Positions 1 through 64,000 of a stretch of DNA of 64,000 bases are shown in pieces. This stretch comes from a virus, in IMG/VR virus record IMGVR_UViG_3300030103_004816; one strand, 5' to 3'. The notes under the pieces are model-generated. The model made no database searches. It saw only the letters and a program-made list of their open reading frames with translations, and was not told where the DNA came from. Position numbers and translations under genes: made by a program. How positions within the stretch are numbered: position 1 is the first letter of the stretch; every line of letters starts with the position of its first letter.

Positions 1-211
1 CAAGAGTAATAGAACAACCTTCTATAATTGTTCCCTCTTTATAGATATTATTACCAAATCTTTCAACTTGGTTTTGCAATATTGTTTGAAGCTGCGTAAG
101 TTCTCTTGCTTGTAATGCTACAGCAGGTTTAAAAAGTACTCGCTGGAACTTTTTATCTTCATCGTGATCATCGTAATATGGACTTACGTTGAAATTTGTT
201 TCTAAACTCAT
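1..211 (-). CDS. VrlC-like (DUF4815) virion structural protein, N-terminal part only (runs off the window)
   Basis: Manual translation MSLETNFNVSPYYDDHDEDKKFQRVLFKPAVALQARELTQLQTILQNQVERFG matches the typical DUF4815 N-terminus; lies downstream of gp8. Confidence 0.85.
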   Translation of the reverse strand, partial: MSLETNFNVSPYYDDHDEDKKFQRVLFKPAVALQARELTQLQTILQNQVERFGNNIYKEGTIIEGCSITL

Positions 212-219
212 CTACTACC

Positions 220-2472
220 CTAAAATTTTAATATTAATTTAAATGTTTCTGTCTGGTTATTGTCTCTAGATACAGCAGAAATGTTCTCTTTATAAATTAT
301 TTCTCCTGAACCGTCTTTTAATTCTGGTAAAGTTACTTCAGTTAGTTTAAACTGTGCAGCACTATTAGCTCCTGATAAATATTTATCACCCCCAGATACA
401 TCAGACAATAAGAAGTTATTTCTAACATCAGTTAATTCAATATTACCATCTGATGTGCCAGGATGCGATAGAACAAAGCCAGTTGCTAATGATTCAGCTT
501 GGCTTACTTGCTCATCTTCTATAAGTCCATTACCAGCTGTTCCTGAATAAGAAACATTAGCAGCGAACTTATGTGTTTGTCTAAATGTGCTTGTTGGTTG
601 TGAAACTGCGCTTAAAGTAGCATTACCTCCAGTAAAGGTTATAGTCTCACTAGAATTAAAATAACCTCTTATATCTTTCACATTTATTTTTGATGCATCA
701 ATAGATACAATTGTTGCTGTTGCATTACTTGTACCACCTGTTACTGTTAAACCTGAACTCATAGCTGCTGTATTAGCTGAAAAAGTTAAAATACCATTAG
801 CAAATAATGGATCTTTTAATAAACCTATTTCTCTAAAATCATTATTAGCAATTAGAGTTCCGCTTTCAGTATTAGCTAATGAAACGCTAATACCTATTTT
901 ATTACCAAACAGTTCAGTAAGATTATTTGATCCGTGCCCATTAGGTGGTGATATTACTGCTCGTGCGGCAGCTGTAGTGGTCAAAAAACTATTCGAAACT
1001 GCATTGGTTACAAAACCTGTGTTACCTTGAATACTTACATTTGCATAAGTATAACCTGTGCCAACATTTATTACTTCTACATTTGCAACTACGTTAGCAT
1101 TTAATAAATCGTTTACTCTTGCTCTAGCTACTGCTCCTGATCCATCACCTGTTATTATAACTTGAGGGCTTATAGAAAATTTACTATCTGAGGCTAAAGC
1201 TGTACTTAGTTCTGAAGCTAGTAAAACTCTTTTTTCGTTTGCTGTAACAATGTATTCGTCAATAATACCTATTTGTCCAGCACCTGTTCCTGATTCAACA
1301 TAAAAAGCTGAACCTTTATAAAAATCTGTATTTGAAGATAACTTATCACCTATTTGTGTTACTGCAGTAACGCTTTTCTTAGTAGTAGATGAAGTTCCTG
1401 TAATTTCGTCTGTTGCATCTATAACACCTTTTATAGATGATACGGTAAGATGACTACTATTTGAATCTATAACTATTCCATTCGCTGTTCCTAAGCTTGC
1501 TAAAATTGAAGCTGCTGCTGTATTAGTTGAACTACTAACTGTAACTGTAGGAGTTCCTGAATGTGATTTACCTTTAGTTAATAAATTTACTCCAGTAATA
1601 GCTCCAGCTCCATCTACTGATGTAATTTCAGCTGTTGCAACAGTTGTGGCAGTTCCAGTAATAGCAATAGTATCTGAAGTAGTAAATCCAGCACCACCGT
1701 CAATAATTCTCAACCCATTAACGAATGATGTAGTTACTTCTTCTTTAACAAACCCTGAGGTACTTCCAACGTTTAAAACAGTACTAGTAGTTCCTGATAA
1801 AGCTATAAGTTTATTATCACCTGCTACACCATATTGAGTAACAAACCCATTAGCATAACTTGAATAATTATTACCTCCATCAGTTACTTTAATAACTTGA
1901 ATAGATCCATCTATAGCACTTGTAGTTACTGATGCATTAGCAACTACTGGTATAAATTCGGATGTAGCAAATTTATCAAAAGTAGATTGTGGAATAGTAT
2001 ACATATACTTCCACTGATAACCATCTGATGATGTAATATAAATTGTATCATTTGCATTAGTTTCAGTTAATGATGGAGGCTGAGTAGATTTAGCCCCATA
2101 ATTATTATCAATAACTTTAAATACATTATAATTAGAAGTTTCTTGCCTTACTACAAAATAATCTGTTTCATCTAAATGTGCAGTTGTATCATCATACATA
2201 GCATATTCAGTACCACTTGACCAGTCTTTTCTTTTAACCATATGAGTTACATCAACATCATTTATCTTTTTACCACCAATCATATTTCTATATGATTCAT
2301 AATGAACTGCATTTACTGATTCTTCAAAAGCGGGAGTAGTATCTCCATCAGGAAACGGAGTATGTTTACCATAATAAAGATATAAAATTGTATTAGCAGG
2401 TTCAGTTATAGATTCTTTAAACTGTTCTGCGCTAGAAACTTTAAAATTATTTGTTATAAAACTATGTGGCAT
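220..2472 (-). CDS. gp8: Baseplate wedge subunit gp8 (extended)
   Basis: Motifs WSSGTEYAMYDD, YNVFKVIDNN, DGYQWKYMYTI and C-terminal GEIIYKENISAVSR..QTETFKLILKF. Confidence 0.85.
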   Translation of the reverse strand: MPHSFITNNFKVSSAEQFKESITEPANTILYLYYGKHTPFPDGDTTPAFEESVNAVHYESYRNMIGGKKINDVDVTHMVKRKDWSSGTEYAMYDDTTAHLDETDYFVVRQETSNYNVFKVIDNNYGAKSTQPPSLTETNANDTIYITSSDGYQWKYMYTIPQSTFDKFATSEFIPVVANASVTTSAIDGSIQVIKVTDGGNNYSSYANGFVTQYGVAGDNKLIALSGTTSTVLNVGSTSGFVKEEVTTSFVNGLRIIDGGAGFTTSDTIAITGTATTVATAEITSVDGAGAITGVNLLTKGKSHSGTPTVTVSSSTNTAAASILASLGTANGIVIDSNSSHLTVSSIKGVIDATDEITGTSSTTKKSVTAVTQIGDKLSSNTDFYKGSAFYVESGTGAGQIGIIDEYIVTANEKRVLLASELSTALASDSKFSISPQVIITGDGSGAVARARVNDLLNANVVANVEVINVGTGYTYANVSIQGNTGFVTNAVSNSFLTTTAAARAVISPPNGHGSNNLTELFGNKIGISVSLANTESGTLIANNDFREIGLLKDPLFANGILTFSANTAAMSSGLTVTGGTSNATATIVSIDASKINVKDIRGYFNSSETITFTGGNATLSAVSQPTSTFRQTHKFAANVSYSGTAGNGLIEDEQVSQAESLATGFVLSHPGTSDGNIELTDVRNNFLLSDVSGGDKYLSGANSAAQFKLTEVTLPELKDGSGEIIYKENISAVSRDNNQTETFKLILKF

Positions 2473-2473
2473 A

Positions 2474-5400
2474 TTAACTCGTTGTTATTGTTGCATTCGC
2501 TGCTTGCATTGCCAGCGTATCTGATTCTCTTATTTTTACTACTTCACCAAATAACTTGGTACCTGATACGTGTAATATTTCTTTTAACTGCTCTTGATAT
2601 TTAGCTAACGCTATACCAGTTCTAACAACATAAGAGTATTCTTGGTAATAATCACTATCTTGTATTTTAGATACATCACCAATAAAGCTTACTCTATCTC
2701 TCCATTGACCTTCTCCTACTCCTTGCTTACCTGTTTGAGCAGTTCCAGTTACAATAAAAGGTGTGTCATCATTTTGTAATTGAACTATAGCATTTGCTTC
2801 ATAACCATACCCTGAATTTATAACCTCTAAGTTAGAAGCAACTCCATTTGCAGTTATAACTGTTGCATTAACTACAGCATTTAAACCAATAGGTAAAGTT
2901 GTATCGTCTTGATAAGCAAATAGTACATCAGCAGTAGCTCCAGAAGTTGCTCCTGTTAAAGAAGCTCCTGAAGAGAATGCTTGACCAAATTTTAATCTTC
3001 TTATCTTTACCTGCTCAACATTATTTACTGTTGATAGGGACTTATATGTTCCTGTAGCTATAGCACTTATAGTAGTAGCGGCAACTCCTGATGAATCTGG
3101 ATTTATAGCTGCATTAGAAGAAAGAGTTATTATATCTGTTGCATCATTAAATGTACCAACTGGATTAGAAATAGTAATATGTGTAGCATTGGAAGTTTCA
3201 ATAACTCCAGTAGCATTAGTTGCTGCTTGAGAAACACCTTCTCCTACTGCAATAGGTGTGCCTCCATCTAAAGTAATATTACCACTATGAGCTACTGAGA
3301 AGCCTCCTAATGATAAAGTTTGAGAAAGAGCTTCACCTTCTATAAATAAACCATTTCTATTTCCAATAACACATATTATATCTCTTCTATTAAATCCTGC
3401 TACGTAAGGATTATGAGCTAGAGGTACTGGATCTAAATTATATCCGCTTCCTGGGTTAATAAAGTTTAATGATTCTATAGTACCTATAGTAAACGTACTA
3501 AATGTTAATGCATTATATAATATTGTTGTTAAATCGGCTGAACCTGATTTAGGTAGCCCATAACCAAAATCCATATTAACTGAAACTGATGCGCCTGAGC
3601 CTGTTGATGTATTAATAACTATTGAAGCATTAGCATCATATTCAGTGCCTGGTTCGTTTACAGTAATACTATGAACTGAACCTGAATTAGATGCATTAGC
3701 AGAAAATACTCCTGTAGCTGTCACGTTAGGAGCTCCTCCACTAAAAGTAACAGTATCAGACGGAGCATAACCTGTACCTGCTAATAAAGTAGAATTAGCA
3801 ACATTGGCAAAAGCATTTACACCTTCGTTAGTAATAGTTCTACCATTCGTAAATGCACCATTAGCTAAGTTTCTTACTATAATATGATTTGTATTAGGTA
3901 CTGATTTTATATTACCAACTGCACCTATTGAATTACCTGAAGCTCTCATTTTTGCTTTTAGTACAGCAGAAGAACCTCCTGATGTATTAATAGTTACTGC
4001 TGGTACGCTTTGATAATCTATACCGTTATTAGATATTTCAACACCTTGAACTCCACCACTATTATCTGTAACTATATTAGCTACAGCTGTAGTACCTGGA
4101 CTGCCGCCAGTAAAAGTTACGGTATCTGAATTACTATAACCAGAACCTACAGTAGTTACATGAATACTATTAACAACTATGTTAGCTTCAAAAATATAAT
4201 CACCAGCAGCAAAAGTACCATTCGCTGCAAAAGGCATTCCTGAATTAGCTTTAGCATTTATACCTATTGAAGTATCAACTATAACTGAATCTACAAAACC
4301 TATTCCTGAATTAGATCCGTTAACATGTACTGTTGAAGTTGGTTGTGGATTAGCTGCTGTATTATTTGCTCCTATTATATCAGTAAATAAGGAAAGAGTT
4401 TCTTGAGTACCTAAAGCTCCTACTTCAAAATCACCGCCTATACCTGTACCTGTGTTAGCAATATTAGCGTATGTATTACTTGTTACTCCTACTACAAATG
4501 CCTTTGTACCTTTAATAAACGGTTTATTATTAGCATTTAAGCCTATAACATTAGCAGACTCTCTAGTCTCTCTTCCAATAAATTCACCTGAAGCTGTTGC
4601 ATTAACTACAGAAGAAATAGCTACATTACTTGCTACATTACTTATAGCTCCTACTCTAATAAAATCAGCATCAGTAAAATCGCCGTTAGCTATTTGAATA
4701 GTTACAGTATTACCTACACCTGATGCAACCCAGAATCCGTTAGCTATTGCAGTATTAGAAGCAATATTAATTCCTATTAATAAACTTCCGCTATTAGCAG
4801 CAGTAACAAAAGCAGTATTTGACATACCGGCATTCCAACTTACATTGGCTAAAGGTTGTTGTACAGTTTCAAATAGAAAAAAATCTTCTCTATCTACATT
4901 TGCGTTTACAGTATTTTCTACTACTATAGTAGCGTTAGAAGAAAGAGTTCTTGTAAAATTGTTTGAGACAGTATAACCGTATCCTCCGTTAGCTAACTCA
5001 TAGTCAACTTTACCAGTAGCATCTTGTACCCCTGTAACTTTTGCTTTACCGTCTTTACCTGTAGATGATATTACATTAAATGTATCTCCAACACTAAATA
5101 ACCTTCCACCGTTAGTTATACTAATATTAGTTAAAGAACCAACCATTTTAGGCGCATCATCTATTTGGCCATCATCGCTAATGAATTCACCTGTCTGAAA
5201 ATTACCTACTACATTAGATAAGAAAGCTAAGGTTAATCTCTTACCACTTATTACCTTTGTAATAACTGATTCAACAAAAGCTGTAGCATTTGAACTAGAG
5301 CCTATTACTTCTTTACCAATAAATGTTTTCGTTCTTTCTGATGGAGATAATTCTAGATAAACAGGCTTTGTAAATGAGCTTTGTGATGGTATTAATACTC

Positions 5401-5770
5401 TAGAACTCGGTAGAAAAACTTCAATCTCTTGACCGAATAACATTCTAATTAAAAGCTCTATAGAACGTATACTACCTTTAGATTGATAAAGATCACTTAT
5501 ATGCTTTATCATGAATCTTTCATCTGATTCAGTTGATAATTGAGTTCCTTGCAAGAAAGTCTTTTTAAAATGAATTATAAAATCAGAGACGGAGTCATCA
5601 ATATCTCTATTATTTTTTAAATTACGTAATACTTTAGTTGTTTGACCTGATGTTTCTAGCCATTCATAATAAGCTAAAACAAACTGAACAATCTCAGAAT
5701 TTGATTCTCTAAAAATTTCAGGAAATTGATCTTCTATAAAATTAGAAATAAACTCAGGATTATCAAGCAT
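2474..5770 (-). CDS. gp7: Baseplate wedge initiator gp7-like
   Basis: N-terminal QFPE..YYEWLE and LYQSKGS; C-terminal KIQDSDYYQEYSYV..HVSGTKLFG; lies between gp6 and gp8; internal GxGY beta-repeat modules. Confidence 0.75.
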   Translation of the reverse strand: MLDNPEFISNFIEDQFPEIFRESNSEIVQFVLAYYEWLETSGQTTKVLRNLKNNRDIDDSVSDFIIHFKKTFLQGTQLSTESDERFMIKHISDLYQSKGSIRSIELLIRMLFGQEIEVFLPSSRVLIPSQSSFTKPVYLELSPSERTKTFIGKEVIGSSSNATAFVESVITKVISGKRLTLAFLSNVVGNFQTGEFISDDGQIDDAPKMVGSLTNISITNGGRLFSVGDTFNVISSTGKDGKAKVTGVQDATGKVDYELANGGYGYTVSNNFTRTLSSNATIVVENTVNANVDREDFFLFETVQQPLANVSWNAGMSNTAFVTAANSGSLLIGINIASNTAIANGFWVASGVGNTVTIQIANGDFTDADFIRVGAISNVASNVAISSVVNATASGEFIGRETRESANVIGLNANNKPFIKGTKAFVVGVTSNTYANIANTGTGIGGDFEVGALGTQETLSLFTDIIGANNTAANPQPTSTVHVNGSNSGIGFVDSVIVDTSIGINAKANSGMPFAANGTFAAGDYIFEANIVVNSIHVTTVGSGYSNSDTVTFTGGSPGTTAVANIVTDNSGGVQGVEISNNGIDYQSVPAVTINTSGGSSAVLKAKMRASGNSIGAVGNIKSVPNTNHIIVRNLANGAFTNGRTITNEGVNAFANVANSTLLAGTGYAPSDTVTFSGGAPNVTATGVFSANASNSGSVHSITVNEPGTEYDANASIVINTSTGSGASVSVNMDFGYGLPKSGSADLTTILYNALTFSTFTIGTIESLNFINPGSGYNLDPVPLAHNPYVAGFNRRDIICVIGNRNGLFIEGEALSQTLSLGGFSVAHSGNITLDGGTPIAVGEGVSQAATNATGVIETSNATHITISNPVGTFNDATDIITLSSNAAINPDSSGVAATTISAIATGTYKSLSTVNNVEQVKIRRLKFGQAFSSGASLTGATSGATADVLFAYQDDTTLPIGLNAVVNATVITANGVASNLEVINSGYGYEANAIVQLQNDDTPFIVTGTAQTGKQGVGEGQWRDRVSFIGDVSKIQDSDYYQEYSYVVRTGIALAKYQEQLKEILHVSGTKLFGEVVKIRESDTLAMQAANATITTS

Positions 5771-7587
5771 TATAATCTCTCTTGATTAACGTTTAAAATA
5801 ATATCTTCAGAATTAAGTTGTAGTATTGTTGCTTGTTTACTATTTAAATCTTTATTTTTAGCTCTTGCAAATATTTTTAAAACTCCACCACTGAATGATG
5901 GAATTAGAACTGAGTTAATTTCTACTTTACCAGTTGTATAATTTACAGAACCTGCATCGGCTAATAGTTCAACAAATTTATTTTGAGTATCTAACTTAAC
6001 TATTTTTAATTTTCCTGCTCCATCATCAACAAAAAACGCATTAGTATCTGTTAAGTAAGTAAATAATGTAGACTCAACTGCTGGAAGGTATAAAGATTTA
6101 GATGTAGAGCTGTTAAATAAATCGTCTGGATTTAGCTCATTATCAAAATTAAATTCATAAGATGCTGGTAGAGTTGAACTAGGAGTTAATTTTTTAAATA
6201 ACCTAATATTTAATTGAGAAGATAATATGCTTGTATCGCTATCATCCATAGAATTAAGTGCTTTTGAATTTCTATACTTAGCATTAAAAGAATTAATACT
6301 CGTATTAGCATAACTTAATAAAGCATTCTGTGCTTTTGTTTTTATAGTTGATGCATTCTGAGTTGTTACAGATATATCATAACTTACATCACTTACAACT
6401 TCAAGAAAAGTAAATTCAGGCTGAACTACTTCTACGTCAATACCGACAGGTGTTCTTTTAGTAAAGAAATCTGTTATTGATGACTTAGTAGAAGCTGGTA
6501 CACCATCTGCATCTTTCATATCAACTGCTAAAATGACTTTACCATAGCGAGGAGGAGACATTTCTTCTCCACCAAATGCTAAAATATTTTGTATATTAGG
6601 AAACTCTCTCTTACCTAAAATTTCATAGTCATTACTAGTAACCGCTCTTTCTTGTACTTGGAAAGCTTTAGGAGCATTTTTTCTTATGCTTTCTATATCT
6701 TCTGCTGGAGCTCCTCCGCTTGAATTAGATACTGTCGTTACTACAACGTTACCGTACTTATTAGAAACAAGGTCAGTATTAGTAAATATTTTACCATTAT
6801 TACCATCTTCTTTACTTGAAACTCTATACTTAACTTTTACTATATTGCCTAATACAGGCTTCTTACCAAATATACCATCACCAAATGTTACTCTAAATCT
6901 GTTCCCTTTAGAAGGTTCTATGAAATAATTATTAGAAGAAGCTGTTAGCCCAAATAATGTATCAGCTTTAGACCATATAGCATTTACTGTACTTGTATTT
7001 GAAACTCTTACATTTACCTCTAAACTATCTGTATCAACAAGAGAGTTAGAAATAGTGGCAGTAAAATTATTAGCGCTAGTTACAGGAAAAAATTCTTCAA
7101 TTATATTTCCTTCATATATTTCTATTGTATCACTTATCCACGTAGCATTGCCATTTGCATCTTCTGATTTAGTAATAATAGTATCACTATCTAAAGAAAA
7201 CGTTTTATTTTTTCCATTTATACCTGAAGTAAATCTATGCCATTTATTTAAAGATACGGTCCCTGGATCATCATTAGGATAAACTCTTATTGTAACTTCA
7301 GCTCTTGCTGCAGATGCTGATCGAGGAACATAATTTAATTCTTTAGCATGAGATACGATACTGTCCCTAATCAATGCTGTATCTAAAAACATCTCATTAG
7401 CAATCATATTAGTATAAAAATTATTTAAATAAGTATTATATGCAAGAACATCAAGCAAGGTACTAATATTAGAACCTTCAAAGTCATAATCTTTAATATT
7501 ATTCTGACTACTTAAAAAAATCTTTAAATTATTTTTAATTGTATCGAAATCTAAATCAACTACTGATGTTGCTGTATTTGCTGCCAT
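5770..7587 (-). CDS. gp6: Baseplate wedge subunit gp6
   Basis: LDFDTIKNNL..DYDFEGS..LLDVLAYNT and RAVTSNDY motifs. Confidence 0.92.
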   Translation of the reverse strand: MAANTATSVVDLDFDTIKNNLKIFLSSQNNIKDYDFEGSNISTLLDVLAYNTYLNNFYTNMIANEMFLDTALIRDSIVSHAKELNYVPRSASAARAEVTIRVYPNDDPGTVSLNKWHRFTSGINGKNKTFSLDSDTIITKSEDANGNATWISDTIEIYEGNIIEEFFPVTSANNFTATISNSLVDTDSLEVNVRVSNTSTVNAIWSKADTLFGLTASSNNYFIEPSKGNRFRVTFGDGIFGKKPVLGNIVKVKYRVSSKEDGNNGKIFTNTDLVSNKYGNVVVTTVSNSSGGAPAEDIESIRKNAPKAFQVQERAVTSNDYEILGKREFPNIQNILAFGGEEMSPPRYGKVILAVDMKDADGVPASTKSSITDFFTKRTPVGIDVEVVQPEFTFLEVVSDVSYDISVTTQNASTIKTKAQNALLSYANTSINSFNAKYRNSKALNSMDDSDTSILSSQLNIRLFKKLTPSSTLPASYEFNFDNELNPDDLFNSSTSKSLYLPAVESTLFTYLTDTNAFFVDDGAGKLKIVKLDTQNKFVELLADAGSVNYTTGKVEINSVLIPSFSGGVLKIFARAKNKDLNSKQATILQLNSEDIILNVNQERL

Positions 7588-7988
7588 TATCGTACCCTAT
7601 CTAAAACTATATTGAATGTTGATGGCTTTTCGGCATTCATTGCCATAAATGTAATATAAACATTTAACGAATGTCTATCTTCGTCATTTTCTACTATTAT
7701 ATCAATTATATCAGCCCTCGGTTCAAAGTTTTCTATTGTTTCTCTTATTGCTTCTTTTACGTTATAACTAGTATGAGGTGTAGCTAATTCAAATAAAAGA
7801 TCTTTAATATTTGAACCTAAATTAGGTTGCATTAACCTTTCATAAAAATTAGTTTGTAATAAATTTTTTATTGATTGTTCGATAGCCGCTTCATTAGTTA
7901 TAGTTAACACATCATCATTAGCAGGATTAACTGCTAAATCAGATCTTAAGTCTGAATAAAATATTTGTGAAGTTTGTGTTGTAGCCAT
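7587..7988 (-). CDS. gp25: Baseplate wedge subunit gp25
   Basis: AIEQSIKNLLQT..ERLMQPNLGS..IENFEPR motif. Confidence 0.9.
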   Translation of the reverse strand: MATTQTSQIFYSDLRSDLAVNPANDDVLTITNEAAIEQSIKNLLQTNFYERLMQPNLGSNIKDLLFELATPHTSYNVKEAIRETIENFEPRADIIDIIVENDEDRHSLNVYITFMAMNAEKPSTFNIVLDRVR

Positions 7989-8011
7989 ATTTTTATTTAT
8001 CTTACGTTGAT

Positions 8012-8695
8012 TTATTCACTGTTAATATTAATCTTTAATTGATCTAACTCTTGCTGATTGTCCTTTTTAATTATAAAGCCGTTTTTTAAATCAATAGTAA
8101 CTTTTTGTGCTTCCAAAGTCTCTTTAAATGTATTAGTGGTCTTTTGAAGTTCAACTACACTTATTGGAGACATTTGAACTTCTTCTACTTCTTCTGCATC
8201 TTTTTCTGGTGCAGTTACTGGAACACCTTTAGTTACAAATTTACCACCTATTTTTTGTATATCAGGTACTTCCTTACATAAGTTATCTTTAGTTATTTTA
8301 CCGCTAAGAATATCTGCTTTAAGTTGAGTTAGATCTTCATTAGGAAATTTTTCATCTAAACTTTCTAAATTTACTTTAGCCTGAGCAACTTCTAATGGAT
8401 CTTTGCTATTTAGTTTATCGAGTATAGTATCAACTTCATTCTGTAAACTTAAAGTTGGTAGTTTAAGTTCAGGTAATTTTAATTCTGGTAGAGTTAATTC
8501 AGGAAATTCTATTTCAGGTATCATTTCTTTAATACTACCTGCTATTTCATTCATAGCAGCATCAGCTTCTGCTGCAAGATTATCTAAGCTGTCGAGAATA
8601 CCATCAGCACCAGATTTCAAATCATTAATTTTTTCTTTAGCTTTTTCTTGAAGCTGTCCTAATTTTAATAATCCTTTACCTGGTCCACAACTCAT
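8012..8695 (-). CDS. Hypothetical protein (PELKL-repeat, helical)
   Basis: Tightly packed ORF in the structural operon. Confidence 0.6.
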   Translation of the reverse strand: MSCGPGKGLLKLGQLQEKAKEKINDLKSGADGILDSLDNLAAEADAAMNEIAGSIKEMIPEIEFPELTLPELKLPELKLPTLSLQNEVDTILDKLNSKDPLEVAQAKVNLESLDEKFPNEDLTQLKADILSGKITKDNLCKEVPDIQKIGGKFVTKGVPVTAPEKDAEEVEEVQMSPISVVELQKTTNTFKETLEAQKVTIDLKNGFIIKKDNQQELDQLKININSE

Positions 8696-8696
8696 G

Positions 8697-9689
8697 TTAT
8701 CTACCTAATAATTGAGCAACTACTTTTATTTGCGAGTTAGCTCTTGTCTGATTAACGTATAATCTTATATTACCGCTATCTGAATTAGTTGAAAATGAAC
8801 CTAGATCAGCATGCGACTTAATTGTTTTTATTTCTTGTATTTTACTATTTGCATTAGCATCTGAAGCCCCGCTATCAGATTCATACCCGCCTACTATTAC
8901 CATTTTTTCTATATGCGAGTCATTTTTATGAGGAGTAGACGCAACATTTGAGCTATTAATAGATACCATTACTTCACCACCAGAATAAGTAGCATGGGCA
9001 AATTCTAATATTAAATGATCTGCTGAAGTATCAGTACCTAAGTTATTATTAGAGGCAGTCAATATAGTCATTACTCCTCCAAATTGATTTCCAGTAGAAG
9101 CAGTTAAATATGTAGAACTATCTACGCTTCCATCAGCTTTTAAAAACTCAGAAGATGTTCCGCCTTGTTTAATAATAGCTGCAGATGTAACATTACCAGT
9201 TATAGTAGTATCACCTGAGACTGCTAAATCATCTGATGCAGTTACATTTCCTGATAAAGTAGAGATACCACTTACAGTTAACGCTCCAGTAATATCTAAA
9301 GGCTTATTCATAGTCCATTTAGTACCACTATGGGAATAATTAAAAGTAGCAGAAGCTCCATCTACTGTAAGACCTGCTCCATCAGCAGCAGCGCTATCAG
9401 CTGCATCTTTAGCAACTGTAATATTTTTATCTGTAACATCTAAAGTTGCTGAATTAACTGTAGTTGTAGTTCCTTGTACTGTCAAGTTACCAGATATTAA
9501 AGTATTACCAGCAACAGTTAAAGTACCATCTGTATTAATAGATGTAGCAGTTATTTCAGTATTGACTGATGAATTACCAACAACTAATGAATTATTAGAA
9601 GGTACAGAATTTGCATTTGAATTAGATACAGATAAACCACCAACTTGTAGTGAGAATGTATTTCCTTCGTATAAGTGTTCTATTGCCAT
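8697..9689 (-). CDS. Putative virion structural / fibre-like protein
   Basis: Beta-rich GNLTVQGTTTTVNS..DKNI motif typical of myophage fibre proteins. Confidence 0.6.
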   Translation of the reverse strand: MAIEHLYEGNTFSLQVGGLSVSNSNANSVPSNNSLVVGNSSVNTEITATSINTDGTLTVAGNTLISGNLTVQGTTTTVNSATLDVTDKNITVAKDAADSAAADGAGLTVDGASATFNYSHSGTKWTMNKPLDITGALTVSGISTLSGNVTASDDLAVSGDTTITGNVTSAAIIKQGGTSSEFLKADGSVDSSTYLTASTGNQFGGVMTILTASNNNLGTDTSADHLILEFAHATYSGGEVMVSINSSNVASTPHKNDSHIEKMVIVGGYESDSGASDANANSKIQEIKTIKSHADLGSFSTNSDSGNIRLYVNQTRANSQIKVVAQLLGR

Positions 9690-11179
9690 TAGTTAGGTCC
9701 CGATGTTGTTCCAGCTCCAAGGCCTGTAGTATCAGTATGAGTATGTGAAGCACCTGACTTACCAGCAGATACATGGTCTGTAGTTGCTGTGGATGTACCA
9801 GTTATATTCATATCATTATTGATATTAGTTACTGCAGCAGTAACTCCTTGATTACCAACGATTGCCATAGTCTGATCTCCACCAACAGTAAACGATTGAT
9901 TATTACCAGCGTTTGCTTTCATATTTTCAATTGCTATTATTTTAACGTTTGCAGTTGCTTTTAGTGCAAAATTATTTGCTGAACCTATATTTAAATTATC
10001 TACATAAGCTATATCACCGGTCTTTTTACCTCTTAAAAAATCAGCACCGGCAAGATCAACTAATCTATCTCCAATTAAAGTAAATTGAGCATCTCCTGAT
10101 ATCGTTTCAGTATGAGTTTTACCAACTGTAATGGTTTCACTTCCCTTTATAGTACTAATATGATCTCCAGATATTGTAACTGAAGTATTACCATTTATTT
10201 GAGTTCCCGAGTCAGATATAACCTCTTTTATATCATTACCACCAATTTTTTGAATTTTATCTTTACCTACTGTAATAAAATGATTACCGGTAATTTCTTC
10301 GTACTTATCACCAGTAACTAATAATCTCATATTTCCTTCTATGGTTATATTACAATCACCAGTAATGCTTACATTTTTACCTTTAGCAATTATTTCATAA
10401 TCCTTTCCATATACTTTAGTTACTCTAGTTCCGTCTTCTGTTATTTCTTGATAATTACCACTAGCTCCATGCTCCATATTTATTCTTTGAGCTCCAGGAG
10501 TATCATCTACTTCAACTATAGTATTATTTTCTGATTCAAATACATGATTAAAAGGATATTGAGAAGGATATAAATAATCTGGATCATTACCAAATATTTG
10601 GTCAGGAGTAGGTTTAGCAAATCCTCTTGGATCAGGCTCACTCCAACTAGCATTTTCATAATCAACATTTGGCTTGTCTTCTTGAAGTTCTAATTTAGGT
10701 GCTTTAGCTGTTTTTCTGTTTTTAAATAGTTGAGCTCTTCTACGCTTTAAAGAAAATGTATCTTCAGCCTTAATATCTCTTGCTAGTCTACTTGAATCAG
10801 GTTCTTCTTTTTTAATAGGATATATTCCATTAGGATCTTTAAATGCTTTTTCTTTCTCAGCTTCTTCTTGAGGTATACCTGGTATACAACCTAATACCAT
10901 TGGCTTTTGATAAAACCCTTCATCAATAAAGAATCCTATTACCCAGGTACCTTCTATAATACCTGTTATAGGACCTCCTTTACCTGAGTTACTAGTCGAC
11001 ATAGGTGATTGAACTACAGTAGCCCATGGCAATTGCTCAGTTTTTAACTTACTTAAGTCATCAGTATGTACACCATAAAATCTTACTTTTACTCTACCAA
11101 TTTTTAAAGGGTCATTTCTATCTTCAACAACACCAAAATGCCATTGAAATGAAGTATAATCTATATCTCTTTTAGGCAC
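9689..11179 (-). CDS. gp5: Baseplate hub spike gp5 (OB-fold + beta-helix, no lysozyme domain evident)
   Basis: GVVEDRNDPLKIGRVKVR, YPFNHVFES, DDTPG; beta-helix repeats; C-terminal HTH apex motif (SHTHT). Confidence 0.88.
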   Translation of the reverse strand: MPKRDIDYTSFQWHFGVVEDRNDPLKIGRVKVRFYGVHTDDLSKLKTEQLPWATVVQSPMSTSNSGKGGPITGIIEGTWVIGFFIDEGFYQKPMVLGCIPGIPQEEAEKEKAFKDPNGIYPIKKEEPDSSRLARDIKAEDTFSLKRRRAQLFKNRKTAKAPKLELQEDKPNVDYENASWSEPDPRGFAKPTPDQIFGNDPDYLYPSQYPFNHVFESENNTIVEVDDTPGAQRINMEHGASGNYQEITEDGTRVTKVYGKDYEIIAKGKNVSITGDCNITIEGNMRLLVTGDKYEEITGNHFITVGKDKIQKIGGNDIKEVISDSGTQINGNTSVTISGDHISTIKGSETITVGKTHTETISGDAQFTLIGDRLVDLAGADFLRGKKTGDIAYVDNLNIGSANNFALKATANVKIIAIENMKANAGNNQSFTVGGDQTMAIVGNQGVTAAVTNINNDMNITGTSTATTDHVSAGKSGASHTHTDTTGLGAGTTSGPN

Positions 11180-12602
11180 CTGTTAAGCCTCCTTCACCGA
11201 TTGTAGATCCATCATTAAAAATAATTGAAACTGAACCTTCCTCTTCTGATTCATTTTCACTTGGTTTATATTCATCACTTCCTGTTCTACATAAAGTAAG
11301 ACCTTGATGATATCCGTTAGGTGTAAATGTATGAACTAAATCTTTTACTAGAAAAAATCCACTCATTACAGGGTCATCTACTTTTTGTGATTTACCTATA
11401 TCAGTTTTTACAACATTCAAATTTACTATATCTCCTACATCCAAATCTGATCGTCCATAAATTTTACAAGAAATTAAATTATTAAATAATGATTTTCCTA
11501 AAATTTTTCTCTTTATTATTGATTCAGTTGCATCTACGGCATTCACTTGACCAGAGTTTAAATAAAAAAAGTCTGTAGAATTAGATTCTTTTTCAAATTT
11601 TTCAAAGTAATTTTTTGTTGTTTGTAAATAAGGGGGTTCAGACATACCTAACGGTTCAGCTTCTAACATAACTTCAGAAAATTTATTTGATTTTCTATCA
11701 ACAGTTTTTTTAACATAATCTACTGTTGCTACAGTGTTATGCAATGCTCCCTCATCAGCTAAGGCAAAGGTTCCATTTCTTTGTATTTGATTAAAGTCCA
11801 TTATTTTTTGAACTGCTGTTTTTGGAGATGCAAATGACTCAGCTGCTCTAAAAGGATCTAATCTTAATCTATGAGAATTTTTTAAGGCGGTGAAAGTAAT
11901 CTCTCTATTAGGTTGAAAACGTACAATGTCATTTAAACTATCAAAGAAATAACCATCTAATCTTTGATAAAAGAAATACATTGAAGATGCATTATCAGAA
12001 GCCCATGCTAAAAGATAGTCCATTGTATCAAAGGGAGTTTCACTAGGAATATTTATATCAATTACTCCAAGAGTGTCTGAAGCATTTTTAAGTTGAGATT
12101 TTGATGATAGAGCTAACCCATCTCCAAAATCAGTAGTTGATTTTATTGCTTCTTCAAAAACATTTTCCACCATACTTTTTACAGTACCGCTCATATGACC
12201 TGTTATATTAGCAAATGATTGATAGTAAAATAATTCAGATACACCAGATATAGTAAAATTATATCCATCAATAGTCTCATTAGGTGTAACATTTTGAATA
12301 TTAACTATTCTAAAAAACATCTCTCTTTCAGGAGATTCTTTTTTAAAATAGTCTGGTGTTTTCCATCTAACAGAAATTAACTCATCACCTAATAAATCAG
12401 CATGTTCAAATATACCATATTCGTCCATTACATTAATAGTTATTTTCATAGCTTTTAAATGAATAGAAGATGTAATAGAAACAGTAGTAAACATGTTTCT
12501 TAAATTTATAATTTCAGATTTTCCTTCTTCTAAATTAGTATGAATAACTATATCATCTAAGCTGTAATTCCCTGGTTTAGGAAGACTTTTTATTTCAGCC
12601 AT
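11172..12602 (-). CDS. Baseplate hub protein (gp27-like)
   Basis: Lies between gp53 and gp5; C-terminal G.SDLDVGDIV..SGFFLV..H motif. Confidence 0.6.
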   Translation of the reverse strand: MAEIKSLPKPGNYSLDDIVIHTNLEEGKSEIINLRNMFTTVSITSSIHLKAMKITINVMDEYGIFEHADLLGDELISVRWKTPDYFKKESPEREMFFRIVNIQNVTPNETIDGYNFTISGVSELFYYQSFANITGHMSGTVKSMVENVFEEAIKSTTDFGDGLALSSKSQLKNASDTLGVIDINIPSETPFDTMDYLLAWASDNASSMYFFYQRLDGYFFDSLNDIVRFQPNREITFTALKNSHRLRLDPFRAAESFASPKTAVQKIMDFNQIQRNGTFALADEGALHNTVATVDYVKKTVDRKSNKFSEVMLEAEPLGMSEPPYLQTTKNYFEKFEKESNSTDFFYLNSGQVNAVDATESIIKRKILGKSLFNNLISCKIYGRSDLDVGDIVNLNVVKTDIGKSQKVDDPVMSGFFLVKDLVHTFTPNGYHQGLTLCRTGSDEYKPSENESEEEGSVSIIFNDGSTIGEGGLTGA

Positions 12603-12603
12603 A

Positions 12604-13113
12604 TTACCTCATCAATTGCTTTAAAGCGCTTTCTGCATTTCCAGCTAGATCACTTCTTAAAAGTCTTATATTTCTTTTACTTTCATTATTTTCATCTTCA
12701 ACTCTATATGCTGTTTTTGGAGTAAGAGTTGCTTTTATATCAGAGCTTGAATATGTATAAGAATCAGGTGAATACTTTAACCCATTATTATCAACATAAT
12801 GATCAATAGTATTTTTTGAATTTTCTATTGATCCATATTTCTTTATTAAATATTCTTCAAATTGATAAGTATCCATGTGCCATTCATAAAATGGGTCAAC
12901 TATATCATTACTTAAATAGACTAACCATATTCTATCTACTGAACCATAATAATCATTTGCAATAGTCCAAGGCTTATCATAAGTTTCTATAGTATAGTTA
13001 GCAAATGAAAAGAAATCTTCATCTAATACATCTTTAAGTTTTACTTTAGAAATAATATTTCTAGTCTGAAAATTATCATAAATTATTTTAGGAAAGGTAT
13101 CAAAGTATTTCAT
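12604..13113 (-). CDS. gp53: Baseplate wedge gp53 (LysM-like)
   Basis: MKYFDTFPKI..IANDYYGS..WLV..NDIVDPFYEW..ENNESKRNI. Confidence 0.88.
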   Translation of the reverse strand: MKYFDTFPKIIYDNFQTRNIISKVKLKDVLDEDFFSFANYTIETYDKPWTIANDYYGSVDRIWLVYLSNDIVDPFYEWHMDTYQFEEYLIKKYGSIENSKNTIDHYVDNNGLKYSPDSYTYSSSDIKATLTPKTAYRVEDENNESKRNIRLLRSDLAGNAESALKQLMR

Positions 13114-14087
13114 TAGCTGCTACTCGTTTTATTAGTATTAGAAGGATTTTCTTTTTTATCAATATCTTCAAAATCCCTTCTAGTAATAAAGTCTAATTCT
13201 GTAAATTTAATTTTAACATCATAATTAACTGGACTACCAGTATCATTAAAGAAGTTAAGATCGCCTTTACCAGCATGCTCTACTGTAAAGTCAGAGATAA
13301 GTCCTGGTTTATAAAAGATAGAATTGTTTATGTCTGGTGTTATAAGCGCACATTGAATTACATCAGGATAATTTTGTACAAATGTTCCTGCTGTTCCTTC
13401 ACCTATACCTTCTAAAGAAGAGTGCATTTTATGTCTTATAGTTTTTACTATTTTATTAAGGGTTTCTGATTCCTTTTTATTTCTTGGAATTAATTTCCAA
13501 TTTAGATCATGAGTTCTTACTGGATTGCCCTTAAATGCAGCTATGTTATTTGGGTTATAAATATTACCAAAACCAGCCTCTACAGCTGTTAATGCAAATT
13601 CTGGAAGAATACCCCTTCTTGCAATAGCAGGAATTTGAGCTGCTCCTCTTAATAACCCAGCAACATCGCCAACATCATCTTTATTGAGGCTTATTTCTTC
13701 CCCTACACCTGCTGTTGTTGCGAGCTGACTAATTACATTACCTGTTCCCTTCATGAAACCTGTTTTAGCATTATCAACAGCTCTATCAACTTCAGAAAAA
13801 CCTAAAGCAACTGCTTGTCCTACTACTCCTAGTCTCTCTTCTTTTATAGTTGCACTATATTGTTGACCTAAATTCGTTGGTATTGGTAATAAGATTGATT
13901 CTTTTGTTTTTATTTTGAGAGGATCATTGGGACTATCTGGCTGATATTGGTATTCTTGGAAATTAATAACAAAACCGTAAGCACCTATATCAGAAGGAAA
14001 TTGCATTTGAACAAGTTTCTTCTTTCGAATGTCTTCCATCTTTTCTTTTGGTGGTTTTACAAAACCTGATCTTAATCTTCCGCTCAT
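13113..14087 (-). CDS. gp48: Baseplate tail-tube cap gp48
   Basis: LPIP..NPN..FKG..R.H..WKLIPRNKKES..F.E pattern; gene order. Confidence 0.75.
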   Translation of the reverse strand: MSGRLRSGFVKPPKEKMEDIRKKKLVQMQFPSDIGAYGFVINFQEYQYQPDSPNDPLKIKTKESILLPIPTNLGQQYSATIKEERLGVVGQAVALGFSEVDRAVDNAKTGFMKGTGNVISQLATTAGVGEEISLNKDDVGDVAGLLRGAAQIPAIARRGILPEFALTAVEAGFGNIYNPNNIAAFKGNPVRTHDLNWKLIPRNKKESETLNKIVKTIRHKMHSSLEGIGEGTAGTFVQNYPDVIQCALITPDINNSIFYKPGLISDFTVEHAGKGDLNFFNDTGSPVNYDVKIKFTELDFITRRDFEDIDKKENPSNTNKTSSS

Positions 14088-14096
14088 GTGTGTCCC

Positions 14097-14104
14097 TATA
14101 AATA
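14097..14104 (+). promoter_or_regulatory. T4-type late promoter TATAAATA
   Basis: Exact gp55 consensus immediately upstream of the gp4 ATG. Confidence 0.75.
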
Positions 14105-14109
14105 TTACT

Positions 14110-14544
14110 ATGGCATATAAAGGTAAATTTAAACCTAAAAATTATTATAAGTATTTAGGTAACCCTACAAACATTATTTATAGAAGTTTGTGGGAATGTA
14201 AACTTATGTCTTATTTAGATAATCATCCTGACGTAATAGGGTGGGCTAGTGAAGAAATTGCAATACCTTATAAGAGTCCTATTGATAATAGAAGACATAG
14301 GTATTATCCCGACTTTTATGTTAAAAGAAAAATAAAAGGCAGAATTAAAGAATCATTAATTGAAGTTAAACCATATAAGCAAACTCTACCACCAAGAATG
14401 ACATCTAAACCTAATAAGAAGTATTTAGGTGAAGTAAAAGCATATGGTATAAATGAAGCTAAATGGATTGCAGCACAAAATTTCTGTAACGATAGAGGTT
14501 GGGACTTTAAGATAATGACAGAAAAAGAGTTAGGAATTAAATAA
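14110..14544 (+). CDS. gp4: Head completion nuclease gp4 (start at ATG 14110 rather than 14029)
   Basis: MAYKGKFKPKN..KY.G..IIYRSLWE..W.SEE..RYYPDF..EVKP..NEAKW. Confidence 0.92.
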   Translation: MAYKGKFKPKNYYKYLGNPTNIIYRSLWECKLMSYLDNHPDVIGWASEEIAIPYKSPIDNRRHRYYPDFYVKRKIKGRIKESLIEVKPYKQTLPPRMTSKPNKKYLGEVKAYGINEAKWIAAQNFCNDRGWDFKIMTEKELGIK

Positions 14545-15185
14545 TGGCATTAAGATATATGTTTCAAAAAGTTATAACTGATGCAGCACTTTTAAATATA
14601 TCTGCAGATATTAATAAAAAGTCGAGAGATTATTTTATAAAGAAGGGTCAAGAGATTCAAAATCAGCGCCCAGAAAGAATATTATTAAGAAAAGATATAA
14701 AAGAAAATTTACAATCACAACTTCCTTTTAAACCTGGAGGAATTTATCTCTTTAACTATCAACCTAAATTTGCTGAAAATGCTGCAAAGCTTCCCTATTA
14801 TGATAGATACCCTTTAATATTATTACTTGATGTACAGCCTAATTGTCTGTTAGGATTAAATTTTCATTATCTACCTTATATAGAAAGAGCTATATTACTT
14901 ACGCAATTATATAACTATTTGATAGAAGATAATACAGAAGCAGAATCAATATTAGGTGATAAAGCTTTTATAGATATTACCTACGATAAAGCTCAAACAC
15001 TTACGGTTCCTAAGAATTATTGGAAGCCATGTTTTAAAAAGTACCTAAATACTAATATAAACGGTAGACTCTTGAAAATACACCCTGAAGAATGGGATAT
15101 ACTTTTACAACTGCCTATAGAAAGGTTTGTTAGAGCAAATAAAGATACAGTATGGAAAGAGTCAAGAACTAAATGGAATAAGTAA
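14544..15185 (+). CDS. gp2: DNA end protector gp2
   Basis: LPYYDRYPL..GLNFHYLP..PCFKKYL..VWKES. Confidence 0.9.
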   Translation: MALRYMFQKVITDAALLNISADINKKSRDYFIKKGQEIQNQRPERILLRKDIKENLQSQLPFKPGGIYLFNYQPKFAENAAKLPYYDRYPLILLLDVQPNCLLGLNFHYLPYIERAILLTQLYNYLIEDNTEAESILGDKAFIDITYDKAQTLTVPKNYWKPCFKKYLNTNINGRLLKIHPEEWDILLQLPIERFVRANKDTVWKESRTKWNK

Positions 15186-15967
15186 TGTTCGATATAAACG
15201 ACGTAAAAAGTAAAGTACATGGATTAAAAGGGCTTCAGGTCCCTAATTTATGTCGAATAAAGTTTAAACCAAAAGGCGAACAACTTACTTTTGCAAAAGA
15301 CAAATATGAGACATTAAGTTTATTAGGTTATAAATTTGCAGTACCTGCTTTAAACTTTGTTACTTCAGATGTAAGAAGAGCTGGTTTTGGACCAATAGAA
15401 AGGCGTGTATCAAATTTTGCCCCAAGTACCGTTGCTGTAGAATTCTTTTTAGATAATAACAATAATGTAATAGATTTTTTTAACCAATGGGCTTTATTTC
15501 ATGCTAACTATCAAGGCGGTGATTTACAAAAAGTTACTTCATTAGGTGAAAAAAAGCAAGCTCATTTTGGTCAAGTAGGTTACTACGATGATTATGCAAT
15601 GAACTTAGATATAGAAGTTTTTGATCCAAAAGAAGATAGAATATTAAAATATGAAGTAGTTGATGCAAGTATCTTAAGTATGGGTACTATAGAACTTGGA
15701 TGGCAGCAAAACAATGAACTAACTACTTTATCAGTTCAACTAGCCTACAGGGCTATTACACCAGATAACACACCATCACCTACTGCACCAGATGGTGAAA
15801 AAGGAATGAACTTATTCCAGTTTATTTCTAAGATGAAAGGTGCAGTTGAAGTTGTTAAGAGTTTTGAAAAGCCTACTAATGTTCAAGACGCTTTGAACTT
15901 ATTAAATAATGCAAGAACATTTGGCTCTGGATTCACAGGTGGTTCAGAAGCTGATGGATTTGACTAA
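15185..15967 (+). CDS. Tail tube initiator / tube-like protein (gp54/gp19 family)
   Basis: Lies between gp2 and gp26; GYYDDY..ELGW..LSVQLAYR pattern. Confidence 0.65.
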   Translation: MFDINDVKSKVHGLKGLQVPNLCRIKFKPKGEQLTFAKDKYETLSLLGYKFAVPALNFVTSDVRRAGFGPIERRVSNFAPSTVAVEFFLDNNNNVIDFFNQWALFHANYQGGDLQKVTSLGEKKQAHFGQVGYYDDYAMNLDIEVFDPKEDRILKYEVVDASILSMGTIELGWQQNNELTTLSVQLAYRAITPDNTPSPTAPDGEKGMNLFQFISKMKGAVEVVKSFEKPTNVQDALNLLNNARTFGSGFTGGSEADGFD

Positions 15968-15980
15968 ACGGAGATAAATT

Positions 15981-16718
15981 ATGCTACCTAAAATCGATGC
16001 ACCGAAGTTTGATATAGACTTACCGGTGAGTGAAATTAAAGTAAAAGTAAGACCTTTTACTGTTAAAGAAGAAAAGATCCTTTTATTTGCACAGCAAGAT
16101 AATAAAGAACAAAGTATTATTGATGCTATCATGCAAGTTGTAAATAATTGTTTATTAGATAAAACTGATATTACAAAATTGCCTACTTATGAGCTTGAAT
16201 ACTTATTTGTTAAGCTAAGAGGGTTATCAGTAAATTCAATAATTGAATTAAATGTAAAAGATGATAGCGCTTATACTGAGGAAAATCCAGTATACGCTAA
16301 GTCAAGTTTAACTATAGATGATATTATATTAAAGTCCGATAAAAAAGCAGATTCAAAGTTAGAATTAGATGATAAGTATATGCTTAAATTAAGGCATCCT
16401 ACTTATGGTTCTTTAAAAGGTTTTGATAAAAGTACAATTATGGATAGTAATATAAGCGATCTGGCTATACAACTTATTGGTAGTGTTATTGAATCTGTTT
16501 ATTCAAAAGATGGTAAAGAAGTTTTTATGTTAGATGATTACTCTGAAGAGGAAAGATCAGAATTTTATTCAAGTTTATCTGCTAAAAACTTTTCAGAAAT
16601 ACAAAAATTTATTGCTAGTGCTCCATACCTTTATGCTAAAATAGAATGGGAAGAGCAAGATGGTAATATGAAAGAGAGGGAGCTGAAAGGGTTACTTGAT
16701 TTTTTTACGTTTGCCTAA
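15981..16718 (+). CDS. gp26: Baseplate hub assembly protein gp26
   Basis: MLPKI..RPFTVKEEKILL..EYLFVKLRGLSV..GLLDFF. Confidence 0.9.
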   Translation: MLPKIDAPKFDIDLPVSEIKVKVRPFTVKEEKILLFAQQDNKEQSIIDAIMQVVNNCLLDKTDITKLPTYELEYLFVKLRGLSVNSIIELNVKDDSAYTEENPVYAKSSLTIDDIILKSDKKADSKLELDDKYMLKLRHPTYGSLKGFDKSTIMDSNISDLAIQLIGSVIESVYSKDGKEVFMLDDYSEEERSEFYSSLSAKNFSEIQKFIASAPYLYAKIEWEEQDGNMKERELKGLLDFFTFA

Positions 16719-16891
16719 GCCACACGGACTTAGGTAATCATTATCAATTACAGTTTAACCTTGCTCAGCACCATAAATATTCGTTAACGGAACTAGAAAA
16801 TATGTATCCGTTTGAGCGTGAGTTATATACTGAAATGTTAGTGGATTATTTGAAAGCTCAAGAAGAGATGAGGAAAAGAAATAATGGCTAA
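16700..16891 (+). CDS. gp51: gp51-like hub assembly catalyst in the -1 frame, with no start codon of its own (probable frameshift extension of gp26)
   Basis: Manual translation FFYVCLSHTDLGNHYQLQFNLAQHHKYSLTELENMYPFERELYTEMLVDYLKAQEEMRKRNNG contains the gp51 motif HHKYSLTELENM.PFERE; the frame opens right after a TGA at the T-run. Confidence 0.8.
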   Translation, partial: FFYVCLSHTDLGNHYQLQFNLAQHHKYSLTELENMYPFERELYTEMLVDYLKAQEEMRKRNNG

Positions 16892-17252
16892 AGATAATGA
16901 TAGAAATGAAGTCGAAATAGATCTTGATAAGTATATGGCGTTAATCGAAAAGATTGACAGTCAAGAAGATGTTATCAAAGAATTAAAAGATGAAGCTGAA
17001 GCTGCTCGTAAGCAACTAGCTCCACCTAAAAGAAAATTCATGGATCTATTTCTAGATGATAATGATGTAAATGAAAAAGCAATAATTGGATTTATATCAT
17101 TTGGTCTAATGACTGTATTTGGAGTCTGTGACCTAGTTACAGCATTTTTAGGACAAGACCTGCTTATATCTGATACAATATATACATCGTTTGTTGTTGT
17201 AACACTCGGTGCATTTGGTATTAGTGAAGCTGGAAAAGCATTCGGTAAATAA
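16884..17252 (+). CDS. Hypothetical membrane protein (coiled coil + 2 TM)
   Basis: Two hydrophobic segments in the C-terminal half. Confidence 0.65.
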   Translation: MAKDNDRNEVEIDLDKYMALIEKIDSQEDVIKELKDEAEAARKQLAPPKRKFMDLFLDDNDVNEKAIIGFISFGLMTVFGVCDLVTAFLGQDLLISDTIYTSFVVVTLGAFGISEAGKAFGK

Positions 17253-17254
17253 AA

Positions 17255-19678
17255 ATGGCAGAAGGCAACGATAATAATCCTACTTTTAAACAACCTAAAA
17301 TTGGTGATAAAAAACCGTTGCCTAAAGGCCAAGGTGAATCTAAAACAAACTCTCAAGTCTTTGGTATAATTGGCCAGCAGGTCATGCGTATCAATAAATT
17401 AACAACAGCAATAGTTCAAGGTAATGATAATGTAGTTGATGCTATCTCATTAACTAATGAACTTAATAAAGGTCAAGTAAAACTTCTAGGTGATGTAAAT
17501 AAAGGATTAGATACAATAGCTACCTCTTTAGTACCTTTAAACAAAGTAGCAGAAGAAATATTAGAAGGTGGAACTGACCAAGCTAGTTCAGGTACTAGTA
17601 AAGCTTCCATGTTTGGGAAACTCTTTGATGATCTTGGAATTTCAAAACAAGATGAAAATTCATTAGATAATTTTGAAAAGAAATTAGCAAAACTAGAAGA
17701 GACTCTACAAAGAACAGGCGGAGGCGGCGGCAAAGGCGGCTTTATAGGTGGTGCTGCTTTTGGTGGAGGAATTGGTGCTCTAGGAGGCAGAGCTGCTGGC
17801 GGAGCTGCAGGTGGTGCATTAGGCGGCGCTGTAGGTGGTTCTTTAGGAGCAGTTGGTTTAGGTTTAGCTGTACTTACTGGTGCTCTTTACTTGGGTGCAG
17901 CTGCTGTAGATAAGTTTGGTATAGGTTTACAAAATACAGCAAAAGGACTAGACGATCTAAACAAAGTTAAAGTATCTACAGAAAATTTCGATAAATTAAA
18001 TACAGCTATTAGGGCCTTAATAAAAGATGTTGGTGTTAAAGATTCAATAGCATTTAGAATATTCTCAGGGGCTATGTTCCAGGACTTAGCTGACGGCTTA
18101 AGAGATTTAAATACTGTCTCATTAAATAATGAAGTATTTGAAGATATAGGTGAAGCTATTAAACTAATATCTGAGAATTCTAGTATTTTAGGTTCAATAG
18201 GTTTACGTATTTTATCTGGTACTGCATTTAAAGAATTAGCAGAAGGTATGGAAGAGCTTAATCAAGCTGATGTATCTGAAGAAAATTTAAGAAAATTCGG
18301 TAAAGGTTTAGGTGCTTTTGCTGAAGAGTCTAATCCTTTTTGGACTAATTTTGGAGCCATAGGTACTGCAAATATGATTAAAAGTATAGCAAGTGCTGAT
18401 TTCCAAAATCTAGCCGATGGCATGAATGCTTTAAATAATATACAACAAGTTAGTCCTAATTTAGAAGAAAACTTAACTAAGTCAGGTCAGGCTCTAGCTG
18501 CATTTATTCTAACGTTAACTGAAGATGAATTATTTGATAGCCCATATAAAGACGGATCTAAAATTATTAAAACTTTAGGTGAAAGAAACTCACTTAAAAA
18601 CCTAGCAGACGGCATAAAGCAGCTTAATACTATAAAAGATGGTGAACAAACTAAGATGCATCTTACTTTAATAGGACAAGGACTTGCTGAACTATTAGCA
18701 GGAACAGATAATTTCTTTGGTACTAGAGGTATGAAAAGGTTAGATGATGTTGATTTTTCTCATATCACAGAAGGTTTACAATCATTACAAAGTGTAGCTT
18801 CTACAATGGTAGAATATACTGGACCTGATGGTACATCAAAAATGGTACGTAATTCAGAAATAATGGAACAAGATTTCAAGTTAGTTGCTGAAGCTATTGA
18901 GGGTATAACAAGCAGTGTAGGTTATATTGAATCACTTGCTATGCAAAACTTAGCTGTATCAAGAGGTGGATTGTTTGGAGAAGATGTAAATCCATTAAAA
19001 GAAATAGGGCTAGGTCTAGCTGAGATTAATAGAATACCTGATTTTGATCCAGAAAAATTTAAAGATATTGCTGATGCTTTATATTTCTTAGTTACAGGTT
19101 CAAGAGGGGAGACCTTATTACAAGAATTTGATAAATTAGGACTAGATGGAGATGACGATAAATTTGCTATGTATATGGCTACAGCAAATAAGAATATGCA
19201 AACATTCGTTTCTATATTTACTGGTGGTAGCTTAACTCAAGTAGCAAAAGCTCTTCAAGAGCTAGGACCTGGTATGGCTACTTTTGCAGACGTACCTGAA
19301 GATGTTACTGAGAATTTTGCAAAAGCTATGGATGCAATGAAGCCGTTAGTTGAAAATTTAAGTGATGAAAATATAAGTGGTACAGGCAATTTTAAAAAAT
19401 TAGATAAATTTATTAAGTCTATTAATAAAATCGATACAGATAAAATGGTAAATCTTTCCGAAGTAGCTGATGCATTAGGTGTATCAGTAAGAGGTCAACC
19501 TATTTCTCAAGCACAAGTAGAATCTTTACAAAAATCAGTAATTCAACAATTAGTTGCTTCTAACTTAATTGATTCATCTCAAGTTAATCAAATTAATACT
19601 GTAACACCAACTTATTCAACTAGTTATAACTCAAGCGGTCCTTCCATAATTGCACCAGCAACAATCGTAACTAAATAA
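17255..19678 (+). CDS. Tape measure / gp29-like protein
   Basis: 807 aa, helical, Gly/Ala-rich hydrophobic stretch, downstream of gp26/gp51. Confidence 0.65.
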   Translation: MAEGNDNNPTFKQPKIGDKKPLPKGQGESKTNSQVFGIIGQQVMRINKLTTAIVQGNDNVVDAISLTNELNKGQVKLLGDVNKGLDTIATSLVPLNKVAEEILEGGTDQASSGTSKASMFGKLFDDLGISKQDENSLDNFEKKLAKLEETLQRTGGGGGKGGFIGGAAFGGGIGALGGRAAGGAAGGALGGAVGGSLGAVGLGLAVLTGALYLGAAAVDKFGIGLQNTAKGLDDLNKVKVSTENFDKLNTAIRALIKDVGVKDSIAFRIFSGAMFQDLADGLRDLNTVSLNNEVFEDIGEAIKLISENSSILGSIGLRILSGTAFKELAEGMEELNQADVSEENLRKFGKGLGAFAEESNPFWTNFGAIGTANMIKSIASADFQNLADGMNALNNIQQVSPNLEENLTKSGQALAAFILTLTEDELFDSPYKDGSKIIKTLGERNSLKNLADGIKQLNTIKDGEQTKMHLTLIGQGLAELLAGTDNFFGTRGMKRLDDVDFSHITEGLQSLQSVASTMVEYTGPDGTSKMVRNSEIMEQDFKLVAEAIEGITSSVGYIESLAMQNLAVSRGGLFGEDVNPLKEIGLGLAEINRIPDFDPEKFKDIADALYFLVTGSRGETLLQEFDKLGLDGDDDKFAMYMATANKNMQTFVSIFTGGSLTQVAKALQELGPGMATFADVPEDVTENFAKAMDAMKPLVENLSDENISGTGNFKKLDKFIKSINKIDTDKMVNLSEVADALGVSVRGQPISQAQVESLQKSVIQQLVASNLIDSSQVNQINTVTPTYSTSYNSSGPSIIAPATIVTK

Positions 19679-19705
19679 AAAAATAGGGCGGCATGATACC
19701 GCCCC
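19677..19705 (-). terminator. Intrinsic terminator after gp32
   Basis: GGGCGG-N7-CCGCCC hairpin followed by a T-run on the minus strand. Confidence 0.75.
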
Positions 19706-19720
19706 CAGAAGAGAATTAGC

Positions 19721-20623
19721 TTATTCAGCTAATTTTTGAAAAAACGACATTGTGTCGTCATCACCAGATTCAGAAGAAAGAGGAACATCTTCATCAGCTG
19801 ATGTAGTTGGAATAGAAGGTGCAGCTGTCTCAGGTTGAGGTTGAGGTGCTGATGCAACTTGACTACTCGTTTCACCTAAAGCCAAAACTCTATAGAGCTT
19901 AGTCTTTAATTCATCATATGACTTGAAATTTTCTGCAGTAGTAAACTCATTAAGAGCATGCTCTGATTTCCATACTGTTTCAAGTAAGCTGTCATCATCG
20001 CTCAGCGGTGCTGAACTATCAAATTCCGACTTATCATAATTCCTGTAACCCTCTACATTACGTATTTTAAGCTTGAAGTCAGCTCCAGCCCAAAGATCAA
20101 ATGGGTTAACAGGTTTTTCATCTTCAAATTGTGGATTCATAAGATCATTTAATTTCTCAAAGATCTTTTTACCATATTTGTAGAGGAATACTTTACCTTC
20201 ATTTTCAGGTCGTGTAGGATCTTTTACAACGTAGATATTAGAATAAAAAGAAAGTCTTCTTTTATACTTTCTGACTAGATCTTTATTAGCCTCAATACCT
20301 GAATTCCAAAGCATAGTATTATACTCTGATACAGGATCTTTTTGACCAATAGTTGTTAAAGATTTTTCGATATACCATTGACCAGTAGGGCCTTGGAAGC
20401 CATGATCCCATACTCTTACGAATGGAACGTCTTCTCCTTCTGGTGCTGGTAAAAATCTGATAACTGCATAGCCATTACCTGCTTTATCAACATCAGGTTT
20501 CCAGATTCTTTCATCTGGTCCATTTTGATTTTTAGGACTGCTATCCAGCTTCGTTAGTGCCTCGGTGAGTTTGTTTAGCTCTGAAGCCGAGTTCTTCTTG
20601 AGCGCTTCAAATGATTGCGACAT
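19721..20623 (-). CDS. gp32: Single-stranded DNA-binding protein gp32
   Basis: DERIWK..DKAGNGYAVIRFLP..HGFQGPTGQWYIE; acidic tail ending MSFFQKLAE. Confidence 0.97.
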   Translation of the reverse strand: MSQSFEALKKNSASELNKLTEALTKLDSSPKNQNGPDERIWKPDVDKAGNGYAVIRFLPAPEGEDVPFVRVWDHGFQGPTGQWYIEKSLTTIGQKDPVSEYNTMLWNSGIEANKDLVRKYKRRLSFYSNIYVVKDPTRPENEGKVFLYKYGKKIFEKLNDLMNPQFEDEKPVNPFDLWAGADFKLKIRNVEGYRNYDKSEFDSSAPLSDDDSLLETVWKSEHALNEFTTAENFKSYDELKTKLYRVLALGETSSQVASAPQPQPETAAPSIPTTSADEDVPLSSESGDDDTMSFFQKLAE

Positions 20624-20670
20624 ATTTTTCTCCTTGCGTATTGCGGTATATATTGCGGTTTATTTGCGGT

Positions 20671-21264
20671 TTATCTATCATTAAAATAATCCAAAGTAAT
20701 GGTCTTAAACTTATCTAAATTAATAGATAGGAAAGGCCTATACTTGGTTATTATAGTATATTTATCTTCCCAGATCAAGTCTTTTTGTAAAAATTTATTC
20801 CAGGTTTTACTATAATCCACTAGCATATCTAGTATGCACATAGTTTCAATACAAACTTCGTTTCTTAAATATAGTCTCAATAAATGAGGGTGCCCATATT
20901 TTTCAACTGCAAAGTTTTTATCAAAATCTTTATCAAGATTATCTAACTCATTTTTAAAAGTATAAGTTAGAGACTCTTGTCTCTTTTTCCATTTGCGGTA
21001 TATGTCTTCAGGAGCAGATTCTCTCAATTCACCAATCCAGAAATCTTTATCTCCATCTACTATATTAGCTAATAAAAAATTCTCTACATCTTTATGCTTA
21101 GATAATTTCATGAAAAAATACTTATCTTTTCTCATATCAAAAGCATGCTCAGATGCTCTTACTTTTCCATTATAAGTAAAGTAATTGTAATGTTCCGTTG
21201 TAAAGTGTTGTTTAAGAGCAAGATACTTTATGTATACCTCATAAGGGGAGATTGTGCTCTTCAT
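20671..21264 (-). CDS. gp59: Helicase loader gp59 (likely start ATG 21264)
   Basis: Y..YLALKQHF..YNYF.YNGK..F..RKDKYFF.KL; GAGG RBS before 21264. Confidence 0.9.
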   Translation of the reverse strand: MKSTISPYEVYIKYLALKQHFTTEHYNYFTYNGKVRASEHAFDMRKDKYFFMKLSKHKDVENFLLANIVDGDKDFWIGELRESAPEDIYRKWKKRQESLTYTFKNELDNLDKDFDKNFAVEKYGHPHLLRLYLRNEVCIETMCILDMLVDYSKTWNKFLQKDLIWEDKYTIITKYRPFLSINLDKFKTITLDYFNDR

Positions 21265-21937
21265 AGTACCTCTTAAATCTGTCCCAACCTTCAGCGGGCT
21301 CTGTCTCAGTGTCATCCCAACATTCATAATATTTCTCTAATTCATATAACCAAAAAATAGCTGAATATCTAATTCCACCAGTTACAGGAGTAACTCCGTG
21401 CTTCATTTTTGAATCAAATAAAACAGCATCGCCAATATTTAAATCTATAATTTTAGCTTCACTTTCAAGATCGCTTTCATCACATTGTAATTTAAATATA
21501 CCACCATTATAGTCGCTTCTGTTGTTAAGTGCAATAGTTATAGAGACATCTCTTGTAGGCCTTCTATTCATTAAGTAAAATTTTTCTGGGTCAGTTACTC
21601 TATCACCTTTATGATCAGCAAAAACTGTATAATCTATTGTGTCTTTATGCCAATCAAACTTAGCTTTTATTTTAGCATCATATTTTAAAATACTAATAGC
21701 CTCATTACAATAGTACTTGTTGTTAAAAAGCTCATTTGCCTTTCTAATTACTTTAGCACCAATAGTATGTGTATGAAGATAGTTAATAGGAGATGCTTCT
21801 GTTATTCTAGCACCTGTAGTAGTAGGCATTCTTTTTTCACTAATAGACGATGCTCTTGTCCAACGGTCGTCTTTAAGAGCAATAAGATCAAATACCTCTT
21901 CTCTAGAGAGAAGATTTCTAATAACAAAACTTTTCAT
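21239..21937 (-). CDS. 2OG-Fe(II) oxygenase (prolyl 4-hydroxylase-like)
   Basis: WHKD..SITIALN..YNGG..HGVTPVTGGIRYSAIFW. Confidence 0.85.
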   Translation of the reverse strand: MKSFVIRNLLSREEVFDLIALKDDRWTRASSISEKRMPTTTGARITEASPINYLHTHTIGAKVIRKANELFNNKYYCNEAISILKYDAKIKAKFDWHKDTIDYTVFADHKGDRVTDPEKFYLMNRRPTRDVSITIALNNRSDYNGGIFKLQCDESDLESEAKIIDLNIGDAVLFDSKMKHGVTPVTGGIRYSAIFWLYELEKYYECWDDTETEPAEGWDRFKRYYEEHNLPL

Positions 21938-22200
21938 TATATAGGTAGTTTATTACCTGAAGCCTTTAATAGTTTATTACTTTCCGATTCTGCTGCTAAT
22001 TTAGCTTTAAGTACATGACTGTTTTTAACTAAAGATGCTATAGTTTCTATCTCAACATTATTCTGTTCAGCGTAGTGTGTAAGAGCATCTAGATAGCCAA
22101 TTTTTTTATCATTAACAAAAGTCTCAATAGATAAAGCAAAATCTTTTACTGTAATTATTTTCTCATCAATTTGTTGTTGGATAGTTTTTTTATCCTGCAT
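21937..22200 (-). CDS. gp33: Late transcription coactivator gp33
   Basis: F..IE..V..YLDA..Y...N.EIETIA.L..LK.K..E..LPI; next to gp59. Confidence 0.8.
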   Translation of the reverse strand: MQDKKTIQQQIDEKIITVKDFALSIETFVNDKKIGYLDALTHYAEQNNVEIETIASLVKNSHVLKAKLAAESESNKLLKASGNKLPI

Positions 22201-22636
22201 TTCTCATTCTTTCAACTAACCTTACTGATCTATTTCCTACTTGATGATACCATCTTGAGTCCATCATTTGATTAGCTGCCTCTTCATAATTTTCTTCATT
22301 AAGAGCTCCAATAAATTTCTTAAATTTACTTAATCGAGTTCTTCCCATATTAAACATCATATTAATAAGTATCTCTTGTACTTCATCTAACTTTTCATCA
22401 AAGTCAGGGAATAATACTTTACACTCATTAACTGTAACTTCTAGATCATGGTCAAATACTTCTAAGCATCTTTCTTCTGAAACTGGAACACCAACCTCTT
22501 GACCGAATTCTGGATCGGATTCTAGAACTAAATGTCCTATTCCGAATGTAGGATAACCTAAGTGATCTTTATAGATCTCATAAACTATACCCTCGTCAAT
22601 TTTTAATTGATCAATTACTTTTTGTTTATCGTACAT
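22190..22636 (-). CDS. Phage lysozyme (GH24)
   Basis: DEG..Y.DHLGYPTFGIGH..NMMFNMG..DSRWY.QV..R. Confidence 0.92.
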   Translation of the reverse strand: MYDKQKVIDQLKIDEGIVYEIYKDHLGYPTFGIGHLVLESDPEFGQEVGVPVSEERCLEVFDHDLEVTVNECKVLFPDFDEKLDEVQEILINMMFNMGRTRLSKFKKFIGALNEENYEEAANQMMDSRWYHQVGNRSVRLVERMRNAG

Positions 22637-22692
22637 ATTTACTCCGTATATTATATAATAGTTTGTAAGTTATTTCAACTATTTATTCTACC

Positions 22693-23328
22693 TTAAATAC
22701 AAGGCATTCTATAGCCATCTACGTGGAAATTATTATTAATACATTCAGATGTATTATTATACAGGTACCAGTTTCTTAAGACAACAACTGTAAGAACTGT
22801 ATTCATAATTGTCATTTGTCCAGCTTCAGAATTCTGAGCTGTAAGTGGAACAAAGAAACCTTTATGTGCTATAAACTCTATTGGACTTGGTTCTTCTGGT
22901 AAAAAAGGATTGCTTTCTTTTATATTAGGATTATTTTTTATAAAGTAATATGAACCAGCCATATCAAGAAAGTTTATAATATAAAAATATCTTAACTGTT
23001 CATCAGTCGGATCATTTTTTATTTGTAAAAATCGTAACCTGTTCTTCCTTTCCTTTGACTTTGATACTATCGACCTCAGTAAATTCTCCTGTTGTACAGC
23101 TTTCACGAGTGAAGGATGATAACAACAAGTCCACCCCATCGTAATTTCTTGTTTGACCTTCGAGTCTAGCCGCGAGATTGACGGCATCTCCGATGACGGA
23201 ATAGTCAAATCGTACTTCAGATCCCATGTTCCCGACGATGCACTCACCTGTATTGACACCAATGCCAACATTGATAGGAGGTAAGTTGAGAGGTTTAAGT
23301 TCATTGTTAAGTTTTTTAGTAGCTTCAA
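22693..23328 (-). CDS. Hypothetical protein overlapping the cyclase 3' end (start uncertain)
   Basis: Fills 22693-23011 in the operon direction; an in-frame start covering the whole segment exists only inside the cyclase gene. Confidence 0.5.
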   Translation of the reverse strand: MKLLKNLTMNLNLSTYLLSMLALVSIQVSASSGTWDLKYDLTIPSSEMPSISRLDSKVKQEITMGWTCCYHPSLVKAVQQENLLRSIVSKSKERKNRLRFLQIKNDPTDEQLRYFYIINFLDMAGSYYFIKNNPNIKESNPFLPEEPSPIEFIAHKGFFVPLTAQNSEAGQMTIMNTVLTVVVLRNWYLYNNTSECINNNFHVDGYRMPCI

Positions 23329-24832
23329 TTATTTCAACTGAGGTTTTTATTGCCATATCGGCATGATTATTACACGGTAGAGGCGCGTTCCAGAAGGCCA
23401 TAATACAATCACCCATGTACTTGTCTACCGTTCCACCATTATTTAGGATAATCTTTGTCTGAAGATCTAAGAACTTGTTAACTAATTCAACTAAACCTTC
23501 TGGATCATTTTTATTTTTATAATGCTCACTTATAGGAGTAAAACCACATATATCCATAAACATAAAACTCATTTCTTTTCTTTCTCCTCCTAACTTTAGT
23601 AATGATGGATCATCCTGTAATTGTTTTACTAAATCAGGGGATACGTAAGTGCCAAATTGTCTTTTTATTTGCTGCTTCTGTTTATAAGTATTATAGAATT
23701 GAATAAATGCTCCATGGCTAAATACTAGTACAGAAGATATAATTATCCAAGTAGGATCAAATAAGAGATATTTTGAATAAAAGAATGAGGAAGAAGCTAA
23801 ACCAGCAGCGCCAACGAAAAAGAGGCTGGCAATCCCAGATATCCAAACGGCAGCTCGACTTAATAGAACGAGACAAAGAAGACCAAGAAGTGCTTGAACG
23901 ATTAGCTCAACGAAAGAAAAATAATTGGGACGCTTAATTACTGTTCCGTCTATTATAGTCTTTACTAAGTTAGCCTGAATATCATGTGGATACATTGCTC
24001 CAACTGGTGTGGGTATAATATTGGTTCCTTCAAAAGTAGCACCTATTATTAAGATACTGCCTTGAGGTATATTCTCTCCCCTTATATCCCCTATGCTAAT
24101 GCGTTTAAATTTATTCCAATATGTGTTATATACAGTACCATCATCTAACGTGGAGATCTTAGCATACGCAGGGATACGCACCCATTCAATACCAACATCA
24201 TTAGTTTTTATCTGATATGAAATATCGCCAACGGCAACCCTTAGAATTTCTAAAGCAAATGATGGATAAACCTTTTTGTTTGCTGAAACAACAATAGGTA
24301 CTTTTCTAACTGTACCATCTATATCTGGAATAGCCCCTATAGAGCCATACCCGCTTGCCGATTTTGATAATATTTCTTGAGGTAGAAGTATACCTGGAAA
24401 GTCAAGAGTATAATCTTGAGCTGGTATTCTACCAAGCGTAGCTGTTCCTACATGTAATTCTCTTTCTGTCTGAATTTGGTTGGTAGGTGCTGTTGCTAAT
24501 ATAGAGGGATAATATTGGAGTGTTTCTGCTAATGACCAATCACCGTTGAATCTATCTTTTTCTGAAAGAATAATAGAAAGAGCAAGAAGGTTGTCAGGGG
24601 GGATATTATTTAACTCAAAAGCTAGTTCTTTTCTAGGCCAAGGCCATTGACCGAACTGCTGTAATGATTTTTCATCTATATCAACTAATATTATTTGATC
24701 TGAAGTAACTACTTCATGATTACGCTGAAGCATATCAAAATAATTTAATCTTGTTGCTTCTAATAAAAACGGATCAGCTACTCTCAAAGAAAGTAGTGCT
24801 AATAGAGTTATTCCGGCATGCCAGAGTTTCAA
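23012..24832 (-). CDS. Membrane-bound class III adenylate cyclase with CHASE2 sensor domain
   Basis: CHASE2 motifs DIDEKSLQQFGQWPWPR and DIDGTVR; TM helices; cyclase motifs F.DICGFT, DKYMGDCIMAFW, GNMGS..FDYSVIGDAVNLAARLE. Confidence 0.95.
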   Translation of the reverse strand: MKLWHAGITLLALLSLRVADPFLLEATRLNYFDMLQRNHEVVTSDQIILVDIDEKSLQQFGQWPWPRKELAFELNNIPPDNLLALSIILSEKDRFNGDWSLAETLQYYPSILATAPTNQIQTERELHVGTATLGRIPAQDYTLDFPGILLPQEILSKSASGYGSIGAIPDIDGTVRKVPIVVSANKKVYPSFALEILRVAVGDISYQIKTNDVGIEWVRIPAYAKISTLDDGTVYNTYWNKFKRISIGDIRGENIPQGSILIIGATFEGTNIIPTPVGAMYPHDIQANLVKTIIDGTVIKRPNYFSFVELIVQALLGLLCLVLLSRAAVWISGIASLFFVGAAGLASSSFFYSKYLLFDPTWIIISSVLVFSHGAFIQFYNTYKQKQQIKRQFGTYVSPDLVKQLQDDPSLLKLGGERKEMSFMFMDICGFTPISEHYKNKNDPEGLVELVNKFLDLQTKIILNNGGTVDKYMGDCIMAFWNAPLPCNNHADMAIKTSVEIIEATKKLNNELKPLNLPPINVGIGVNTGECIVGNMGSEVRFDYSVIGDAVNLAARLEGQTRNYDGVDLLLSSFTRESCTTGEFTEVDSIKVKGKEEQVTIFTNKK

Positions 24833-25573
24833 TTAATTACCTTGTTGAATTGATAGTGTGCAACCACCAACTGTCATACAGTTTTGTGATAGTGAATAAG
24901 AATAAGTAGTAGTACCTAGTTGTTTAAATATTAAATCAGTTCCATATAACCCGTCAAGTGTAATGTTTGCTGTATGAGTTGCATTTGCCCCTTTTTGTCT
25001 TGCAGTAACAGAGTTATCATCATTATATATTGTTAGATTCATTGACTTAACACCACTTGATTGTTGTCTACCAGCAATTTCATTCCAGTCACCTGCTAGA
25101 TGAAAATTAAAATCGTGTCCATCTGATGCACCACTTTGATTAGTTTGGTGCCATTGTAGTGAATTATTATTACCGTATAAATCTATTTCCATATAATGAC
25201 CACCGCCTTCAGCACCATCGTAAGTGTATGAACCATCACTCTGCCATGCAACACCTTGTCCTAATTTAAAAGAATTAGATGAGCCTGATACTTCATCAAA
25301 TAAAATTTTATTTACATTACCAGCAAAGTTATATTGAACTATATGTATATCTAAGTTCGGAGCATTATTAATATATGATGAGGAATCTAACATTCCTATT
25401 TGATTATTATAACCTACTTGTTCAATTTCAAGGGAAAGGTTATTACCTGATTGCTCTAAAGAAATAATATTATCATCAGCAAAAGAGTTAGCGGCCCAGG
25501 CTACACCAAATAAGAAAAATAAAGCACCAATTAATGCATTAGCAACTCTATTATTAAATTTACTTTCCTTCAT
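24833..25573 (-). CDS. Curlin-repeat secreted protein (CsgA/CsgB-like)
   Basis: Signal peptide; repeated Q.G.NN...I.Q motifs. Confidence 0.75.
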   Translation of the reverse strand: MKESKFNNRVANALIGALFFLFGVAWAANSFADDNIISLEQSGNNLSLEIEQVGYNNQIGMLDSSSYINNAPNLDIHIVQYNFAGNVNKILFDEVSGSSNSFKLGQGVAWQSDGSYTYDGAEGGGHYMEIDLYGNNNSLQWHQTNQSGASDGHDFNFHLAGDWNEIAGRQQSSGVKSMNLTIYNDDNSVTARQKGANATHTANITLDGLYGTDLIFKQLGTTTYSYSLSQNCMTVGGCTLSIQQGN

Positions 25574-25722
25574 CCTTGACCTCTATATTTTTTCCAGGAT
25601 CTCTTTTTATTTTTATTCATTGTAGCTTTAGCTACATTACCTCTGCCTTGCGAAGTTTTTTTACCTCTTATTCCAGCAGTAGGTATATGATTTTTTTGAA
25701 ATGAGTTAGATCTTGTTGCCAT
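25570..25722 (-). CDS. Small basic hypothetical protein
   Basis: Manual translation MATRSNSFQK..KKTSQGRG..KRSWKKYRGQG. Confidence 0.6.
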   Translation of the reverse strand: MATRSNSFQKNHIPTAGIRGKKTSQGRGNVAKATMNKNKKRSWKKYRGQG

Positions 25723-25923
25723 CTATTCCCACACTAACTTAATACCCCTACGGGTTAATTCATTTCTACACTTTTGTTTTATTTTTGGTTTCTGACCATT
25801 ATTTATATAGTCTATAAGTTCTTTCTTAGGTGTATTTTTAATATAAAAATGCTCAATAGGGGCAGTCTTAGGATTGCCTCCTCTTACAAATTTTTTAGCT
25901 GATGGTTTAAATTTTATTGGCAT
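25723..25923 (-). CDS. Small basic hypothetical protein
   Basis: AGGAGA RBS and a CTAAATA late-like promoter upstream. Confidence 0.65.
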   Translation of the reverse strand: MPIKFKPSAKKFVRGGNPKTAPIEHFYIKNTPKKELIDYINNGQKPKIKQKCRNELTRRGIKLVWE

Positions 25924-25972
25924 ATATTCTCCTATTTAGCACTATTATATACTCTTTTTATATATATTTCAA

Positions 25973-27130
25973 CTAGTTACCTTGTTTAATAACTATAATT
26001 ATATCGTCACCACCATTTCCTTGAATAGTTCCTTGATATCCATCAACTTCAGTAGATAGACTAAAGCTAGCTCCTGCTCCAAAGGTAATACTTATTACTC
26101 CATTTACATCCCTATAAACTACTAACTTACCATCTTCTTCAAAAATATTATATTGACTATCTTTATTTAATCCAAACTGAGCATCTTTTAGTACCCAGCC
26201 ACTTAGACCACCAGTTCCTGCTTGAGCGTCGCCTAACTCTTCTGTTGTTCTTAATAACTCTTCTACAGCATCTAATAAATCAGGTAAAAAGTCACCTGCT
26301 AAGTAATCAATATCTATCCTACCATTTCTTGCGTCATATTCTGGATCATTAGCATAATCATCATAGTCTTTATCTAGTTCATCATATTCCAAAAAGTCAA
26401 CATCAAGTATACCTTGATCTTGATTCATATCAGCTCTAGCCTCTTCTTCAATTTGTTCTTTTACTTCAGGAGGAGGATTAACAATAAACATATTATCAAT
26501 CATACTAGGAGTTATATTATTAAGAGTTAAAGATTGACTTGGAGGAGTATCTAAAGTAGTAACCATTGTAGCTTGATAAGCTTCATTTAAAGTTATAGTA
26601 CCACCTAAGTTAGTTACAGTTATCTCACCTGATGCATCTCCATTTTCATCAGGTAATAATATAATTAAAGATCTCCCTATTTCGTCAACTGTAGTAGTAA
26701 AATCTGTTCCTCTTATACCAATTGTTGCAGTAGGAGTTTTTATATCTATATTTTTTTTATTCATTATAGCAAGTTTACCAGAAGCAAATCTTGCTGTACC
26801 TTGAACGAATTGCATTGTCATTTTTGACTTACTAGGATCTGGATCGTAAATGACTTCGTCGATTAATATTTTAGTATGTTCTGTAAGAGCCAGTTCTGCT
26901 TTATCTATAAATTCTATAAGCATTCTACCGTTTGCTGTTTCAGCGGTATCATATAACTCTATTTCTGGAAGAAAATCTTTTGAAAGGATTAGTGGATTGT
27001 CATCTCTGACTATTTGACCGGCACCGGTCTGCTCTATTATATCACCGATGGGGTCAGCAAAGACCCCATTGATGAGTAACAAATTAAGAATCGTTAGACG
27101 AATCTTTTTGGTTAATTTGTATTGTTGCAT
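25973..27130 (-). CDS. FecR-domain exported protein
   Basis: Signal peptide; D..ET..G...I.F.D..L.EHT...ID..Y; TPTATIGIRGTDF. Confidence 0.88.
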   Translation of the reverse strand: MQQYKLTKKIRLTILNLLLINGVFADPIGDIIEQTGAGQIVRDDNPLILSKDFLPEIELYDTAETANGRMLIEFIDKAELALTEHTKILIDEVIYDPDPSKSKMTMQFVQGTARFASGKLAIMNKKNIDIKTPTATIGIRGTDFTTTVDEIGRSLIILLPDENGDASGEITVTNLGGTITLNEAYQATMVTTLDTPPSQSLTLNNITPSMIDNMFIVNPPPEVKEQIEEEARADMNQDQGILDVDFLEYDELDKDYDDYANDPEYDARNGRIDIDYLAGDFLPDLLDAVEELLRTTEELGDAQAGTGGLSGWVLKDAQFGLNKDSQYNIFEEDGKLVVYRDVNGVISITFGAGASFSLSTEVDGYQGTIQGNGGDDIIIVIKQGN

Positions 27131-27818
27131 TATCAGATGTAATATCTAAATCTATGGATGCGTTTGGAGTAGCACAATCTGTACCTGCTCCTGATGCACA
27201 TGTTCCAGAGATTTGATTAATATCTATATCAGCTGAATCACCTGTAAGCTCAATAATTAGTTCTTGCGAACCATCATTTTGCAAAGTGTTTATGTTATTA
27301 CTGTCACCAGTAATATCAAGATTCCAAGTGATATCATCAGCTTCCCAATCGATATCAAATATATTAGAACTTCCCAACAATATTAGATCAGCGTCTAATC
27401 TTTCGGCGCTTGCTGCATAACCTTGATCTAAGTTAAACTCATTACTGTCTCCAGTAACGTCAAAATTGATATCAGATGAATCGGCACTACCGATATATCC
27501 AATATCCCAATCTATTTCATTTGAATCGCCTGTAAAGTCAAGCTTGTATACTGAACTATCAGCTTTTACAACTCCAAATAAAATATTCTGGTTTCCTAAA
27601 AAGTCTAAATCGAATTCTAGACTAGAACCAGTTATAACTAAGTCAGAACTTGAACTAGAAAAATCAGTACCACCTATTTTGTTACCAAAACCAATTTGGT
27701 CTATGTATAACTTTAAGGTGTCACCTGATTGTTCGATTAAGATCTCGTTATCATCAGTGGCTTGCGCGAAAATAAAAGAAGTCGACAATAGCAATGCTAT
27801 ACTTAAAAGTTTATTCAT
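27084..27818 (-). CDS. Curlin-like repeat secreted protein
   Basis: Signal peptide; (D/N)xxGDSN repeats; highly acidic. Confidence 0.7.
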   Translation of the reverse strand: MNKLLSIALLLSTSFIFAQATDDNEILIEQSGDTLKLYIDQIGFGNKIGGTDFSSSSSDLVITGSSLEFDLDFLGNQNILFGVVKADSSVYKLDFTGDSNEIDWDIGYIGSADSSDINFDVTGDSNEFNLDQGYAASAERLDADLILLGSSNIFDIDWEADDITWNLDITGDSNNINTLQNDGSQELIIELTGDSADIDINQISGTCASGAGTDCATPNASIDLDITSDNATIQINQKDSSNDS

Positions 27819-28788
27819 TTTCGTTTACCTTTTCCTTAAGAGGATGTAGTTCATTTTTACCATCATGTTGATGAGGGTGTCTATGCCCTTCCTCTATAAT
27901 CCAGAAGCCTCTATCGTGCCCCTGGTAAATTAATTCCAGTACTCCAGCTTCAATAGCTGTCCGTACCGCGTATGTCACAGACTCATTATTACCCACACCA
28001 TCTTCAAACTCGACTAATTGAGTTCCCTGCTCTACAAAGCGGAAGACGTCTCCTCCTGAGCCATAACTCAGTACTGTCTTTCTTGTTTGAACATTTAATA
28101 ATATTTCACCTGTGAGAACTGAAACGGCCCTCATAGAAATTGTAACGACATCTTGTCGATATCGTTTACTGTAACCTATACCTAGAGTTCTAGCTCCTAT
28201 CCCTCCAGATTTGATATTAGTATCATAACCTATTATACCACCTTCTACTATTATTCCAGCAAATAAAAGTGGCTGTATACCTTTATCGTCTTGTCCTGTT
28301 TTATTAGCCATATCAGTTCTTGCTGATCGGATAATCTGTCTCTCTCTTACTAGATGGTCAATTCCATTTCTTTCTACTACTCTAAACCATGTACCATCTC
28401 CAGCTGTTTTAAGAGCATCGATAACCATCTCTACTCCACCTTGAGTAACAGCTGTTGAAAAGTCTGCTATTCCTTCTCTTGCTTTTCTTTGACCAGTCTT
28501 ATCTGTAAACTTATATACTGTAACTATAGGCATCTCTTGAGCTGGAGGTAATTGTAATAACTCTAAGTAAGAAGGTAGTTTTACAACTTCAGGATTTTCA
28601 ATACATATATATTTTCTAGTAACTGATTTAGCAATTCCAGTTACAACATCTTTTTTCCAGCCCTCTTCATACTTACCTGTTTCATACGCACATTGACCTG
28701 GTCCTTCTGACCATTGCGGTACTGATGCGCAGCTTGTAAGTAGAAGTGCTGCTAAAAAATATTTAACCATTATCTGGATCTTGCCCAA
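27811..28788 (-). CDS. csgG: Curli secretion channel lipoprotein CsgG
   Basis: Lipobox LTSC; VYKF.DKTGQRK..FSTAVTQG..WFRVVER.G...L..ERQIIR..EGGIIGYD. Confidence 0.95.
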   Translation of the reverse strand: MGKIQIMVKYFLAALLLTSCASVPQWSEGPGQCAYETGKYEEGWKKDVVTGIAKSVTRKYICIENPEVVKLPSYLELLQLPPAQEMPIVTVYKFTDKTGQRKAREGIADFSTAVTQGGVEMVIDALKTAGDGTWFRVVERNGIDHLVRERQIIRSARTDMANKTGQDDKGIQPLLFAGIIVEGGIIGYDTNIKSGGIGARTLGIGYSKRYRQDVVTISMRAVSVLTGEILLNVQTRKTVLSYGSGGDVFRFVEQGTQLVEFEDGVGNNESVTYAVRTAIEAGVLELIYQGHDRGFWIIEEGHRHPHQHDGKNELHPLKEKVNENE

Positions 28789-29245
28789 AGTTTCCTGTAC
28801 CTACTGGTATCTCAATTACTGTTTCTGTTCCGTCTTCTGATACAACAGTTAATCTTATAAATTCTGCTCCTGATTCATCCGTTATTACTTCCCAAGTAAT
28901 AATATTACCTTCTAACGCAAAAGATCCAAACCCAGCAGGGTTATCATTTGCGAACATTGATTCAACTAATTGTTTTGCGAATTGAGCATATATTCTGCTC
29001 TCTAAGTTACGAATGAACTTAGCTAATGTAGAATTTTCAGCTTCTCTTTCAGCTGCTTTTCTTGCTGATTCTAAAGCTTCTTCTATTGCTTTCTTTCTTG
29101 AGTGTTCTTGATTCTCAATAGTTAAGTAGTGAGCTCCTTGGCCTATACCACTAAATGATGGGTTTTTAAACTCATGAACTATTTCCTGAGCATATATAGA
29201 TGACGCTACGAATATTAAGCTACTTATTATTACCTTTTTGTACAT
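28763..29245 (-). CDS. csgF: Curli assembly protein CsgF
   Basis: Signal peptide followed by F.NPSF.G; C-terminal T.IEIP. Confidence 0.88.
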   Translation of the reverse strand: MYKKVIISSLIFVASSIYAQEIVHEFKNPSFSGIGQGAHYLTIENQEHSRKKAIEEALESARKAAEREAENSTLAKFIRNLESRIYAQFAKQLVESMFANDNPAGFGSFALEGNIITWEVITDESGAEFIRLTVVSEDGTETVIEIPVGTGNFGQDPDNG

Positions 29246-29528
29246 TGACTTCCTCTTTTAATTTTTCAACTTCTCTATATTCAAGTACTACATTTACTTT
29301 TTGTTGAAGTCTAATTAAATCTTGATCTAACATTCTAGTTTGATCAATCACTCTTATTAATGCCATGTGCATTTCTTCTATTTGTGGTTCAATGTGTTCA
29401 CCAATAAACCACCATACATAATAAATGAAATACCCCATACCAATTGACATAATAACGGGAAAGCCATAGTCATTGACTAATTGAACGATTGTAGGATCTT
29501 CTGATGCGACTAAAACTAAATCATCCAT
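29220..29528 (-). CDS. Small membrane protein (1 TM + coiled coil)
   Basis: YGFPV..GYFIYYVW..LDQDLIRL; paralog-like to the upstream gene. Confidence 0.65.
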   Translation of the reverse strand: MDDLVLVASEDPTIVQLVNDYGFPVIMSIGMGYFIYYVWWFIGEHIEPQIEEMHMALIRVIDQTRMLDQDLIRLQQKVNVVLEYREVEKLKEEVNVQKGNNK

Positions 29529-29824
29529 TAGTCTCTCCTTACGTCCAGCTTATTGTCCTCAATAAAATTCTCTGCTCGAGCAATTCTATCGATATCGGGT
29601 TTTACTCCTAAAGCACTACTAACGAGTAAGTCTATTTTTATCATTTCATTACTCATAGTACGCGCTCTGTTTTCAAGCATACTACAGAAACCAGTCAACG
29701 TTTTAATATCGTCAACTATTCCTTCTAAAATCTGTTTTATTACGGTAAAGATAAAGAAGCCCATAACTAATGATCCAGCTATGGGAGCTCCGAGTTCGCC
29801 AACTAATTCTAAAAAGGTCTCCAT
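29528..29824 (-). CDS. Small membrane protein (1 TM + coiled coil)
   Basis: ELGAPIAG..GFFIF..LENR..MSNEMIKID. Confidence 0.65.
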   Translation of the reverse strand: METFLELVGELGAPIAGSLVMGFFIFTVIKQILEGIVDDIKTLTGFCSMLENRARTMSNEMIKIDLLVSSALGVKPDIDRIARAENFIEDNKLDVRRD

Positions 29825-29851
29825 ATTGCCTTTATTTAGGCAAATTAGAGG

Positions 29852-31297
29852 TTAATAGAATACTTTTACACCATACTTATCTTCAAACCTATCAGCATCA
29901 GATATATTATTTACCATAGGTTCACCTCTTATGTTAAGAGATGTATTTAAAAGAACAGAACAACCAGTTCTCTTCTTCCATTCCTCTAGAATTGCTCTAA
30001 AGATAGTTGGGTCGCTTTTAGAAACTGTCTGTATTCTAGATGTGCCATCCTTATGAATAACAGCAGGTATATTTTTATCTATACATTTTACTACCATCTG
30101 CATATAAGGTGATACATACGAAGGTGTAAAATATTTCATAGTATCTTCTTCTAATACAGCAGGGGCAAAAGGTCTAAATTTCTGTCTACGTTTTATAGTA
30201 TTAACTAGGTCCTGTACATCAGCTCCTCTCGGGTCAGCAATAAGAGACCTATTTCCTAGAGCTCTTGGACCAAACTCAGCAGGACCAACAGCCACTCCAC
30301 ACATACCATATTTCTTTATATGTAATACTATATCTTTAGCTAAAGCCTTTATAGGTTTAGATGGCTCTATATTGTAGCCAAGGTAAGGATGTTGCCAGTT
30401 TACTTTCTTGCCGTAGGCTAAAGCGGCAGCGCCAAGAGAACCCCCAGCATCACCTGGATTAGGAAATATCCATAAGTTACCTTTACATTGTTCATGTAAT
30501 TTAGTATTAGCCACACAGTTAAGAGCAACACCACCTCCATAAACTACATTATCAGATATAGTTAAAGCTTTATCAAATAACATTTGTAGTTTATTCTCTA
30601 AAATAATCTGAGCATTAAATGCTATGTCAACAGGCTTATACTTATCAAGACTCATAGCTTGTATCATAGACTTAGGTACGCCTCTATGTAAGTTATGACT
30701 AAAGAGAGAGTGTAACTTCTGAATTAAACTTTTATTGTATTTACCAAAAGCAGCCATACCCATAAAAATGTATTCCTCATCAAGAGGTCTTAATCCTACA
30801 AAGTGAGTTAAAGCAGTATACCATAAACCTATTGAATTAGGATATTTTTTTGTATAAACTTTCTTATATTTTGCATATCCTTTTTTATCATAATGACATT
30901 TCCATATTGTAGTAGTATCCCATTCACCAATACTATCAACTACAACAGCAGCTGCTTCTTCATAGTTGGAAGTCTGAAAAGTAGCTGCAGCATGAGACAA
31001 ATGATGATGATGTTCTTCATCTGGATGCCATGCTAATTGTCTTTTCGAAAATACAGTTTTAAATTGACCAGCATAAAGCTGTCTTGTTTTCTTTAATAGT
31101 GGTTTTTCAAAGAATGATGTAGACTTAATATCAAAATTATTATCTATATATTCTTTAAGCTCAGGTGAGATTTGCTTCTCATGCTTGTTACCTGAAAACC
31201 TCTCTGAATGAGAGGCAAAAACGATATTGCCATTATCGTCTATAATTGATGCCGCTGCATCGTGAAATCCTTCACTCCATCCTAAATACATAATCAC
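29852..31297 (-). CDS. Carbamoyltransferase (NodU/CmcH/TobZ family)
   Basis: HDAAA..ERFS..HHLSHAA..GGVALNC..P.PGDAG..EFGPRALGNRS..FRPFAP..LLNTSLN. Confidence 0.96.
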   Translation of the reverse strand: MIMYLGWSEGFHDAAASIIDDNGNIVFASHSERFSGNKHEKQISPELKEYIDNNFDIKSTSFFEKPLLKKTRQLYAGQFKTVFSKRQLAWHPDEEHHHHLSHAAATFQTSNYEEAAAVVVDSIGEWDTTTIWKCHYDKKGYAKYKKVYTKKYPNSIGLWYTALTHFVGLRPLDEEYIFMGMAAFGKYNKSLIQKLHSLFSHNLHRGVPKSMIQAMSLDKYKPVDIAFNAQIILENKLQMLFDKALTISDNVVYGGGVALNCVANTKLHEQCKGNLWIFPNPGDAGGSLGAAALAYGKKVNWQHPYLGYNIEPSKPIKALAKDIVLHIKKYGMCGVAVGPAEFGPRALGNRSLIADPRGADVQDLVNTIKRRQKFRPFAPAVLEEDTMKYFTPSYVSPYMQMVVKCIDKNIPAVIHKDGTSRIQTVSKSDPTIFRAILEEWKKRTGCSVLLNTSLNIRGEPMVNNISDADRFEDKYGVKVFY

Positions 31298-32073
31298 CTC
31301 ATAAAATTATCGTACAAATATTTAGCGTACTCCTTATGCGCCTCTGGTCCTGGATGACCTAAAGGCATTTTCTTTAAATTATTTTTATCAGTAAACTCTT
31401 CAAAGGTTAATGTTGCATTATCAAACCCTATTCGTTGATTACCAGTAAATGTGCTATCTATATTATCAACATATTCTTTAATAAGTTCTAATCTTGGACC
31501 CTTCACATTAAGATTATATTGATTAAATGTTTTTTCAATAGTATATTTGTTTCCTTGATGAAACCAACCTTGATAATAATCTATACCTAACAAATTACAT
31601 GTCTCAGCTATATCTTGCATATAATTAAAGGTTTTACAAATACCTGTTTCATTAGTATATACTCTCGAATAATAATCCTCATACTCAGCTTTAAGTATCT
31701 TCCAGGGCATACTATTTAACCTTGCTGGAGAGAACTGAAAGAAAGGATCTGGTCTTTTTAAATCACCATTATTATCATATAACGGATTATTATGATTTTT
31801 ATTAATAGAATGAGTAACCATAGATGCTTCTATATGAACGCTTTCTACTCTGGCTAGATCACTCCATAATATTAAACATTTTTCAATATTTCTGTGACTG
31901 AATAATTTCCTTTTAGTCGTCCGCCATATTCTTTCATTTGAAGATCCAGGCCATGACGCATTAATAACGTCCATGCCAAGATGGTTACCAAGATGAGTAG
32001 AGTATCTTTCTTCTTCATGGTTAGTTAGTTCATCTCCATAACTAAAGCTGCACCCGTTAACTAATAATGTCAT
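31294..32073 (-). CDS. SGNH/GDSL-like hydrolase
   Basis: NGCSFSYG..GSSN..W...R..HP...H. Confidence 0.7.
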   Translation of the reverse strand: MTLLVNGCSFSYGDELTNHEEERYSTHLGNHLGMDVINASWPGSSNERIWRTTKRKLFSHRNIEKCLILWSDLARVESVHIEASMVTHSINKNHNNPLYDNNGDLKRPDPFFQFSPARLNSMPWKILKAEYEDYYSRVYTNETGICKTFNYMQDIAETCNLLGIDYYQGWFHQGNKYTIEKTFNQYNLNVKGPRLELIKEYVDNIDSTFTGNQRIGFDNATLTFEEFTDKNNLKKMPLGHPGPEAHKEYAKYLYDNFMR

Positions 32074-32815
32074 TTTCTTTTAAATAATCACTTAAATATT
32101 TACCCATAAACTCATGTGCTTCTCTTCCTGGATGTCCTAAGCTATAAAGCGAGTTAGGTAAATGGTTTTCTTTTCTTATAGTTTCAAAAGATCTCATATC
32201 AGCTTCTTTATATCCATGCACATGATCTCTTTCATCAAAATATTTTACATAATAATTAATATTTTCTAATAATAATTTATTATCTCTGTCATTAGTATCA
32301 AGCATATTAGCATGTCTAACATATCTTTCTAAATTAGATTTATATTGCATTTGAATAACTGGAATATTCTTAGCCTCGCATATAGATTGAACTCCTGCCA
32401 TTAGAGTAAGAGTATCTAATGCACCTTTACTCTCATTAGCAATAAACCCATAATACCCTTCCATTGCCTCTCTTAAATAATAATCTTTTATATTATTAGT
32501 ATTTTGAGGTGTTATTTGATTAATACCATTATCAAAATGACTATTGTCCCATAACCCAGGTTTAAAGACTTCAGATCTTAAAGCATCTGACCACATAATA
32601 ACTACTAACTCAGGACTATTGCCAGCGCTTATATACTTTATAAATTTTCTATATATATTAAAGTTACAAGAAGCTGGTTCAGCTTCATTAATAATTTCTT
32701 TATCTAATAATTGAGAAATAATAGTAGGATAGCAATACTTACTACATGTTTCTAAATTATCATGCTTACCAGTGCCTATACCGTAAGTATAACTACATCC
32801 ATTAAAATAAATCAT
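32057..32815 (-). CDS. SGNH/GDSL-like hydrolase (paralog)
   Basis: FNGCSYTYG..N..WS..R..HP...H. Confidence 0.7.
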   Translation of the reverse strand: MIYFNGCSYTYGIGTGKHDNLETCSKYCYPTIISQLLDKEIINEAEPASCNFNIYRKFIKYISAGNSPELVVIMWSDALRSEVFKPGLWDNSHFDNGINQITPQNTNNIKDYYLREAMEGYYGFIANESKGALDTLTLMAGVQSICEAKNIPVIQMQYKSNLERYVRHANMLDTNDRDNKLLLENINYYVKYFDERDHVHGYKEADMRSFETIRKENHLPNSLYSLGHPGREAHEFMGKYLSDYLKENDIIS

Positions 32816-32943
32816 TCTTCATAAATGAAAGGATCATTCTTTTTCATTCTCCATAATTTATATTTTATTAATAACTTCCTATAAATTCTCTGAAAGAAAT
32901 TTAATTTAGTTTTTTTACTTTTAAACTTCGAGAGCTCGTCCAT
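32812..32943 (-). CDS. Small protein ending DPFIYEE (carbamoyltransferase-associated type)
   Basis: Manual translation MDELSKFKSK..KLWRMKKNDPFIYEE; abuts both neighbouring genes. Confidence 0.55.
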   Translation of the reverse strand: MDELSKFKSKKTKLNFFQRIYRKLLIKYKLWRMKKNDPFIYEE

Positions 32944-33596
32944 TAACTTAACCTTTTATAATCATTACCATATAATGAAACCATTGAAGTAGTTTCAATA
33001 TCTTCTGGCTTAACAGTTTTTCTTTCTTCACTTTTAGGGAAGCCTAATGGGTCTTGATAAGCAATAGAAAAGCGTCCATAACCTTCATGTATCTTAGTAG
33101 GAGCAATTCCAGCATGATCGACTTCTCCTGGAAAGATTACTATTCTACCTGGTTTAGGATTAACGCAATCAATAACATTATGATCACTGTCTGCAAATTT
33201 AGTTTCACCACCCCAATTATAATCCCAACACTTATTAGGATAAACCATATATGTAAGTCCATCTGGATTATTAGGTGAGTCTTTATGATACATAGGTGAA
33301 TCACCAAACTTAAAATTATTCATTAACGCTCTAGAAAATAAAGGTGTCTTTATATCTAACTCAGCTAATCTCTTAGTCATAATATCATTTATATCTTGAA
33401 TTATACCATGAAAGCCAACCCATTGCTCGTACTTAAGAGATTTACAAAGAGTAGCAGACTTAGCTCCATACTCTTGCATATCATATCCTAAGCCCCAAAA
33501 AGGATAGCTAGCAAAATAATTATCCATTACTTCTAATTGGCTGTCAGAAAAGACGCCATCGACCACAGTACATACTTTAGATTTAATCACCTTCAT
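32943..33596 (-). CDS. 2OG-Fe(II) oxygenase
   Basis: HKD..W...WGGET..PKPGRIVIF....H..R.SIAY. Confidence 0.85.
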   Translation of the reverse strand: MKVIKSKVCTVVDGVFSDSQLEVMDNYFASYPFWGLGYDMQEYGAKSATLCKSLKYEQWVGFHGIIQDINDIMTKRLAELDIKTPLFSRALMNNFKFGDSPMYHKDSPNNPDGLTYMVYPNKCWDYNWGGETKFADSDHNVIDCVNPKPGRIVIFPGEVDHAGIAPTKIHEGYGRFSIAYQDPLGFPKSEERKTVKPEDIETTSMVSLYGNDYKRLS

Positions 33597-33609
33597 AATA
33601 ATATTTATC

Positions 33610-33879
33610 CTAACTATTTCGCCTTGTAAAACTATCTATTAAAGCGTCACCTTCAAGTTTATTACCAAAGTAATGTATAACTTTACCGTTTTTAGATCTT
33701 TCAATTAAGCCGTTATTATATTCTGTATCTGTAACAGAACCATCTTTGGTATCGTCTGGTCTATCATCATATGCCATACTACTTAAAGAATGAACATGTA
33801 TACCTTTTATACCAGAAGCCCATTCTTCAGCAGCAAGTAATATTCTCTGCTTTTCTACTATATCATCATATTGACTCAT
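33610..33879 (-). CDS. Hypothetical protein (likely start MSQYDD at 33879)
   Basis: AGGAG RBS upstream of 33879. Confidence 0.6.
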   Translation of the reverse strand: MSQYDDIVEKQRILLAAEEWASGIKGIHVHSLSSMAYDDRPDDTKDGSVTDTEYNNGLIERSKNGKVIHYFGNKLEGDALIDSFTRRNS

Positions 33880-33887
33880 AAACGCTC

Positions 33888-34010
33888 CTAATGATGTCCT
33901 ATATGCATTCCTAATAGTACTCCTAAACCAAATACTATCCAATCCATAAAGAAATGAAGAATAAATGATGCAGCAAATATCTCCTTCCAATGAACTTTAC
34001 ATATACCCAT
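33888..34010 (-). CDS. Small membrane peptide
   Basis: Manual translation MGICKVHWKEIFAASFILHFFMDWIVFGLGVLLGMHIGHH. Confidence 0.5.
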   Translation of the reverse strand: MGICKVHWKEIFAASFILHFFMDWIVFGLGVLLGMHIGHH

Positions 34011-34032
34011 CTTCTCTTTTATATATTCCATA

Positions 34033-34470
34033 TTAAAAATCTCCTGGTGCTACTTGACAGCAAGTTAGCCCTCTATCTCTCCACATATCAACAACAGTAT
34101 CTCTATCATCGAATACCAATGTAGGATTATATCCTATACTAATAAGATGATCAAGCATACCTGACTTAAGAATTTGATCCTGATCATAGTTATCATCAGG
34201 TCTCATTATCATAGTATCATAAGGTATATCTTTTAACTGTAATGCAGTTATATCATGCTGAGCTTGATTCCTACCAGTTAAAATAACTATTCTATGACCC
34301 TGCGCTGCAAGCGCTTTAGCAACAGAATGAATCTGATCTTTAGGTGTATCTAATTTAGTATCATCAACAAAAGCTTTCCAGTCTTTTTTGCCCATAGAAC
34401 CATCTAAGTATTTTCTCCTATGGTCTAGGTCCATTAAAGTACCATCTACATCAAAAATTACGTCCATCAT
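34033..34470 (-). CDS. HAD phosphatase (PseT/Pnkp 3'-phosphatase domain)
   Basis: FDVDGTL..TGR..MR..D..K..VFDDR..VV.MWR..GL.C.QVA.GDF. Confidence 0.9.
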   Translation of the reverse strand: MMDVIFDVDGTLMDLDHRRKYLDGSMGKKDWKAFVDDTKLDTPKDQIHSVAKALAAQGHRIVILTGRNQAQHDITALQLKDIPYDTMIMRPDDNYDQDQILKSGMLDHLISIGYNPTLVFDDRDTVVDMWRDRGLTCCQVAPGDF

Positions 34471-34642
34471 TTAATTCCGGTTCATGAATAAGTTTAATAA
34501 TAATAAAATTACCTTCTTTTTTACCTTGACTGTAAAGCATATCATACATATGCCCAGCGCCGTCTCTATGTCCTTGTCTATAACCAATATATTGAGCTAA
34601 CATCCCAACACCTACGGCTACAATTACAAATATTTCAGTCAT
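34451..34642 (-). CDS. Small membrane protein
   Basis: N-terminal TM segment. Confidence 0.5.
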   Translation of the reverse strand: MTEIFVIVAVGVGMLAQYIGYRQGHRDGAGHMYDMLYSQGKKEGNFIIIKLIHEPELNDGRNF

Positions 34643-35141
34643 AACGTCCTTCCTCTAATCCTATCGAGAAGCCAAACCTAGCTCCTTGAGGTTCCGGCGT
34701 ATGATATACACCACAAGGTATATAAAGTAAATCGCCGTTATATAAATTATAACTTATTTCGTTATCAAATGCAAATTTAGTTATACCTGATCCTTGTATA
34801 AAAAATACATTAGCTGTATCTTTATGTCTACCAAAATTCCCTGACTCTTTAGATAAAGAACCATATAAATGAATTGTAGTATCTCCAGTACGAGAAGGAA
34901 AGGTATTCTGTAATTGCTCACCTATATCAACTATTTGTTGAAATTTATCATTTAAAAAATGAATAAGAAAGCCGCCTGCTTTCATATGCTTAGTTAATTG
35001 TTTATCCATATTCATAAGCTCAATAACATCATCCCATTTATAACTAAGGACAGGTACAGCATTAGGAATATAAAAAGGGGTGCGGCTATTAACCGCATCC
35101 CTTAGTTCTTTAGATTGTAACCAACTAGGCAGCTTCTGCAT
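34635..35141 (-). CDS. JmjC/cupin oxygenase
   Basis: FGRHKD..GDLLYIP.G.YH. Confidence 0.8.
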   Translation of the reverse strand: MQKLPSWLQSKELRDAVNSRTPFYIPNAVPVLSYKWDDVIELMNMDKQLTKHMKAGGFLIHFLNDKFQQIVDIGEQLQNTFPSRTGDTTIHLYGSLSKESGNFGRHKDTANVFFIQGSGITKFAFDNEISYNLYNGDLLYIPCGVYHTPEPQGARFGFSIGLEEGRYD

Positions 35142-36060
35142 ACTCTAATGCCTTTTCTAATGCCTTAATCTTAAGGTTCTTAGACTGACCATACCAAGCA
35201 CTTTGAAGTCTAGCATCGCTATCATTACCTCTCTCATGATCAGTATAGTAAGTAACAGCGTTAAATGCTGACCACCATGACCCTTGAGCGAAGTTAGCTC
35301 CAGGTTGAGAGTTAAGTAGTTCTTCTAGTCTTTGACCAGGTCTAGATATTACAAGTTCATCTGACTCTTTCTTAGAGTAAGTAGGGAATAGATCATTGAA
35401 ATATTCTCTAACGTTATCTAATTTAAACTGCTTATTACCTAAGAAAGCAGCCATCTCTTTATACTGATTAAGTTTAAATTCAGCTACACCTAGCATTCTT
35501 TTTACTTCTTCAGCATCGAATTGCTTCTTATGATTAAGTTTAACAGCATTTTGAGACTCTTGGCTAAGAGAAAGAGTTAAGGTGTTATTACATACTACTC
35601 TTATAGGTGTAAATCTAACATCAATAGATTGTCCGAATCTATGAGGGTTAGTAAATAGTAAATAAGAATCTACTTTATCACCACCGAATAACTCGAATGA
35701 GTCATTTACTTTAGCTAGACCCCATACTATTTGACCACCTTTAAGCGATCCTGCAGTATGCATCTGCATATCTCCTGATCTGACGAAGTCATCAAAGAAC
35801 TCAAAAGCTTCGATATTCTGAACTGGGTTCCAGTTCTTACCAACTATATCTAATACTTTATCATCAGAAGATCTAACCAATGCTTTCTTTTCAGGTACTT
35901 CAGCACCTTCTAAAGTAACAAGGGTTTGTTTCTCAACAGTCCAATCAAGTCCAGCTGATTCCATCATTTGCTGGGGCGAAAGATCAGCAGGTACTTGTTG
36001 ACCAAGACCGTGCCATGGAACTTCTCCAGCGTACGCCATCGTTTCAATTTCATGTGACAT
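35125..36060 (-). CDS. DUF932-family protein
   Basis: MSHEIETMAY....PWHGLG..AGSL..G..TPIRVVCNNTL..W.AFNAVT. Confidence 0.9.
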   Translation of the reverse strand: MSHEIETMAYAGEVPWHGLGQQVPADLSPQQMMESAGLDWTVEKQTLVTLEGAEVPEKKALVRSSDDKVLDIVGKNWNPVQNIEAFEFFDDFVRSGDMQMHTAGSLKGGQIVWGLAKVNDSFELFGGDKVDSYLLFTNPHRFGQSIDVRFTPIRVVCNNTLTLSLSQESQNAVKLNHKKQFDAEEVKRMLGVAEFKLNQYKEMAAFLGNKQFKLDNVREYFNDLFPTYSKKESDELVISRPGQRLEELLNSQPGANFAQGSWWSAFNAVTYYTDHERGNDSDARLQSAWYGQSKNLKIKALEKALEYAEAA

Positions 36061-36101
36061 AATATTCTCCTTTTTAATTAGTCAATTTATTTTATAACTA
36101 T

Positions 36102-36130
36102 ATTATAGTCGCTAGAGCGCAAAAGGTCAA
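36102..36130 (-). promoter_or_regulatory. Sigma70-type early promoter
   Basis: TTGACC-17-TATAAT upstream of the DUF932 gene, which has an AGGAGA RBS. Confidence 0.75.
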
Positions 36131-36136
36131 CTCCTT

Positions 36137-36667
36137 TTACCAATTAATTCCATTTCTTTGTAATAGTCTTTTTCTATCTTTAGTAAAGTATTGAACATTA
36201 AAACATATCCTTTCATTAGTATCTTTTTGAAGCTTTGGCCTATGATATGTCCAGAAAGGCATAATGTATAATTTATTTTCTTTTACTTTAATTAACTCTT
36301 TAGAAAATTTATTCTCTAAAGGTCTTACATTAAGTATTTCTAACTCCCCACCTTCCTTAGGAGTCTCTAAATAAAAGACAGTATTAAGTTCAGCTTCAGG
36401 ATGATTATGCCATACTGATCTATTATTAGTATTATTTTGTACATATCCCCAGACTTTAAATTCACCTCTAGGTTGAGGAAGGGGATGAAAATGATATTGA
36501 ATTATTTCAAGCCATTGCGGCTTTATTATATCTACTACTTCGGGTATATTTACCTTCTTACTATACCCTCGATTATCTTTATTATTGTAATAATCGTCTA
36601 TAAGAGCTTGTTTATAAGGTAACAGCTTATCTTTGATATCAAAATCTGCTTCAAAGAGCTCAGCCAT
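36137..36667 (-). CDS. Putative 2OG-Fe(II) oxygenase
   Basis: WHNH..VFYL..GG.L..P...HR..RICFN. Confidence 0.75.
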   Translation of the reverse strand: MAELFEADFDIKDKLLPYKQALIDDYYNNKDNRGYSKKVNIPEVVDIIKPQWLEIIQYHFHPLPQPRGEFKVWGYVQNNTNNRSVWHNHPEAELNTVFYLETPKEGGELEILNVRPLENKFSKELIKVKENKLYIMPFWTYHRPKLQKDTNERICFNVQYFTKDRKRLLQRNGINW

Positions 36668-37050
36668 TAATAAGTTCTAGGAATAGGTTTACCTGCTGGA
36701 TTAAGAGTATAGTCAATACCGTTAATATATAATTTATTATTTTTCCAAAATCTAATAGTTTTAGGATTATCTGTATTACTACCTTGCTCTAAAACATAAA
36801 CAGCGTTAACATTATCTAAATCACCATATTCCGTTTTACGATCTAGATCAGTAAAAGCAATATCAATGTTTGTATACATCTGTCTACCAAGTTCTTGTAC
36901 TAATGCAGGTTCTTGAAATAAGTTCTCAGTCCATAGAAGCCATTTTCCTGAGTTAGTAACTTCTGGGTCTTCTATAATTTTATATTCCCATATAGTATAA
37001 TCAGCTAGAGCCGGATCATCGGTTATATAATCGTCTATTCCATTACTCAT
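36667..37050 (-). CDS. Hypothetical protein
   Basis: Packed ORF with RBS. Confidence 0.55.
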   Translation of the reverse strand: MSNGIDDYITDDPALADYTIWEYKIIEDPEVTNSGKWLLWTENLFQEPALVQELGRQMYTNIDIAFTDLDRKTEYGDLDNVNAVYVLEQGSNTDNPKTIRFWKNNKLYINGIDYTLNPAGKPIPRTY

Positions 37051-37742
37051 AAAATTTTCTCCTTATAATACTTCTTATCTTCTTCAGTTATAATAGGTAA
37101 GTCATCTCGCTCAATAACACCTGTAATATTATCTTTCCAATACTCCTGTTTTAATGGATCAAAGTATTGCATTAATGAACCTACTTCTGATTCAACATCT
37201 ACAAAATGAAAATAATGCTGAAAAGCATAATCATTATTGTAAGGTTCTCTATGATGAGGTATTTCCATACCTTTATATATTAATATATCACCAACCTTAA
37301 GATCGACCTTTTGTTTACCATTATTTGCTTGCAACCAAACTGGCCAAGGTGGTCCAGAATAAGCAATAGGCATAGTTACCGAAACCTCACAAGAAGCTCT
37401 ATCAGTATGCCATTGCATTCCACTTTTATCATCTAGATGAATTCTACCATAATGATAAGTAGGCAATAATCTCATATTGATAGTTTCTTGTATGTAATCT
37501 AACAAGAAAGAATGTATCTTTGCATATGGATTATTTATGCCAAACTGTGCCTGTATAGAATAACTATAAGCATCATCAAAGTTTTTATATTCAGTACCAA
37601 ATAGAGGATCAATATCAGTTACATACTTATCTAAATTTTTATTAGAAAAGTCAATAACCTCATCAATTAATTCTACTGGTATAACATCTCTACCTATTAA
37701 ATAGCCATCTTTACTCAATTTTGAGCGATTAATATTATCCAT
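37047..37742 (-). CDS. 2OG-Fe(II) oxygenase-like
   Basis: LLPTY..HTDR.SCEVSVT..GD..IY.G....H.RE..Q..FHFV. Confidence 0.75.
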   Translation of the reverse strand: MDNINRSKLSKDGYLIGRDVIPVELIDEVIDFSNKNLDKYVTDIDPLFGTEYKNFDDAYSYSIQAQFGINNPYAKIHSFLLDYIQETINMRLLPTYHYGRIHLDDKSGMQWHTDRASCEVSVTMPIAYSGPPWPVWLQANNGKQKVDLKVGDILIYKGMEIPHHREPYNNDYAFQHYFHFVDVESEVGSLMQYFDPLKQEYWKDNITGVIERDDLPIITEEDKKYYKEKIL

Positions 37743-37753
37743 ATAGTTATTTA

Positions 37754-38110
37754 TTACTTCTTACCAATAAACTTTAGGTCAGAATTAGGTACCACTTGAT
37801 AAGCACCTTTATTATAAGCAGGCGCAATAGTATAGTTAGAAGAGATCTTTAATCTCTCTTCTGCAAATTTCTTTTCTTCTTGAATACGTTTAGCTTTATC
37901 AAAGTCAGACTCTAAAGAAGGAGTTAACTTAGCCTTTAGTTCTCTTAAGTCAGACATATAAGCCGGCTCAGGAGCCCGGGAGGGGGCCTCATAATTTCTG
38001 GAGGTATTGAAACTATGAGACTTCTTTTTAGGTTTAGATAAACTATTAGTCTTCCTTTTACGTCCATGCATATCATAGCGTAAAGAGTTAACAGCGTTTA
38101 TCATACCCAT
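37754..38110 (-). CDS. Conserved hypothetical phage protein
   Basis: C-terminal IAPAYNKGAYQV motif. Confidence 0.65.
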   Translation of the reverse strand: MGMINAVNSLRYDMHGRKRKTNSLSKPKKKSHSFNTSRNYEAPSRAPEPAYMSDLRELKAKLTPSLESDFDKAKRIQEEKKFAEERLKISSNYTIAPAYNKGAYQVVPNSDLKFIGKK

Positions 38111-38325
38111 TATACTACCTTTAATCCTTCTCCAGACATTGCATAATTATATGCAAAAGATAGTAACCTATCTGGATTAGTTTCGTTCGCTACTTTCATC
38201 ATCGCTTTAGTTTTAGTTTCTTGTTTAGCATGAGATTCTACAATCATAGTAACCATAGCTTCTTTTCTTTCACCTAAACTTCCTGCGTCGCGTACCATAT
38301 TTAAATGATCAGTTAAGTTTAACAT
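38110..38325 (-). CDS. Hypothetical protein
   Basis: AGGAGA RBS and TATAAT upstream. Confidence 0.6.
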   Translation of the reverse strand: MLNLTDHLNMVRDAGSLGERKEAMVTMIVESHAKQETKTKAMMKVANETNPDRLLSFAYNYAMSGEGLKVV

Positions 38326-38388
38326 ATTTTTTCTCCTAATATATTACTATATTATATACTCAAACCTATTTAAAATCTACTGTTTTTT

Positions 38389-38420
38389 AAAAAAAAGTGG
38401 GAGACTTTTCATTCTCCCAT
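38389..38420 (-). terminator. Intrinsic terminator
   Basis: TGGGAGA-N8-TCTCCCA hairpin followed by a T-run on the minus strand. Confidence 0.75.
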
Positions 38421-38472
38421 GGGCTTTCAGTGACCACCTGTCATAGCGACGTCCTATGACTAACGAAAGCAA

Positions 38473-38730
38473 TTAAGAAGCAGCTCTTAATGCTTTATAC
38501 CCGGCTGCAACTACAGCCTTAGTTGGTGTACCTACTCTATAAAACGTTTTAGTTCTACCTGCAGTATCAGTCTTTGAGTTAGCATAAACTGCTACCCCAT
38601 TAGATCTCAAATCAGAGATACGAGCTCTAATTGTTGCAGGAGTAGTATTGAAAAAGTTAGCCATTTGAGCGGCTGTTCTTTCATTACCATTCGTTACAAG
38701 AGTATTATATACTTTATCAAATATTGACAT
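38473..38730 (-). CDS. Winged-helix DNA-binding protein
   Basis: TAAQMA..F..TPATIRARISDLR..G...Y..YRVG. Confidence 0.7.
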   Translation of the reverse strand: MSIFDKVYNTLVTNGNERTAAQMANFFNTTPATIRARISDLRSNGVAVYANSKTDTAGRTKTFYRVGTPTKAVVAAGYKALRAAS

Positions 38731-38802
38731 ATGTCATTCTCCATTATTAATGTAAATACACCACGTATTTACTTCTAAGTCCATATTATATGAACTTTTT
38801 AC

Positions 38803-39609
38803 CTATAAGTCAACTACTTTAGGGTAATCTTTACAGTTATTTAAGTATTGTTGAGGGTCTAACCATAAACCTTCCTGGTTAACAAGCCCTTTTTTGTAGT
38901 TCTTTTCAATTATACTATATAGTTTAGTATATGCAGCACTATCTTTAGGTGCAAAGCGTTCTGAACCGGGAGATGCTTGTACTGCTATCTTCTTTAATCT
39001 AGTATCAACAGCTAGTCCTTCTGATACCATCTGCAATGGGAGAGTAAAGTCTGAACCATAAACCCATGCAAGAGTCATATCATAACCGTAAGTTTGGTTA
39101 AAAGCATCGTTACTTATGATAAAACTATTAAGACATTGATGTTTTATACTAGGATCTTCTTCTAAACTATCGTACTTAGTACGTCCCCCACGGAAAAACT
39201 GAAAAGTCATCGGTATTTTATGCATAGGATCGTAATATTTAAGGAATTTACCCCCAACTAGCATGTCTTTACACTTTTCATCGTCTAAATCAATGACTAA
39301 ATCCATATCCATAAGGGCATTCCAGCGAAATCCCGTTTTTTTCATTAAAATATTGCGACAGACCTCATTTCCCCACCCAAAATCCTGTTCTACACGATAT
39401 CCCTTCCAATTTTTAGGTAAATTATCCGAATTTAACGGTTGTTCTTGTGAACCATCGTCGATTACCGTGAAATTGAAGTATTCTTCGTACGGTTTATAGT
39501 GTTCTACAACTTCCATGAACAAATCATAGTTGTTATAGTACGTATAGTTAATGTTAAGCCACTTTTGGGTCATAAAAAAATTGACAAGTACGTCTTTTCT
39601 TGTTTTCAA
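38803..39609 (-). CDS. GT-A fold (GT2-like) glycosyltransferase
   Basis: YTYYN..IDDGS..WGNEVCRN..DMD..GYD..YG.D. Confidence 0.75.
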   Translation of the reverse strand: MKTRKDVLVNFFMTQKWLNINYTYYNNYDLFMEVVEHYKPYEEYFNFTVIDDGSQEQPLNSDNLPKNWKGYRVEQDFGWGNEVCRNILMKKTGFRWNALMDMDLVIDLDDEKCKDMLVGGKFLKYYDPMHKIPMTFQFFRGGRTKYDSLEEDPSIKHQCLNSFIISNDAFNQTYGYDMTLAWVYGSDFTLPLQMVSEGLAVDTRLKKIAVQASPGSERFAPKDSAAYTKLYSIIEKNYKKGLVNQEGLWLDPQQYLNNCKDYPKVVDL

Positions 39610-40081
39610 ACACAGGAAGCGTGAAATGTAAGCAAGGTGCTATTACTAATACTCCCATACCATAAACGGGGCGCGTTATTATACTATCGCCGTAGGCGCC
39701 TCCGCCGTCCGAATCTGGATTTTCAATACAACAGTTATGCCCACCCCAATGCTCTTCCCATTCCTTATTAAGAAATACGGTAAGCCCGGCAATATGATTA
39801 ATATCGCTATGAGGTGGTATACATTGTCCATAACCTATTTCATGAAAACCTTTACGAATAATACTATCGTTAGGTATTTCATCTATATTATCAAATATAA
39901 AGTTATGTATATTACTATCGTCAAACTGATCATTCCAAGTATACTGCTTTAGTTCCCAGTGATCATGATCATTAGGGAAGTTAAAGTTCATATTAAAGTC
40001 ATTAAAGCATTCGTTATGATCAACGTCTACTACTATGTCTTTAAGTATATAACAATTGGAATAACGTTTGACTATTTCCAC
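39554..40081 (-). CDS. 2OG-Fe(II) oxygenase
   Basis: HSD..TVFLNKEW...WGG..H..PV..R...QFF. Confidence 0.8.
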   Translation of the reverse strand: MEIVKRYSNCYILKDIVVDVDHNECFNDFNMNFNFPNDHDHWELKQYTWNDQFDDSNIHNFIFDNIDEIPNDSIIRKGFHEIGYGQCIPPHSDINHIAGLTVFLNKEWEEHWGGHNCCIENPDSDGGGAYGDSIITRPVYGMGVLVIAPCLHFTLPVFENKKRRTCQFFYDPKVA

Positions 40082-40230
40082 TAGACAAGTTCTTCTAGAA
40101 TACCTAGACCTTCAGCTATTATTAATAATATACCGCAGGTAACAAAAGAACCGAACATAAGATAACATCCGGCAGCTATTCTTAATGCTGACTTAAGTAG
40201 TGATACGTTTAGATGATTAAGATTCCACAT
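40081..40230 (-). CDS. Small membrane protein (likely start MWNLNH)
   Basis: SLLKSALRI..AEGLGILEELV; GGAGA RBS. Confidence 0.55.
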   Translation of the reverse strand: MWNLNHLNVSLLKSALRIAAGCYLMFGSFVTCGILLIIAEGLGILEELV

Positions 40231-40330
40231 AATTATTCTCCATAATACTATATTATAGTCTCGTTTGTAGGCGAGGTCCACTTATGATATATGGACCCGG
40301 CGGCCTAAAGACATAAATATGTAGCTGTTA

Positions 40331-40567
40331 TCAATCCTCGAGAAGATTCTTATAGAGAGCATCAATGACAGGTTCAACCTGAAAGTCCATATGCCACTCA
40401 GGTAGACTTAGATATGTATACTCATTACATATAAGATCATCTAAGAACTCAAATATAGTAGTCTCCCACTTACCATTAAAATGACATGTACCTTCAATAG
40501 GACCGTCACCCAACGTCTCCTTATTATTGCGAATGTACTCTAATTTCTTTATATATTCTTTCTTCAT
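40331..40567 (-). CDS. Hypothetical protein
   Basis: GGAGA RBS and TATAAT upstream. Confidence 0.55.
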   Translation of the reverse strand: MKKEYIKKLEYIRNNKETLGDGPIEGTCHFNGKWETTIFEFLDDLICNEYTYLSLPEWHMDFQVEPVIDALYKNLLED

Positions 40568-40805
40568 ATTACTTCTCCGTTATACCAATATTATAACATT
40601 AATATACGAATAAAGCCACCCCCCTTTCAACTTATTTTTAGCGCGCAAAAATTTTTTAGATACGCGTTCTCAGAAAAAGTTTCAACCCTTTGAGAGACCG
40701 CCAACTGAACGCTGTTACCTAGATCCCGTATATCTGGAATTAATCCTGCCCCGAATCTGAGTGAAGTGGGCCCATTGCAGGGCCCTTAAGGATAATATGA
40801 AAAGA

Positions 40806-41135
40806 CTAAGTCACTAAATGCAGATGACGGGGGAATGTCACCTTTGCAGTTATAGCGTCTACGTCACTTCTACAGCTGGTTAGGTCACCGTCTTCGGTGG
40901 TACCTAATATAAGGCCTTTACCAGCATAGGCCTGTCCATCAAACTTAAAGAAGGCTTGATCGTTCTTCATCAGTCCCTCTTCATCTACAATCAATGCATC
41001 TTCATTGTCGAGTCTTGTCGGACAAAACTCTATCATGTTGCAATCAAGTAGCTCATACATCTCTTTAAGTCCAACAACAGCAGGTGTTTCCACCTGCTTG
41101 ATTGAGTTGCTGAACGGGTCAATTAAAATCGCCAT
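40806..41135 (-). CDS. DUF3846-like protein
   Basis: IDP..LDC..IE..VDEEGL..F...AG..LILG. Confidence 0.7.
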   Translation of the reverse strand: MAILIDPFSNSIKQVETPAVVGLKEMYELLDCNMIEFCPTRLDNEDALIVDEEGLMKNDQAFFKFDGQAYAGKGLILGTTEDGDLTSCRSDVDAITAKVTFPRHLHLVT

Positions 41136-42701
41136 TAAAATGCTCCCGCGTTAGCTTTTAAAGTTTCCATTCTGATGTAACTCAAAACCTGATCTTGTTT
41201 CCATTCAGGCTTGGTAAAGTTAATCATCGCTTCATTATGCTCACAAGCTTCGCAGCAAGGGCCATCTAAGTATCTTGATCTGGTAAAACTATTTTCACAG
41301 ACCACATTCGGAAGTAAACAAACAACACAATCCTTCGTATTGCAGCTCTCTTCATTATCACAAAAATGTTTAATCATAATTACCTCCTTTTGATTTGAAT
41401 TAATGTTAAACATAATATTATTATAATAGCATTTCGAATTTATTCAACTGACCTCACCAGCTGATAATCGTGCTTCGAAATCTGTCATCCATTCCCCTAA
41501 GATGGTTCTAGACTGATATTTGTCAAGTCCAAATTCATCTCTAATATAAGGTCCGGCTCCATACATATTGGTCTCACCTGAGTCTCTCAATTCATCTAAA
41601 AATGTATAAATTTGAGATCTCAGCTCGTTACATATACCTGATTCGGTATTCATGCTATTCTCCAACATCGATACGCTCCTTTAAATTTCTTTAAGCCAGT
41701 TTGCTTCCTGACTGTATAAATGGCAGTATTGCCTTCCTTTTTCCAATAGTTAATACAGTTACGTACGTCAATTGATTCAGGGTAAGTTTTAATCAAGAAT
41801 GAATCACCTACCTCCATCTCAGTTATCGCATTGTCATACTGCATCACTTTTGACGCTCTAGGACGCCTAAACTTTCGTTTAGGCAATCCCACTTTTTCAA
41901 GTTTAATTTTCATCAAGCCCTCCCGGCCCTATAGTTATTAAGTTCGAGCTCTTGAACCTGCTCCCAGCCAAAGACTGCACAGATCCATAACTCACCGTCT
42001 TCAGTACGGACATGGTCACCAACCGAAGTTGATCTCAAGCCATACTCTCTACCTTTATGTTTCTTTAAAGGTACGATTCGGATTATTCTTTCGTCATAAT
42101 CCTCATTCACTTCACCACCAGGTAAAGTAGGTCCCATCGACCAGCTACCTTCAATATTGTTGGTAAGCTGAAAGATAGTTTCAAGGTCCATCCTAGTCGA
42201 TTGACCAGTCTCTTCCAAGTCGATAAAAGCAACCTCTTGAGGTTGTTCGCCCTCTTTCAAGAACGTTGAATGTATTAAAGTGTATCTCATTTTTTACTCC
42301 TTATTAATTAAATACAATTTAATTATAGTAGCACTAGAATAAAATTCAACTATTTCTAGGCTTAGGGTCCAGATAAGAAAAATGATTCTCATTTCTCGAT
42401 TCGAGATACTTAAATTCTCTATCCCAATTACAAGCAGCAATCCATTCCTCTCTAGTCTTGAATCCGTTCTTTTCCCATTCCTCTTGCTTGAACTCTAACT
42501 TAAGTTCAAGTTGTTTTATATTATCAAAATCCCAGCTCATTTTAACCTCCCGTTTTTTTGCTCTGAAACTATAATTGAGCTACCAATTGCAAAACCAGCA
42601 CTCCCAATCATTAATAAAATACCAACAGGATGTAATCCCATTGCCAAACTTACAACAGCAAATATACCTGCTGCTATAAGAAACATCTTCGTTCTACTCA
42701 T
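41135..42701 (-). CDS. Cluster of small early-type hypothetical genes (41135-41413, 41444-41668, 41650-41916, 41913-42290 YodL-like, 42346-42540, 42537-42701 membrane protein)
   Basis: Tandem ORFs with GGAG RBSs and TATAAT promoters; RSTSVGD motif in 41913-42290. Confidence 0.6.
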
Positions 42702-42859
42702 GCTCTCCTCCTTAAATAATTGAACATAATATTATTGTAATAACTTTTTAATTATAGTACAACAAAGCGCTTGACCTTATTTCTAAGTGCTATAATATAA
42801 AGGTATGGTTAATGTTACTGCAGAGACAAGAGCCCATTTCAAAAACAGGAGTGTAAGAA

Positions 42860-42958
42860 GTGAAATGGATATACAGAAAGATAAAGGCATTAATAGACAC
42901 AGTTAATTTTTTAATATGGATAATAGGATTCGTAACGTTACTTAATTTACTTGCTTGA
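42860..42958 (+). CDS. Small membrane peptide (32 aa)
   Basis: AGGAGTG RBS, GTG start; MKWIYRKIKALIDTVNFLIWIIGFVTLLNLLA. Confidence 0.5.
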   Translation: MKWIYRKIKALIDTVNFLIWIIGFVTLLNLLA

Positions 42959-42999
42959 CAGTTGCTTTTTAAAAATTAGGATCTATAATACGAGGTATT

Positions 43000-43137
43000 A
43001 TGGAACTATTAGCTATTGGATTTTTAGGTTATGTTTGGTTGAAGACGGTTGCGTTCTTTAATAACTTGTTTGGGTTTGATAAACGCAGACCTTATACTTA
43101 TAAGTACCGAACTTCTAGAAACGAGTGGAAGATTTAG
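43000..43137 (+). CDS. Small peptide (45 aa)
   Basis: TATAAT and GAGGT upstream; MELLAIGFLGYVWLKTVAFFNNLFGFDKRRPYTYKYRTSRNEWKI. Confidence 0.55.
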   Translation: MELLAIGFLGYVWLKTVAFFNNLFGFDKRRPYTYKYRTSRNEWKI

Positions 43138-43186
43138 GGGAAGGGGACTCTGTGCATACTGCCTACCACTCCAGGCAGAGAGTAGA

Positions 43187-43217
43187 GGCGCTACGTCGAC
43201 GGTAGCGCCTTTTTTTT
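43187..43217 (+). terminator. Intrinsic terminator
   Basis: GGCGCTAC-loop-GTAGCGCC followed by a T-run. Confidence 0.85.
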
Positions 43218-43281
43218 GTCTAATTTCCAAAAGCTGCAATATTATTATCTTTTTTAATAAAAATCAACTACTTTAAGAAAC

Positions 43282-43926
43282 AAAAAAAAGCAGACCTTGC
43301 GATCTGCTCTTCCCATCATTTCACTAATAAGGAGGTAATATGATGTTTAAACTAAGTGGCAGGATACTTTTCACCCCTGCCATATTTCACTCTTAAGCTA
43401 TTAAGAGTCGGGATCGGGGTCCGCGCGAAGGTAGGGGTAGTCCAGTTATCGTACGTTCTGGGGTCACCTACTAAGCTACGCTTATATTTTGCCCTCCCGT
43501 TTTAAGGATTCTGAAAGGAACGCTAATTCGGATTCAGATCTTAAAAAACTCAAGGTGGGGCCAACAACCTGACTCAATTGGAATGTAATTGTACGGCCAG
43601 CACGATTGACTTTTTATATCGCGGCTGCATAAGGTGTATCATTAAGATCGCCTCTGCCTGACTCTACCGCTGCTTCCCATACATTTAAGTCGGTTTGACA
43701 CGGTTCAGTGTTCCAATTACAATCCTCACAGATTGCTGCTTAGCTGGATGAAATCTCTACGTTCACAAATTGGTTGATTAAGCCAATCCATTTACTACGA
43801 GGTCCCAGTCGTGGAGATCACCTTTAAGCACTTCCACCGCTATCTTAATTCAATCAAGGTATTTCAACTTTGATCTAGCTAAGTAAGCTCTTCAGCGCGC
43901 GACGTTCATATAGCCCCTGCTAAGTT
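43282..43926 (-). ncRNA. Large (~645 nt) structured non-coding RNA, family unassigned
   Basis: TTGCCA-18-TATAAT promoter (43962-43933); terminator GCAGATC-GCAA-GGTCTGC-T8 (43307-43282); no ORF >=60 aa; raised GC; many local and long-range helices. Confidence 0.75.
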
Positions 43927-44020
43927 AAAACTATTATACGCGCTTTTTAATACAAATGGCAACTACTTTAATGCCCCACAGTCCCTTTTTATTCGGAATA
44001 AGACTAATTCTTATTTAGAA

Positions 44021-44436
44021 AAAAAGTTGCACTTTCCTCAAAAATAATATAATATTGCAGCTTTTTATATAAAATTGAAATAATATTAGAATAAAGTTAT
44101 AATAGAAATATAATTAAAAAGGAGTAAATTATGTTATATTTAAAAATCATTTCAAATCTTATTATCTTATCTATTCTAGATCTTCACACTCATTTCATTA
44201 AACAACAAACTATTCTATTATCTAATTATACAAATCACCCTCTTCTATTTTCTAATAACAATATAGAAGAAGATTACATAATAGGGTTTCAAATTTACTT
44301 AAACATATTATCTAAATTTAAACTATTATAATATTTTAAAAAAAGTTAAAAAAGTAGTTGCATTTTATTTTAAAATATTATAATATTGCAACTTTTTATA
44401 TAAATTTGAAATAATATTAGAATAAAGTTATAATAT
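44021..44436 (+). repeat. Imperfect ~85-bp direct repeat (44021-44105 and ~44352-44436), each copy carrying two tandem promoters
   Basis: AGTTGCA..TAATATTGCA.CTTTTTATATAAA.TTGAAATAATATTAGAATAAAGTTATAATA present twice. Confidence 0.85.
44131..44331 (+). CDS. Hypothetical 66-aa protein, G-depleted coding strand
   Basis: TTGAAA-17-TATAAT promoter, AAGGAG RBS; 8 G in 201 nt. Confidence 0.6.
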   Translation: MLYLKIISNLIILSILDLHTHFIKQQTILLSNYTNHPLLFSNNNIEEDYIIGFQIYLNILSKFKLL

Positions 44437-44457
44437 GGTTTTAATAAGGAGAAAGAT

Positions 44458-44682
44458 ATGAAAATTGTAATTAGTGTTAGTAATGAAAAAGATATGTTAG
44501 GTAGTGTTGAAGAAAATAGTTTGAGAGAAATTGTTTTAAGTGATGATGTTATTAATGAATTTAAAATGAAATTTGAATGTGTTGGTTTTGAAAATAGTTT
44601 AGAAGAATTTATTAGTAATGATATTAAAGATTTATTAAGAATGGAAATTGAGGATGGTAAGTATAATTTATTTAATTATTGA
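44458..44682 (+). CDS. Acidic 74-aa protein, cytosine-free gene
   Basis: TTGAAA-17-TATAAT promoter, TAAGGAG RBS; no C; no P/A/T/Q/H residues. Confidence 0.75.
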   Translation: MKIVISVSNEKDMLGSVEENSLREIVLSDDVINEFKMKFECVGFENSLEEFISNDIKDLLRMEIEDGKYNLFNY

Positions 44683-44734
44683 AATAATAATAAAATAGAG
44701 TTATAATGTTTATATAATTTAAAAGGAGAAAATT

Positions 44735-45079
44735 ATGATAGTATTTGATAAAAGTGGATTTGTAAATTATGTTAGAAATAATGATGAGTTGTATATTGAT
44801 AATGTAAGTGTTGGTGGTGAAAATGATAATTTTGATAATGATATGGAAATTGTTAATAGTAGTTGGGATGGAAATGGAGTGTATTGTATTAAGTATGGTA
44901 GTAGGGGTGAAGTTGATTTTGAAAGAGTTAATTTTAGTGATGAATTAAATGAGTGGGATGAAAATTTAGATAGGGGAGATGAATTTAGATTAATGAGAAA
45001 TGATATTGGTAATAGTTATGTTGATTTAAGTTTTGGTGAAGAAGATATTAGATGTTATTTTATAATTGTGGAGGGGTGA
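44735..45079 (+). CDS. Acidic 114-aa protein, cytosine-free gene
   Basis: TTGAAA-17-TATAAT promoter, AAGGAG RBS; no C; no P/A/T/Q/H residues. Confidence 0.78.
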   Translation: MIVFDKSGFVNYVRNNDELYIDNVSVGGENDNFDNDMEIVNSSWDGNGVYCIKYGSRGEVDFERVNFSDELNEWDENLDRGDEFRLMRNDIGNSYVDLSFGEEDIRCYFIIVEG

Positions 45080-45080
45080 T

Positions 45081-45230
45081 ATGTTTGATTATGTTTTATT
45101 AAGATATAAATTAGGTGAATGTATAGATGTATTGTTTGATGATGATTGTAATATAGATGAAGATAAAAAAGATGAATTAAATAATGAAATACAAAATATT
45201 ATTGATAAATTGGGAGGGGAAATATATTAA
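45081..45230 (+). CDS. Acidic 49-aa protein with a single C
   Basis: GGAGG RBS; MFDYVLLRYKLGECIDVLFDDDCNIDEDKKDELNNEIQNIIDKLGGEIY. Confidence 0.65.
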   Translation: MFDYVLLRYKLGECIDVLFDDDCNIDEDKKDELNNEIQNIIDKLGGEIY

Positions 45231-45561
45231 TATATTTCTTGCACTTTACTTAAAAATAATATAATATTGGGGGAATTTTGTGGTGGGAAAAATAAATGAA
45301 AAAGTAGTTGATTTTTTTGTTGTTTGAATATAATATTGCGAAGTTAAGAATGATTCTTATTTAGATAATTTTATTATATTTTTTTTGAATTTTATTTGAA
45401 TTTTATTCTCCCCCCCAATTTGGTTGAGCGCTCGCTGTCTCCCGGGTGACTGGAAACTTTCGACTCCTGGGAACCGGAGAGTTTCTCTCTGAGGTTCGCT
45501 GACTAAACCCCCGCGGGTTGCAATATTATACTATTTTCGACAAAAGTGCAACTTGAGACAC

Positions 45562-45770
45562 AAAAAAAAGTCTCCTAGAAACGGGAGACTATTGCCCCGT
45601 GAGCATGCAGTGAGAGAGTCTCCTAGCTCATATCATAGGACCAAACCTAATTCGAGAGCGCCAGATGCTCGGGCAATAGTCTCCTCAGAAGTCTCCGCAG
45701 AGTCTCCTAGAAAGTCTCCCGAAAGTACTCTGAGCAGTTTAGCTAGGAGACTTTATAGGAGACTCTCCTA
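45562..45770 (-). ncRNA. ~210-nt small RNA with GGAGAC/GTCTCC repeats
   Basis: TTGCAT-17-TATAAT promoter (45805-45777); terminator AGTCTCC-N8-GGAGACT followed by a T-run; 9 GGAGAC/GTCTCC copies inside. Confidence 0.65.
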
Positions 45771-45807
45771 TACTCTATTATAGCATATTTTCAACCAATA
45801 TGCAACT

Positions 45808-46068
45808 CTAGAGTGTAGTTAGGTCATGCCCATCGACAACGATCTTATCAACGAAGTAATGGTTGCCAAGATGATCCTTAGTAACCGATCCATCCTCATC
45901 GATATCAACATTACAACCCATACGCTCGGCAATAGAGTCAAAGGCCATCTCATTAGCGGCAACACTGCCATTAATAAGAAGCTGACACTCTTTGCCATTA
46001 AGAGGCTCTATGTGTGGTATCGTCGTTGCGATATGCTCTAGTTCTATATAGTGCTTATATTTTTTCAT
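45808..46068 (-). CDS. Hypothetical protein (likely start MKKYKH)
   Basis: TTGCCT..TATAAT promoter just upstream. Confidence 0.55.
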   Translation of the reverse strand: MKKYKHYIELEHIATTIPHIEPLNGKECQLLINGSVAANEMAFDSIAERMGCNVDIDEDGSVTKDHLGNHYFVDKIVVDGHDLTTL

Positions 46069-46297
46069 TCTGTAATTATAGTATCCTGAGCGGAGAAGGC
46101 AACAAAAAACTTCAGAAAAAAAAGTGGCCATTTCTTAGCGAGGGCGCTTAGACCCCCTATCGATCCATATATTCTCCCGTTGTCTACCCGTGTCTCTCCT
46201 ATTAAACCTACCATACTAAGTATCGCCCTCATGTTTATTTTTATTATTATTTCGGAAATATACTAAATTACGCTCTCTGTGGGTCTGCGCGGTTTCG

Positions 46298-46861
46298 TTA
46301 CTCCACGGGATCCACAAAGAATTGTAGTGATCTCCGTACTTTATCACGTTCCCATACCGGTGTACAACCATGAAGTCTAGGTGCGTATAATACTATCGTT
46401 CTATTGTATGTCGGTATGTTTATATCGATACCATCATTATCATTATATACATAGTTCCATGCACCCCAGTCCTTATGCCAATATTGATTCATAAAGAGAG
46501 TTATACCTATATAATGACCTCTATCACTATGAGGTGCAATCCCTCCTAGCTTATCACTATGATGTCTAATTTCATGACCACCGTATATTACCTTATATTT
46601 CTCAGGAAACTCTTGATCTTTATGTTTAATCATATCTATAATACGATCACCTATTTCAATGATACTATCTGTTGGTATATACTGATCTATATAGAAGTGA
46701 CTATGCTTATCAGGCCAATCGGTAGTAGTTTTATGGTTAGATTTATGAAACATACTATCAACATCGTACGTCTCTATATCATCTATAGTATTATCTATTA
46801 TCAGACACTTGCCACAATTCGGTATAGTTACAATGTCTTTGATGTCCTTCTTCTGTTTCAT
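46298..46861 (-). CDS. 2OG-Fe(II) oxygenase (start uncertain)
   Basis: HSD..TLFMN..W...WG..HGCTPV..R.SLQFF; paralog of 39554-40081. Confidence 0.8.
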   Translation of the reverse strand: MKQKKDIKDIVTIPNCGKCLIIDNTIDDIETYDVDSMFHKSNHKTTTDWPDKHSHFYIDQYIPTDSIIEIGDRIIDMIKHKDQEFPEKYKVIYGGHEIRHHSDKLGGIAPHSDRGHYIGITLFMNQYWHKDWGAWNYVYNDNDGIDINIPTYNRTIVLYAPRLHGCTPVWERDKVRRSLQFFVDPVE

Positions 46862-47260
46862 ATATGAATTGCATACCTAATAGTTCTATGACTTTACCTG
46901 TATTCTCTCTTCTAAATGCAGGTTCTTTATGTGTTATTATATCTCCAATATTAGGTTTCTTAACCTTCATGGTTTTCTATAATAGCTCTAAGCATTTCCA
47001 TGATCTCTTGTACCGTATCGAGGTCTGTAGTACTCTCGGTATCTATCTCTGCTTCTATCTTTATTTTCATGATTTCTCCCATGACTTAATAGTACTTAAC
47101 TCTATATCTACGTATGGTCCTTGTTTAGTCTTAACTACTATCTTCTGTCCTGATTGTTTCTTTATAGGAACGTCTTGTAACGTTACCTGTTCTGTATGTA
47201 TTTTTGACGATGTTAATGATTGGAACGTAATATTAACGTATCCCGCCCTTAATAACTGCT

Positions 47261-47533
47261 CTAATTCTTTATCGATTTTAATTTCTCTTGGTCTGGATGG
47301 TAAGAATCTAAGTACTTCGCTTCTCTCTGCGGCGGCGGATGCCCTGCGGTCATATGATTAAATAACCACATCTTTCTGATTGTTGCCAGTACAAAGAATA
47401 TAAGTGTACATAATGTTGCAAATACTAGAGGGTTAGCATCGTTGAGTAGTACGAAGAGTATATAGTTAGCCGGAAAGTTTATAGCTGTTCCTATAGCTGT
47501 ATCGTACATTGAGAACTTAAACCCCTGGTTCAT
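47261..47533 (-). CDS. Small membrane protein
   Basis: DTAIGTAINFPANY..TIRK; two TM segments. Confidence 0.55.
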   Translation of the reverse strand: MNQGFKFSMYDTAIGTAINFPANYILFVLLNDANPLVFATLCTLIFFVLATIRKMWLFNHMTAGHPPPQREAKYLDSYHPDQEKLKSIKN

Positions 47534-47837
47534 AAGTAACTCCGTATACGCCTCTCATGCTATGCTTAGTATCTAATGTCTTCTTATTGGTATTATCATA
47601 CTTCTCATTGAGTCTAGGTAGATACTTATCTATAACTCTATCTTCGTATTGTAATACTTCTAGTTCAGTTCTCATAGCAGGGTATATTAGCCATTCGAAT
47701 TTGAATGCATTAGGCTCTTCTTCTAATGCTTTTCTGAACTTAGTCATAGTATAACCTAACTCTCGTGCCCCTCTATGGTTCATCTCAAGCTTAGTTAAAC
47801 CACATTGAGTGCTTCCTACATAAACTATATCTCTCAT
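47517..47837 (-). CDS. GIY-YIG-like nuclease domain protein
   Basis: VYVGST..H..E...I....P.LN. Confidence 0.55.
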   Translation of the reverse strand: MRDIVYVGSTQCGLTKLEMNHRGARELGYTMTKFRKALEEEPNAFKFEWLIYPAMRTELEVLQYEDRVIDKYLPRLNEKYDNTNKKTLDTKHSMRGVYGVTYEPGV

Positions 47838-48076
47838 CTTCTTCTATATACCTGTTCAGATCTTAGTTGCTTTGCAAGTCTCTTGATAGCTTCTGCTTTC
47901 TTTCTCTTACGCTTCGCTGTAGGTTTCTCGTAAAACTCTCTCTTTCTACATTCTTGAATAACACCTGATCTTTCGGTCTTCTTCTTGAATTGACGCATAA
48001 GCATATCAAACGTAGGTTCTCTTCTCTGCCTATTTTTATTAAAGTTCCTATTGAACTTCTGTCTTGGTTTTCTCAT
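47834..48076 (-). CDS. rpsU: Ribosomal protein bS21
   Basis: F...MRQFKKK.ERSG...E.RKREFYEKPTAKRKRKKAEAIKR. Confidence 0.9.
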   Translation of the reverse strand: MRKPRQKFNRNFNKNRQRREPTFDMLMRQFKKKTERSGVIQECRKREFYEKPTAKRKRKKAEAIKRLAKQLRSEQVYRRR

Positions 48077-48542
48077 AATCTATAAAATTTAAGTTAAATA
48101 ATGAATATCTAAAGATATCCTGCCAATAAGTATCTGGTCCTTCATGATATATTGAATCCTTGAAGTATAGATCCTCAACCTTTATTATAGTACCTACGTC
48201 CATGAAAGTCAAGTGTAATCCAGTCTTAGATAGTCTTTCATACAACTCATAGTCGTTTATAACTAGCACTTTAACACTCTTATCTACAATCTCAAGCTCT
48301 TGCATTAGCTCATCGTTGTATCTATCATCTCTAGTTAGTACTATGCCTTGAACAGGCTTATAATAGGTTCTTTGTATTGATGGGTGCTTATATAGATCTT
48401 TCTCTATATTATATACACCAGGTATTCTATTAGGATACATAGGATCTTTCATGAATACTTTATTATGAGGAGTTAAGCATTGCCATATATGATAGCCCAT
48501 AGGATCACATACACCATAAACGATTAAGTTCTGTTTATTCAT
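48048..48542 (-). CDS. Hypothetical protein (possibly degenerate Rossmann fold)
   Basis: Packed ORF in the sugar-modification cluster. Confidence 0.5.
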   Translation of the reverse strand: MNKQNLIVYGVCDPMGYHIWQCLTPHNKVFMKDPMYPNRIPGVYNIEKDLYKHPSIQRTYYKPVQGIVLTRDDRYNDELMQELEIVDKSVKVLVINDYELYERLSKTGLHLTFMDVGTIIKVEDLYFKDSIYHEGPDTYWQDIFRYSLFNLNFIDYEKTKTEVQ

Positions 48543-48705
48543 ACTATATGATCTTCTCTGCCCTTGTCTGCTGTATATTTCTTGCCAGTCCTTCTTCCAT
48601 AGTAAGGTTCTTTCTCTATACCTTTAGTACCTGTCTTAGCCATTACTAATAGCATTATACATAAGAGACTAGATATCAATACGAAAGTTATTATCATAGC
48701 ATCCA

Positions 48706-49698
48706 TTATACGTTCCTCACTATTGCTGGTACTTCGAAATCAACGTCAATGGTTGCCTTAGATGAGTCAACTACTTTTACTCCTCTCACATCTAAGCCAG
48801 TTTCAGATTCAAACATACGTAGATTTCTCTGCTCACCTAGCCTATAATGCTTACTCATGTTTTTACCACCTTCAATCATCTCTTTCATTCTCTCATGACT
48901 CTTTATTCTCATCTTACCAGCTGTACTATGATCATCCCAATGCTGAGGTCTATATTTCGTCTCTGGAGTAGTATAGAGATGGTATATAGGATTGTTAGGG
49001 ATATGATATACATCAATATTATGAGTATAAAGCTTAAGAGCTATAGAGAGCTCATCTTCTTCAAAGTAATATTGATTGTCATAAGGTACTTTCTTTACAA
49101 ACTCAGAAGATCCAAAGATCATACCTCCGCTTACGAAATGTCCTCTTATAGGCTGAGTATCATCTGTTATCTGCATAGTTTGTCTGCAATAGAAGCCATC
49201 TACAAACGCATGACCTTTTATTATCTTAATAGTTGTAGTATTCTTAGTATATTTACTCTTGCTCTCATTAGTAAACCAATTAGGATAAGAAGAGAGAACT
49301 ATATCATGAGGCTTATGTGCTCCTACATAGCAATCGATCTTAGATTCACGGACGTTAAAATATGTTTGCAATAAATTATAATCCCAAGCTTTATCAAATA
49401 GTGTATGAGAGTCTATCTGGAAATAGAATGGCTCATCCATATATAATTGCTGGCATACTGCTCTTGCCCATGCACAACCTCTTGCACACTTTGCAGGCAT
49501 ATGGATATATCTTAGTTCAGCTTTATACATATCTGCTAGCTCTTGCAACCCATCCATTGGATTCTCTGATTGTTCTACTACTCCTAATACTAAGTTCTCT
49601 GGCTTTGAAGCTTTTGCCAATAGATCTTGTACAGTCTGATATAATAAACTATCTCTATAGCTTACTATCGATACAAATATTTTATTCTCTGTATGCAT
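48706..49698 (-). CDS. GT60-like UDP-GlcNAc:hydroxyproline/polypeptide GlcNAc transferase
   Basis: IFVSIVSYRD..A.G..WAR..Q.LY..E.F.FQIDSH..F...WD..VPYD..F..E..H.Y. Confidence 0.85.
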   Translation of the reverse strand: MHTENKIFVSIVSYRDSLLYQTVQDLLAKASKPENLVLGVVEQSENPMDGLQELADMYKAELRYIHMPAKCARGCAWARAVCQQLYMDEPFYFQIDSHTLFDKAWDYNLLQTYFNVRESKIDCYVGAHKPHDIVLSSYPNWFTNESKSKYTKNTTTIKIIKGHAFVDGFYCRQTMQITDDTQPIRGHFVSGGMIFGSSEFVKKVPYDNQYYFEEDELSIALKLYTHNIDVYHIPNNPIYHLYTTPETKYRPQHWDDHSTAGKMRIKSHERMKEMIEGGKNMSKHYRLGEQRNLRMFESETGLDVRGVKVVDSSKATIDVDFEVPAIVRNV

Positions 49699-50431
49699 CT
49701 ACATCCTCTGTTAATATATTATGTTGTGCTTTCCATCCTAATGACTCAAGTACAAAAGGATTAGCACAAGTATATGTTGCTTCTCCTTCTACTTCTTTAA
49801 ATGGGTATGGTCCTTTTCCATAGTACTCTACTACTTCTTCTACAGTACAAGGCTGACCTGAACCTACATCAATAGCTCCAGATATATCTTCTCCTTCTTC
49901 TAGAAGTAGCATTATAGCATCTGTTACATCATCTACATGAGTCCAATCTCTAGTATGATCAGTAACATACTTAATTCTATCTTTGAGTAGCTTATCAAAG
50001 AACATATCACCTCTTGAACCAGGTCCATACACAGTAAAGAATCGTAATCCTAATGAACCAGCAGGTGCAATCGCTTCCATAGCCTTCTTAGTCATGGAAT
50101 ATGGTGACTTCCACCATTGATAGATTGATGATGAGGAGGCATATAGTATCTTAGTATTGGGTCCCCACTCAGTCTCAAAGACTCTCTTGGATCCTTCTAC
50201 ATTTACTGACCAATATTCTTCTGGTTGTAGATGACTCTGCCTAACTCCTGCCATTGCTGCAAGATGAATAACAAAATCATAACCATAAGGCCATGCTTTA
50301 GGAGTTTCATTATTGATATCTCTAATATCACCTATATGCTTATCAACTTTATATCCAGCATCTAATAGTTTAGCTAGAAGATTAGATCCTATAAAACCAT
50401 CCCCTCCAGTAAGAAATACATTTTTACCCAT
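49682..50431 (-). CDS. NAD-dependent nucleotide-sugar epimerase/dehydratase
   Basis: TGGDGFIGS, HLAA, ASSSS, YSMTK, RFFTVYGP, RDWTHVDD. Confidence 0.92.
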   Translation of the reverse strand: MGKNVFLTGGDGFIGSNLLAKLLDAGYKVDKHIGDIRDINNETPKAWPYGYDFVIHLAAMAGVRQSHLQPEEYWSVNVEGSKRVFETEWGPNTKILYASSSSIYQWWKSPYSMTKKAMEAIAPAGSLGLRFFTVYGPGSRGDMFFDKLLKDRIKYVTDHTRDWTHVDDVTDAIMLLLEEGEDISGAIDVGSGQPCTVEEVVEYYGKGPYPFKEVEGEATYTCANPFVLESLGWKAQHNILTEDVDAYRE

Positions 50432-50708
50432 AAAGCTTCTCCATTAAATTATTAACTAGTAAAATTAAACCAACTCCATTTACTGTAATCAGAGCTCTAT
50501 CATTCCAGATGATTGATACAATCAACCATAATCCTATTCCTACTATTGATAGATAAAGATCGATATCAGAATTGATACCTCTATATGACATTGCTACTAA
50601 TACAAATACAGATGCTACCCATTTAAGATACCAATCTACTGTATACTTAGGAGTTGCTGATTTAAATATTCTTTTACTCTTTTCAATCTCTTCAATACTA
50701 AATTTCAT
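50424..50708 (-). CDS. Small membrane protein
   Basis: WYLKW..W..V...W.DRAL...N; three TM segments. Confidence 0.6.
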   Translation of the reverse strand: MKFSIEEIEKSKRIFKSATPKYTVDWYLKWVASVFVLVAMSYRGINSDIDLYLSIVGIGLWLIVSIIWNDRALITVNGVGLILLVNNLMEKLYG

Positions 50709-51111
50709 TATAAAACATCTCTAATAATTTATCTTCCATAAGGTATGCTTCTTTTTCCCAAGGAGTACCTCTATAGCTTACTCCTGAGTAGTTCAAACCT
50801 CTCCAAACTGGCTTACTAGGACTAACTTGTCCTTTTATATATTGTTTAGCGTGAACTAGCTCATGAGCTAAGGTTAAGCATATATCTCTTTCTGATACTT
50901 CTACTCCATCTATCTCTTTAGCTACGGTTATATCAGCTGAGTTTCTATCGCCTACGCATTCACCAGCGTTCTCTAAATCATCAGAGAACTCTATTGCTAT
51001 GAATATATCTCTTTTATATGGATATGGAAGTAAATGCATTATAACATCTTCAACAAACGTTACTATCTTTTTCTTATTTTTTATTCTTCCAAATACTTCA
51101 AAAGCAATCAT
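50698..51111 (-). CDS. HExxH metallopeptidase-like protein
   Basis: TLAHELVHAKQ..PWEKEA. Confidence 0.75.
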   Translation of the reverse strand: MIAFEVFGRIKNKKKIVTFVEDVIMHLLPYPYKRDIFIAIEFSDDLENAGECVGDRNSADITVAKEIDGVEVSERDICLTLAHELVHAKQYIKGQVSPSKPVWRGLNYSGVSYRGTPWEKEAYLMEDKLLEMFYNEI

Positions 51112-51788
51112 GATCCATATTCTTGTTTATATTGTGCTCTCCATTTCTGGAACTCACCTATCCATTTATCTCTATCTGTCTTAAATACTTGAGTTTCACC
51201 TGAACTACATGATATAATTATAACCAATTGAGTAATTGGTATTGAGGTATTCTCTTCAAACATTACAGCATAAGCTGCACTCTGCATAAAATATCCTGTA
51301 ACCCATTCTTCTTTCTTAGGAGCTTTAGAGGTCTTCCAGTCAATAATACTTAGCTTACCTTCATAATCAGCTATTAGATCGGCTGTACCAGCACATTCCA
51401 GATAATTTGACATCATCTGACCTTCTATAGCTCTTATATTATCTATTTTTTCGTCGGCTACATCTTTAAACCTAGTGAATAAGTCATATTCATTAGGCAT
51501 ATAGGTAGGAAGCTCATCGCTAACTAAATAGTGCTCTATTAGTTGATGAGCCTTTGTACCTTGTCTTGTTGCTTTAGTTGTTATTCTATTAGCTTCTTCT
51601 TCACCTACTCTAGCACGCCAAGCCTTTATACTCTCTCTAGACTTTAGCGACGTTATTGACGTCACTGACGGGTAGGCTGGGGCGGTATCGTCTTCGCTTA
51701 GCCTGTAATGCCTTTTCCCATTTATAGTAACGCGCTTGAGCGGAGGAAACTCCGTTGGTACCATCTTGAATGTCTTCTGATCTAACAT
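51108..51788 (-). CDS. PD-(D/E)xK exonuclease
   Basis: YPSVT..W..RVG..GT..H..E..AGTAD..IIDWKTS..Q..AYA. Confidence 0.88.
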   Translation of the reverse strand: MLDQKTFKMVPTEFPPLKRVTINGKRHYRLSEDDTAPAYPSVTSITSLKSRESIKAWRARVGEEEANRITTKATRQGTKAHQLIEHYLVSDELPTYMPNEYDLFTRFKDVADEKIDNIRAIEGQMMSNYLECAGTADLIADYEGKLSIIDWKTSKAPKKEEWVTGYFMQSAAYAVMFEENTSIPITQLVIIISCSSGETQVFKTDRDKWIGEFQKWRAQYKQEYGS

Positions 51789-52497
51789 ATTCTCTCGCTA
51801 TAATATACTCTTTTACAAATCCAGATCTAACTATGTCTTCCTTTCTGAATTGTATCATTGACAGAGATTTCATCTTAGTAAATATCTCTGCTGTCATTTT
51901 AAAACCAGACTCTTCTTTCCATAGATCTGATTGTCTTAGATCACCACATACAATTAACTTTGAGTTATTACCTAACCTAGTTATAATAGAATGCATCTCA
52001 TGATCACTCATATTCTGGCATTCGTCAACAATTACTATACAATTATCTAACGTTATACCTCTAATAAAAGATGTAGTCATAAATTCAACTGTCATCTTTT
52101 GCTTTAGTATTTGATAAGCATCTCCTCTATTGAAAAGCTTACCAAACGCCTCATTATAAGGCTCTTCGAAAACAGAGGTCTTATCTTCTAGTTTACCTGG
52201 AAGATGACCTACGTCACGTCCTGCTACTGCCGATCTACAGATAACTAACTTATTATATCGATCGTTATCTAATATATCTTTAATAGCTAGATAGCATGAT
52301 AGGAATGTCTTTCCTGTTCCTGCATATCCATATAAAAATAAATGTTGTCCTTTATCGTACTCATCGAATACTTCATCCTGAGTATCTGTAAGGGGATTTA
52401 CTTCTTTTGGTGAGAATTTGCTCGTGAAGTTTGCTTGCTGGTCTAACACGTCCTGCATAGCTAATCTTCTTTTCTGTTTTCTTGTAAGTTTTGGCAT
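51637..52497 (-). CDS. phoH: PhoH-like ATPase
   Basis: GYAGTGKT, G.LPG, F.RG.T, DECQN, TRLG, GD..QSD, DIVRS. Confidence 0.93.
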   Translation of the reverse strand: MPKLTRKQKRRLAMQDVLDQQANFTSKFSPKEVNPLTDTQDEVFDEYDKGQHLFLYGYAGTGKTFLSCYLAIKDILDNDRYNKLVICRSAVAGRDVGHLPGKLEDKTSVFEEPYNEAFGKLFNRGDAYQILKQKMTVEFMTTSFIRGITLDNCIVIVDECQNMSDHEMHSIITRLGNNSKLIVCGDLRQSDLWKEESGFKMTAEIFTKMKSLSMIQFRKEDIVRSGFVKEYIIAREYVRSEDIQDGTNGVSSAQARYYKWEKALQAKRRRYRPSLPVSDVNNVAKV

Positions 52498-52515
52498 ATG
52501 TATCCTTATATGACA

Positions 52516-52833
52516 TTACTCTCTACCTCTCCTGTATCCATATTTTTGAGCTATCTTATCGACAGCTACTCGTTTACTGCTTCTATTGTTAAATTTTTTA
52601 TCTACATCTGAGCCTGGGTTAGCATCACCTATTCGTTTCATCATATCATTGAACCCTGAATCGTTTTTAGTAGTACCAAGAGACACAGTATTATATCCCA
52701 AAGCAGGGGCTTCTGTAATGGTTGATTCAAGTTGTGGGTTAGTTTTTAGATATTCTTCTTTTGCAGAATAAGATTTAAGGAACAGATCATGGATCTCTCC
52801 TGTCTCCTTATTCTTAAATGAATAAGTAGGCAT
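52516..52833 (-). CDS. FmdB-like regulatory protein (no Cys)
   Basis: MPTY.F.N..TGE N-terminus; common upstream of phoH in T4-like phages. Confidence 0.6.
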   Translation of the reverse strand: MPTYSFKNKETGEIHDLFLKSYSAKEEYLKTNPQLESTITEAPALGYNTVSLGTTKNDSGFNDMMKRIGDANPGSDVDKKFNNRSSKRVAVDKIAQKYGYRRGRE

Positions 52834-52863
52834 TAGTTTATACCTCTCATAGTATTATTTAGC

Positions 52864-53451
52864 TTAATCAATTATCATCTCGTATACTTCTTTCCAATTC
52901 TTTACTCGAGTGACATCAGGATGACTGAAGTCTCTATTGTATGGATGATCAATTAGAATAGACTGTAATCCCATCTCAGCTCCTAGTACAGCATTCTCTG
53001 GTTTATCTTCTACCCATAGACGTCCTGAGTCTCTCCACTCTTCTAATGCTTCATCTTTATCTTCACCAGTATCTAAACATACAATCCTATCTATAGCATC
53101 ACCATAGACCTTTCTTAAATTATATTTTCTTAGCTTTTGTGTCTCAGGATCTAATGAAAGAGATGTTACTACATCAAAGGTAACACCATGCTCTTCATAA
53201 ATCTTCTTTACATATTTAACTGAATCACGTAGAGGCTTTAAGCTAGCTATCCTACTAGAGTTACAAAAGATTCTAGGTACATAGAACTTACTACCTTTCT
53301 GTAAGTTAGGATCATCTGTATTATATCTCTTAGCTATATCATATTCAGTATCATCTACTATAGACATATCAAAGTGAAACTTCATCCATTTCTCGAAGGA
53401 GTATGCCCAGTCGAGCAATACTCCATCACAATCAGTTAATATTTTTTTCAT
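52864..53451 (-). CDS. HAD 5'-nucleotidase-like protein
   Basis: TDCDGVLLDW..VTS..K..WVEDK..N..G..HPYN. Confidence 0.82.
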   Translation of the reverse strand: MKKILTDCDGVLLDWAYSFEKWMKFHFDMSIVDDTEYDIAKRYNTDDPNLQKGSKFYVPRIFCNSSRIASLKPLRDSVKYVKKIYEEHGVTFDVVTSLSLDPETQKLRKYNLRKVYGDAIDRIVCLDTGEDKDEALEEWRDSGRLWVEDKPENAVLGAEMGLQSILIDHPYNRDFSHPDVTRVKNWKEVYEMIID

Positions 53452-53960
53452 ATACCTAACTCTTCTCTTAGTTTAGGATCGTTCTGATCAAACCATCCGT
53501 TAGCAGTCTTATATTGACATTGATATTCATTTCTAGTATTCTCAAGACCTAAAGTCCATTGCTCAGCTTTCGCTCTAATACCTTCTCTAGTAGGTAAAGG
53601 ATACTCTTCAGTACCATAATGAAGAGTTCTAGCTTTCCATTCGTTAGTACTAAAGTCATACCATAACTCTACAGGAGTTTCCCAAGGCTGACATACTGGG
53701 TCACCTTGATGACCATCTTCTCTGATTTCATAATCAAGAACATACTCTTCAGAAGCAGGATTACTATAAGTAATAAGCTTCTCGATATTTTTAATACCAT
53801 CCTTAGCTATCGCATTGATATTCTTCTCAGTAAGATCATGCACTAGGTAAGTAGTACCGCCTTTAAACTTCCAATGAGGTTCATCTACACCATGTTCATA
53901 ACCTTCGTTATGAGCTGCATAATTTTCTCTATATTGGGTTTGAATTACTAATGTTGTCAT
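53448..53960 (-). CDS. Hypothetical protein
   Basis: TQYRENY..WKFKGG; RBS and TATAAT upstream. Confidence 0.6.
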   Translation of the reverse strand: MTTLVIQTQYRENYAAHNEGYEHGVDEPHWKFKGGTTYLVHDLTEKNINAIAKDGIKNIEKLITYSNPASEEYVLDYEIREDGHQGDPVCQPWETPVELWYDFSTNEWKARTLHYGTEEYPLPTREGIRAKAEQWTLGLENTRNEYQCQYKTANGWFDQNDPKLREELGI

Positions 53961-54012
53961 ATTTATTCTCCTTATTAATTAAATATAACTATATTATAAC
54001 CCAATATTATAA

Positions 54013-54822
54013 TTATTGCAACCTTTTATACTCTAAATTTACCCACATTTCTTCATGCTTTTCTTTGTCAGTCCAGGTAAAGTCCTGCTTATCATGAGGA
54101 CATCTATAACCATATCCTTTGTCTTCTAACTCAATCATAAGATTATGAAAGCGTTTTACTTCATCCATTCTTTTCTTTTCATCAGGATCAACTACATCTT
54201 GCTCTAGTCTATGGAACCAGAAGAAGTCAGCATAGTTATAAGGCTTATTATATCTTAGAAGAGAGTAATCATTACCATGATAACCTACAAAGGCTTGATC
54301 ATAACCTCCTCTCTTTAGATACTCTGTTCTAGTTATTAAATAAGAGTTACGTCCTACTTTAGGACCAAAGTTACCTGGAAAGTACATGTACTCTTTCTCT
54401 AAGAATACTATGTTACTACTTATTGATTGTAAGCATCTAGCTGATATAACCCAGTCAGAATCTAGCATTAGATTCCATTCGTTAGTACTATCTTGTATTA
54501 AACAGTTACGAGCACCTTCATTATTCCATCCATGGTCTTTATCTATTCTTAGAACAGTCCACCAATGAGGTACTTCCATATCAGTAATAGGCTTATCTTG
54601 AGAGCCATCATCAATGATAGTATAATCGAATAGCTCTCCGCCTGGATCAATTTTGCTATACCAATCAAATATTCTCTGAGTTATTTCAGGACTATTATAA
54701 TAGGTATAGTTTATTCTTAATTTAGTTTCGTGTATAGGATTAAACCATCCTTTAAGTAAATTAGAATGGTTCTTTATGCCAGTATACTCGTCAAAGTATT
54801 CTTTCTGGTCTTGTTCCTTCAT
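54013..54822 (-). CDS. GT2-like glycosyltransferase (paralog of 38803-39609)
   Basis: INYTYYN..IDDGS..GWNNEGARN..DSD..GGYD..G.D. Confidence 0.78.
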   Translation of the reverse strand: MKEQDQKEYFDEYTGIKNHSNLLKGWFNPIHETKLRINYTYYNSPEITQRIFDWYSKIDPGGELFDYTIIDDGSQDKPITDMEVPHWWTVLRIDKDHGWNNEGARNCLIQDSTNEWNLMLDSDWVISARCLQSISSNIVFLEKEYMYFPGNFGPKVGRNSYLITRTEYLKRGGYDQAFVGYHGNDYSLLRYNKPYNYADFFWFHRLEQDVVDPDEKKRMDEVKRFHNLMIELEDKGYGYRCPHDKQDFTWTDKEKHEEMWVNLEYKRLQ

Positions 54823-55241
54823 TACTCAGGCAATATAGATGGGAATGCTTTTTTAGCGATTGTTTTAGTAATACCTTTAACTGGGTTCTTTTTCTGTATC
54901 ATGTTAAGAAGTATTTTTGAATCACTAGGATGAATAGACTCTAACATCTCTATGAATAGCATCTCTCTTTGTGATTGACTCTTTACATCTCTTCCACCTT
55001 CGATAAAGATATCAAGCTTTTTAGCCATATTTAAGAGTCTGGTCTCGACTTGAGAACCATCTGTTTCGCTATAAGGGGGGACTGAGTCTGGTAATAGAAA
55101 TTTTACGTTTGGATGATAACATCCTTGAAGTATAGTTCTAAGAGCAAAGCTATCATGCTGTTGTAAGAATGCTACCTTTTTAGGAGTAGTTCCTTGCTTG
55201 ACTGCTTCTTCTAATACTTCAAATAGTCCTAAAGTTTTCAT
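54822..55241 (-). CDS. Conserved T4-like hypothetical protein
   Basis: LP..PPY..RE.LFI.MLE.IHP; usual neighbour of rnh. Confidence 0.65.
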   Translation of the reverse strand: MKTLGLFEVLEEAVKQGTTPKKVAFLQQHDSFALRTILQGCYHPNVKFLLPDSVPPYSETDGSQVETRLLNMAKKLDIFIEGGRDVKSQSQREMLFIEMLESIHPSDSKILLNMIQKKNPVKGITKTIAKKAFPSILPE

Positions 55242-55243
55242 AA

Positions 55244-56098
55244 TTAAAATTCTCCGATGTGTTGCATAAGACCTTTCAATCTTTTATCAACAAAATAATT
55301 AAATAAGTTATCTCTCGAGTTAGCAGGCTTTTCAAACTGCTCTAATATATTTAGCTGTATGTCAGGAGGTGTTTGAGTAAGATCAACTAGCTGCTTATTA
55401 CGCATATAGTTTCTCTTTACATCTTCATCTGGTAGTTCTGGATTATCATTTAGTCCTACCTTAGCTATGAATGTTTTACGTAATGGTTTTTGTCTACCAT
55501 TTATAAAGCAATCATCTTTAGATAGTACATTAGGTATTCCATCACCTCTATCACCTCTTAGTATATGCTCAGCTAAAAACTCTACTGGATTACTATGCTT
55601 GATCCATTTCTTTCTTACTGGATCATATTGACTCACATTAGCATAAACATGTAATTGAATAAAGTCTTTATCACCAGAGAGTATTAGTATAGGCTCTCCA
55701 GTATTAAGCTCTCTACCATGATTATGACATAGAGTACCAATTACATCATCAGCTTCTGCTCCATGGACATGAATATACTTATAAGGAAATACTTCTCTTA
55801 GCTCATCTTTTATAGCATTTAAGCTACCCCAGATCTGATTCCAATCCATACCAGATTGATCTCTCCAGGCTTTTCTATGAGCTTTGTAATAAGGGAATAT
55901 ATCTCTACGCCAATAATGTTTATCATCACTTGCAATAATAAAGTCGCCATACTTATCACCGAACTTGGTTATATAGCCTCGTATAGCATTAAGTACCATA
56001 TGGCGTAAAAGGTCTTCTTTAACTTCTACATCCTTCTGACCACCTATCTGTGCCATAAGGTTAGAAATCATCGTCTGGTTTAAATCACATATAATCAT
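55244..56098 (-). CDS. rnh: T4-type RNase H (5'-3' exonuclease)
   Basis: D.NQ..RHMVLN..YWRR..FP.YK..EADD.I..SGDKDF.QL..GD.GDGIPN. Confidence 0.95.
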   Translation of the reverse strand: MIICDLNQTMISNLMAQIGGQKDVEVKEDLLRHMVLNAIRGYITKFGDKYGDFIIASDDKHYWRRDIFPYYKAHRKAWRDQSGMDWNQIWGSLNAIKDELREVFPYKYIHVHGAEADDVIGTLCHNHGRELNTGEPILILSGDKDFIQLHVYANVSQYDPVRKKWIKHSNPVEFLAEHILRGDRGDGIPNVLSKDDCFINGRQKPLRKTFIAKVGLNDNPELPDEDVKRNYMRNKQLVDLTQTPPDIQLNILEQFEKPANSRDNLFNYFVDKRLKGLMQHIGEF

Positions 56099-56138
56099 AA
56101 CTATCTTATATTATAGTATCTTTCTAAGAAGAAATCAA

Positions 56139-57545
56139 CTATTCAAATTTTATATCTGTTAGCTTATCTAAGTCTAACTCGTTTGCTGTATTTTGTAATG
56201 GGTGCTCAAGAGCATACATTCTTAATAAACAAGACTTTATTGCTTCATGAATAAGAACCATATCTTTTTGATGATTCTCTCCAAGAGCTCTAGCTGCTAT
56301 TGGATTAACATCTAGCTTATTGAATACACCTATTGACATATCTAAAGCTAAATCTATACAATAGTTTCTAGTCTGCTCTTCTTCTGACTCCATGAAAGGT
56401 TGCAGTGTCTCTGGATCTATACCAGGGAATGGAATTATCTTTGCCATTTTTTCTCCATGTATAGCCATATTTATGCTATCATGCTTCCTTATCTATGTCC
56501 CATCTAATTATATTTTTACCTTTCAGAGATGGTCTTTGTAACCAGAACTTCCAGGACTCTTGTTGCTCTCTCCATTTATATAACCAGGGAGCATTATCTC
56601 TCTCAGCGTCTAAGAAGATAGCATTAGTCATAAACAATGGAATGAGTACAGCAAAGTGAACTATTATAGATGTAATTATATTGTAACCTAACCATCCCAT
56701 ATAGAATGTAGCTACTAATCCAAAGTATACTGACCATAAGGTAAACAATACCATTGTAAAGTACATTTGTAGTGAAGGGTCTGGAATATATCTTAATGGA
56801 TTGAATCTATTATCCATTACTACTCTCCAGCAATCAACTACCCATAAAATTAAACGTCTATGTATTGGTGGTTTCTTCATGTTTCTCTTTTCCTTTCATA
56901 AATTGTTTATTAGCTTGACGTTGAAATGACTTCTCTATTTGCCTATCAAACCAATCTCTAAACCATTGTCTTAATTTACCCATTTTCTTATCCAGTTTTT
57001 AAGCCATGCTATGCTAAGATATCTAAACTCTATCATTCTTTTTTCTTCTTCTTCTTATCGTTTCTTCCAGCATGTGGGTATGGCTTAAGCTTATAAGCAG
57101 CTCTTTCCATATCATCATCCTCAATAGTCCATTCCTTTCTAACATCTGGATACCAAACACCTATTGTTCTTTTAGGCATGCCAGATGGATGATAAGCCAT
57201 CGAAATACATTTAAACTTAGTCTTTGATTCCATATTAGCACCTTGAAAGTTACTAACATAGCTACCAGTTCGTAAGTATGATTCTAGTTGAGACTTGTAG
57301 CCTTGAAATTGAGCAATCTTAGCAGGTGCTTTTTTGTCACCCCCTTTCCAAGCAGTCCTATATGCTGAGATTTGACTCTGTACTTCTTTAATCCAGCCCC
57401 TTACAGTCTTTAAACTAAGAGGGTCATCTTCTGGTAAGTCTACTACATGCTTACTATACATCGAGTATTTCGGCGGCCCGGCTTTAGCAGCTTTTGCTTC
57501 TCTAGCCTTTTCTAATCTTTCGATCAATACTTGTTTATCTGTCAT
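56139..57545 (-). CDS. Three hypothetical genes (56139-56468; 56479-56880 membrane; 57033-57545)
   Basis: ORF track; co-oriented with their neighbours. Confidence 0.55.
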
Positions 57546-57738
57546 TATTATAACCTCCTATATTATCAATAATGCTATCCATACTATCATTAACAATACT
57601 AAAGCAGGAAATATCTTCTTAAGAAGCCATAACGCAAATAAGAAAGTATTATAGGCTATATAAACTATGCCTCCTAAAAATAATATAGTTAATAAAATTT
57701 CTATCATAACTACATTATATGAACTAATGAGTCAGAAA

Positions 57739-58773
57739 TCAACTCTTACGATCTAACAGTGACTCTAATAATCCAATCCATTCTACTTTTCTAGTAGCCC
57801 AACTATAGAAACTATCAGCATAAACCTTCTGCATATGTAGACGTTGATCTAACATAGCTTTCTTCTCTGGCTTACTGAATAATTCAATAGCTTCAATTAA
57901 ACATTGTCCGAAAGCATTAGCATGTGCTTGAGGGTCCTCATTAAACTGATACATATAGGTCCAGTTAGCTGCTGTCTCAGGTAAAGCACCTAAATTACTA
58001 TGTACACACATAGTACCAGCTGACATTGCTTCCATCATAGCTATACAAGATGTCTCTTGCCATATAGAAGGATAAGCAAATATATGAGCTTTCTTGAGAG
58101 CTTCTCTTACTTCTGAGTTAGGTTTAAATCCATGATAAGTCATATTATCACTCTCTTCTATAGCTTCAAATAAAGGCTCATATGGCTTATTTCTTTCTTT
58201 CCATTGAGGTCCATAAATGTCAAATGAGCTATAAACATGAAGATGAATATTATCATACATCTTAGCTATTTGCTCAAAGACAGGTACTAATATCTCTAAA
58301 CCTCTATGAGGAGTAGTATGATATATTAAGTTTATACCATCTTTAGGATCAGGCTTCTCATGAGCTTCGATAGGTTCTATAGCATTCTTAAGCACTACTG
58401 ACTTACCATAAGGAACACCTAAAAAGTTAGCATATTGTTGCATTTGCCATTGTGATACGCATACAATCTTATCAAACTTGTCTTGATTCTCAGGTTCTTT
58501 TAAATGAGCTGATTCAGGGTCTAATGGAAGATCATGTAACCATAATACTTTTTTCTTATCTTCATCTAGCTCTCTTACTCTGGAGCATATAATTTGAAAC
58601 TTATCAAGCAGCACTTTTGGTAATCTTTCATGCAGACCATATTTCATCTGCTCTGTACCTCCTTGTGCGTCTTTATCTACTTCATTAGATTCTATAGCAG
58701 CACCATCTAGTCCTACTATCTTAGCCTCTTTTTTCATAGGAGCTCCATCAGAGCCAACAATTTTTAAATCCAT
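57739..58773 (-). CDS. GT-B (GT4-like) glycosyltransferase
   Basis: GGTE..WLHD..VSQW..P.RGL..YPS...ETSCI..EAM.AG..GAL.ET. Confidence 0.88.
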   Translation of the reverse strand: MDLKIVGSDGAPMKKEAKIVGLDGAAIESNEVDKDAQGGTEQMKYGLHERLPKVLLDKFQIICSRVRELDEDKKKVLWLHDLPLDPESAHLKEPENQDKFDKIVCVSQWQMQQYANFLGVPYGKSVVLKNAIEPIEAHEKPDPKDGINLIYHTTPHRGLEILVPVFEQIAKMYDNIHLHVYSSFDIYGPQWKERNKPYEPLFEAIEESDNMTYHGFKPNSEVREALKKAHIFAYPSIWQETSCIAMMEAMSAGTMCVHSNLGALPETAANWTYMYQFNEDPQAHANAFGQCLIEAIELFSKPEKKAMLDQRLHMQKVYADSFYSWATRKVEWIGLLESLLDRKS

Positions 58774-58774
58774 A

Positions 58775-58999
58775 TTAATTCCCGTTCAATCTAGCATTTA
58801 GATTATCATAACCACCAATAGCTTCTCCATCTACTCTTATCTGAGGAAAAGTTCTTGCACCAGGGAATTGTTCAAATAACTCTTCTCTAGTAAAGTCAGC
58901 ATCTAATTGCTTATATACATATTCTAAATTTTTCTGCTCGCACAGACTTTTTGCTTTGTCACAATAAGGACAGTTTGGTTTACCATATATTTCAATCAT
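58775..58999 (-). CDS. nrdC: Glutaredoxin
   Basis: CPYC, TFPQI, IGGY. Confidence 0.93.
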   Translation of the reverse strand: MIEIYGKPNCPYCDKAKSLCEQKNLEYVYKQLDADFTREELFEQFPGARTFPQIRVDGEAIGGYDNLNARLNGN

Positions 59000-59429
59000 T
59001 TTTACTCCATAATGTTTCTATAATAAATTTTTCTTCTTCTATATCTTCATCTAAAAAGATGCAGTTTTCAAAGTTTTGCATAGCAAAGTTTACAGTTCCT
59101 CTTAATCTATTAGTCTTAGGTAAGTCTTTAACAAATAAAATACTATTGAAGTTATTCATTACAGCCTCAGCTATTATATTCAAAGAGAGAAAACTAACTA
59201 CTACAACGTCATAATTAGCGTAAATATTCTCTTTAAAGCTATCAGCTAAATTATATCCAGGTCCATCTGATACTAGTTGATCATACATAGGATAATCATA
59301 CTTATGTAATAGATTATAAGCTTTTTCGTAATCTTGTACTGCGAATGATTTATTATACTTCTTAGATAGCTCTTCAGCTAAAGGTATAATAGGTGAATTT
59401 TGATATGTACTAATAATAATTTTATTCAT
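58992..59429 (-). CDS. Hypothetical protein
   Basis: Packed ORF. Confidence 0.5.
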   Translation of the reverse strand: MNKIIISTYQNSPIIPLAEELSKKYNKSFAVQDYEKAYNLLHKYDYPMYDQLVSDGPGYNLADSFKENIYANYDVVVVSFLSLNIIAEAVMNNFNSILFVKDLPKTNRLRGTVNFAMQNFENCIFLDEDIEEEKFIIETLWSKND

Positions 59430-59865
59430 CTATTTCATTCAAAGCCTTTTGCAGGTTATCAGACTGACCTATTCTTACATTAATAATGCCATTATAATAT
59501 TCATCTGAAGCTAATACATTTCTTTCGAACTGCTCTTTAGCTTCTAAGTAACCAGCACTTCCTTTACTAGGACAAAAATATAATATCTCTCTTATAAATT
59601 TATCTTCCCCGAGATCCTTTACATCATTTTTTAGATGCTCAGATGAACCCCAGTAAGTTCTCCAGTCACTTTCTTTAGTTGACTTTCTTTTTCTTTTCTT
59701 ACCTTTTAAAGGTGGTCTAGTTACTTTAAACTTAGCTAATTTTTTACCAATATACTTCCTATCATTAGAAGTATTTGTTATAATATATACAAATGCCTCA
59801 CAATCTTCTGGTAATTCTTCTACTTCTTTGCCTTTATATTTCCAGACCGTCATCATAATCTTCAC
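59422..59865 (-). CDS. GIY-YIG (Seg-like) endonuclease
   Basis: FVYIITN..KYIGKK..ESDW..YWGSS..F.REIL..YYN. Confidence 0.85.
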   Translation of the reverse strand: MKIMMTVWKYKGKEVEELPEDCEAFVYIITNTSNDRKYIGKKLAKFKVTRPPLKGKKRKRKSTKESDWRTYWGSSEHLKNDVKDLGEDKFIREILYFCPSKGSAGYLEAKEQFERNVLASDEYYNGIINVRIGQSDNLQKALNEIDE

Positions 59866-59983
59866 TGTCTCTATACTCTAGCTTTTCGCCACAGCTAGGA
59901 CAAAATTTAATTTTAAAAATTTTATCTTCGTGTTGTACTTCTCCTTCGAAGTCACACTCCATACATAAAACTCTAGTAATCAT
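59834..59983 (-). CDS. Small zinc-ribbon protein
   Basis: Manual translation MITRVLCMECD..FCPSCGEKL.. (two CxxC motifs). Confidence 0.65.
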   Translation of the reverse strand: MITRVLCMECDFEGEVQHEDKIFKIKFCPSCGEKLEYRDSEDYDDGLEI

Positions 59984-60429
59984 TCCATTGTCTCCTCTAT
60001 AAATTTTCCTATAGTTTCAATATCCTGGTCACTTAGCATTGCTGCTTGAGCCCACATTGTTGAGCTCATACTTCCTACCGTTTCTCTGTTCTTGTACGCA
60101 TATAATCTTTGAGATACATATTCACTATCTCGTCCGGCCAACGCGGGGAAGACTGCCATTCCTTGGCCTTCTTGTCCATGGCACGCTGCACATCCCGCCC
60201 AAAGTCCTCTAATGGAACTATATGGGTCTTCCATTGCGGCTGCTTGTTTGGCTTGAAGGATTTCAACCACTGTACCATTTTGTTTAACATATTCTTCATA
60301 ACATTCTCCATAACAAGAGTGACCAGTACTTCTTCCGTATCCTGTATATTCTAAATCAGGATAGATTATTGTAGCAAAGAAACCAGCAATAATACCAGTT
60401 CCAAATAATACTCTTAGTAACTCACTCAT
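59980..60429 (-). CDS. Membrane-anchored class I cytochrome c (c553/c4-like)
   Basis: N-terminal TM; CAACHG..G.G...FPALAG..Y....L..Y..M..A..LSDQDI. Confidence 0.88.
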   Translation of the reverse strand: MSELLRVLFGTGIIAGFFATIIYPDLEYTGYGRSTGHSCYGECYEEYVKQNGTVVEILQAKQAAAMEDPYSSIRGLWAGCAACHGQEGQGMAVFPALAGRDSEYVSQRLYAYKNRETVGSMSSTMWAQAAMLSDQDIETIGKFIEETME

Positions 60430-61502
60430 AAACTAAATCCTTTAAACGTATCTTGATCTACGTCTTTATTTACTCCTCCTACTATATAGGAAGATATTTC
60501 TGTTTCTTGAGGAGCTACTTGAACGTCTCCTCCGCTTATCCATTTCTGAGTCCAAGGTAAAGGATTGCTTCCTCCTTTAAAGTTATGCTTTATACCAACA
60601 GCTGAACATCTCTTAGCTGCTATCCATTCTACATAATCTTTAAGAACACTAGCATTTAATCCTATCATTGACCCACCTTTAAATAAATAGTCAGCCCATT
60701 TCTTTTCTTGATCAACTACTTCTTTAAATATTTCTAAGACCTCATCCTCTGATTGCTTAGCTATTCTAGCCATCTGAGGATCATCTTTAACGATTAGTTT
60801 AAGTATAGATGTAGTAGATCCTAAATGTAAATTTTCATCTCTACATATAAATTTAATTATCTTAGCATTTCCTTCCATCTTTTTAAGTTCAGCAAATGCC
60901 CAGCTACAAGCAAACGATACATAGAATCTAACACCCTCTAAGGCGTTTACTGCATTTAAGCATAACCATAGAGATTTTTTGTGCTCTAAAGTCCCGTATC
61001 TTCTGGGATCTTCATTGTAACTTATTAGATCATCATAGTAACGTGAAATACTGTCAGAGCATTCAGTTATCTCTTTTATATTAAGCATGTTATCAAATAC
61101 AACAGAAGGGTCGGAATAGATATTCCTAATAATATGCGTATAAGATCTACTATGAATCGTTTCAGAAAAGGACCAAGTCTCAATCCAAGTTTCGAGCTCA
61201 GGAAGTGAGACGATAGGTAAGAACGCCATATTAGGAGCTCTGCCTTGAACAGAGTCAAGTAAAATTTGCCTTTTAAGATTAGAAGTGAAAATATGTTGTT
61301 CTGCATCAGATAAGTCCTTAAAGTCTTTATTATCTCGTAAGATATCAACTTCTTCTGGACGCCAAAAGAAGCCTAGTTGTTTATCGGTAAATTTGTCAAG
61401 CTGTGGATATTTTAACTCATCATATCGAGCAATATCCACGCTTCCATCAAAGAACATCGCTCTGTCCTTAGAATTATTTTTGTTTATTTTGAAAACGGAC
61501 AT
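60426..61502 (-). CDS. nrdB: Ribonucleotide reductase class Ia beta subunit
   Basis: FFWRPEE, LLDSVQGR, ETIHSRSY, LEGVRFY, RDENLH, VAPQETEISSY. Confidence 0.98.
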   Translation of the reverse strand: MSVFKINKNNSKDRAMFFDGSVDIARYDELKYPQLDKFTDKQLGFFWRPEEVDILRDNKDFKDLSDAEQHIFTSNLKRQILLDSVQGRAPNMAFLPIVSLPELETWIETWSFSETIHSRSYTHIIRNIYSDPSVVFDNMLNIKEITECSDSISRYYDDLISYNEDPRRYGTLEHKKSLWLCLNAVNALEGVRFYVSFACSWAFAELKKMEGNAKIIKFICRDENLHLGSTTSILKLIVKDDPQMARIAKQSEDEVLEIFKEVVDQEKKWADYLFKGGSMIGLNASVLKDYVEWIAAKRCSAVGIKHNFKGGSNPLPWTQKWISGGDVQVAPQETEISSYIVGGVNKDVDQDTFKGFSL

Positions 61503-62404
61503 TTTATTCCTCTTGTATATGGGTTTTTATTTACTCCAAAAGTTACATCATTCTTAAATCTTTGCCAATGTTGATGAGCACCGGGCATCGGTCCCCAATT
61601 ATTATTGTGTCTCAAGACATTAGAATAACGTATTTCATCGTCTAGATAAGCGTACCATCCGTATAGATCTACATTAGACCCTTTACTATATAACTGATAA
61701 TCATCTAGGTTCATAGTAGGAGGTACTATCTGCATAGTATCAATCTGCGTTAAGTCAGTTGATCCTAATACTTCAAAGTTTTGAACCTTTTTGAATTCAA
61801 AATAAGGCTCATATTTCATTTGGGCATCATTGAAATTTTCAACCCGCTTAATATATAGCTGATGAAATTCTTGAGTATGCAAAGGAAAGTCATCTTTTAC
61901 ATATAATTTATGATATGGAGATGGCCCGTCATAATCTCCTTTATATTTTAACCAATCTATTTTAGTAGGAGTAATTTTATCAAGCATTCCTTGTCTATGA
62001 ATATTAAGACTTATATCATATATAAACTCATCATAAACATTATGGCCAAAGATCTCATGTATAATTATATCAGCTTCTGGAAAATCTATTTCTCTAGCAT
62101 CTCCTAAAATAAACTCAACATTATCAAAATCTGCTAGCATAACTTTAGCTACATTTAAATATTGCTTAACAAAGTCGATACAATATACTTTCTTAGCTCC
62201 GTATTTAAGAGCTAGATATCCCATAACTCCTGGTCCAGTTCCTAGATCTACTATAACTTTACCTTTAGCATGCTTTTTAAAATAGTTTTCATATGCATGC
62301 ATCTTTTCATCATCTAAGCAGCATCTGAATTCCCAGCAAGCAACTTGCTCTGGATCCCATTTTTCTCTTTTTACATTAGATTTTGCAGGCATCGCAATCA
62401 TCAT
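61484..62404 (-). CDS. Class I SAM methyltransferase, PRMT/PrmA-like
   Basis: VDLGTGPG..GAKKVYCID..DIIIHEIFG....DE. Confidence 0.8.
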   Translation of the reverse strand: MMIAMPAKSNVKREKWDPEQVACWEFRCCLDDEKMHAYENYFKKHAKGKVIVDLGTGPGVMGYLALKYGAKKVYCIDFVKQYLNVAKVMLADFDNVEFILGDAREIDFPEADIIIHEIFGHNVYDEFIYDISLNIHRQGMLDKITPTKIDWLKYKGDYDGPSPYHKLYVKDDFPLHTQEFHQLYIKRVENFNDAQMKYEPYFEFKKVQNFEVLGSTDLTQIDTMQIVPPTMNLDDYQLYSKGSNVDLYGWYAYLDDEIRYSNVLRHNNNWGPMPGAHQHWQRFKNDVTFGVNKNPYTRGIKCPFSK

Positions 62405-64000
62405 CCTCTAAAGGGTCATCCTGACTCACGTAAGGGTGAGCTGGTTCTTCAAAATCATCACTGGCTCCATCAAACGTGTTAAAGTAGTATAGCTGTTTGC
62501 CGCCATACTTATAAAACATTAACATATGTTGAAGCATTAAACTCATAGGTATCTTTTCATCATTAAAATAAACAGGATTATAAGATGTATTTACGCTTAT
62601 GCCTTGATCAATATATTTCTGTAGTACTGCCATTATTTTTAAGTAGCCTTCAGGTGATTTTTGATCCCATAGAAGTTCATACTTATTTTTAAGATGATGA
62701 ATACCTGGTACTACTTGCTTCAATATTCCATCTTTACTCTGCTTAACTGATATAAGAGCTCTTGGAGGTTCAATACCATTAGTAGAACTAGATACTTGAC
62801 TAGAAGTTTCTGAAGGCATTAGAGCCATAAGAGTACTATTAGTTATACCAGTTTCTTTTAACTGCTTTCTTAACTTAACCCAAGGCAATCTTTCTTTGTG
62901 AGGTACTAATTCATCTACATCTTTCTTATAAGTCATATTAGGAGTTATACCTTGGCCATATTTTGTTTGATCATTACCTGGGCAATTACCTTTTTCTTTA
63001 GCTAAGTCAGCTGATGCTTTTATTAGATAGTATGACCAAGCTTCTGCCCATTCATCTATTTTTTCTAGTTCAGGGTTACTATAAGTCATATTATTCTTAG
63101 CCATCCAATAAGCAAAGTTAATTATACCTACTCCTAATGGTCTTCTAAACATTGTCCCTTTCTCTGCTGCAGGGACTGGGTAGTCTTGATAGTCTAGTAA
63201 CGCATCTAAAGCTCTTACTGCTAACTCACAAGGCTTCTTAAAGTCTTTTGGTTCTTTTATATTACCCCAGTTTATAGCAGCTAAAGTACAAAGAGATATC
63301 TCTCCATTTTTATCATTAACATCTTCTAAAGGAGTAGTAGGTAAGTCTATCTCACAGCATAAATTGCTCATTCTAATAGGAGCTTTTTCTTTTATAAATG
63401 AGCCGTGATCGTTAGCATGATCTACATTCATTAAATATATTCTTCCAGTATCTTTTCTTTCTTGCATAAAAGCTGAAAATAGATCTATTGCTGGTATTTT
63501 CTTTTTAGGTATAGATGTCTTTCTTTCTGCTATCTCATATAGCTCTTTAAACTTCTCTTGATCTGCAAAGAAAGGCTCATATATTTCAGGAACATCAGAA
63601 GGAGAGAATAAAGTTATATCTTCTCCATTTAATAACCTTTCATAAAATAATTTATTAAACTGCACTCCATAATCTAAATGACGAATTCTATTATTCTCAG
63701 TACCTTTATTATTTTTAAGCACTAATAAGTCTTCTACTTCATAATGCCATATAGGATAATATAGAGTAGCTGCTCCTCCTCTTACTCCGCCTTGAGAACA
63801 AGATCTAACAGCTGATTGAAAATGTTTATAGAAAGGAATAACTCCAGTATGAGTAGCATGACCTCCATTTATAGGAGAACCTAAAGCTCTTATCCTTCCT
63901 GCTCCTATACCTATTCCAGCTCTCTTACTTACATACTTTACTATAGAGCTAGCAGTAGCATTTATACTCTCTAAACTATCATCTGTTTCTATAAGTACAC
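62376..64000 (-). CDS. nrdA: Ribonucleotide reductase class Ia alpha subunit (start lies outside the window)
   Basis: SNLCCEI, CTL, MPSETSS, TNGIEP, DQGIS, LYY and C-terminal CDAC; the frame continues upstream (CSQGGVRGG) to the window edge. Confidence 0.98.
   Translation of the reverse strand, partial: VLIETDDSLESINATASSIVKYVSKRAGIGIGAGRIRALGSPINGGHATHTGVIPFYKHFQSAVRSCSQGGVRGGAATLYYPIWHYEVEDLLVLKNNKGTENNRIRHLDYGVQFNKLFYERLLNGEDITLFSPSDVPEIYEPFFADQEKFKELYEIAERKTSIPKKKIPAIDLFSAFMQERKDTGRIYLMNVDHANDHGSFIKEKAPIRMSNLCCEIDLPTTPLEDVNDKNGEISLCTLAAINWGNIKEPKDFKKPCELAVRALDALLDYQDYPVPAAEKGTMFRRPLGVGIINFAYWMAKNNMTYSNPELEKIDEWAEAWSYYLIKASADLAKEKGNCPGNDQTKYGQGITPNMTYKKDVDELVPHKERLPWVKLRKQLKETGITNSTLMALMPSETSSQVSSSTNGIEPPRALISVKQSKDGILKQVVPGIHHLKNKYELLWDQKSPEGYLKIMAVLQKYIDQGISVNTSYNPVYFNDEKIPMSLMLQHMLMFYKYGGKQLYYFNTFDGASDDFEEPAHPYVSQDDPLEDDDCDACKI

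Follow-up and report, generated by a model that had tools for sequence, protein, structure and literature searches.

The question raised by this locus is whether a gene-free, minus-strand unit between positions 43962 and 43283 of an uncultured phage genome (IMG/VR record IMGVR_UViG_3300030103_004816) encodes a large structured RNA and, if so, of what kind. The whole 64,000-nt stretch of DNA that was analysed is henceforth referred to as the window. To our knowledge, very few large structured RNAs exist outside ribosomes, RNase P, tmRNA and introns. The phage-borne RNAs ROOL and GOLLD were recently shown to build RNA-only cages. A sequence-only reading of the window had taken the unit for an ornate non-coding RNA that stands alone and has a promoter and a terminator of its own. 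Our analyses agree: both signals are present and conserved, and covariation is strong. We are highly confident that the RNA gene is real and represents a new family. The unit combines conserved transcription signals with no conserved reading frame and a two-part fold that carries compensatory changes. In fuller terms, we describe it as a stand-alone gene for a structured non-coding RNA of about 580–720 nt (~644 nt here) from an uncatalogued family.

The promoter, TTGCCA-18-TATAAT (43933–43962, minus strand), matches 11 of 12 consensus positions, is the best in the region and is of an early, sigma-70-like type. Comparison of the homologues showed that the −35 and −10 hexamers are kept at a constant distance in every version while the spacer differs. 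We placed the transcript start at the onset of invariant sequence, ~7 nt past the −10 hexamer, and the predicted transcript of ~644 nt accordingly spans 43283–43926 on the minus strand, with both ends set from the sequence. It finishes at an intrinsic terminator with a GCAA loop, 14 pairs and a U8 tract (43283–43314, minus strand). The terminator stem is kept, with AGAUC/GGUCU replaced by AGCUC/GAGCU in one homologue (L042), a compensatory change. No ORF of ≥50 aa occurs within 43962–43283, and the versions do not share the strand, frame or position of their longest ORFs. Insertions and deletions of 1 and 2 nt fall inside the most conserved part of the RNA, and because they break every frame there is no conserved tag or reading frame. 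GC content is 0.41–0.47 in the unit vs 0.14–0.30 on the flanks, and the folding energy of the unit is below that of 20 out of 20 shuffles (MFE z-score −2.86). The promoter, the GCAA-tetraloop terminator, the lack of a long ORF and the raised GC content had all been noted in the sequence-only reading, and each was borne out. Directly after the RNA terminator, a second promoter of the same family (43274–43237, minus strand) starts another short unit (43100–43274). This short unit contains a hairpin at 43212–43184 that reads as a terminator on the plus strand.

We recovered six further versions of the RNA by exact-word scans and a neighbour-protein search and compared them with the window. L-numbers denote loci on metagenome or virome contigs. 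The versions are L048, L042 (to whose type the fragment L049 also belongs), L044, L001 (its contig is also that of L010 and L051), L041 and L093. Together with the window they give seven sequences from about five independent lineages, and all the homologues lie on virome or metagenome contigs. L048 is 99% identical to the window over 6.2 kb and, by that identity, is the same phage population; L041 is nearly identical to L001, and L093 is divergent. The family is surely larger than these seven sequences. A blastn search with the window RNA, its 7-kb surroundings and the L093 RNA found no match among 50,697 records of cultured phages, and in 185,579 bacterial and archaeal genomes three conserved words either were absent or matched only by chance. 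The exact-word scan of IMG/VR used six words, and the only true homologues among the matches were the L001 contig and L093. One of the words, the 16-mer ATCTTAATGATACACC, matched at least 114 IMG/VR contigs, most of them within one conserved protein gene unrelated to the RNA, and was set aside. The contigs that share it (most of L057–L170) carry a protein-coding block with striking conservation at the DNA level. A covariance model of subdomain B (R1, see below) matched all seven sequences with 209–246 bits and detected no further or second copies in the window and the collected loci (199 sources, 1.65 Mb). The syntenic loci of more distant relatives (L002–L008) have no large gene-free gap and the RNA is absent, so we regard it as an accessory gene of a phage subgroup. 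Full-text literature searches found no published description of the RNA.

The conservation of the gene is uneven. The flanking genes of L042 and L044 are 70–77% identical to the window at the DNA level, whereas the first ~380 nt of the RNA are 95.5% (L042) and 93.3% (L044) identical. For the last ~200 nt, the values are 70% (L042) and 66% (L044). Across the homologues, the identity of the 5′ core to the window is 98, 96, 93, 86 and 65%; conservation drops sharply right after an invariant ACC at 43556–43554, and the variable 3′ domain retains 59–70%. In L093, subdomain A is 57–59% and subdomain B 72–78% identical to the other versions, and the 3′ domain is 90% identical to that of L001. The RNA gene of L093 (5789–6378 of its contig) is thus a mosaic, part of which also matches L044. 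These identities imply that parts of the gene have been exchanged between versions, and the mosaic pattern indicates recombination inside the RNA gene.

We assessed the fold using a seven-sequence alignment (A4), an RNAalifold consensus, 500 shuffled alignments and controls in which pairing partners were slid by 1–3 columns. The consensus comprises 146 pairs in 25 helices, and 95.4% of the cells form standard pairs. Changes on both sides of a pair were found in 51 pairs compared with 24.1 ± 2.9 in the shuffles, none of which (0 out of 500) reached 51, and only 5–10 pairs were changed on both sides in the slid controls. Covariation among collected homologues had been named beforehand as a check on the RNA, and the outcome favours it. 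We note that the both-sided changes in the core count few independent events because most of them come from the single divergent version, L093. P1 and helices 12–13 are identical in all seven sequences, and their pairing is a prediction of the fold.

The near-invariant 5′ core domain (~361 nt, 43557–43917, minus strand) is closed by P1, a 7-bp helix between GGGGCUA (43917–43911) and UGGCCCC (43563–43557) that is followed by the invariant ACC. The sequence-only reading had closed a large domain with a long-range helix, 43887–43876 with 43478–43467. This helix failed: its 5′ strand covaries with a local partner instead (alignment columns 43–52 with 84–93), L044 and L093 have other sequence in place of the 3′ partner, and P1 is the predicted closure. 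Within the core, subdomain A (43748–43909, minus strand) is closed by AUGAA/UUCAU (43909–43905 with 43752–43748), which changes to AAGGA/UCCUU in L093 and is a better fit than the outer portion of alifold helix 8. The covariation of this subdomain rests on alifold helices 2–4, 6 and 9, and the tips of its arms carry the loops UGAAAU, CUUAAAG (CUUAAUG in most homologues) and CUUAAUCAA. A second helix proposed from the single sequence, 43819–43810 with 43761–43752, was not retained: its 5′ strand changes from GAUCUCCAC to GAUACCAC, the opposite strand is unchanged and pairs are lost in five versions. When folded on its own, L093 adopts the same layout.

Subdomains A and B are joined by an invariant linker, CCAGCUAAG (43739–43747, minus strand), which is complementary to CUUAGC in the 5′ leader and to a UAGC loop at ~43400; all these partners are invariant. 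Subdomain B (43562–43738, minus strand) comprises P2, P3 and inner hairpins, including GAUCUUAAUGAUAC. Its helices 10, 11, 14, 15 and 16 have 5, 6, 1, 1 and 3 pairs, respectively, with both-sided changes. P2 pairs 43738–43729 with 43571–43562 (minus strand; 5 pairs changed on both sides) and P3 pairs 43725–43714 with 43591–43580 (minus strand; UGUAAUUG/CAAUUACA, replaced by CUAGAAUG/CAUUCUAG in L093). Two alternative registers had been suggested for 43721–43711 with 43591–43575. The first, UGUAAUUG/CAAUUACA, holds with 5 compensatory pairs in L093, and the second is lost in that version. An alternative hairpin, CAAUCU-GUGA-GGAUUG, pairs 43735–43730 with 43725–43720 (A4 columns 198–213) and cannot coexist with P2 or the base of P3. 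Three changes preserve it in L093 (GGUUCC-UUGA-GGGACU), and it may represent an intermediate in folding or a switch.

The variable 3′ domain (~200 nt, 43356–43556, minus strand) contains lineage-specific insertions and alifold helices 18–25, of which 19, 21, 23 and 25 all covary. The hairpins that had been read by eye in this part of the RNA fared better than the long-range helices. The one at ~43500–43547 has 5 covarying pairs. The hairpin with the invariant UAGC loop (43389–43408, minus strand; helix 25) has both-sided changes in 7 out of 8 pairs. The last family-wide hairpin (43356–43383, minus strand, loop GGUGAAAAG; read earlier as 43357–43382) has a fully replaced stem in L001 and L093 and a retained loop, GGUNAAAAG; in L001, L041 and L093 it is the terminator itself. 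The ACC that follows P1 can pair with the invariant GGU of its loop (helix 17). The hairpin at 43314–43345 (minus strand) also holds and displays AUAUUACCUCCUUAU, which is like the 3′ end of 16S rRNA. It is an addition present in the window, L048, L042 and L044 only; the other three versions, L001, L041 and L093, terminate one hairpin earlier. Because it is missing in three of the seven members, this hairpin cannot provide the core function of the family.

We compared the RNA with known families using the 4227 families of Rfam 15, a set that includes ROOL, GOLLD, OLE, HEARO, raiA, tmRNA, RNase P and introns. Over the whole window nothing reached the gathering score, and relaxing the cut-off to E ≤ 10 brought up no match on the RNA body in either the window or L093. 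A search at E ≤ 10 on 1.4 kb gave nothing relevant, only weak, terminator-driven matches. ROOL (RF03087) and GOLLD (RF01998) likewise had no covariance-model match at the gathering score or at E ≤ 10 on the RNA body. ARAGORN found no tRNA or tmRNA at its normal settings or at an 80% score threshold, and at 60% it gave only scattered and mutually inconsistent calls. RNase P RNA and group I and II introns were rejected, having no Rfam match, and an intron is further contradicted by conserved sequence that begins ~7 nt after the −10 hexamer and by a unit that ends at a terminator. The sequence-only reading had named the Rfam comparison as a check, had found no hallmarks of tmRNA, RNase P or introns and had suggested a possible new class; the negative Rfam and ARAGORN results are in line with all of this, also for ROOL and GOLLD.

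The RNA is longer than 500 nt, non-coding, phage-borne and rich in covarying helices, which places it among the large ornate phage RNAs as a kind, not as a homologous family. It shares with ROOL and GOLLD a 580–720 nt size class, carriage by phages and a many-helix, multi-domain fold, and a self-complementary loop that, from its sequence, suggests assembly of copies. GOLLD has one conserved and one variable half (PMC12286853), as does the present RNA, in which the conserved half is 5′. However, there is no sequence or structure match to ROOL or GOLLD, and no tRNA genes adjoin the present RNA. The hosts also differ, ROOL and GOLLD being found in Lactobacillales or rumen prophages and the present RNA in ocean T4-like phages. 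OLE (RF01071) resembles it in a palindrome-to-palindrome switch in a hairpin loop (PMC12286853), but OLE is encoded in the chromosomes of extremophilic Bacillota and has protein partners, and the present RNA has no match to it.

The self-complementary loop lies in the 3′ domain, in a hairpin (43442–43461, minus strand) with a 12-nt loop and the palindrome CGUACG at 43455–43450. The stem covaries (helix 23), with CAG/CUG changed to GAG/CUC in L001. The loop reads AA-CGUACG-AUAA in three versions and AA-CUAUAG-AUAA in four, and 43455–43450 is the sole alignment position with a 6-nt palindrome in all seven sequences. The loop is predicted to be ~0.9 unpaired in all of them, and the adjacent positions 3 and 4 of the palindrome cannot pair within one chain. 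Kretsch et al. described internal tetranucleotides that switch between palindromes as support for the symmetric kissing loops OLE L9.3 and GOLLD L21a, which were seen by cryo-EM (PMC12286853). Although the pattern is the same, the switch here is a single event with a roughly estimated chance probability of 0.02–0.2, so it is suggestive and no proof. Both CGUACG and CUAUAG are also palindromic as DNA. Three further loops repeat YUUAAWG around a self-complementary UUAA (CUUAAUG twice and CUUAAUC). L093 keeps these loops as UUUAAAG, AUUAAUC and CUUAAUG, and one loop there is an 8-nt palindrome, GAUUAAUC.

The window belongs to a T4-like myophage whose genes include ones for the baseplate, the tail and nucleotide metabolism. 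Even the closest cultured phages, those of Caulobacter, Sinorhizobium and Pelagibacter, are distant relatives, with ≤37% amino acid identity (baseplate protein). The promoter motif AGTTG-N18-22-TANAAT occurs 18 times in the window compared with 2.6 expected, most of the copies lying at 41.4–45.8 kb. The RNA promoter belongs to this 18-member AGTTG...TATAAT family, and copies of the module lie on both sides of the RNA gene, which is bracketed by two of them inverted relative to each other: a left arm at 43229–43286 and a right arm at 44008–44065 (arms of 58 nt with 72% complementarity, separated by 721 nt). A conserved 66-codon gene, for which we found five relatives, is oriented divergently from the RNA gene in the window, L042, L044 and L048. 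In L001 and L093, the RNA gene lies ~1 kb upstream of the 66-codon gene on the same strand and with other neighbours, and its orientation relative to that gene is inverted with respect to the window. The neighbouring proteins have no RNA-related domains, and no partner gene travels with the RNA.

Shuffling of promoter-early stem-loop (PeSL) cassettes has been described for T4-type phages (PMC2839356, PMC4122927), and the inverted promoter modules together with the varying orientation and neighbours fit such a process. Repeated promoter and stem-loop modules of the early type flank the RNA gene, and its placement, orientation and neighbours vary between related phages, as for a PeSL-type mobile cassette. 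The cargo differs: PeSL cassettes are described as carriers of small protein genes, whereas here the cargo is a large RNA gene. The surrounding region has several further peculiarities. GC skew is exactly 1.0 over ~800 nt at 44393–45191, where two small genes and their promoters are devoid of C on the plus strand. A GC-rich (0.45–0.49), gene-free patch at 45400–45810, between two promoters of the family, has GGAGAC/GTCTCC repeats together with a 21-nt inverted repeat (45699–45766). Small proteins encoded at 39554–40081 and 46298–46861, on either side of the cassette region, have weak matches to 2OG-Fe(II) oxygenases below the Pfam cut-off.

The best explanation that we can offer is that the RNA gene is a movable cassette, running from promoter to terminator, in a small group of uncultured T4-like phages from the ocean. 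Host RNA polymerase would make the RNA early in infection, and the RNA would act as a folded particle and not by coding or as a leader. Two or more copies would join via the self-complementary 6-nt loop of the 3′ domain in a symmetric kissing loop, as in OLE, GOLLD and ROOL, and the invariant 5′ core would be a working surface that binds a conserved host component. In the sub-lineage of the window, the appended hairpin like the 16S 3′ end may point to the translation machinery or to Shine-Dalgarno regions as one target. Taken as a whole (a movable gene and an early-made, folded RNA whose copies are joined by a kissing loop), we hold this explanation to be slightly favoured by the evidence.

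The rival explanations differ in the part of the RNA that they take to be functional. The appended hairpin could make the RNA a translation-directed regulator, whose ACCUCCUUA loop would pair with Shine-Dalgarno regions of host or phage mRNAs or mimic the 16S 3′ end, with the body serving stability only. The loop is identical in the four out of seven versions that have the hairpin while nearby sequence varies, and the phage's own genes use strong AGGAG sites. However, the hairpin is absent from L001, L041 and L093, and a search of the window for extended targets found no enrichment (3 matches vs 2.15 expected). The plus-strand complement of the loop is also a perfect ribosome-binding site with ATGATG that heads short ORFs, so the conservation of the loop could belong to either strand. 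Since this regulator would also leave the near-invariant 361-nt core unexplained, we consider it distinctly unlikely. On the plus strand, the perfect TAAGGAGGTAATATGATG start region (43328–43345) heads an 18-codon ORF antisense to the 3′ end of the RNA; the start region is kept in L042 and L044, with peptides that differ in frame and length. Another explanation makes the RNA a decoy or sponge for a host RNA-binding protein, with the three YUUAAWG loops (CUUAAUG twice, CUUAAUC) as multiple binding sites. The recurrence of the motif in three loops and its retention in L093 would suit such a role, but the UUAA core is self-complementary and the loops may kiss each other instead. No partner gene accompanies the RNA, we know of no protein linked to the YUUAAWG motif, and a sponge seems to us as improbable as the regulator.

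The ends of the core invite a comparison with tRNA and tmRNA, in that the 5′ and 3′ strands are predicted to form a 7-bp, acceptor-type stem followed by ACC and enclose ~350 nt. On this view, a core of ~364 nt would be released by an RNase P cut before G43917 and by trimming of the 3′ end back to ACC, with subsequent completion to CCA. P1 and the ACC are invariant in all seven sequences, with the sharp fall in conservation directly after them; GGGGCUA is as at the start of tRNA-Ala, and the length of the core resembles that of tmRNA. Against this, ARAGORN was negative at the normal and 80% settings and Rfam had no tmRNA match at E ≤ 10. There is no T-arm, the 3′ strand of P1 abutting a strand of P2 and not a hairpin, and pair 3:70 is G-C in place of the G3·U70 of tmRNA. 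No reading frame that could serve as a tag survives the 1- and 2-nt indels, and the ACC can pair instead with the GGU of the last hairpin loop. Both the tRNA- or tmRNA-like identity and the processing scheme therefore strike us as quite improbable. RNA primers of replication are known at T4 origins and as ColE1 RNA II, and one of several “orphan” early promoters could make a replication-priming transcript here. The promoter cluster and the very AT-rich DNA that adjoin the gene would accord with an origin, but this promoter is not an orphan, since its product is a folded RNA with a strong terminator at its end. What is under selection is the pairing of the RNA and not an unwinding element, L001 and L093 have the gene elsewhere and in the other orientation, and an origin primer is accordingly very improbable. 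The smallest probability, close to negligible, goes to the absence of any functional RNA, i.e., the remnant of a decayed gene, spacer DNA or a leader acting in cis on a neighbouring gene. The conservation of the unit, far above that of its coding flanks, and its compensatory changes already contradict this reading, and the unit ends at a terminator of its own, after which a new promoter follows.

We return to the folded particle whose copies join through the palindromic loop. That copies join in this way and present the near-invariant core to a conserved host component is, taken together, a tentative proposal, to which we give a little less than an even chance. A more specific version would describe a symmetric assembly of RNA only, made early, comprising two or more copies of an RNA whose family is unrelated to ROOL, GOLLD or OLE, with a core that ends like a tRNA acceptor stem and with a 16S 3′-end mimic added in some lineages. 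It would be a self-assembling device aimed at host translation, which we regard as unlikely yet worth stating. An unrelated family in the size class of ROOL and GOLLD, carried by abundant ocean phages, would be a new subject for cryo-EM, and the features of interest are the near-invariant core, the swappable domains, the self-pairing loop signature and the early promoter. Such an RNA family would test whether RNA self-assembly is a general strategy of phages.

Follow-up and report, generated by a model that had tools for sequence, protein, structure and literature searches.

A cytosine-free early-gene cassette maintained by selection in a marine T4-like myophage

The stretch of DNA analysed here (64,000 nucleotides of the virus record IMGVR_UViG_3300030103_004816, hereafter the window) carries on its + strand 799 consecutive nucleotides without any cytosine, bordered by the C at 44392 and the C at 45192, i.e., exactly the borders given in the original prediction. 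The base counts of this run are A 315, T 306, G 178 and C 0, which corresponds to a GC skew of +1 and, relative to the background, to gains of 4, 7 and 3.5 points for A, T and G, respectively. After this one, the longest C-free runs in the 64-kb window measure only 89 nt (45250-45338, within a stretch of orphan promoters) and 86 nt, and no run free of A or of T is longer than 34 nt. With a coding-strand C content of about 14.7%, a single C-free run of 799 nt has a probability of about 10^-55, in agreement with the earlier estimate of 10^-56. The identical run is present in four other independent assemblies, in which SNPs are confined to the flanks; this comparison excludes an assembly artefact.

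The run spans two σ70-type promoters, three ribosome-binding sites, two whole genes and most of a third (Table 1). Each of the three ORFs is preceded by an AAGGAG/GGAGG site, and the promoters, ribosome-binding sites and spacers inside the span are as free of C as the genes themselves, as had been predicted. The 74- and 114-aa proteins contain no Pro, Ala, Thr, Gln or His, and Ser, Leu and Arg are encoded in both complete genes by AGT, TTR and AGR only, which again confirms the earlier description, as does the single C of the 49-aa gene. This C lies in the codon of a conserved Gln, which holds the sole C in 13 of the 17 members of the family that were collected. The coding-strand C content of the three genes is 0, 0 and 0.7%; in the window as a whole the median gene has 14.1%, and the gene next lowest in C has 7.6%. 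Since stops make up about 13% of the codons in a sequence of A, T and G only, an open frame of 114 codons has a probability of about 2x10^-7.

Table 1. Features of the cytosine-free cassette and its surroundings (positions in the window)
Feature	Position	Strand	Remarks
AT-rich palindrome TAAGACTAATTCTTATTTAGA, left copy of flanking stem-loop module	43999..44022	+	repeat family D11
P1-type early promoter copy (GTTGCAC..TATAATATTGCA)	44024..44059	+	repeats D2/D3, inverted I1-I6
P2-type promoter TTGAAA-17-TATAAT ahead of 66-aa gene	44075..44103	+	11/12 consensus; repeat D1
G-poor 66-aa gene	44131..44331	+	8 G in 201 nt; G-free 86 nt at 44180-44265
P1-type promoter directly 5' of the run	44351..44392	+	repeats D2, D3, I2, I5
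C-free run	44393..45191	+	G-free template strand
P2 promoter of first C-free gene, itself C-free	44406..44434	+	TTGAAA-17-TATAAT, 11/12 consensus
Gene 1 (fam3), 74 aa	44458..44682	+	pI 4.3, 0 C
Internal P2 promoter	44679..44707	+	TTGAAA-17-TATAAT, 11/12 consensus
Gene 2 (fam0), 114 aa	44735..45079	+	pI 4.05, 0 C, invariant GSRGEV motif
Gene 3, 49 aa	45081..45230	+	one C, 45192, in CAA (Gln)
Two P1-type copies, 45239-45269 and 45301-45338	45239..45338	+	no long ORF behind
Palindrome TAAGAATGATTCTTATTTAGA, right copy	45345..45368	+	repeat family D11
Inverted P1-type promoter	45517..45554	-	repeats I4-I6; drives a non-coding, GC-rich stretch that runs toward the cassette

None of the cassette proteins matched a Pfam, PHROG or PADLOC family, no near match to the cassette was found in cultured phages, nor any at the protein level, and no tRNA or Rfam family lies in the cassette or beside it. 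The structure prediction and Foldseek search that had been proposed were run on the 114-aa protein (fam0), for which AF2 gave a confident model (pLDDT 89) that matched no known fold at Foldseek E <= 0.001 or VIA Z >= 5. The predicted model of the 74-aa protein (fam3) is of low confidence.

The surroundings are dense in promoters, with seven P1 copies (on both strands) and three P2 copies within 2.4 kb. The last C residues before the run (44361, 44389 and 44392) belong to the -35 element and the start region of the adjoining P1 promoter. The P1 start regions contain C, whereas the P2 promoters and their leaders are C-free. In the cassette promoters, position -33 within the -35 element is still a G. 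The 9-bp, AT-rich palindrome beside P1 is conserved, and a terminator scan gave no call on it; its motif (D11) also lies 3' of P1 promoters in the related loci L004, L007 and L041 and borders C-free runs in the IMG/VR contigs L066 and L067. The cassette is antiparallel to the genes flanking it. Outside the run stands its mirror-image neighbour, the 66-aa gene, which is the only gene truly G-poor on its own coding strand. Its protein is conserved in L012, the gene is inverted in L004 and the module in L001-L006, and a homologue of the protein is encoded C-free in L033, L038, L047 and L058 (BLASTP E 5e-6). The long G-free + strand runs of relatives were considered as a second phenomenon and rejected, being mostly C-free genes on the opposite strand.

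This arrangement resembles the promoter-early stem-loop (PeSL) cassettes described for the T4-type phages RB49 and phi1 by Arbiol et al. (2010, PMC2839356), in which repeated strong σ70-like promoters and a stem-loop flank small ORFans. Repeated σ70-like early promoters likewise stand beside small ORFs here, and modules are shuffled among relatives, with a hyperplastic region, a gene content that varies among close relatives and an inverted module as further likenesses. However, base exclusion has not been reported for PeSL cassettes, whereas the exclusion of C is the feature here, and the AT-rich palindrome 3' of the promoter is a candidate stem-loop that differs from that of PeSL. The cassette is an accessory early-gene unit, here with three small acidic genes, in the hyperplastic region of a marine T4-like myophage of about 159 kb.

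The absence of C is conserved. In 49 further metagenome loci, the gene homologous to that of the 114-aa protein (protein identity 38-100%) contains 0 C in 40 cases and 1-4 C in the others. In four families, all two-fold Y-ending codons (2,886/2,886) end in T, and none of 1,051 fourfold sites is a C, although each conserved Val or Gly column shows variation among T, A and G, so that homologues do keep zero C at synonymous sites, as the original prediction had asked. In the window, log10 P is -12 when computed over the synonymous sites and -26 when computed from the amino acids that are lacking. C-free writing occurs in at least 10 unrelated small gene families, in both orientations and always on the coding strand; the cassettes of relatives hold 2-5 genes each, drawn from these families and lying on either strand. 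In Melnitz, the closest cultured relative, the longest such run has at most 63 nt. Zero C across homologues of 38-100% identity, together with free turnover of T, A and G, requires selection, and the C-free spacers and promoters show that codons or tRNAs are not the cause. Selection therefore acts on the nucleic acid and keeps the sense strand C-free from the point where transcription starts, and the homologue and codon counts bear out the earlier view of a real, selected property, at the nucleic-acid level, of apparently expressed early genes.

This selection is polar. The 5' edge of the C-free zone is abrupt and coincides with a promoter, whereas the 3' side is graded: going downstream, the C content per gene rises from 0, 0 and 0 to 1.2, 8.2, 10 and 15.4% in L038, through 0, 0.5, 4.4 and 13.9% in L052, and through 0.3, 2, 11 and 15.5% in L027. 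Members of fam3, fam8 and fam9 contain either 0% C or 2-11% C depending on their position, and families of the cassette carry 5-11% C where their position is further downstream; for fam3, 14 C-free homologues were found, plus C-containing paralogues located downstream. All C contexts are excluded alike, AC and GC as strictly as UC and CC. Where rare C does occur in C-poor zones, the preceding base follows the background composition, CC being even enriched and YC showing no deficit. In the C-poor zone that follows directly downstream of the cassette, ACA ranks with the most frequent contexts of C.

The same phage carries a complete cluster of 7-deazaguanine genes (FolE/QueD/QueE/QueC/QueF, DpdA3 and DpdN) outside the window, at a distance of about 52.6-63 kb to its left, with which the original prediction made no connection; the cluster was reached from the gp8 gene of the window via chained exact-protein matches; the cassette and the tail genes lie on one contig of 159,167 nt with the spacing expected from the window. 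In addition to FolE and QueD, the cluster contains a QueC above the NCBIfam cut-off, a QueF (E 3e-67; 227 bits, under the 293-bit cut-off) that is 46% identical to the QueF of the phage vB_FspM_immuto_2-6A (hereafter immuto), and a QueE-like radical-SAM protein with weak, N-terminal matches. A 264-aa DpdA-like protein is 57% identical to the DpdA of immuto (E 5e-102), its next closest homologues being those of Campylobacter CP220-type phages; with 39% identity to the proteins of CP220/CPt10, it falls in the DpdA3 group. It has no Pfam TGT match, and since the Pfam TGT model misses DpdA3, negative TGT searches carry no meaning. DpdA3 itself forms a large family, with more than 4,000 protein clusters in metagenomes. 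A PurN-like formyltransferase is 43% identical (E 3e-41) to that of the immuto cluster, which the paper on that phage calls DpdN, and the gene order of the two clusters is the same. The putative transglycosylase, the preQ1 pathway genes and the formyltransferase of a DpdA3/DpdN system are thus all recognizable by sequence. In immuto, every dG is replaced by fdPreQ1, and DpdA3 was described as the fully modifying subfamily (PMC10516641). If the same holds for the phage studied here, all G in its DNA would be replaced by fdPreQ1, a modification predicted from its genes. That study dealt with the modification only and reported no link to gene base composition.

We tentatively rank first the explanation that the C-free message reflects a template strand without modified G, ahead of a CTP/ddhCTP-proof and a Rho-blind RNA. 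The modified G of the cassette would then all lie on the non-template strand. While reading these first genes off a genome that enters the cell fully modified, host RNA polymerase would encounter no modified G, and would also be spared any lesion, adduct or nick made at a modified G by a host enzyme; with targets on one strand only, no double-strand break would arise inside the cassette. Each G in the template would be a polar hazard for the genes downstream, which would explain why exclusion is complete at the 5' end and eases by degrees toward the 3' end, and the equal exclusion of all C contexts fits a G replacement that is independent of motif. In immuto, too, a single small acidic gene is nearly C-free (5 C in 357 nt) and makes up the only stretch of 150 nt or more in that genome counted as lacking C or G, and Melnitz, which lacks such a run, has no annotated que genes. 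Also in favour, the E. coli and B. subtilis RNA polymerases hardly transcribe DNA in vitro when its 7-deazaG carries a bulky 7-substituent (PMC4838386). Homology between fam0 and gene 128 of immuto is not claimed, as hhalign aligned only the GSRG motif with a probability of 18%.

Several observations weigh against this template-strand explanation. The block caused by bulky 7-deazaG in vitro was ascribed to promoter recognition, and truncated transcripts were not seen (PMC4838386), so that elongation across modified G may be unhindered. The G at -33 of the cassette promoters also counts against it. Neither CP220 (100% dADG) nor G002 (an IMG/VR genome, 91% complete, with a DpdA3 homologue of 48% identity) contains a C-free or G-free run of 150 nt or more, showing that DpdA3 does not imply a cassette, and immuto has just the one gene of this kind; the joint occurrence of cassette and DpdA3 was assessed in one complete genome. 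All other genes of the phage, among them units that look early and the GC-rich non-coding RNAs that share the promoter type, have G in the template, so the hazard must be conditional. To our knowledge, no host enzyme attacks 7-deazaguanine DNA.

The strict and polar pattern could alternatively reflect a constraint on the RNA. In one such reading, which we regard as a real but less probable rival, the polymerase needs no CTP and the cassette can be transcribed when CTP is scarce (in ultra-small oligotrophic hosts, or through a phage-driven drain of cytidine nucleotides) or poisoned by a viperin-type ddhCTP terminator, each C being a stall or termination point that costs all that lies downstream. 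The context-blind, total exclusion of C from the promoter on, its graded return at the 3' side, the C-free P2 promoters and leaders as opposed to the C in P1 start regions, and the tolerated C close to the 3' end of the last gene all accord with a CTP-independent message, and prokaryotic viperins are known to make ddhCTP, a C-specific chain terminator. Synthetic G-less and C-less in vitro transcription cassettes similarly make do with three NTPs, although these are engineered and non-coding, whereas the cassette here is natural, protein-coding and conserved. However, no gene of the window or the que cluster suggests CTP or viperin, the effect of ddhCTP on a multisubunit bacterial polymerase is doubtful, the GC-rich non-coding RNAs from the same promoters require CTP, and a CTP-based constraint leaves unexplained both the co-occurring full G-replacement system and the C-poor gene of immuto. 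The variant of this model that invoked ACA-specific, MazF-type mRNA interferases is not supported, since every C is excluded, not ACA with other C kept, and ACA occurs frequently in the C-poor stretch next to the cassette. Known motif avoidance (of restriction sites, or in natural ACA-less MazF-resistant mRNAs and the engineered single-protein-production system) likewise clears particular genes, through both synonymous and amino-acid changes, of the target of an activity directed at nucleic acids, but that target is a motif of 3-6 nt, whereas here a whole nucleotide is gone from 0.5-1.4 kb including spacers, at the cost of five amino acids and without specific avoidance of ACA. An RNA that Rho cannot bind is less probable still. 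Rho loads on C-rich, G-poor RNA via YC dinucleotides, and it limits distal early transcription in T4; a C-free message could evade Rho-dependent polarity in the first early transcripts before ribosomes couple, while the G-free, C-containing antisense RNA would be an ideal Rho substrate insulating a cassette that points against its neighbours. The polarity of the pattern, the antiparallel orientation of the cassette to its flanking genes and the likeness of the neighbouring G-poor, C-containing 66-aa gene to a rut site favour such a role, and the rut logic is alike in its extreme C/G asymmetry of the transcript with polar consequences. In contrast to that logic, the exclusion is total and lacks YC specificity: AC and GC have gone as strictly as UC and CC, and YC is not depleted among the rare C. 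Moreover, Rho needs many YC sites, so that excluding every C at the price of five amino acids would go far beyond the need.

Two further models from the original prediction act at the level of DNA, and both fared poorly. Restriction-proof DNA, in which G and C lie on separate strands and form no mixed palindrome, encoding DNA-mimic anti-restriction proteins, would agree with the acidic products (pI 4.0-4.3), the absence by construction of any G+C palindrome in the cassette and a gene content that is swappable as in anti-defence islands. Restriction avoidance, however, is symmetric, motif-level and direction-independent, whereas the rule here is bound to the coding strand and relaxes from 5' to 3'; the remaining genome has no such protection, and searches of Pfam, PHROG and PADLOC gave no link to Ocr, ArdA, Arn or any further family, nor did the fam0 model match a known fold. 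In addition, fdPreQ1-type DNA resists enzymes with at least one G in their site (PMC10516641), and the phage therefore probably shields all its G-containing sites by base modification already. We regard this model as very improbable. A mutational origin, in which C was lost through deamination of the strand displaced at a heavily transcribed origin that forms R-loops, is hardly credible. The GC skew of +1 along the run and the many strong promoters, several of them orphan, would suit an R-loop primer, but the composition is unlike that of C-to-T conversion, as the lost C is shared among A, T and G, and the amino-acid replacements are not of the C-to-T type. The frames have stayed intact under purifying selection despite the 13% stop density, and zero C in homologues of 38-100% identity with free synonymous T/A/G turnover again requires selection.

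The products of the cassette are probably counter-defence or takeover proteins that are needed whatever befalls the other guanines of the genome. More tentatively still, phages with G replaced throughout their DNA may reserve a G-free template strand for the swappable counter-defence genes that they express first. A literature search for cytosine-free or C-less phage genes returned nothing relevant, in keeping with the earlier statement that no such system had been described; whole natural genes in three letters, with their promoters and spacers and with products in a 15-residue alphabet, are undescribed in the literature searched. They exemplify natural folded proteins without Pro, Ala, Thr, Gln and His, and by sequence alone the genes stand out, in abundant ocean phages, as probable counter-defence genes of the immediate-early class. 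The cassettes reveal a hazard at the single-nucleotide level that acts on the first phage transcripts or on their template, and they offer a handle on what 7-deazaguanine hypermodification costs a phage and on how the host responds, for which immuto with Flavobacterium sp. LMO8 provides a cultured model with one such gene. If the template-strand explanation is true, the hypermodification of DNA would be coupled to the alphabet of genes in a way not previously recognised, host polymerase or some host defence would act at the modified G of the incoming genome, and the proteins built from 15 kinds of amino acid would be the answer of the phage to that action.

Between the cytosines at 44392 and 45192, the + strand of the window runs for 799 nt (44393–45191) with 315 A, 306 T, 178 G and no C, a base count that confirms the zero-C span of the original prediction. 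In the whole 64 kb, the next-longest C-free runs measure 89 and 86 nt and both adjoin the cassette, while runs free of A or of T reach at most 34 nt in the window, and the GC skew is +0.57 in the 44–45 kb bin vs. about −0.15 elsewhere. The run holds three Shine–Dalgarno sites besides the promoters and ORFs tabulated below. Since about 13% of triplets in C-free sequence are stops, the 74-, 114- and 49-aa open frames are not due to chance. As predicted, P, A, T, Q and H are absent from the 74- and 114-aa proteins, whose Ser, Leu and Arg codons are AGT, TTR and AGR only. Measured against the window's other genes, the lack of C gives a log10 P of −12 at synonymous third positions and of −26 for the amino acids that are missing; the three cassette genes have 0, 0 and 0.7% C on the coding strand, against a window median of 14.1% and 7.6% in the next-lowest gene.

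Features of the cassette region, the que cluster and the C-poor gene of phage immuto
Feature	Position	Strand	Remarks
GC-rich unit, ~650 nt, ORF-less	43282–43962	−	own P1-type promoter TTGCCA-18-TATAAT; intrinsic terminator 43314–43283
66-aa gene	44131–44331	+	double promoter as in cassette genes; coding strand with 8 G and an 86-nt G-free run; C normal
TTGAAA-17-TATAAT promoter	44406–44434	+	11/12 consensus matches; inside C-free run
74-aa ORF	44458–44682	+	complete, inside C-free run
TTGAAA-17-TATAAT promoter	44679–44707	+	11/12 consensus matches; inside C-free run
114-aa ORF	44735–45079	+	complete, inside C-free run
49-aa ORF	45081–45230	+	mostly inside run; single C (45192), part of a CAA Gln codon
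Two P1-type promoters	45239–45338	+	start regions ATTGGGGG and ATTGCGAAG; no long ORF downstream
GC-rich non-coding stretch	45400–45805	−	repeated GTCTCC/GGAGAC motifs; promoter; terminator 45590–45569; converges on cassette
que cluster	about 52.6–63 kb left of window start (L088:9468–20447)		in order: flavodoxin, QueE-like radical-SAM protein, 2OG-oxygenase/GT29 fusion, Gpt-like phosphoribosyltransferase, DUF3307, QueD, FolE, 80-aa ORF, 264-aa protein, PurN-like formyltransferase, P-loop kinase, QueF, 67-aa ORF, QueC, 208-aa ORF, two dUTPase/DCD-fold proteins
immuto gene 128	MW353175.1 68330–68686 (L098:2331–2687)		118 aa, acidic; 5 C in 357 nt

The exact 114-aa protein is encoded on 24 or more contigs, which stem from many samples; in eleven index blocks it lies on a 50–200 kb contig. 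The 799-nt run is identical in four independent assemblies, each of which differs from the window by 4–9 SNPs in the flanks only. The run is no artefact. All 16 distinct SNP positions of these assemblies lie outside the run, the run accounting for 24% of the length compared; the comparison suggests stronger constraint inside the run than in its flanks (rough P ~0.01).

Homologues of the 114-aa protein (fam0) make up 33 clusters of the protein collection, and their alignment is nearly without P, A, T, Q and H. C-free runs of 537–1,421 nt were found in the related loci L001–L012, and among 49 further metagenome loci with a fam0 homologue (38–100% identity), 40 have no C in it and nine have 1–4. 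Across four families, all 2,886 two-fold Y-ending codons end in T, and the third base of the 1,051 fourfold Val/Gly codons is T, A or G, never C. In every conserved Val/Gly column the third base varies among T, A and G, showing that these sites have turned over many times without C ever being fixed. In the 141.5-kb Melnitz genome, no C-free run exceeds 63 nt.

C-freeness belongs to the place rather than to the proteins. Ten or more unrelated small families are written C-free in cassettes, spacers and internal promoters likewise lack C, and C-free genes are found on both DNA strands, long + strand G-free runs in relatives being − strand C-free genes. The 5′ edge is abrupt, at the first promoter, whereas on the 3′ side, where co-directional genes continue, C comes back gene by gene (0, 0, 0, 1.2, 8.2, 10.0 and 15.4% in locus L038; 0, 0.5, 4.4 and 13.9% in L052; 0.3, 2.0, 11.1 and 15.5% in L027; 0, 0, 0, 4.9 and 14.9% in L030). 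Over 38 distinct junctions, mean C rises from 6% to 14% across 400 nt downstream, whereas upstream it is already 12% within the first 50 nt. Members of fam3 (the 74-aa family), fam8 and fam9 have no C within cassettes vs. 2–11% at downstream positions, where they carry Q, T, P, A and H in place of the other residues of C-free members. The constraint thus acts at the nucleic-acid level, is coding-strand-specific and polar, and affects the genes that come first after strong early promoters.

Between 43.2 and 45.6 kb, a ~40-nt promoter, P1 (..GTAGTTGCAYTTT..TATAATATTGC..), occurs seven times, with copies on both strands, and a second promoter with its leader, P2, three times; the AT-rich palindrome TAAGAATGATTCTTATTTAGA stands at either end. 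In relatives, P1 is followed by the palindrome, P2, the ribosome site and the gene, in that order. This architecture resembles that of the PeSL cassettes of RB49/phi1 (PMC2839356), from which the C-free cassette differs in its base exclusion. A palindrome-only search of IMG/VR yielded two more contigs with C-free runs (853 and 506 nt). The 66-aa gene, whose product may be a membrane peptide given its hydrophobic N-terminus, is inverted as a module in L001–L006 and is still G-poor in L012, although the protein has diverged; L033, L038, L047 and L058 have, at the same position, a homologue of equal length that is C-free (BLASTP E 5e-6). Its mirror, G-poor composition is unexplained by any of the models. 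The GC-rich unit at the left is conserved in L004 and has no Rfam match, even at E ≤ 1, and no tmRNA by ARAGORN; in Melnitz, a tmRNA is annotated within the non-structural early-gene region. A G-run motif, GGTGGGTGGGTGGG, directly precedes the equivalent of the right-hand promoter pair in L004.

Among the products of the window are T4-type baseplate proteins (gp5, gp6, gp8, gp25-like), gp32, gp59, RNase H and ribonucleotide reductase; PhoH, curli CsgG/CsgF, a CHASE2-cyclase, a carbamoyltransferase and numerous 2OG-Fe(II) oxygenases are encoded as well. Of cultured phages, Methylophilales phage Melnitz is the closest relative (DUF932 protein, 59% identity). A curli-type secretion set (CsgG, CsgF, a curlin-repeat protein, a FecR-domain protein) lies with the CHASE2-adenylate/guanylate cyclase at 23012–29245 (−), as likewise in Melnitz. 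Nearly all neighbours of the cassette have the opposite orientation (− strand). The window's genes also occur on contigs of 159.0–159.2 kb, indicating a genome of ~159 kb; one contig of 159,167 nt carries the cassette and tail genes together, with the spacing that the window predicts, and the que cluster is placed within it by the same arithmetic.

This cluster was found by exact-protein look-ups, stepping from the gp8 gene along one ENA contig. It comprises a complete preQ1 pathway plus DpdA3-like and DpdN-like genes, in the gene order of cultured phage immuto, and its PurN-like formyltransferase shares 43% identity with immuto's DpdN. The 264-aa protein, a DpdA3-type transglycosylase candidate, shares 57% identity with immuto's DpdA (E 5e-102). 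Beyond immuto, its cultured-phage relatives are limited to CP220-type phages of Campylobacter and one weak match in a Chryseobacterium phage (25% identity); immuto and CP220 belong to the DpdA3 group (PMC10516641). Cui et al. (2023) reported 345,000 fdPreQ1 per 10^6 nt in immuto, with the dG peak absent; genome modification by DpdA3 is stated to be complete in CP220, phiST and immuto, and DNA so modified to resist enzymes with at least one G in their site (PMC10516641). From the likeness of its DpdA3, DpdN and que genes to those of immuto, where replacement is complete, the virion DNA of the window phage very probably lacks ordinary G. The phosphoribosyltransferase and P-loop kinase need not mean a pre-replicative route, because immuto has both, and the 2OG-oxygenase/GT29 (sialyltransferase-like) fusion hints at a further glycosylated derivative.

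Whole records were scanned for C-free or G-free runs of at least 150 nt. Immuto has exactly one, C-free, in a small acidic gene (gene 128) among an array of small genes; the product shares an FGSRG motif with fam0, though an hhalign probability of 18% does not establish homology. No such run was found in QueF-bearing Pf16, Melnitz, KVP40 or CP220, or in the 91%-complete IMG/VR genome G002, although the latter has a DpdA3 homologue (48% identity). Full G replacement thus does not need a cassette, as CP220 and G002 have none; the converse, that a cassette implies G replacement, holds, from its genes, in the one complete genome tested.

The pattern is consistent with a hazard that the polymerase meets, as it transcribes, at each C of the RNA, i.e., each G of the template. 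We tentatively favor, at less than even probability, that modified G is kept out of the template strand, which accounts for the exclusion in all contexts, for the trait in the window's genome and for immuto's one C-poor gene. With vinyl, ethynyl or phenyl groups on 7-deazaG, the polymerases of E. coli and B. subtilis show almost no transcription in vitro (PMC4838386), an effect that the authors attribute to −35 recognition, with no truncated RNA. RNA proof against CTP depletion or ddhCTP would match the sequence facts equally well, but gene content lends it no support and we consider it rather doubtful. Evasion of Rho is unlikely, weakened by the absence of YC specificity: the rare C show no context preference, neither YC nor ACA being in deficit.

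The original prediction had also offered restriction-site-free DNA encoding DNA mimics, and R-loops with C lost by deamination. The cassette proteins are indeed acidic (pI 4.0–4.3), and have no family match in Pfam, PHROG or PADLOC; the AlphaFold2 model of fam0 is a confident α/β fold (pLDDT 89, pTM 0.83) with no Foldseek match at E ≤ 0.001 (PDB, BFVD) and none with VIA-align Z ≥ 5, and that of fam3 is of low confidence. Polarity, composition and synonymous turnover contradict both proposals, making site avoidance improbable and deamination scarcely credible. The remaining weight lies with causes not thought of. If, as the template-strand reading supposes, G is fully replaced in this phage, the cassette would be the sole place whose transcribed strand is free of the modified base.

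Follow-up and report, generated by a model that had tools for sequence, protein, structure and literature searches.

The PeSL (promoter-early stem-loop) cassettes of the T4-type phages RB49 and phi1 consist of repeated early promoters around ORFans that shuffle by recombination (Arbiol et al. 2010, PMC2839356), and no letter rule has been described for them. A second relevant background is the Rho-avoiding purine bias of coding strands and the targeting by Rho of C-rich, G-poor, T-rich RNA (Dierksheide et al. 2026, PMC13323073; Nadiras et al. 2018, PMC6144790); Rho terminators separate early units in T4 (PMC2988021). Messages that lack one letter or motif are otherwise familiar as engineered constructs, namely the synthetic G-less and C-less cassettes for in vitro transcription and the ACA-less, MazF-resistant mRNAs. 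Literature searches for cytosine-free or letter-free phage genes found no description. We analyse here a 64,000-nucleotide stretch of viral DNA (IMG/VR record IMGVR_UViG_3300030103_004816, "the window"), in which a small gene with very little G lies directly upstream of a cassette of early genes with no C at all.

The window is part of an uncultured T4-type myovirus with 34% GC that carries baseplate wedge proteins, NrdA, PhoH, T4 RNase H, several 2OG-Fe(II) oxygenases and DUF932. Its nearest cultured relatives are Caulobacter phage Cr30, Stenotrophomonas phage DLP6 and the Sinorhizobium phiM12 group, at about 36% identity in a baseplate protein. Megablast of the island (the leader gene, its promoters and the C-free cassette) against 50,697 phage records gave no match, tblastn of the cassette and leader proteins against phages gave nothing real, and tRNA and Rfam scans of the window gave nothing. 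Pfam searches with 20 window proteins showed no base-modification enzyme, although the window is only part of the genome, and a search for a guanine-modifying TGT/DpdA reached only a 27-kb fragment and is uninformative. A scan of viral contigs with the 114-aa cassette protein found no relative, and a scan with the promoter pattern found only one contig already in hand (L002, below) plus chance hits.

The observation in the earlier note, of a G-depleted gene that shares its promoter block and RBS with the first gene of a C-free cassette, is confirmed. ORF 44131-44331 on the plus strand has A80 C32 G8 T81, and its eight G lie in the ATG, in GAT (D17), in GAA GAA GAT (E46 E47 D48) and in GGG (G52); seven are forced by the amino acids and only one is avoidable. 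The 66-aa protein has no A, V, R, W or C, and TCTAGATCT, which the note took to weaken pure restriction-site avoidance, is present at 44175-44183. A 90-nt promoter block is repeated directly at 44015-44104 and 44346-44435, 88% identical and 331 nt apart; the first copy holds a TTGCAC...TATAAT-ATTGCA block (44027-44059) followed by TTGAAA-17-TATAAT (44075-44103), a sigma-70-type match that scores 11/12, and the second copy, which drives the C-free cassette, has TTGAAA-17-TATAAT at 44406-44434. TTGAAA-17-TATAAT occurs three times. Each copy is followed by an AAGGAG-type RBS; that of the G-poor gene is AAGGAG at 44119-44124, 6 nt before the ATG, and the same motif stands in front of every homologue. 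The plus strand then has no C for 799 nt, from 44393 to 45191, a run that holds genes 44458-44682 and 44735-45079 and most of 45081-45230. Two further copies of the first promoter block, at 45239-45338, have no ORF behind them, and each is followed by a G-run (ATTGGGGG...) and by the palindrome TAAGAATGATTCTTA, which also occurs at 43999-44022 and in the related contigs L002 and L023.

The GC skew goes from -0.60 in the ORF to +1.0 in the C-free run, and this is far beyond chance: the coding-strand skew of 76 ORFs of the window is +0.175 +/- 0.136 (z = -5.7), and none of 240 coding 201-nt segments has fewer than 23 G. The note's interpretation, which offered either a paired G-poor and C-free design tolerant of different NTP shortages or chain terminators, or a skew inversion marking a replication origin, is only partly supported. 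For the origin it had named cumulative skew as the criterion, and over the 64 kb, which is not the whole genome, cumulative GC skew shows only a local bump at 44-46 kb and keeps falling on both sides. The region is AT-rich, has many promoters and is flanked by non-coding RNAs, but the skew belongs to a protein-coding gene family under purifying selection and moves with the gene when this is inverted or placed in another operon (below), and a C-rich RNA on a G-rich template is the unfavourable polarity for R-loops. An origin, whether a skew switch or a T4-type R-loop origin, is thus largely refuted. The idea that the G-poor stretch is really a C-free gene of the other strand also fails, because no minus-strand ORF of 30 aa or more lies in 44131-44331.

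A related IMG/VR contig, L002 (loci in other contigs are likewise given L numbers), carries a flanking gene that is 79% identical and has an 853-nt C-free run in the same place, and the first ORF of that run, 68 aa long, aligns end to end with the window ORF (BLASTP E = 1e-6). A profile of the two found 33 metagenomic proteins of 48-69 aa and an exhaustive HMM search added six more representatives; about 40 marine metagenome homologues of 61-69 aa exist. We call this family the leader gene, because in every locus it is the first gene behind the island's promoters. It splits in two with 100/100 support: clade A (MYYFKFVYNF... and MFYFKF...) holds most members, and clade B (MLYLKIISNL...) holds the window ORF and relatives 71-94% identical to it. 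Within clade B dN/dS is 0.07-0.26 while dS reaches values above 1; the protein is therefore made and is under purifying selection. The family has no match in Pfam, PHROGs, the ESM Atlas or cultured phage genomes, and an AlphaFold model from a 32-sequence alignment shows only two helices at a pLDDT of 62.6, too low for a fold search; the protein is probably two-helical and its function is unknown.

Conservation of the G-depletion in homologues was the note's own criterion, and DNA retrieved for 20 loci shows that it holds in the close homologues but not across the family, which is written in two alphabets. Clade A genes have 0 C in L002, L024-29 and L036-37 and 2-4 C in L030-31 and L034-35, and they lie inside C-free runs of 0.5-1.06 kb. 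In clade B, observed against forced G is 7/7 in L023 (32 C), 7/7 in L032 (27 C), 6/6 in L033 (23 C), 7/7 in L021 (40 C), 8/7 in the window (32 C), 12/10 in L040 (28 C) and 7/6 in L038. Given the amino acids and the codon usage of the window, which was applied to all loci, about 5.5 avoidable G are expected per gene and 0-2 are seen, with P from 0.0015 to 0.14 per lineage; the lineages are related, so these P values are not independent. Silent sites are saturated between the lineages, so the lack of G is being maintained and is not inherited history. Most of the depletion is at the protein level, where Val, Cys, most Asp/Glu, most Gly and other G-requiring residues of clade A are replaced by Ile, Leu, Ser, Thr, His, Gln, Asn and Lys. 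A CACCCTC stretch considered as a conserved anti-SD motif in the leader is present in only three of seven lineages.

Two further copies are informative. P0037 (L038/L039) is an intermediate, in which the first 48 nt are C-free with G, as in clade A, and the rest is G-poor and carries C (totals C14 and G7), with a 1,019-nt C-free run following. The tree is unrooted, so C-free being ancestral rests on its wider spread and on this intermediate form. The L019 copy, the only one that sits inside an ordinary operon (ferredoxin-like, Pyr_excise, DUF932), is relaxed, with 14 G against 9 forced (P = 0.27).

Only the leader has changed alphabet. The genes behind it, such as those for the window's 74-aa and 114-aa proteins, belong to families shared between clade-A and clade-B phages and are C-free in both, while members of the same families outside the run carry 8-18 C; the letter rule therefore belongs to the position or transcription unit and not to the protein family. 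The family of window gene 44458-44682 (homologues at L027:7026-7229, L030:3241-3477, L036:2727-2948 and L038:1508-1729) is C-free inside the run and carries 8-18 C when it lies a few hundred bases further downstream, and C counts per ORF cluster at 0-2 or at 8 and above, with little in between. In clade-A phages a small gene of 46-52 aa (L027:5754-5900, L030:2304-2462 and L037:1651-1791, minus strand) reads away from the cassette and is itself strongly C-poor on its own coding strand, with about 27-30 G against 9-11 C per 100 nt, so the depletion of C extends to both arms of the divergent promoter region. We note that clade-A contigs also encode a ribosomal protein S21 homologue, ThyX, an N6/N4 DNA methyltransferase and DUF6552 close to the island (L024:10709-10945, L027:10760-10996).

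The gene and its promoter form a movable module. In L023, the closest relative (94% protein identity), window 44074-44362, which comprises the second promoter, the RBS, the gene and the start of the next promoter block, is present at 93% identity but in the opposite orientation to the conserved flanks. The break coincides with promoter-repeat sequence (AAAGTAGTTGCA), and the module is bounded by inverted repeat 43945-43969 / 44351-44375 and by the direct promoter repeats. L023 has beside the leader two extra small genes of normal composition (L023:1346-1706), each behind a TTGAAATGATATTATAATAT-type promoter and separated from the leader by a bidirectional-looking hairpin (AGCTGTCTTC-AAA-GAAGACAGC), and it lacks the window's 74-aa C-free gene. 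The large non-coding region to the left of the island (43211-43969, minus strand) is conserved at 82% in L023 and about 69% in L002 but has no Rfam match; its promoter shares the AAAGTAGTTGC motif with the island's promoter blocks, and it is here that the L023 rearrangement joins. A rule attached to one DNA strand followed by an inversion does not explain the mirror image, since four or five well-diverged lineages (window, L021, L032, L033, L040) keep the G-minimal gene in the same orientation as the C-free cassette. A local mutational bias, for example cytosine deamination on the strand exposed by strong antisense transcription across the leader, could also keep silent sites free of G, and weak minus-strand promoter-like sites lie just downstream at 44391->44362 and 44404->44377. 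However, the bias is confined to about 220 nt, is opposite in sign to that of the adjoining cassette, travels with the module in both orientations and in different backbones, and relaxes in L019 although that copy keeps its promoter, and promoter-like matches are common in this AT-rich DNA (32 found against 13.5 expected); we consider this reading very unlikely.

The "paired design" of the note is real only as a derived state, since in most relatives the leader is C-free like the rest of the cassette and there is no G-poor partner. Prokaryotic viperins make ddhCTP, ddhGTP and ddhUTP, and an agent acting at each G (a ddhGTP-type chain terminator, GTP shortage or a G-specific RNase), with a matching agent at C for the cassette, fits the fact that selection counts every avoidable G and that the cassette shows the same per-site behaviour for C. 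Transcription under such conditions was not assayed, and the idea fits poorly: a change in the host's agent should recode the whole cassette, but only the leader flipped, and 7-12 G remain, including three in the SD and one in the ATG, so that protection would be partial. The sigma-70-type promoters imply reading by host RNA polymerase, whose sensitivity to ddhNTPs is not established, and GTP shortage would also stop translation. We regard this reading as unlikely.

A more general possibility is that G and C may never both be used in one early message, clades A and B being mirror solutions to a single constraint against G:C pairing, or against motifs that need both letters, either for fast translation of unstructured RNA or for escape from a host factor that senses or cuts structured RNA or GC-containing sites. 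The product of G and C counts is small in every island copy (0 in clade A, 7x14 in P0037 and about 7x32 in clade B, against about 38x29 for a typical gene of this size), GC and CG dinucleotides are absent from all island clade-B genes, and the leader is the most AT-rich part of the island in all lineages. The leader message is predicted to fold at -20.4 kcal/mol, against -30.8 +/- 4.4 for versions with the same G+C positions split evenly between G and C, and the C-free run at -105.9 against -124.6 +/- 8.1, so both alphabets weaken folding moderately (15-35%, z about 2.3). Against this, nothing visible stops read-through in the window, and a joined leader-cassette RNA is predicted to be more structured because the leader's C would pair with the cassette's G, gaining -48.7 kcal/mol of pairing with 24 G:C pairs, against -10.5 for a C-free leader; seven or eight G coexist with 32 C, and GATC, TCTAGA and AGATCT are present; and graded benefits such as weaker structure do not easily explain strict zero counts. 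This reading is possible but doubtful. If such a rule, which is not described in print, does govern these cassettes, one protein family has been rewritten from one three-letter alphabet (A, G, U) towards the other (A, C, U), which would point to a host or phage activity that acts on early RNA, or on its DNA, only where both letters are available, or alternatively to paired immunity against C-directed and G-directed attacks; this too is speculative.

What the analysis establishes is that 44131-44331 is a translated early gene for a small protein, in a family that normally forms the first gene of the C-free early cassettes of a group of uncultured marine T4-type phages, and that in one sub-lineage (the window plus at least six other lineages, one of them very common in ocean metagenomes) it has been recoded so that G is held at, or within two of, the minimum required by its amino acids, with C used instead, a rule that follows the gene's own transcription unit. 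The cause was not established, and what follows is inference. Our best guess, in itself a doubtful one, and one that leaves the explanation as a whole tentative, is that the leader has become a separate C-bearing message, from which G is excluded so that the RNA stays single-stranded, and which is meant to end, by Rho or a hairpin, before the cassette, while the C-free cassette would offer Rho nothing to hold. Such single-stranded, C-bearing RNA is the textbook substrate of the termination factor Rho. The predicted cost of read-through gives a reason to end the message first, and in L021 (335-375) and L040 (4175-4215) an intrinsic terminator, a 9-bp hairpin plus T-run (AAACCTCAA-TTAA-TTGAGG and its L021 equivalent), straddles the leader's stop codon, its 5' arm using the gene's C and its 3' arm G just after the stop; a C-free unit cannot build such a hairpin. 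The leader's C - G of 24 per 201 nt exceeds that of all 240 coding segments (maximum 18). On the other hand, YC dimers are not enriched over shuffles, and the longest (YC)N9-13 chain is only 2-5, none reaching the six expected of the primary binding sites, which is above the typical coding strand but no better than average antisense RNA of this genome. Enrichment of C at silent sites is inconsistent between lineages, so the steady signal is G avoidance rather than C gain, and the window itself has no terminator hairpin between leader and cassette. The host is unknown, so it is not shown to have Rho, although the nearest cultured relatives infect Proteobacteria, and no transcript data, including Rho-dependent 3' ends, were examined. 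The C-free rule (0 C in about 1 kb) looks stricter than Rho avoidance alone would need, and it is unexplained why a Rho-blind leader should turn into a Rho target. The remaining share of the likelihood is left to unknown causes.

The C-free early cassettes have no published explanation, and this gene is a natural experiment on them, with the same promoters, position and protein family but the forbidden letter swapped. Whatever shapes these three-letter genes cannot simply be a ban on C: neither a "C is toxic in early messages" rule nor a "template G is unreadable" rule holds for every early gene of these phages, replication skew is excluded, and selection works on single letters of a single small transcription unit. 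Matched C-free, intermediate and G-minimal versions of one gene are available as test material for Rho, chain-terminator, RNase and folding studies.

Compared with the C-free cassettes, the gene shares the island, promoters and gene pool, but with 32 C it is not a C-free unit (its clade-A homologues have 0-4 C); its polarity is reversed, and avoidance is close to as low as the protein allows (6-10 forced G) rather than zero. The synthetic G-less, C-less and ACA-less messages are engineered, whereas this one is natural, is kept by selection and still codes for a conserved protein. Relative to Rho biology, the C-free cassette is the extreme of Rho avoidance and the leader has the composition of a Rho target (C16% G4% T40% over 201 nt) and satisfies the requirement of a Rho utilisation (rut) region for at least 60-80 nt of C-rich, G-poor, weakly structured RNA, but here the bias is absolute, local and attached to single small transcription units, YC spacing is not optimised, and no Rho dependence has been shown. 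The module behaves like the PeSL cassettes in that repeated strong sigma-70-type promoter blocks stand in front of small ORFans in a plastic region, and modules are exchanged, lost and reoriented between close relatives, with the cassette families occurring in different orders and sets in different phages. As to the stem-loop, the hairpin part is weak or absent in the window, which has only a 6-7 bp GTTGCA/TGCAAC inverted repeat around the first promoter block and no terminator-like site between 44000 and 45400, while L021 and L040 have the hairpin at the leader's stop, so that the evidence points neither way on a terminator or attenuator within the motif, and encapsidated mini-circles were not looked for. 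The locus thus resembles PeSLs in its repeated promoters and modular shuffling, and differs from them, as described, in its letter rule.
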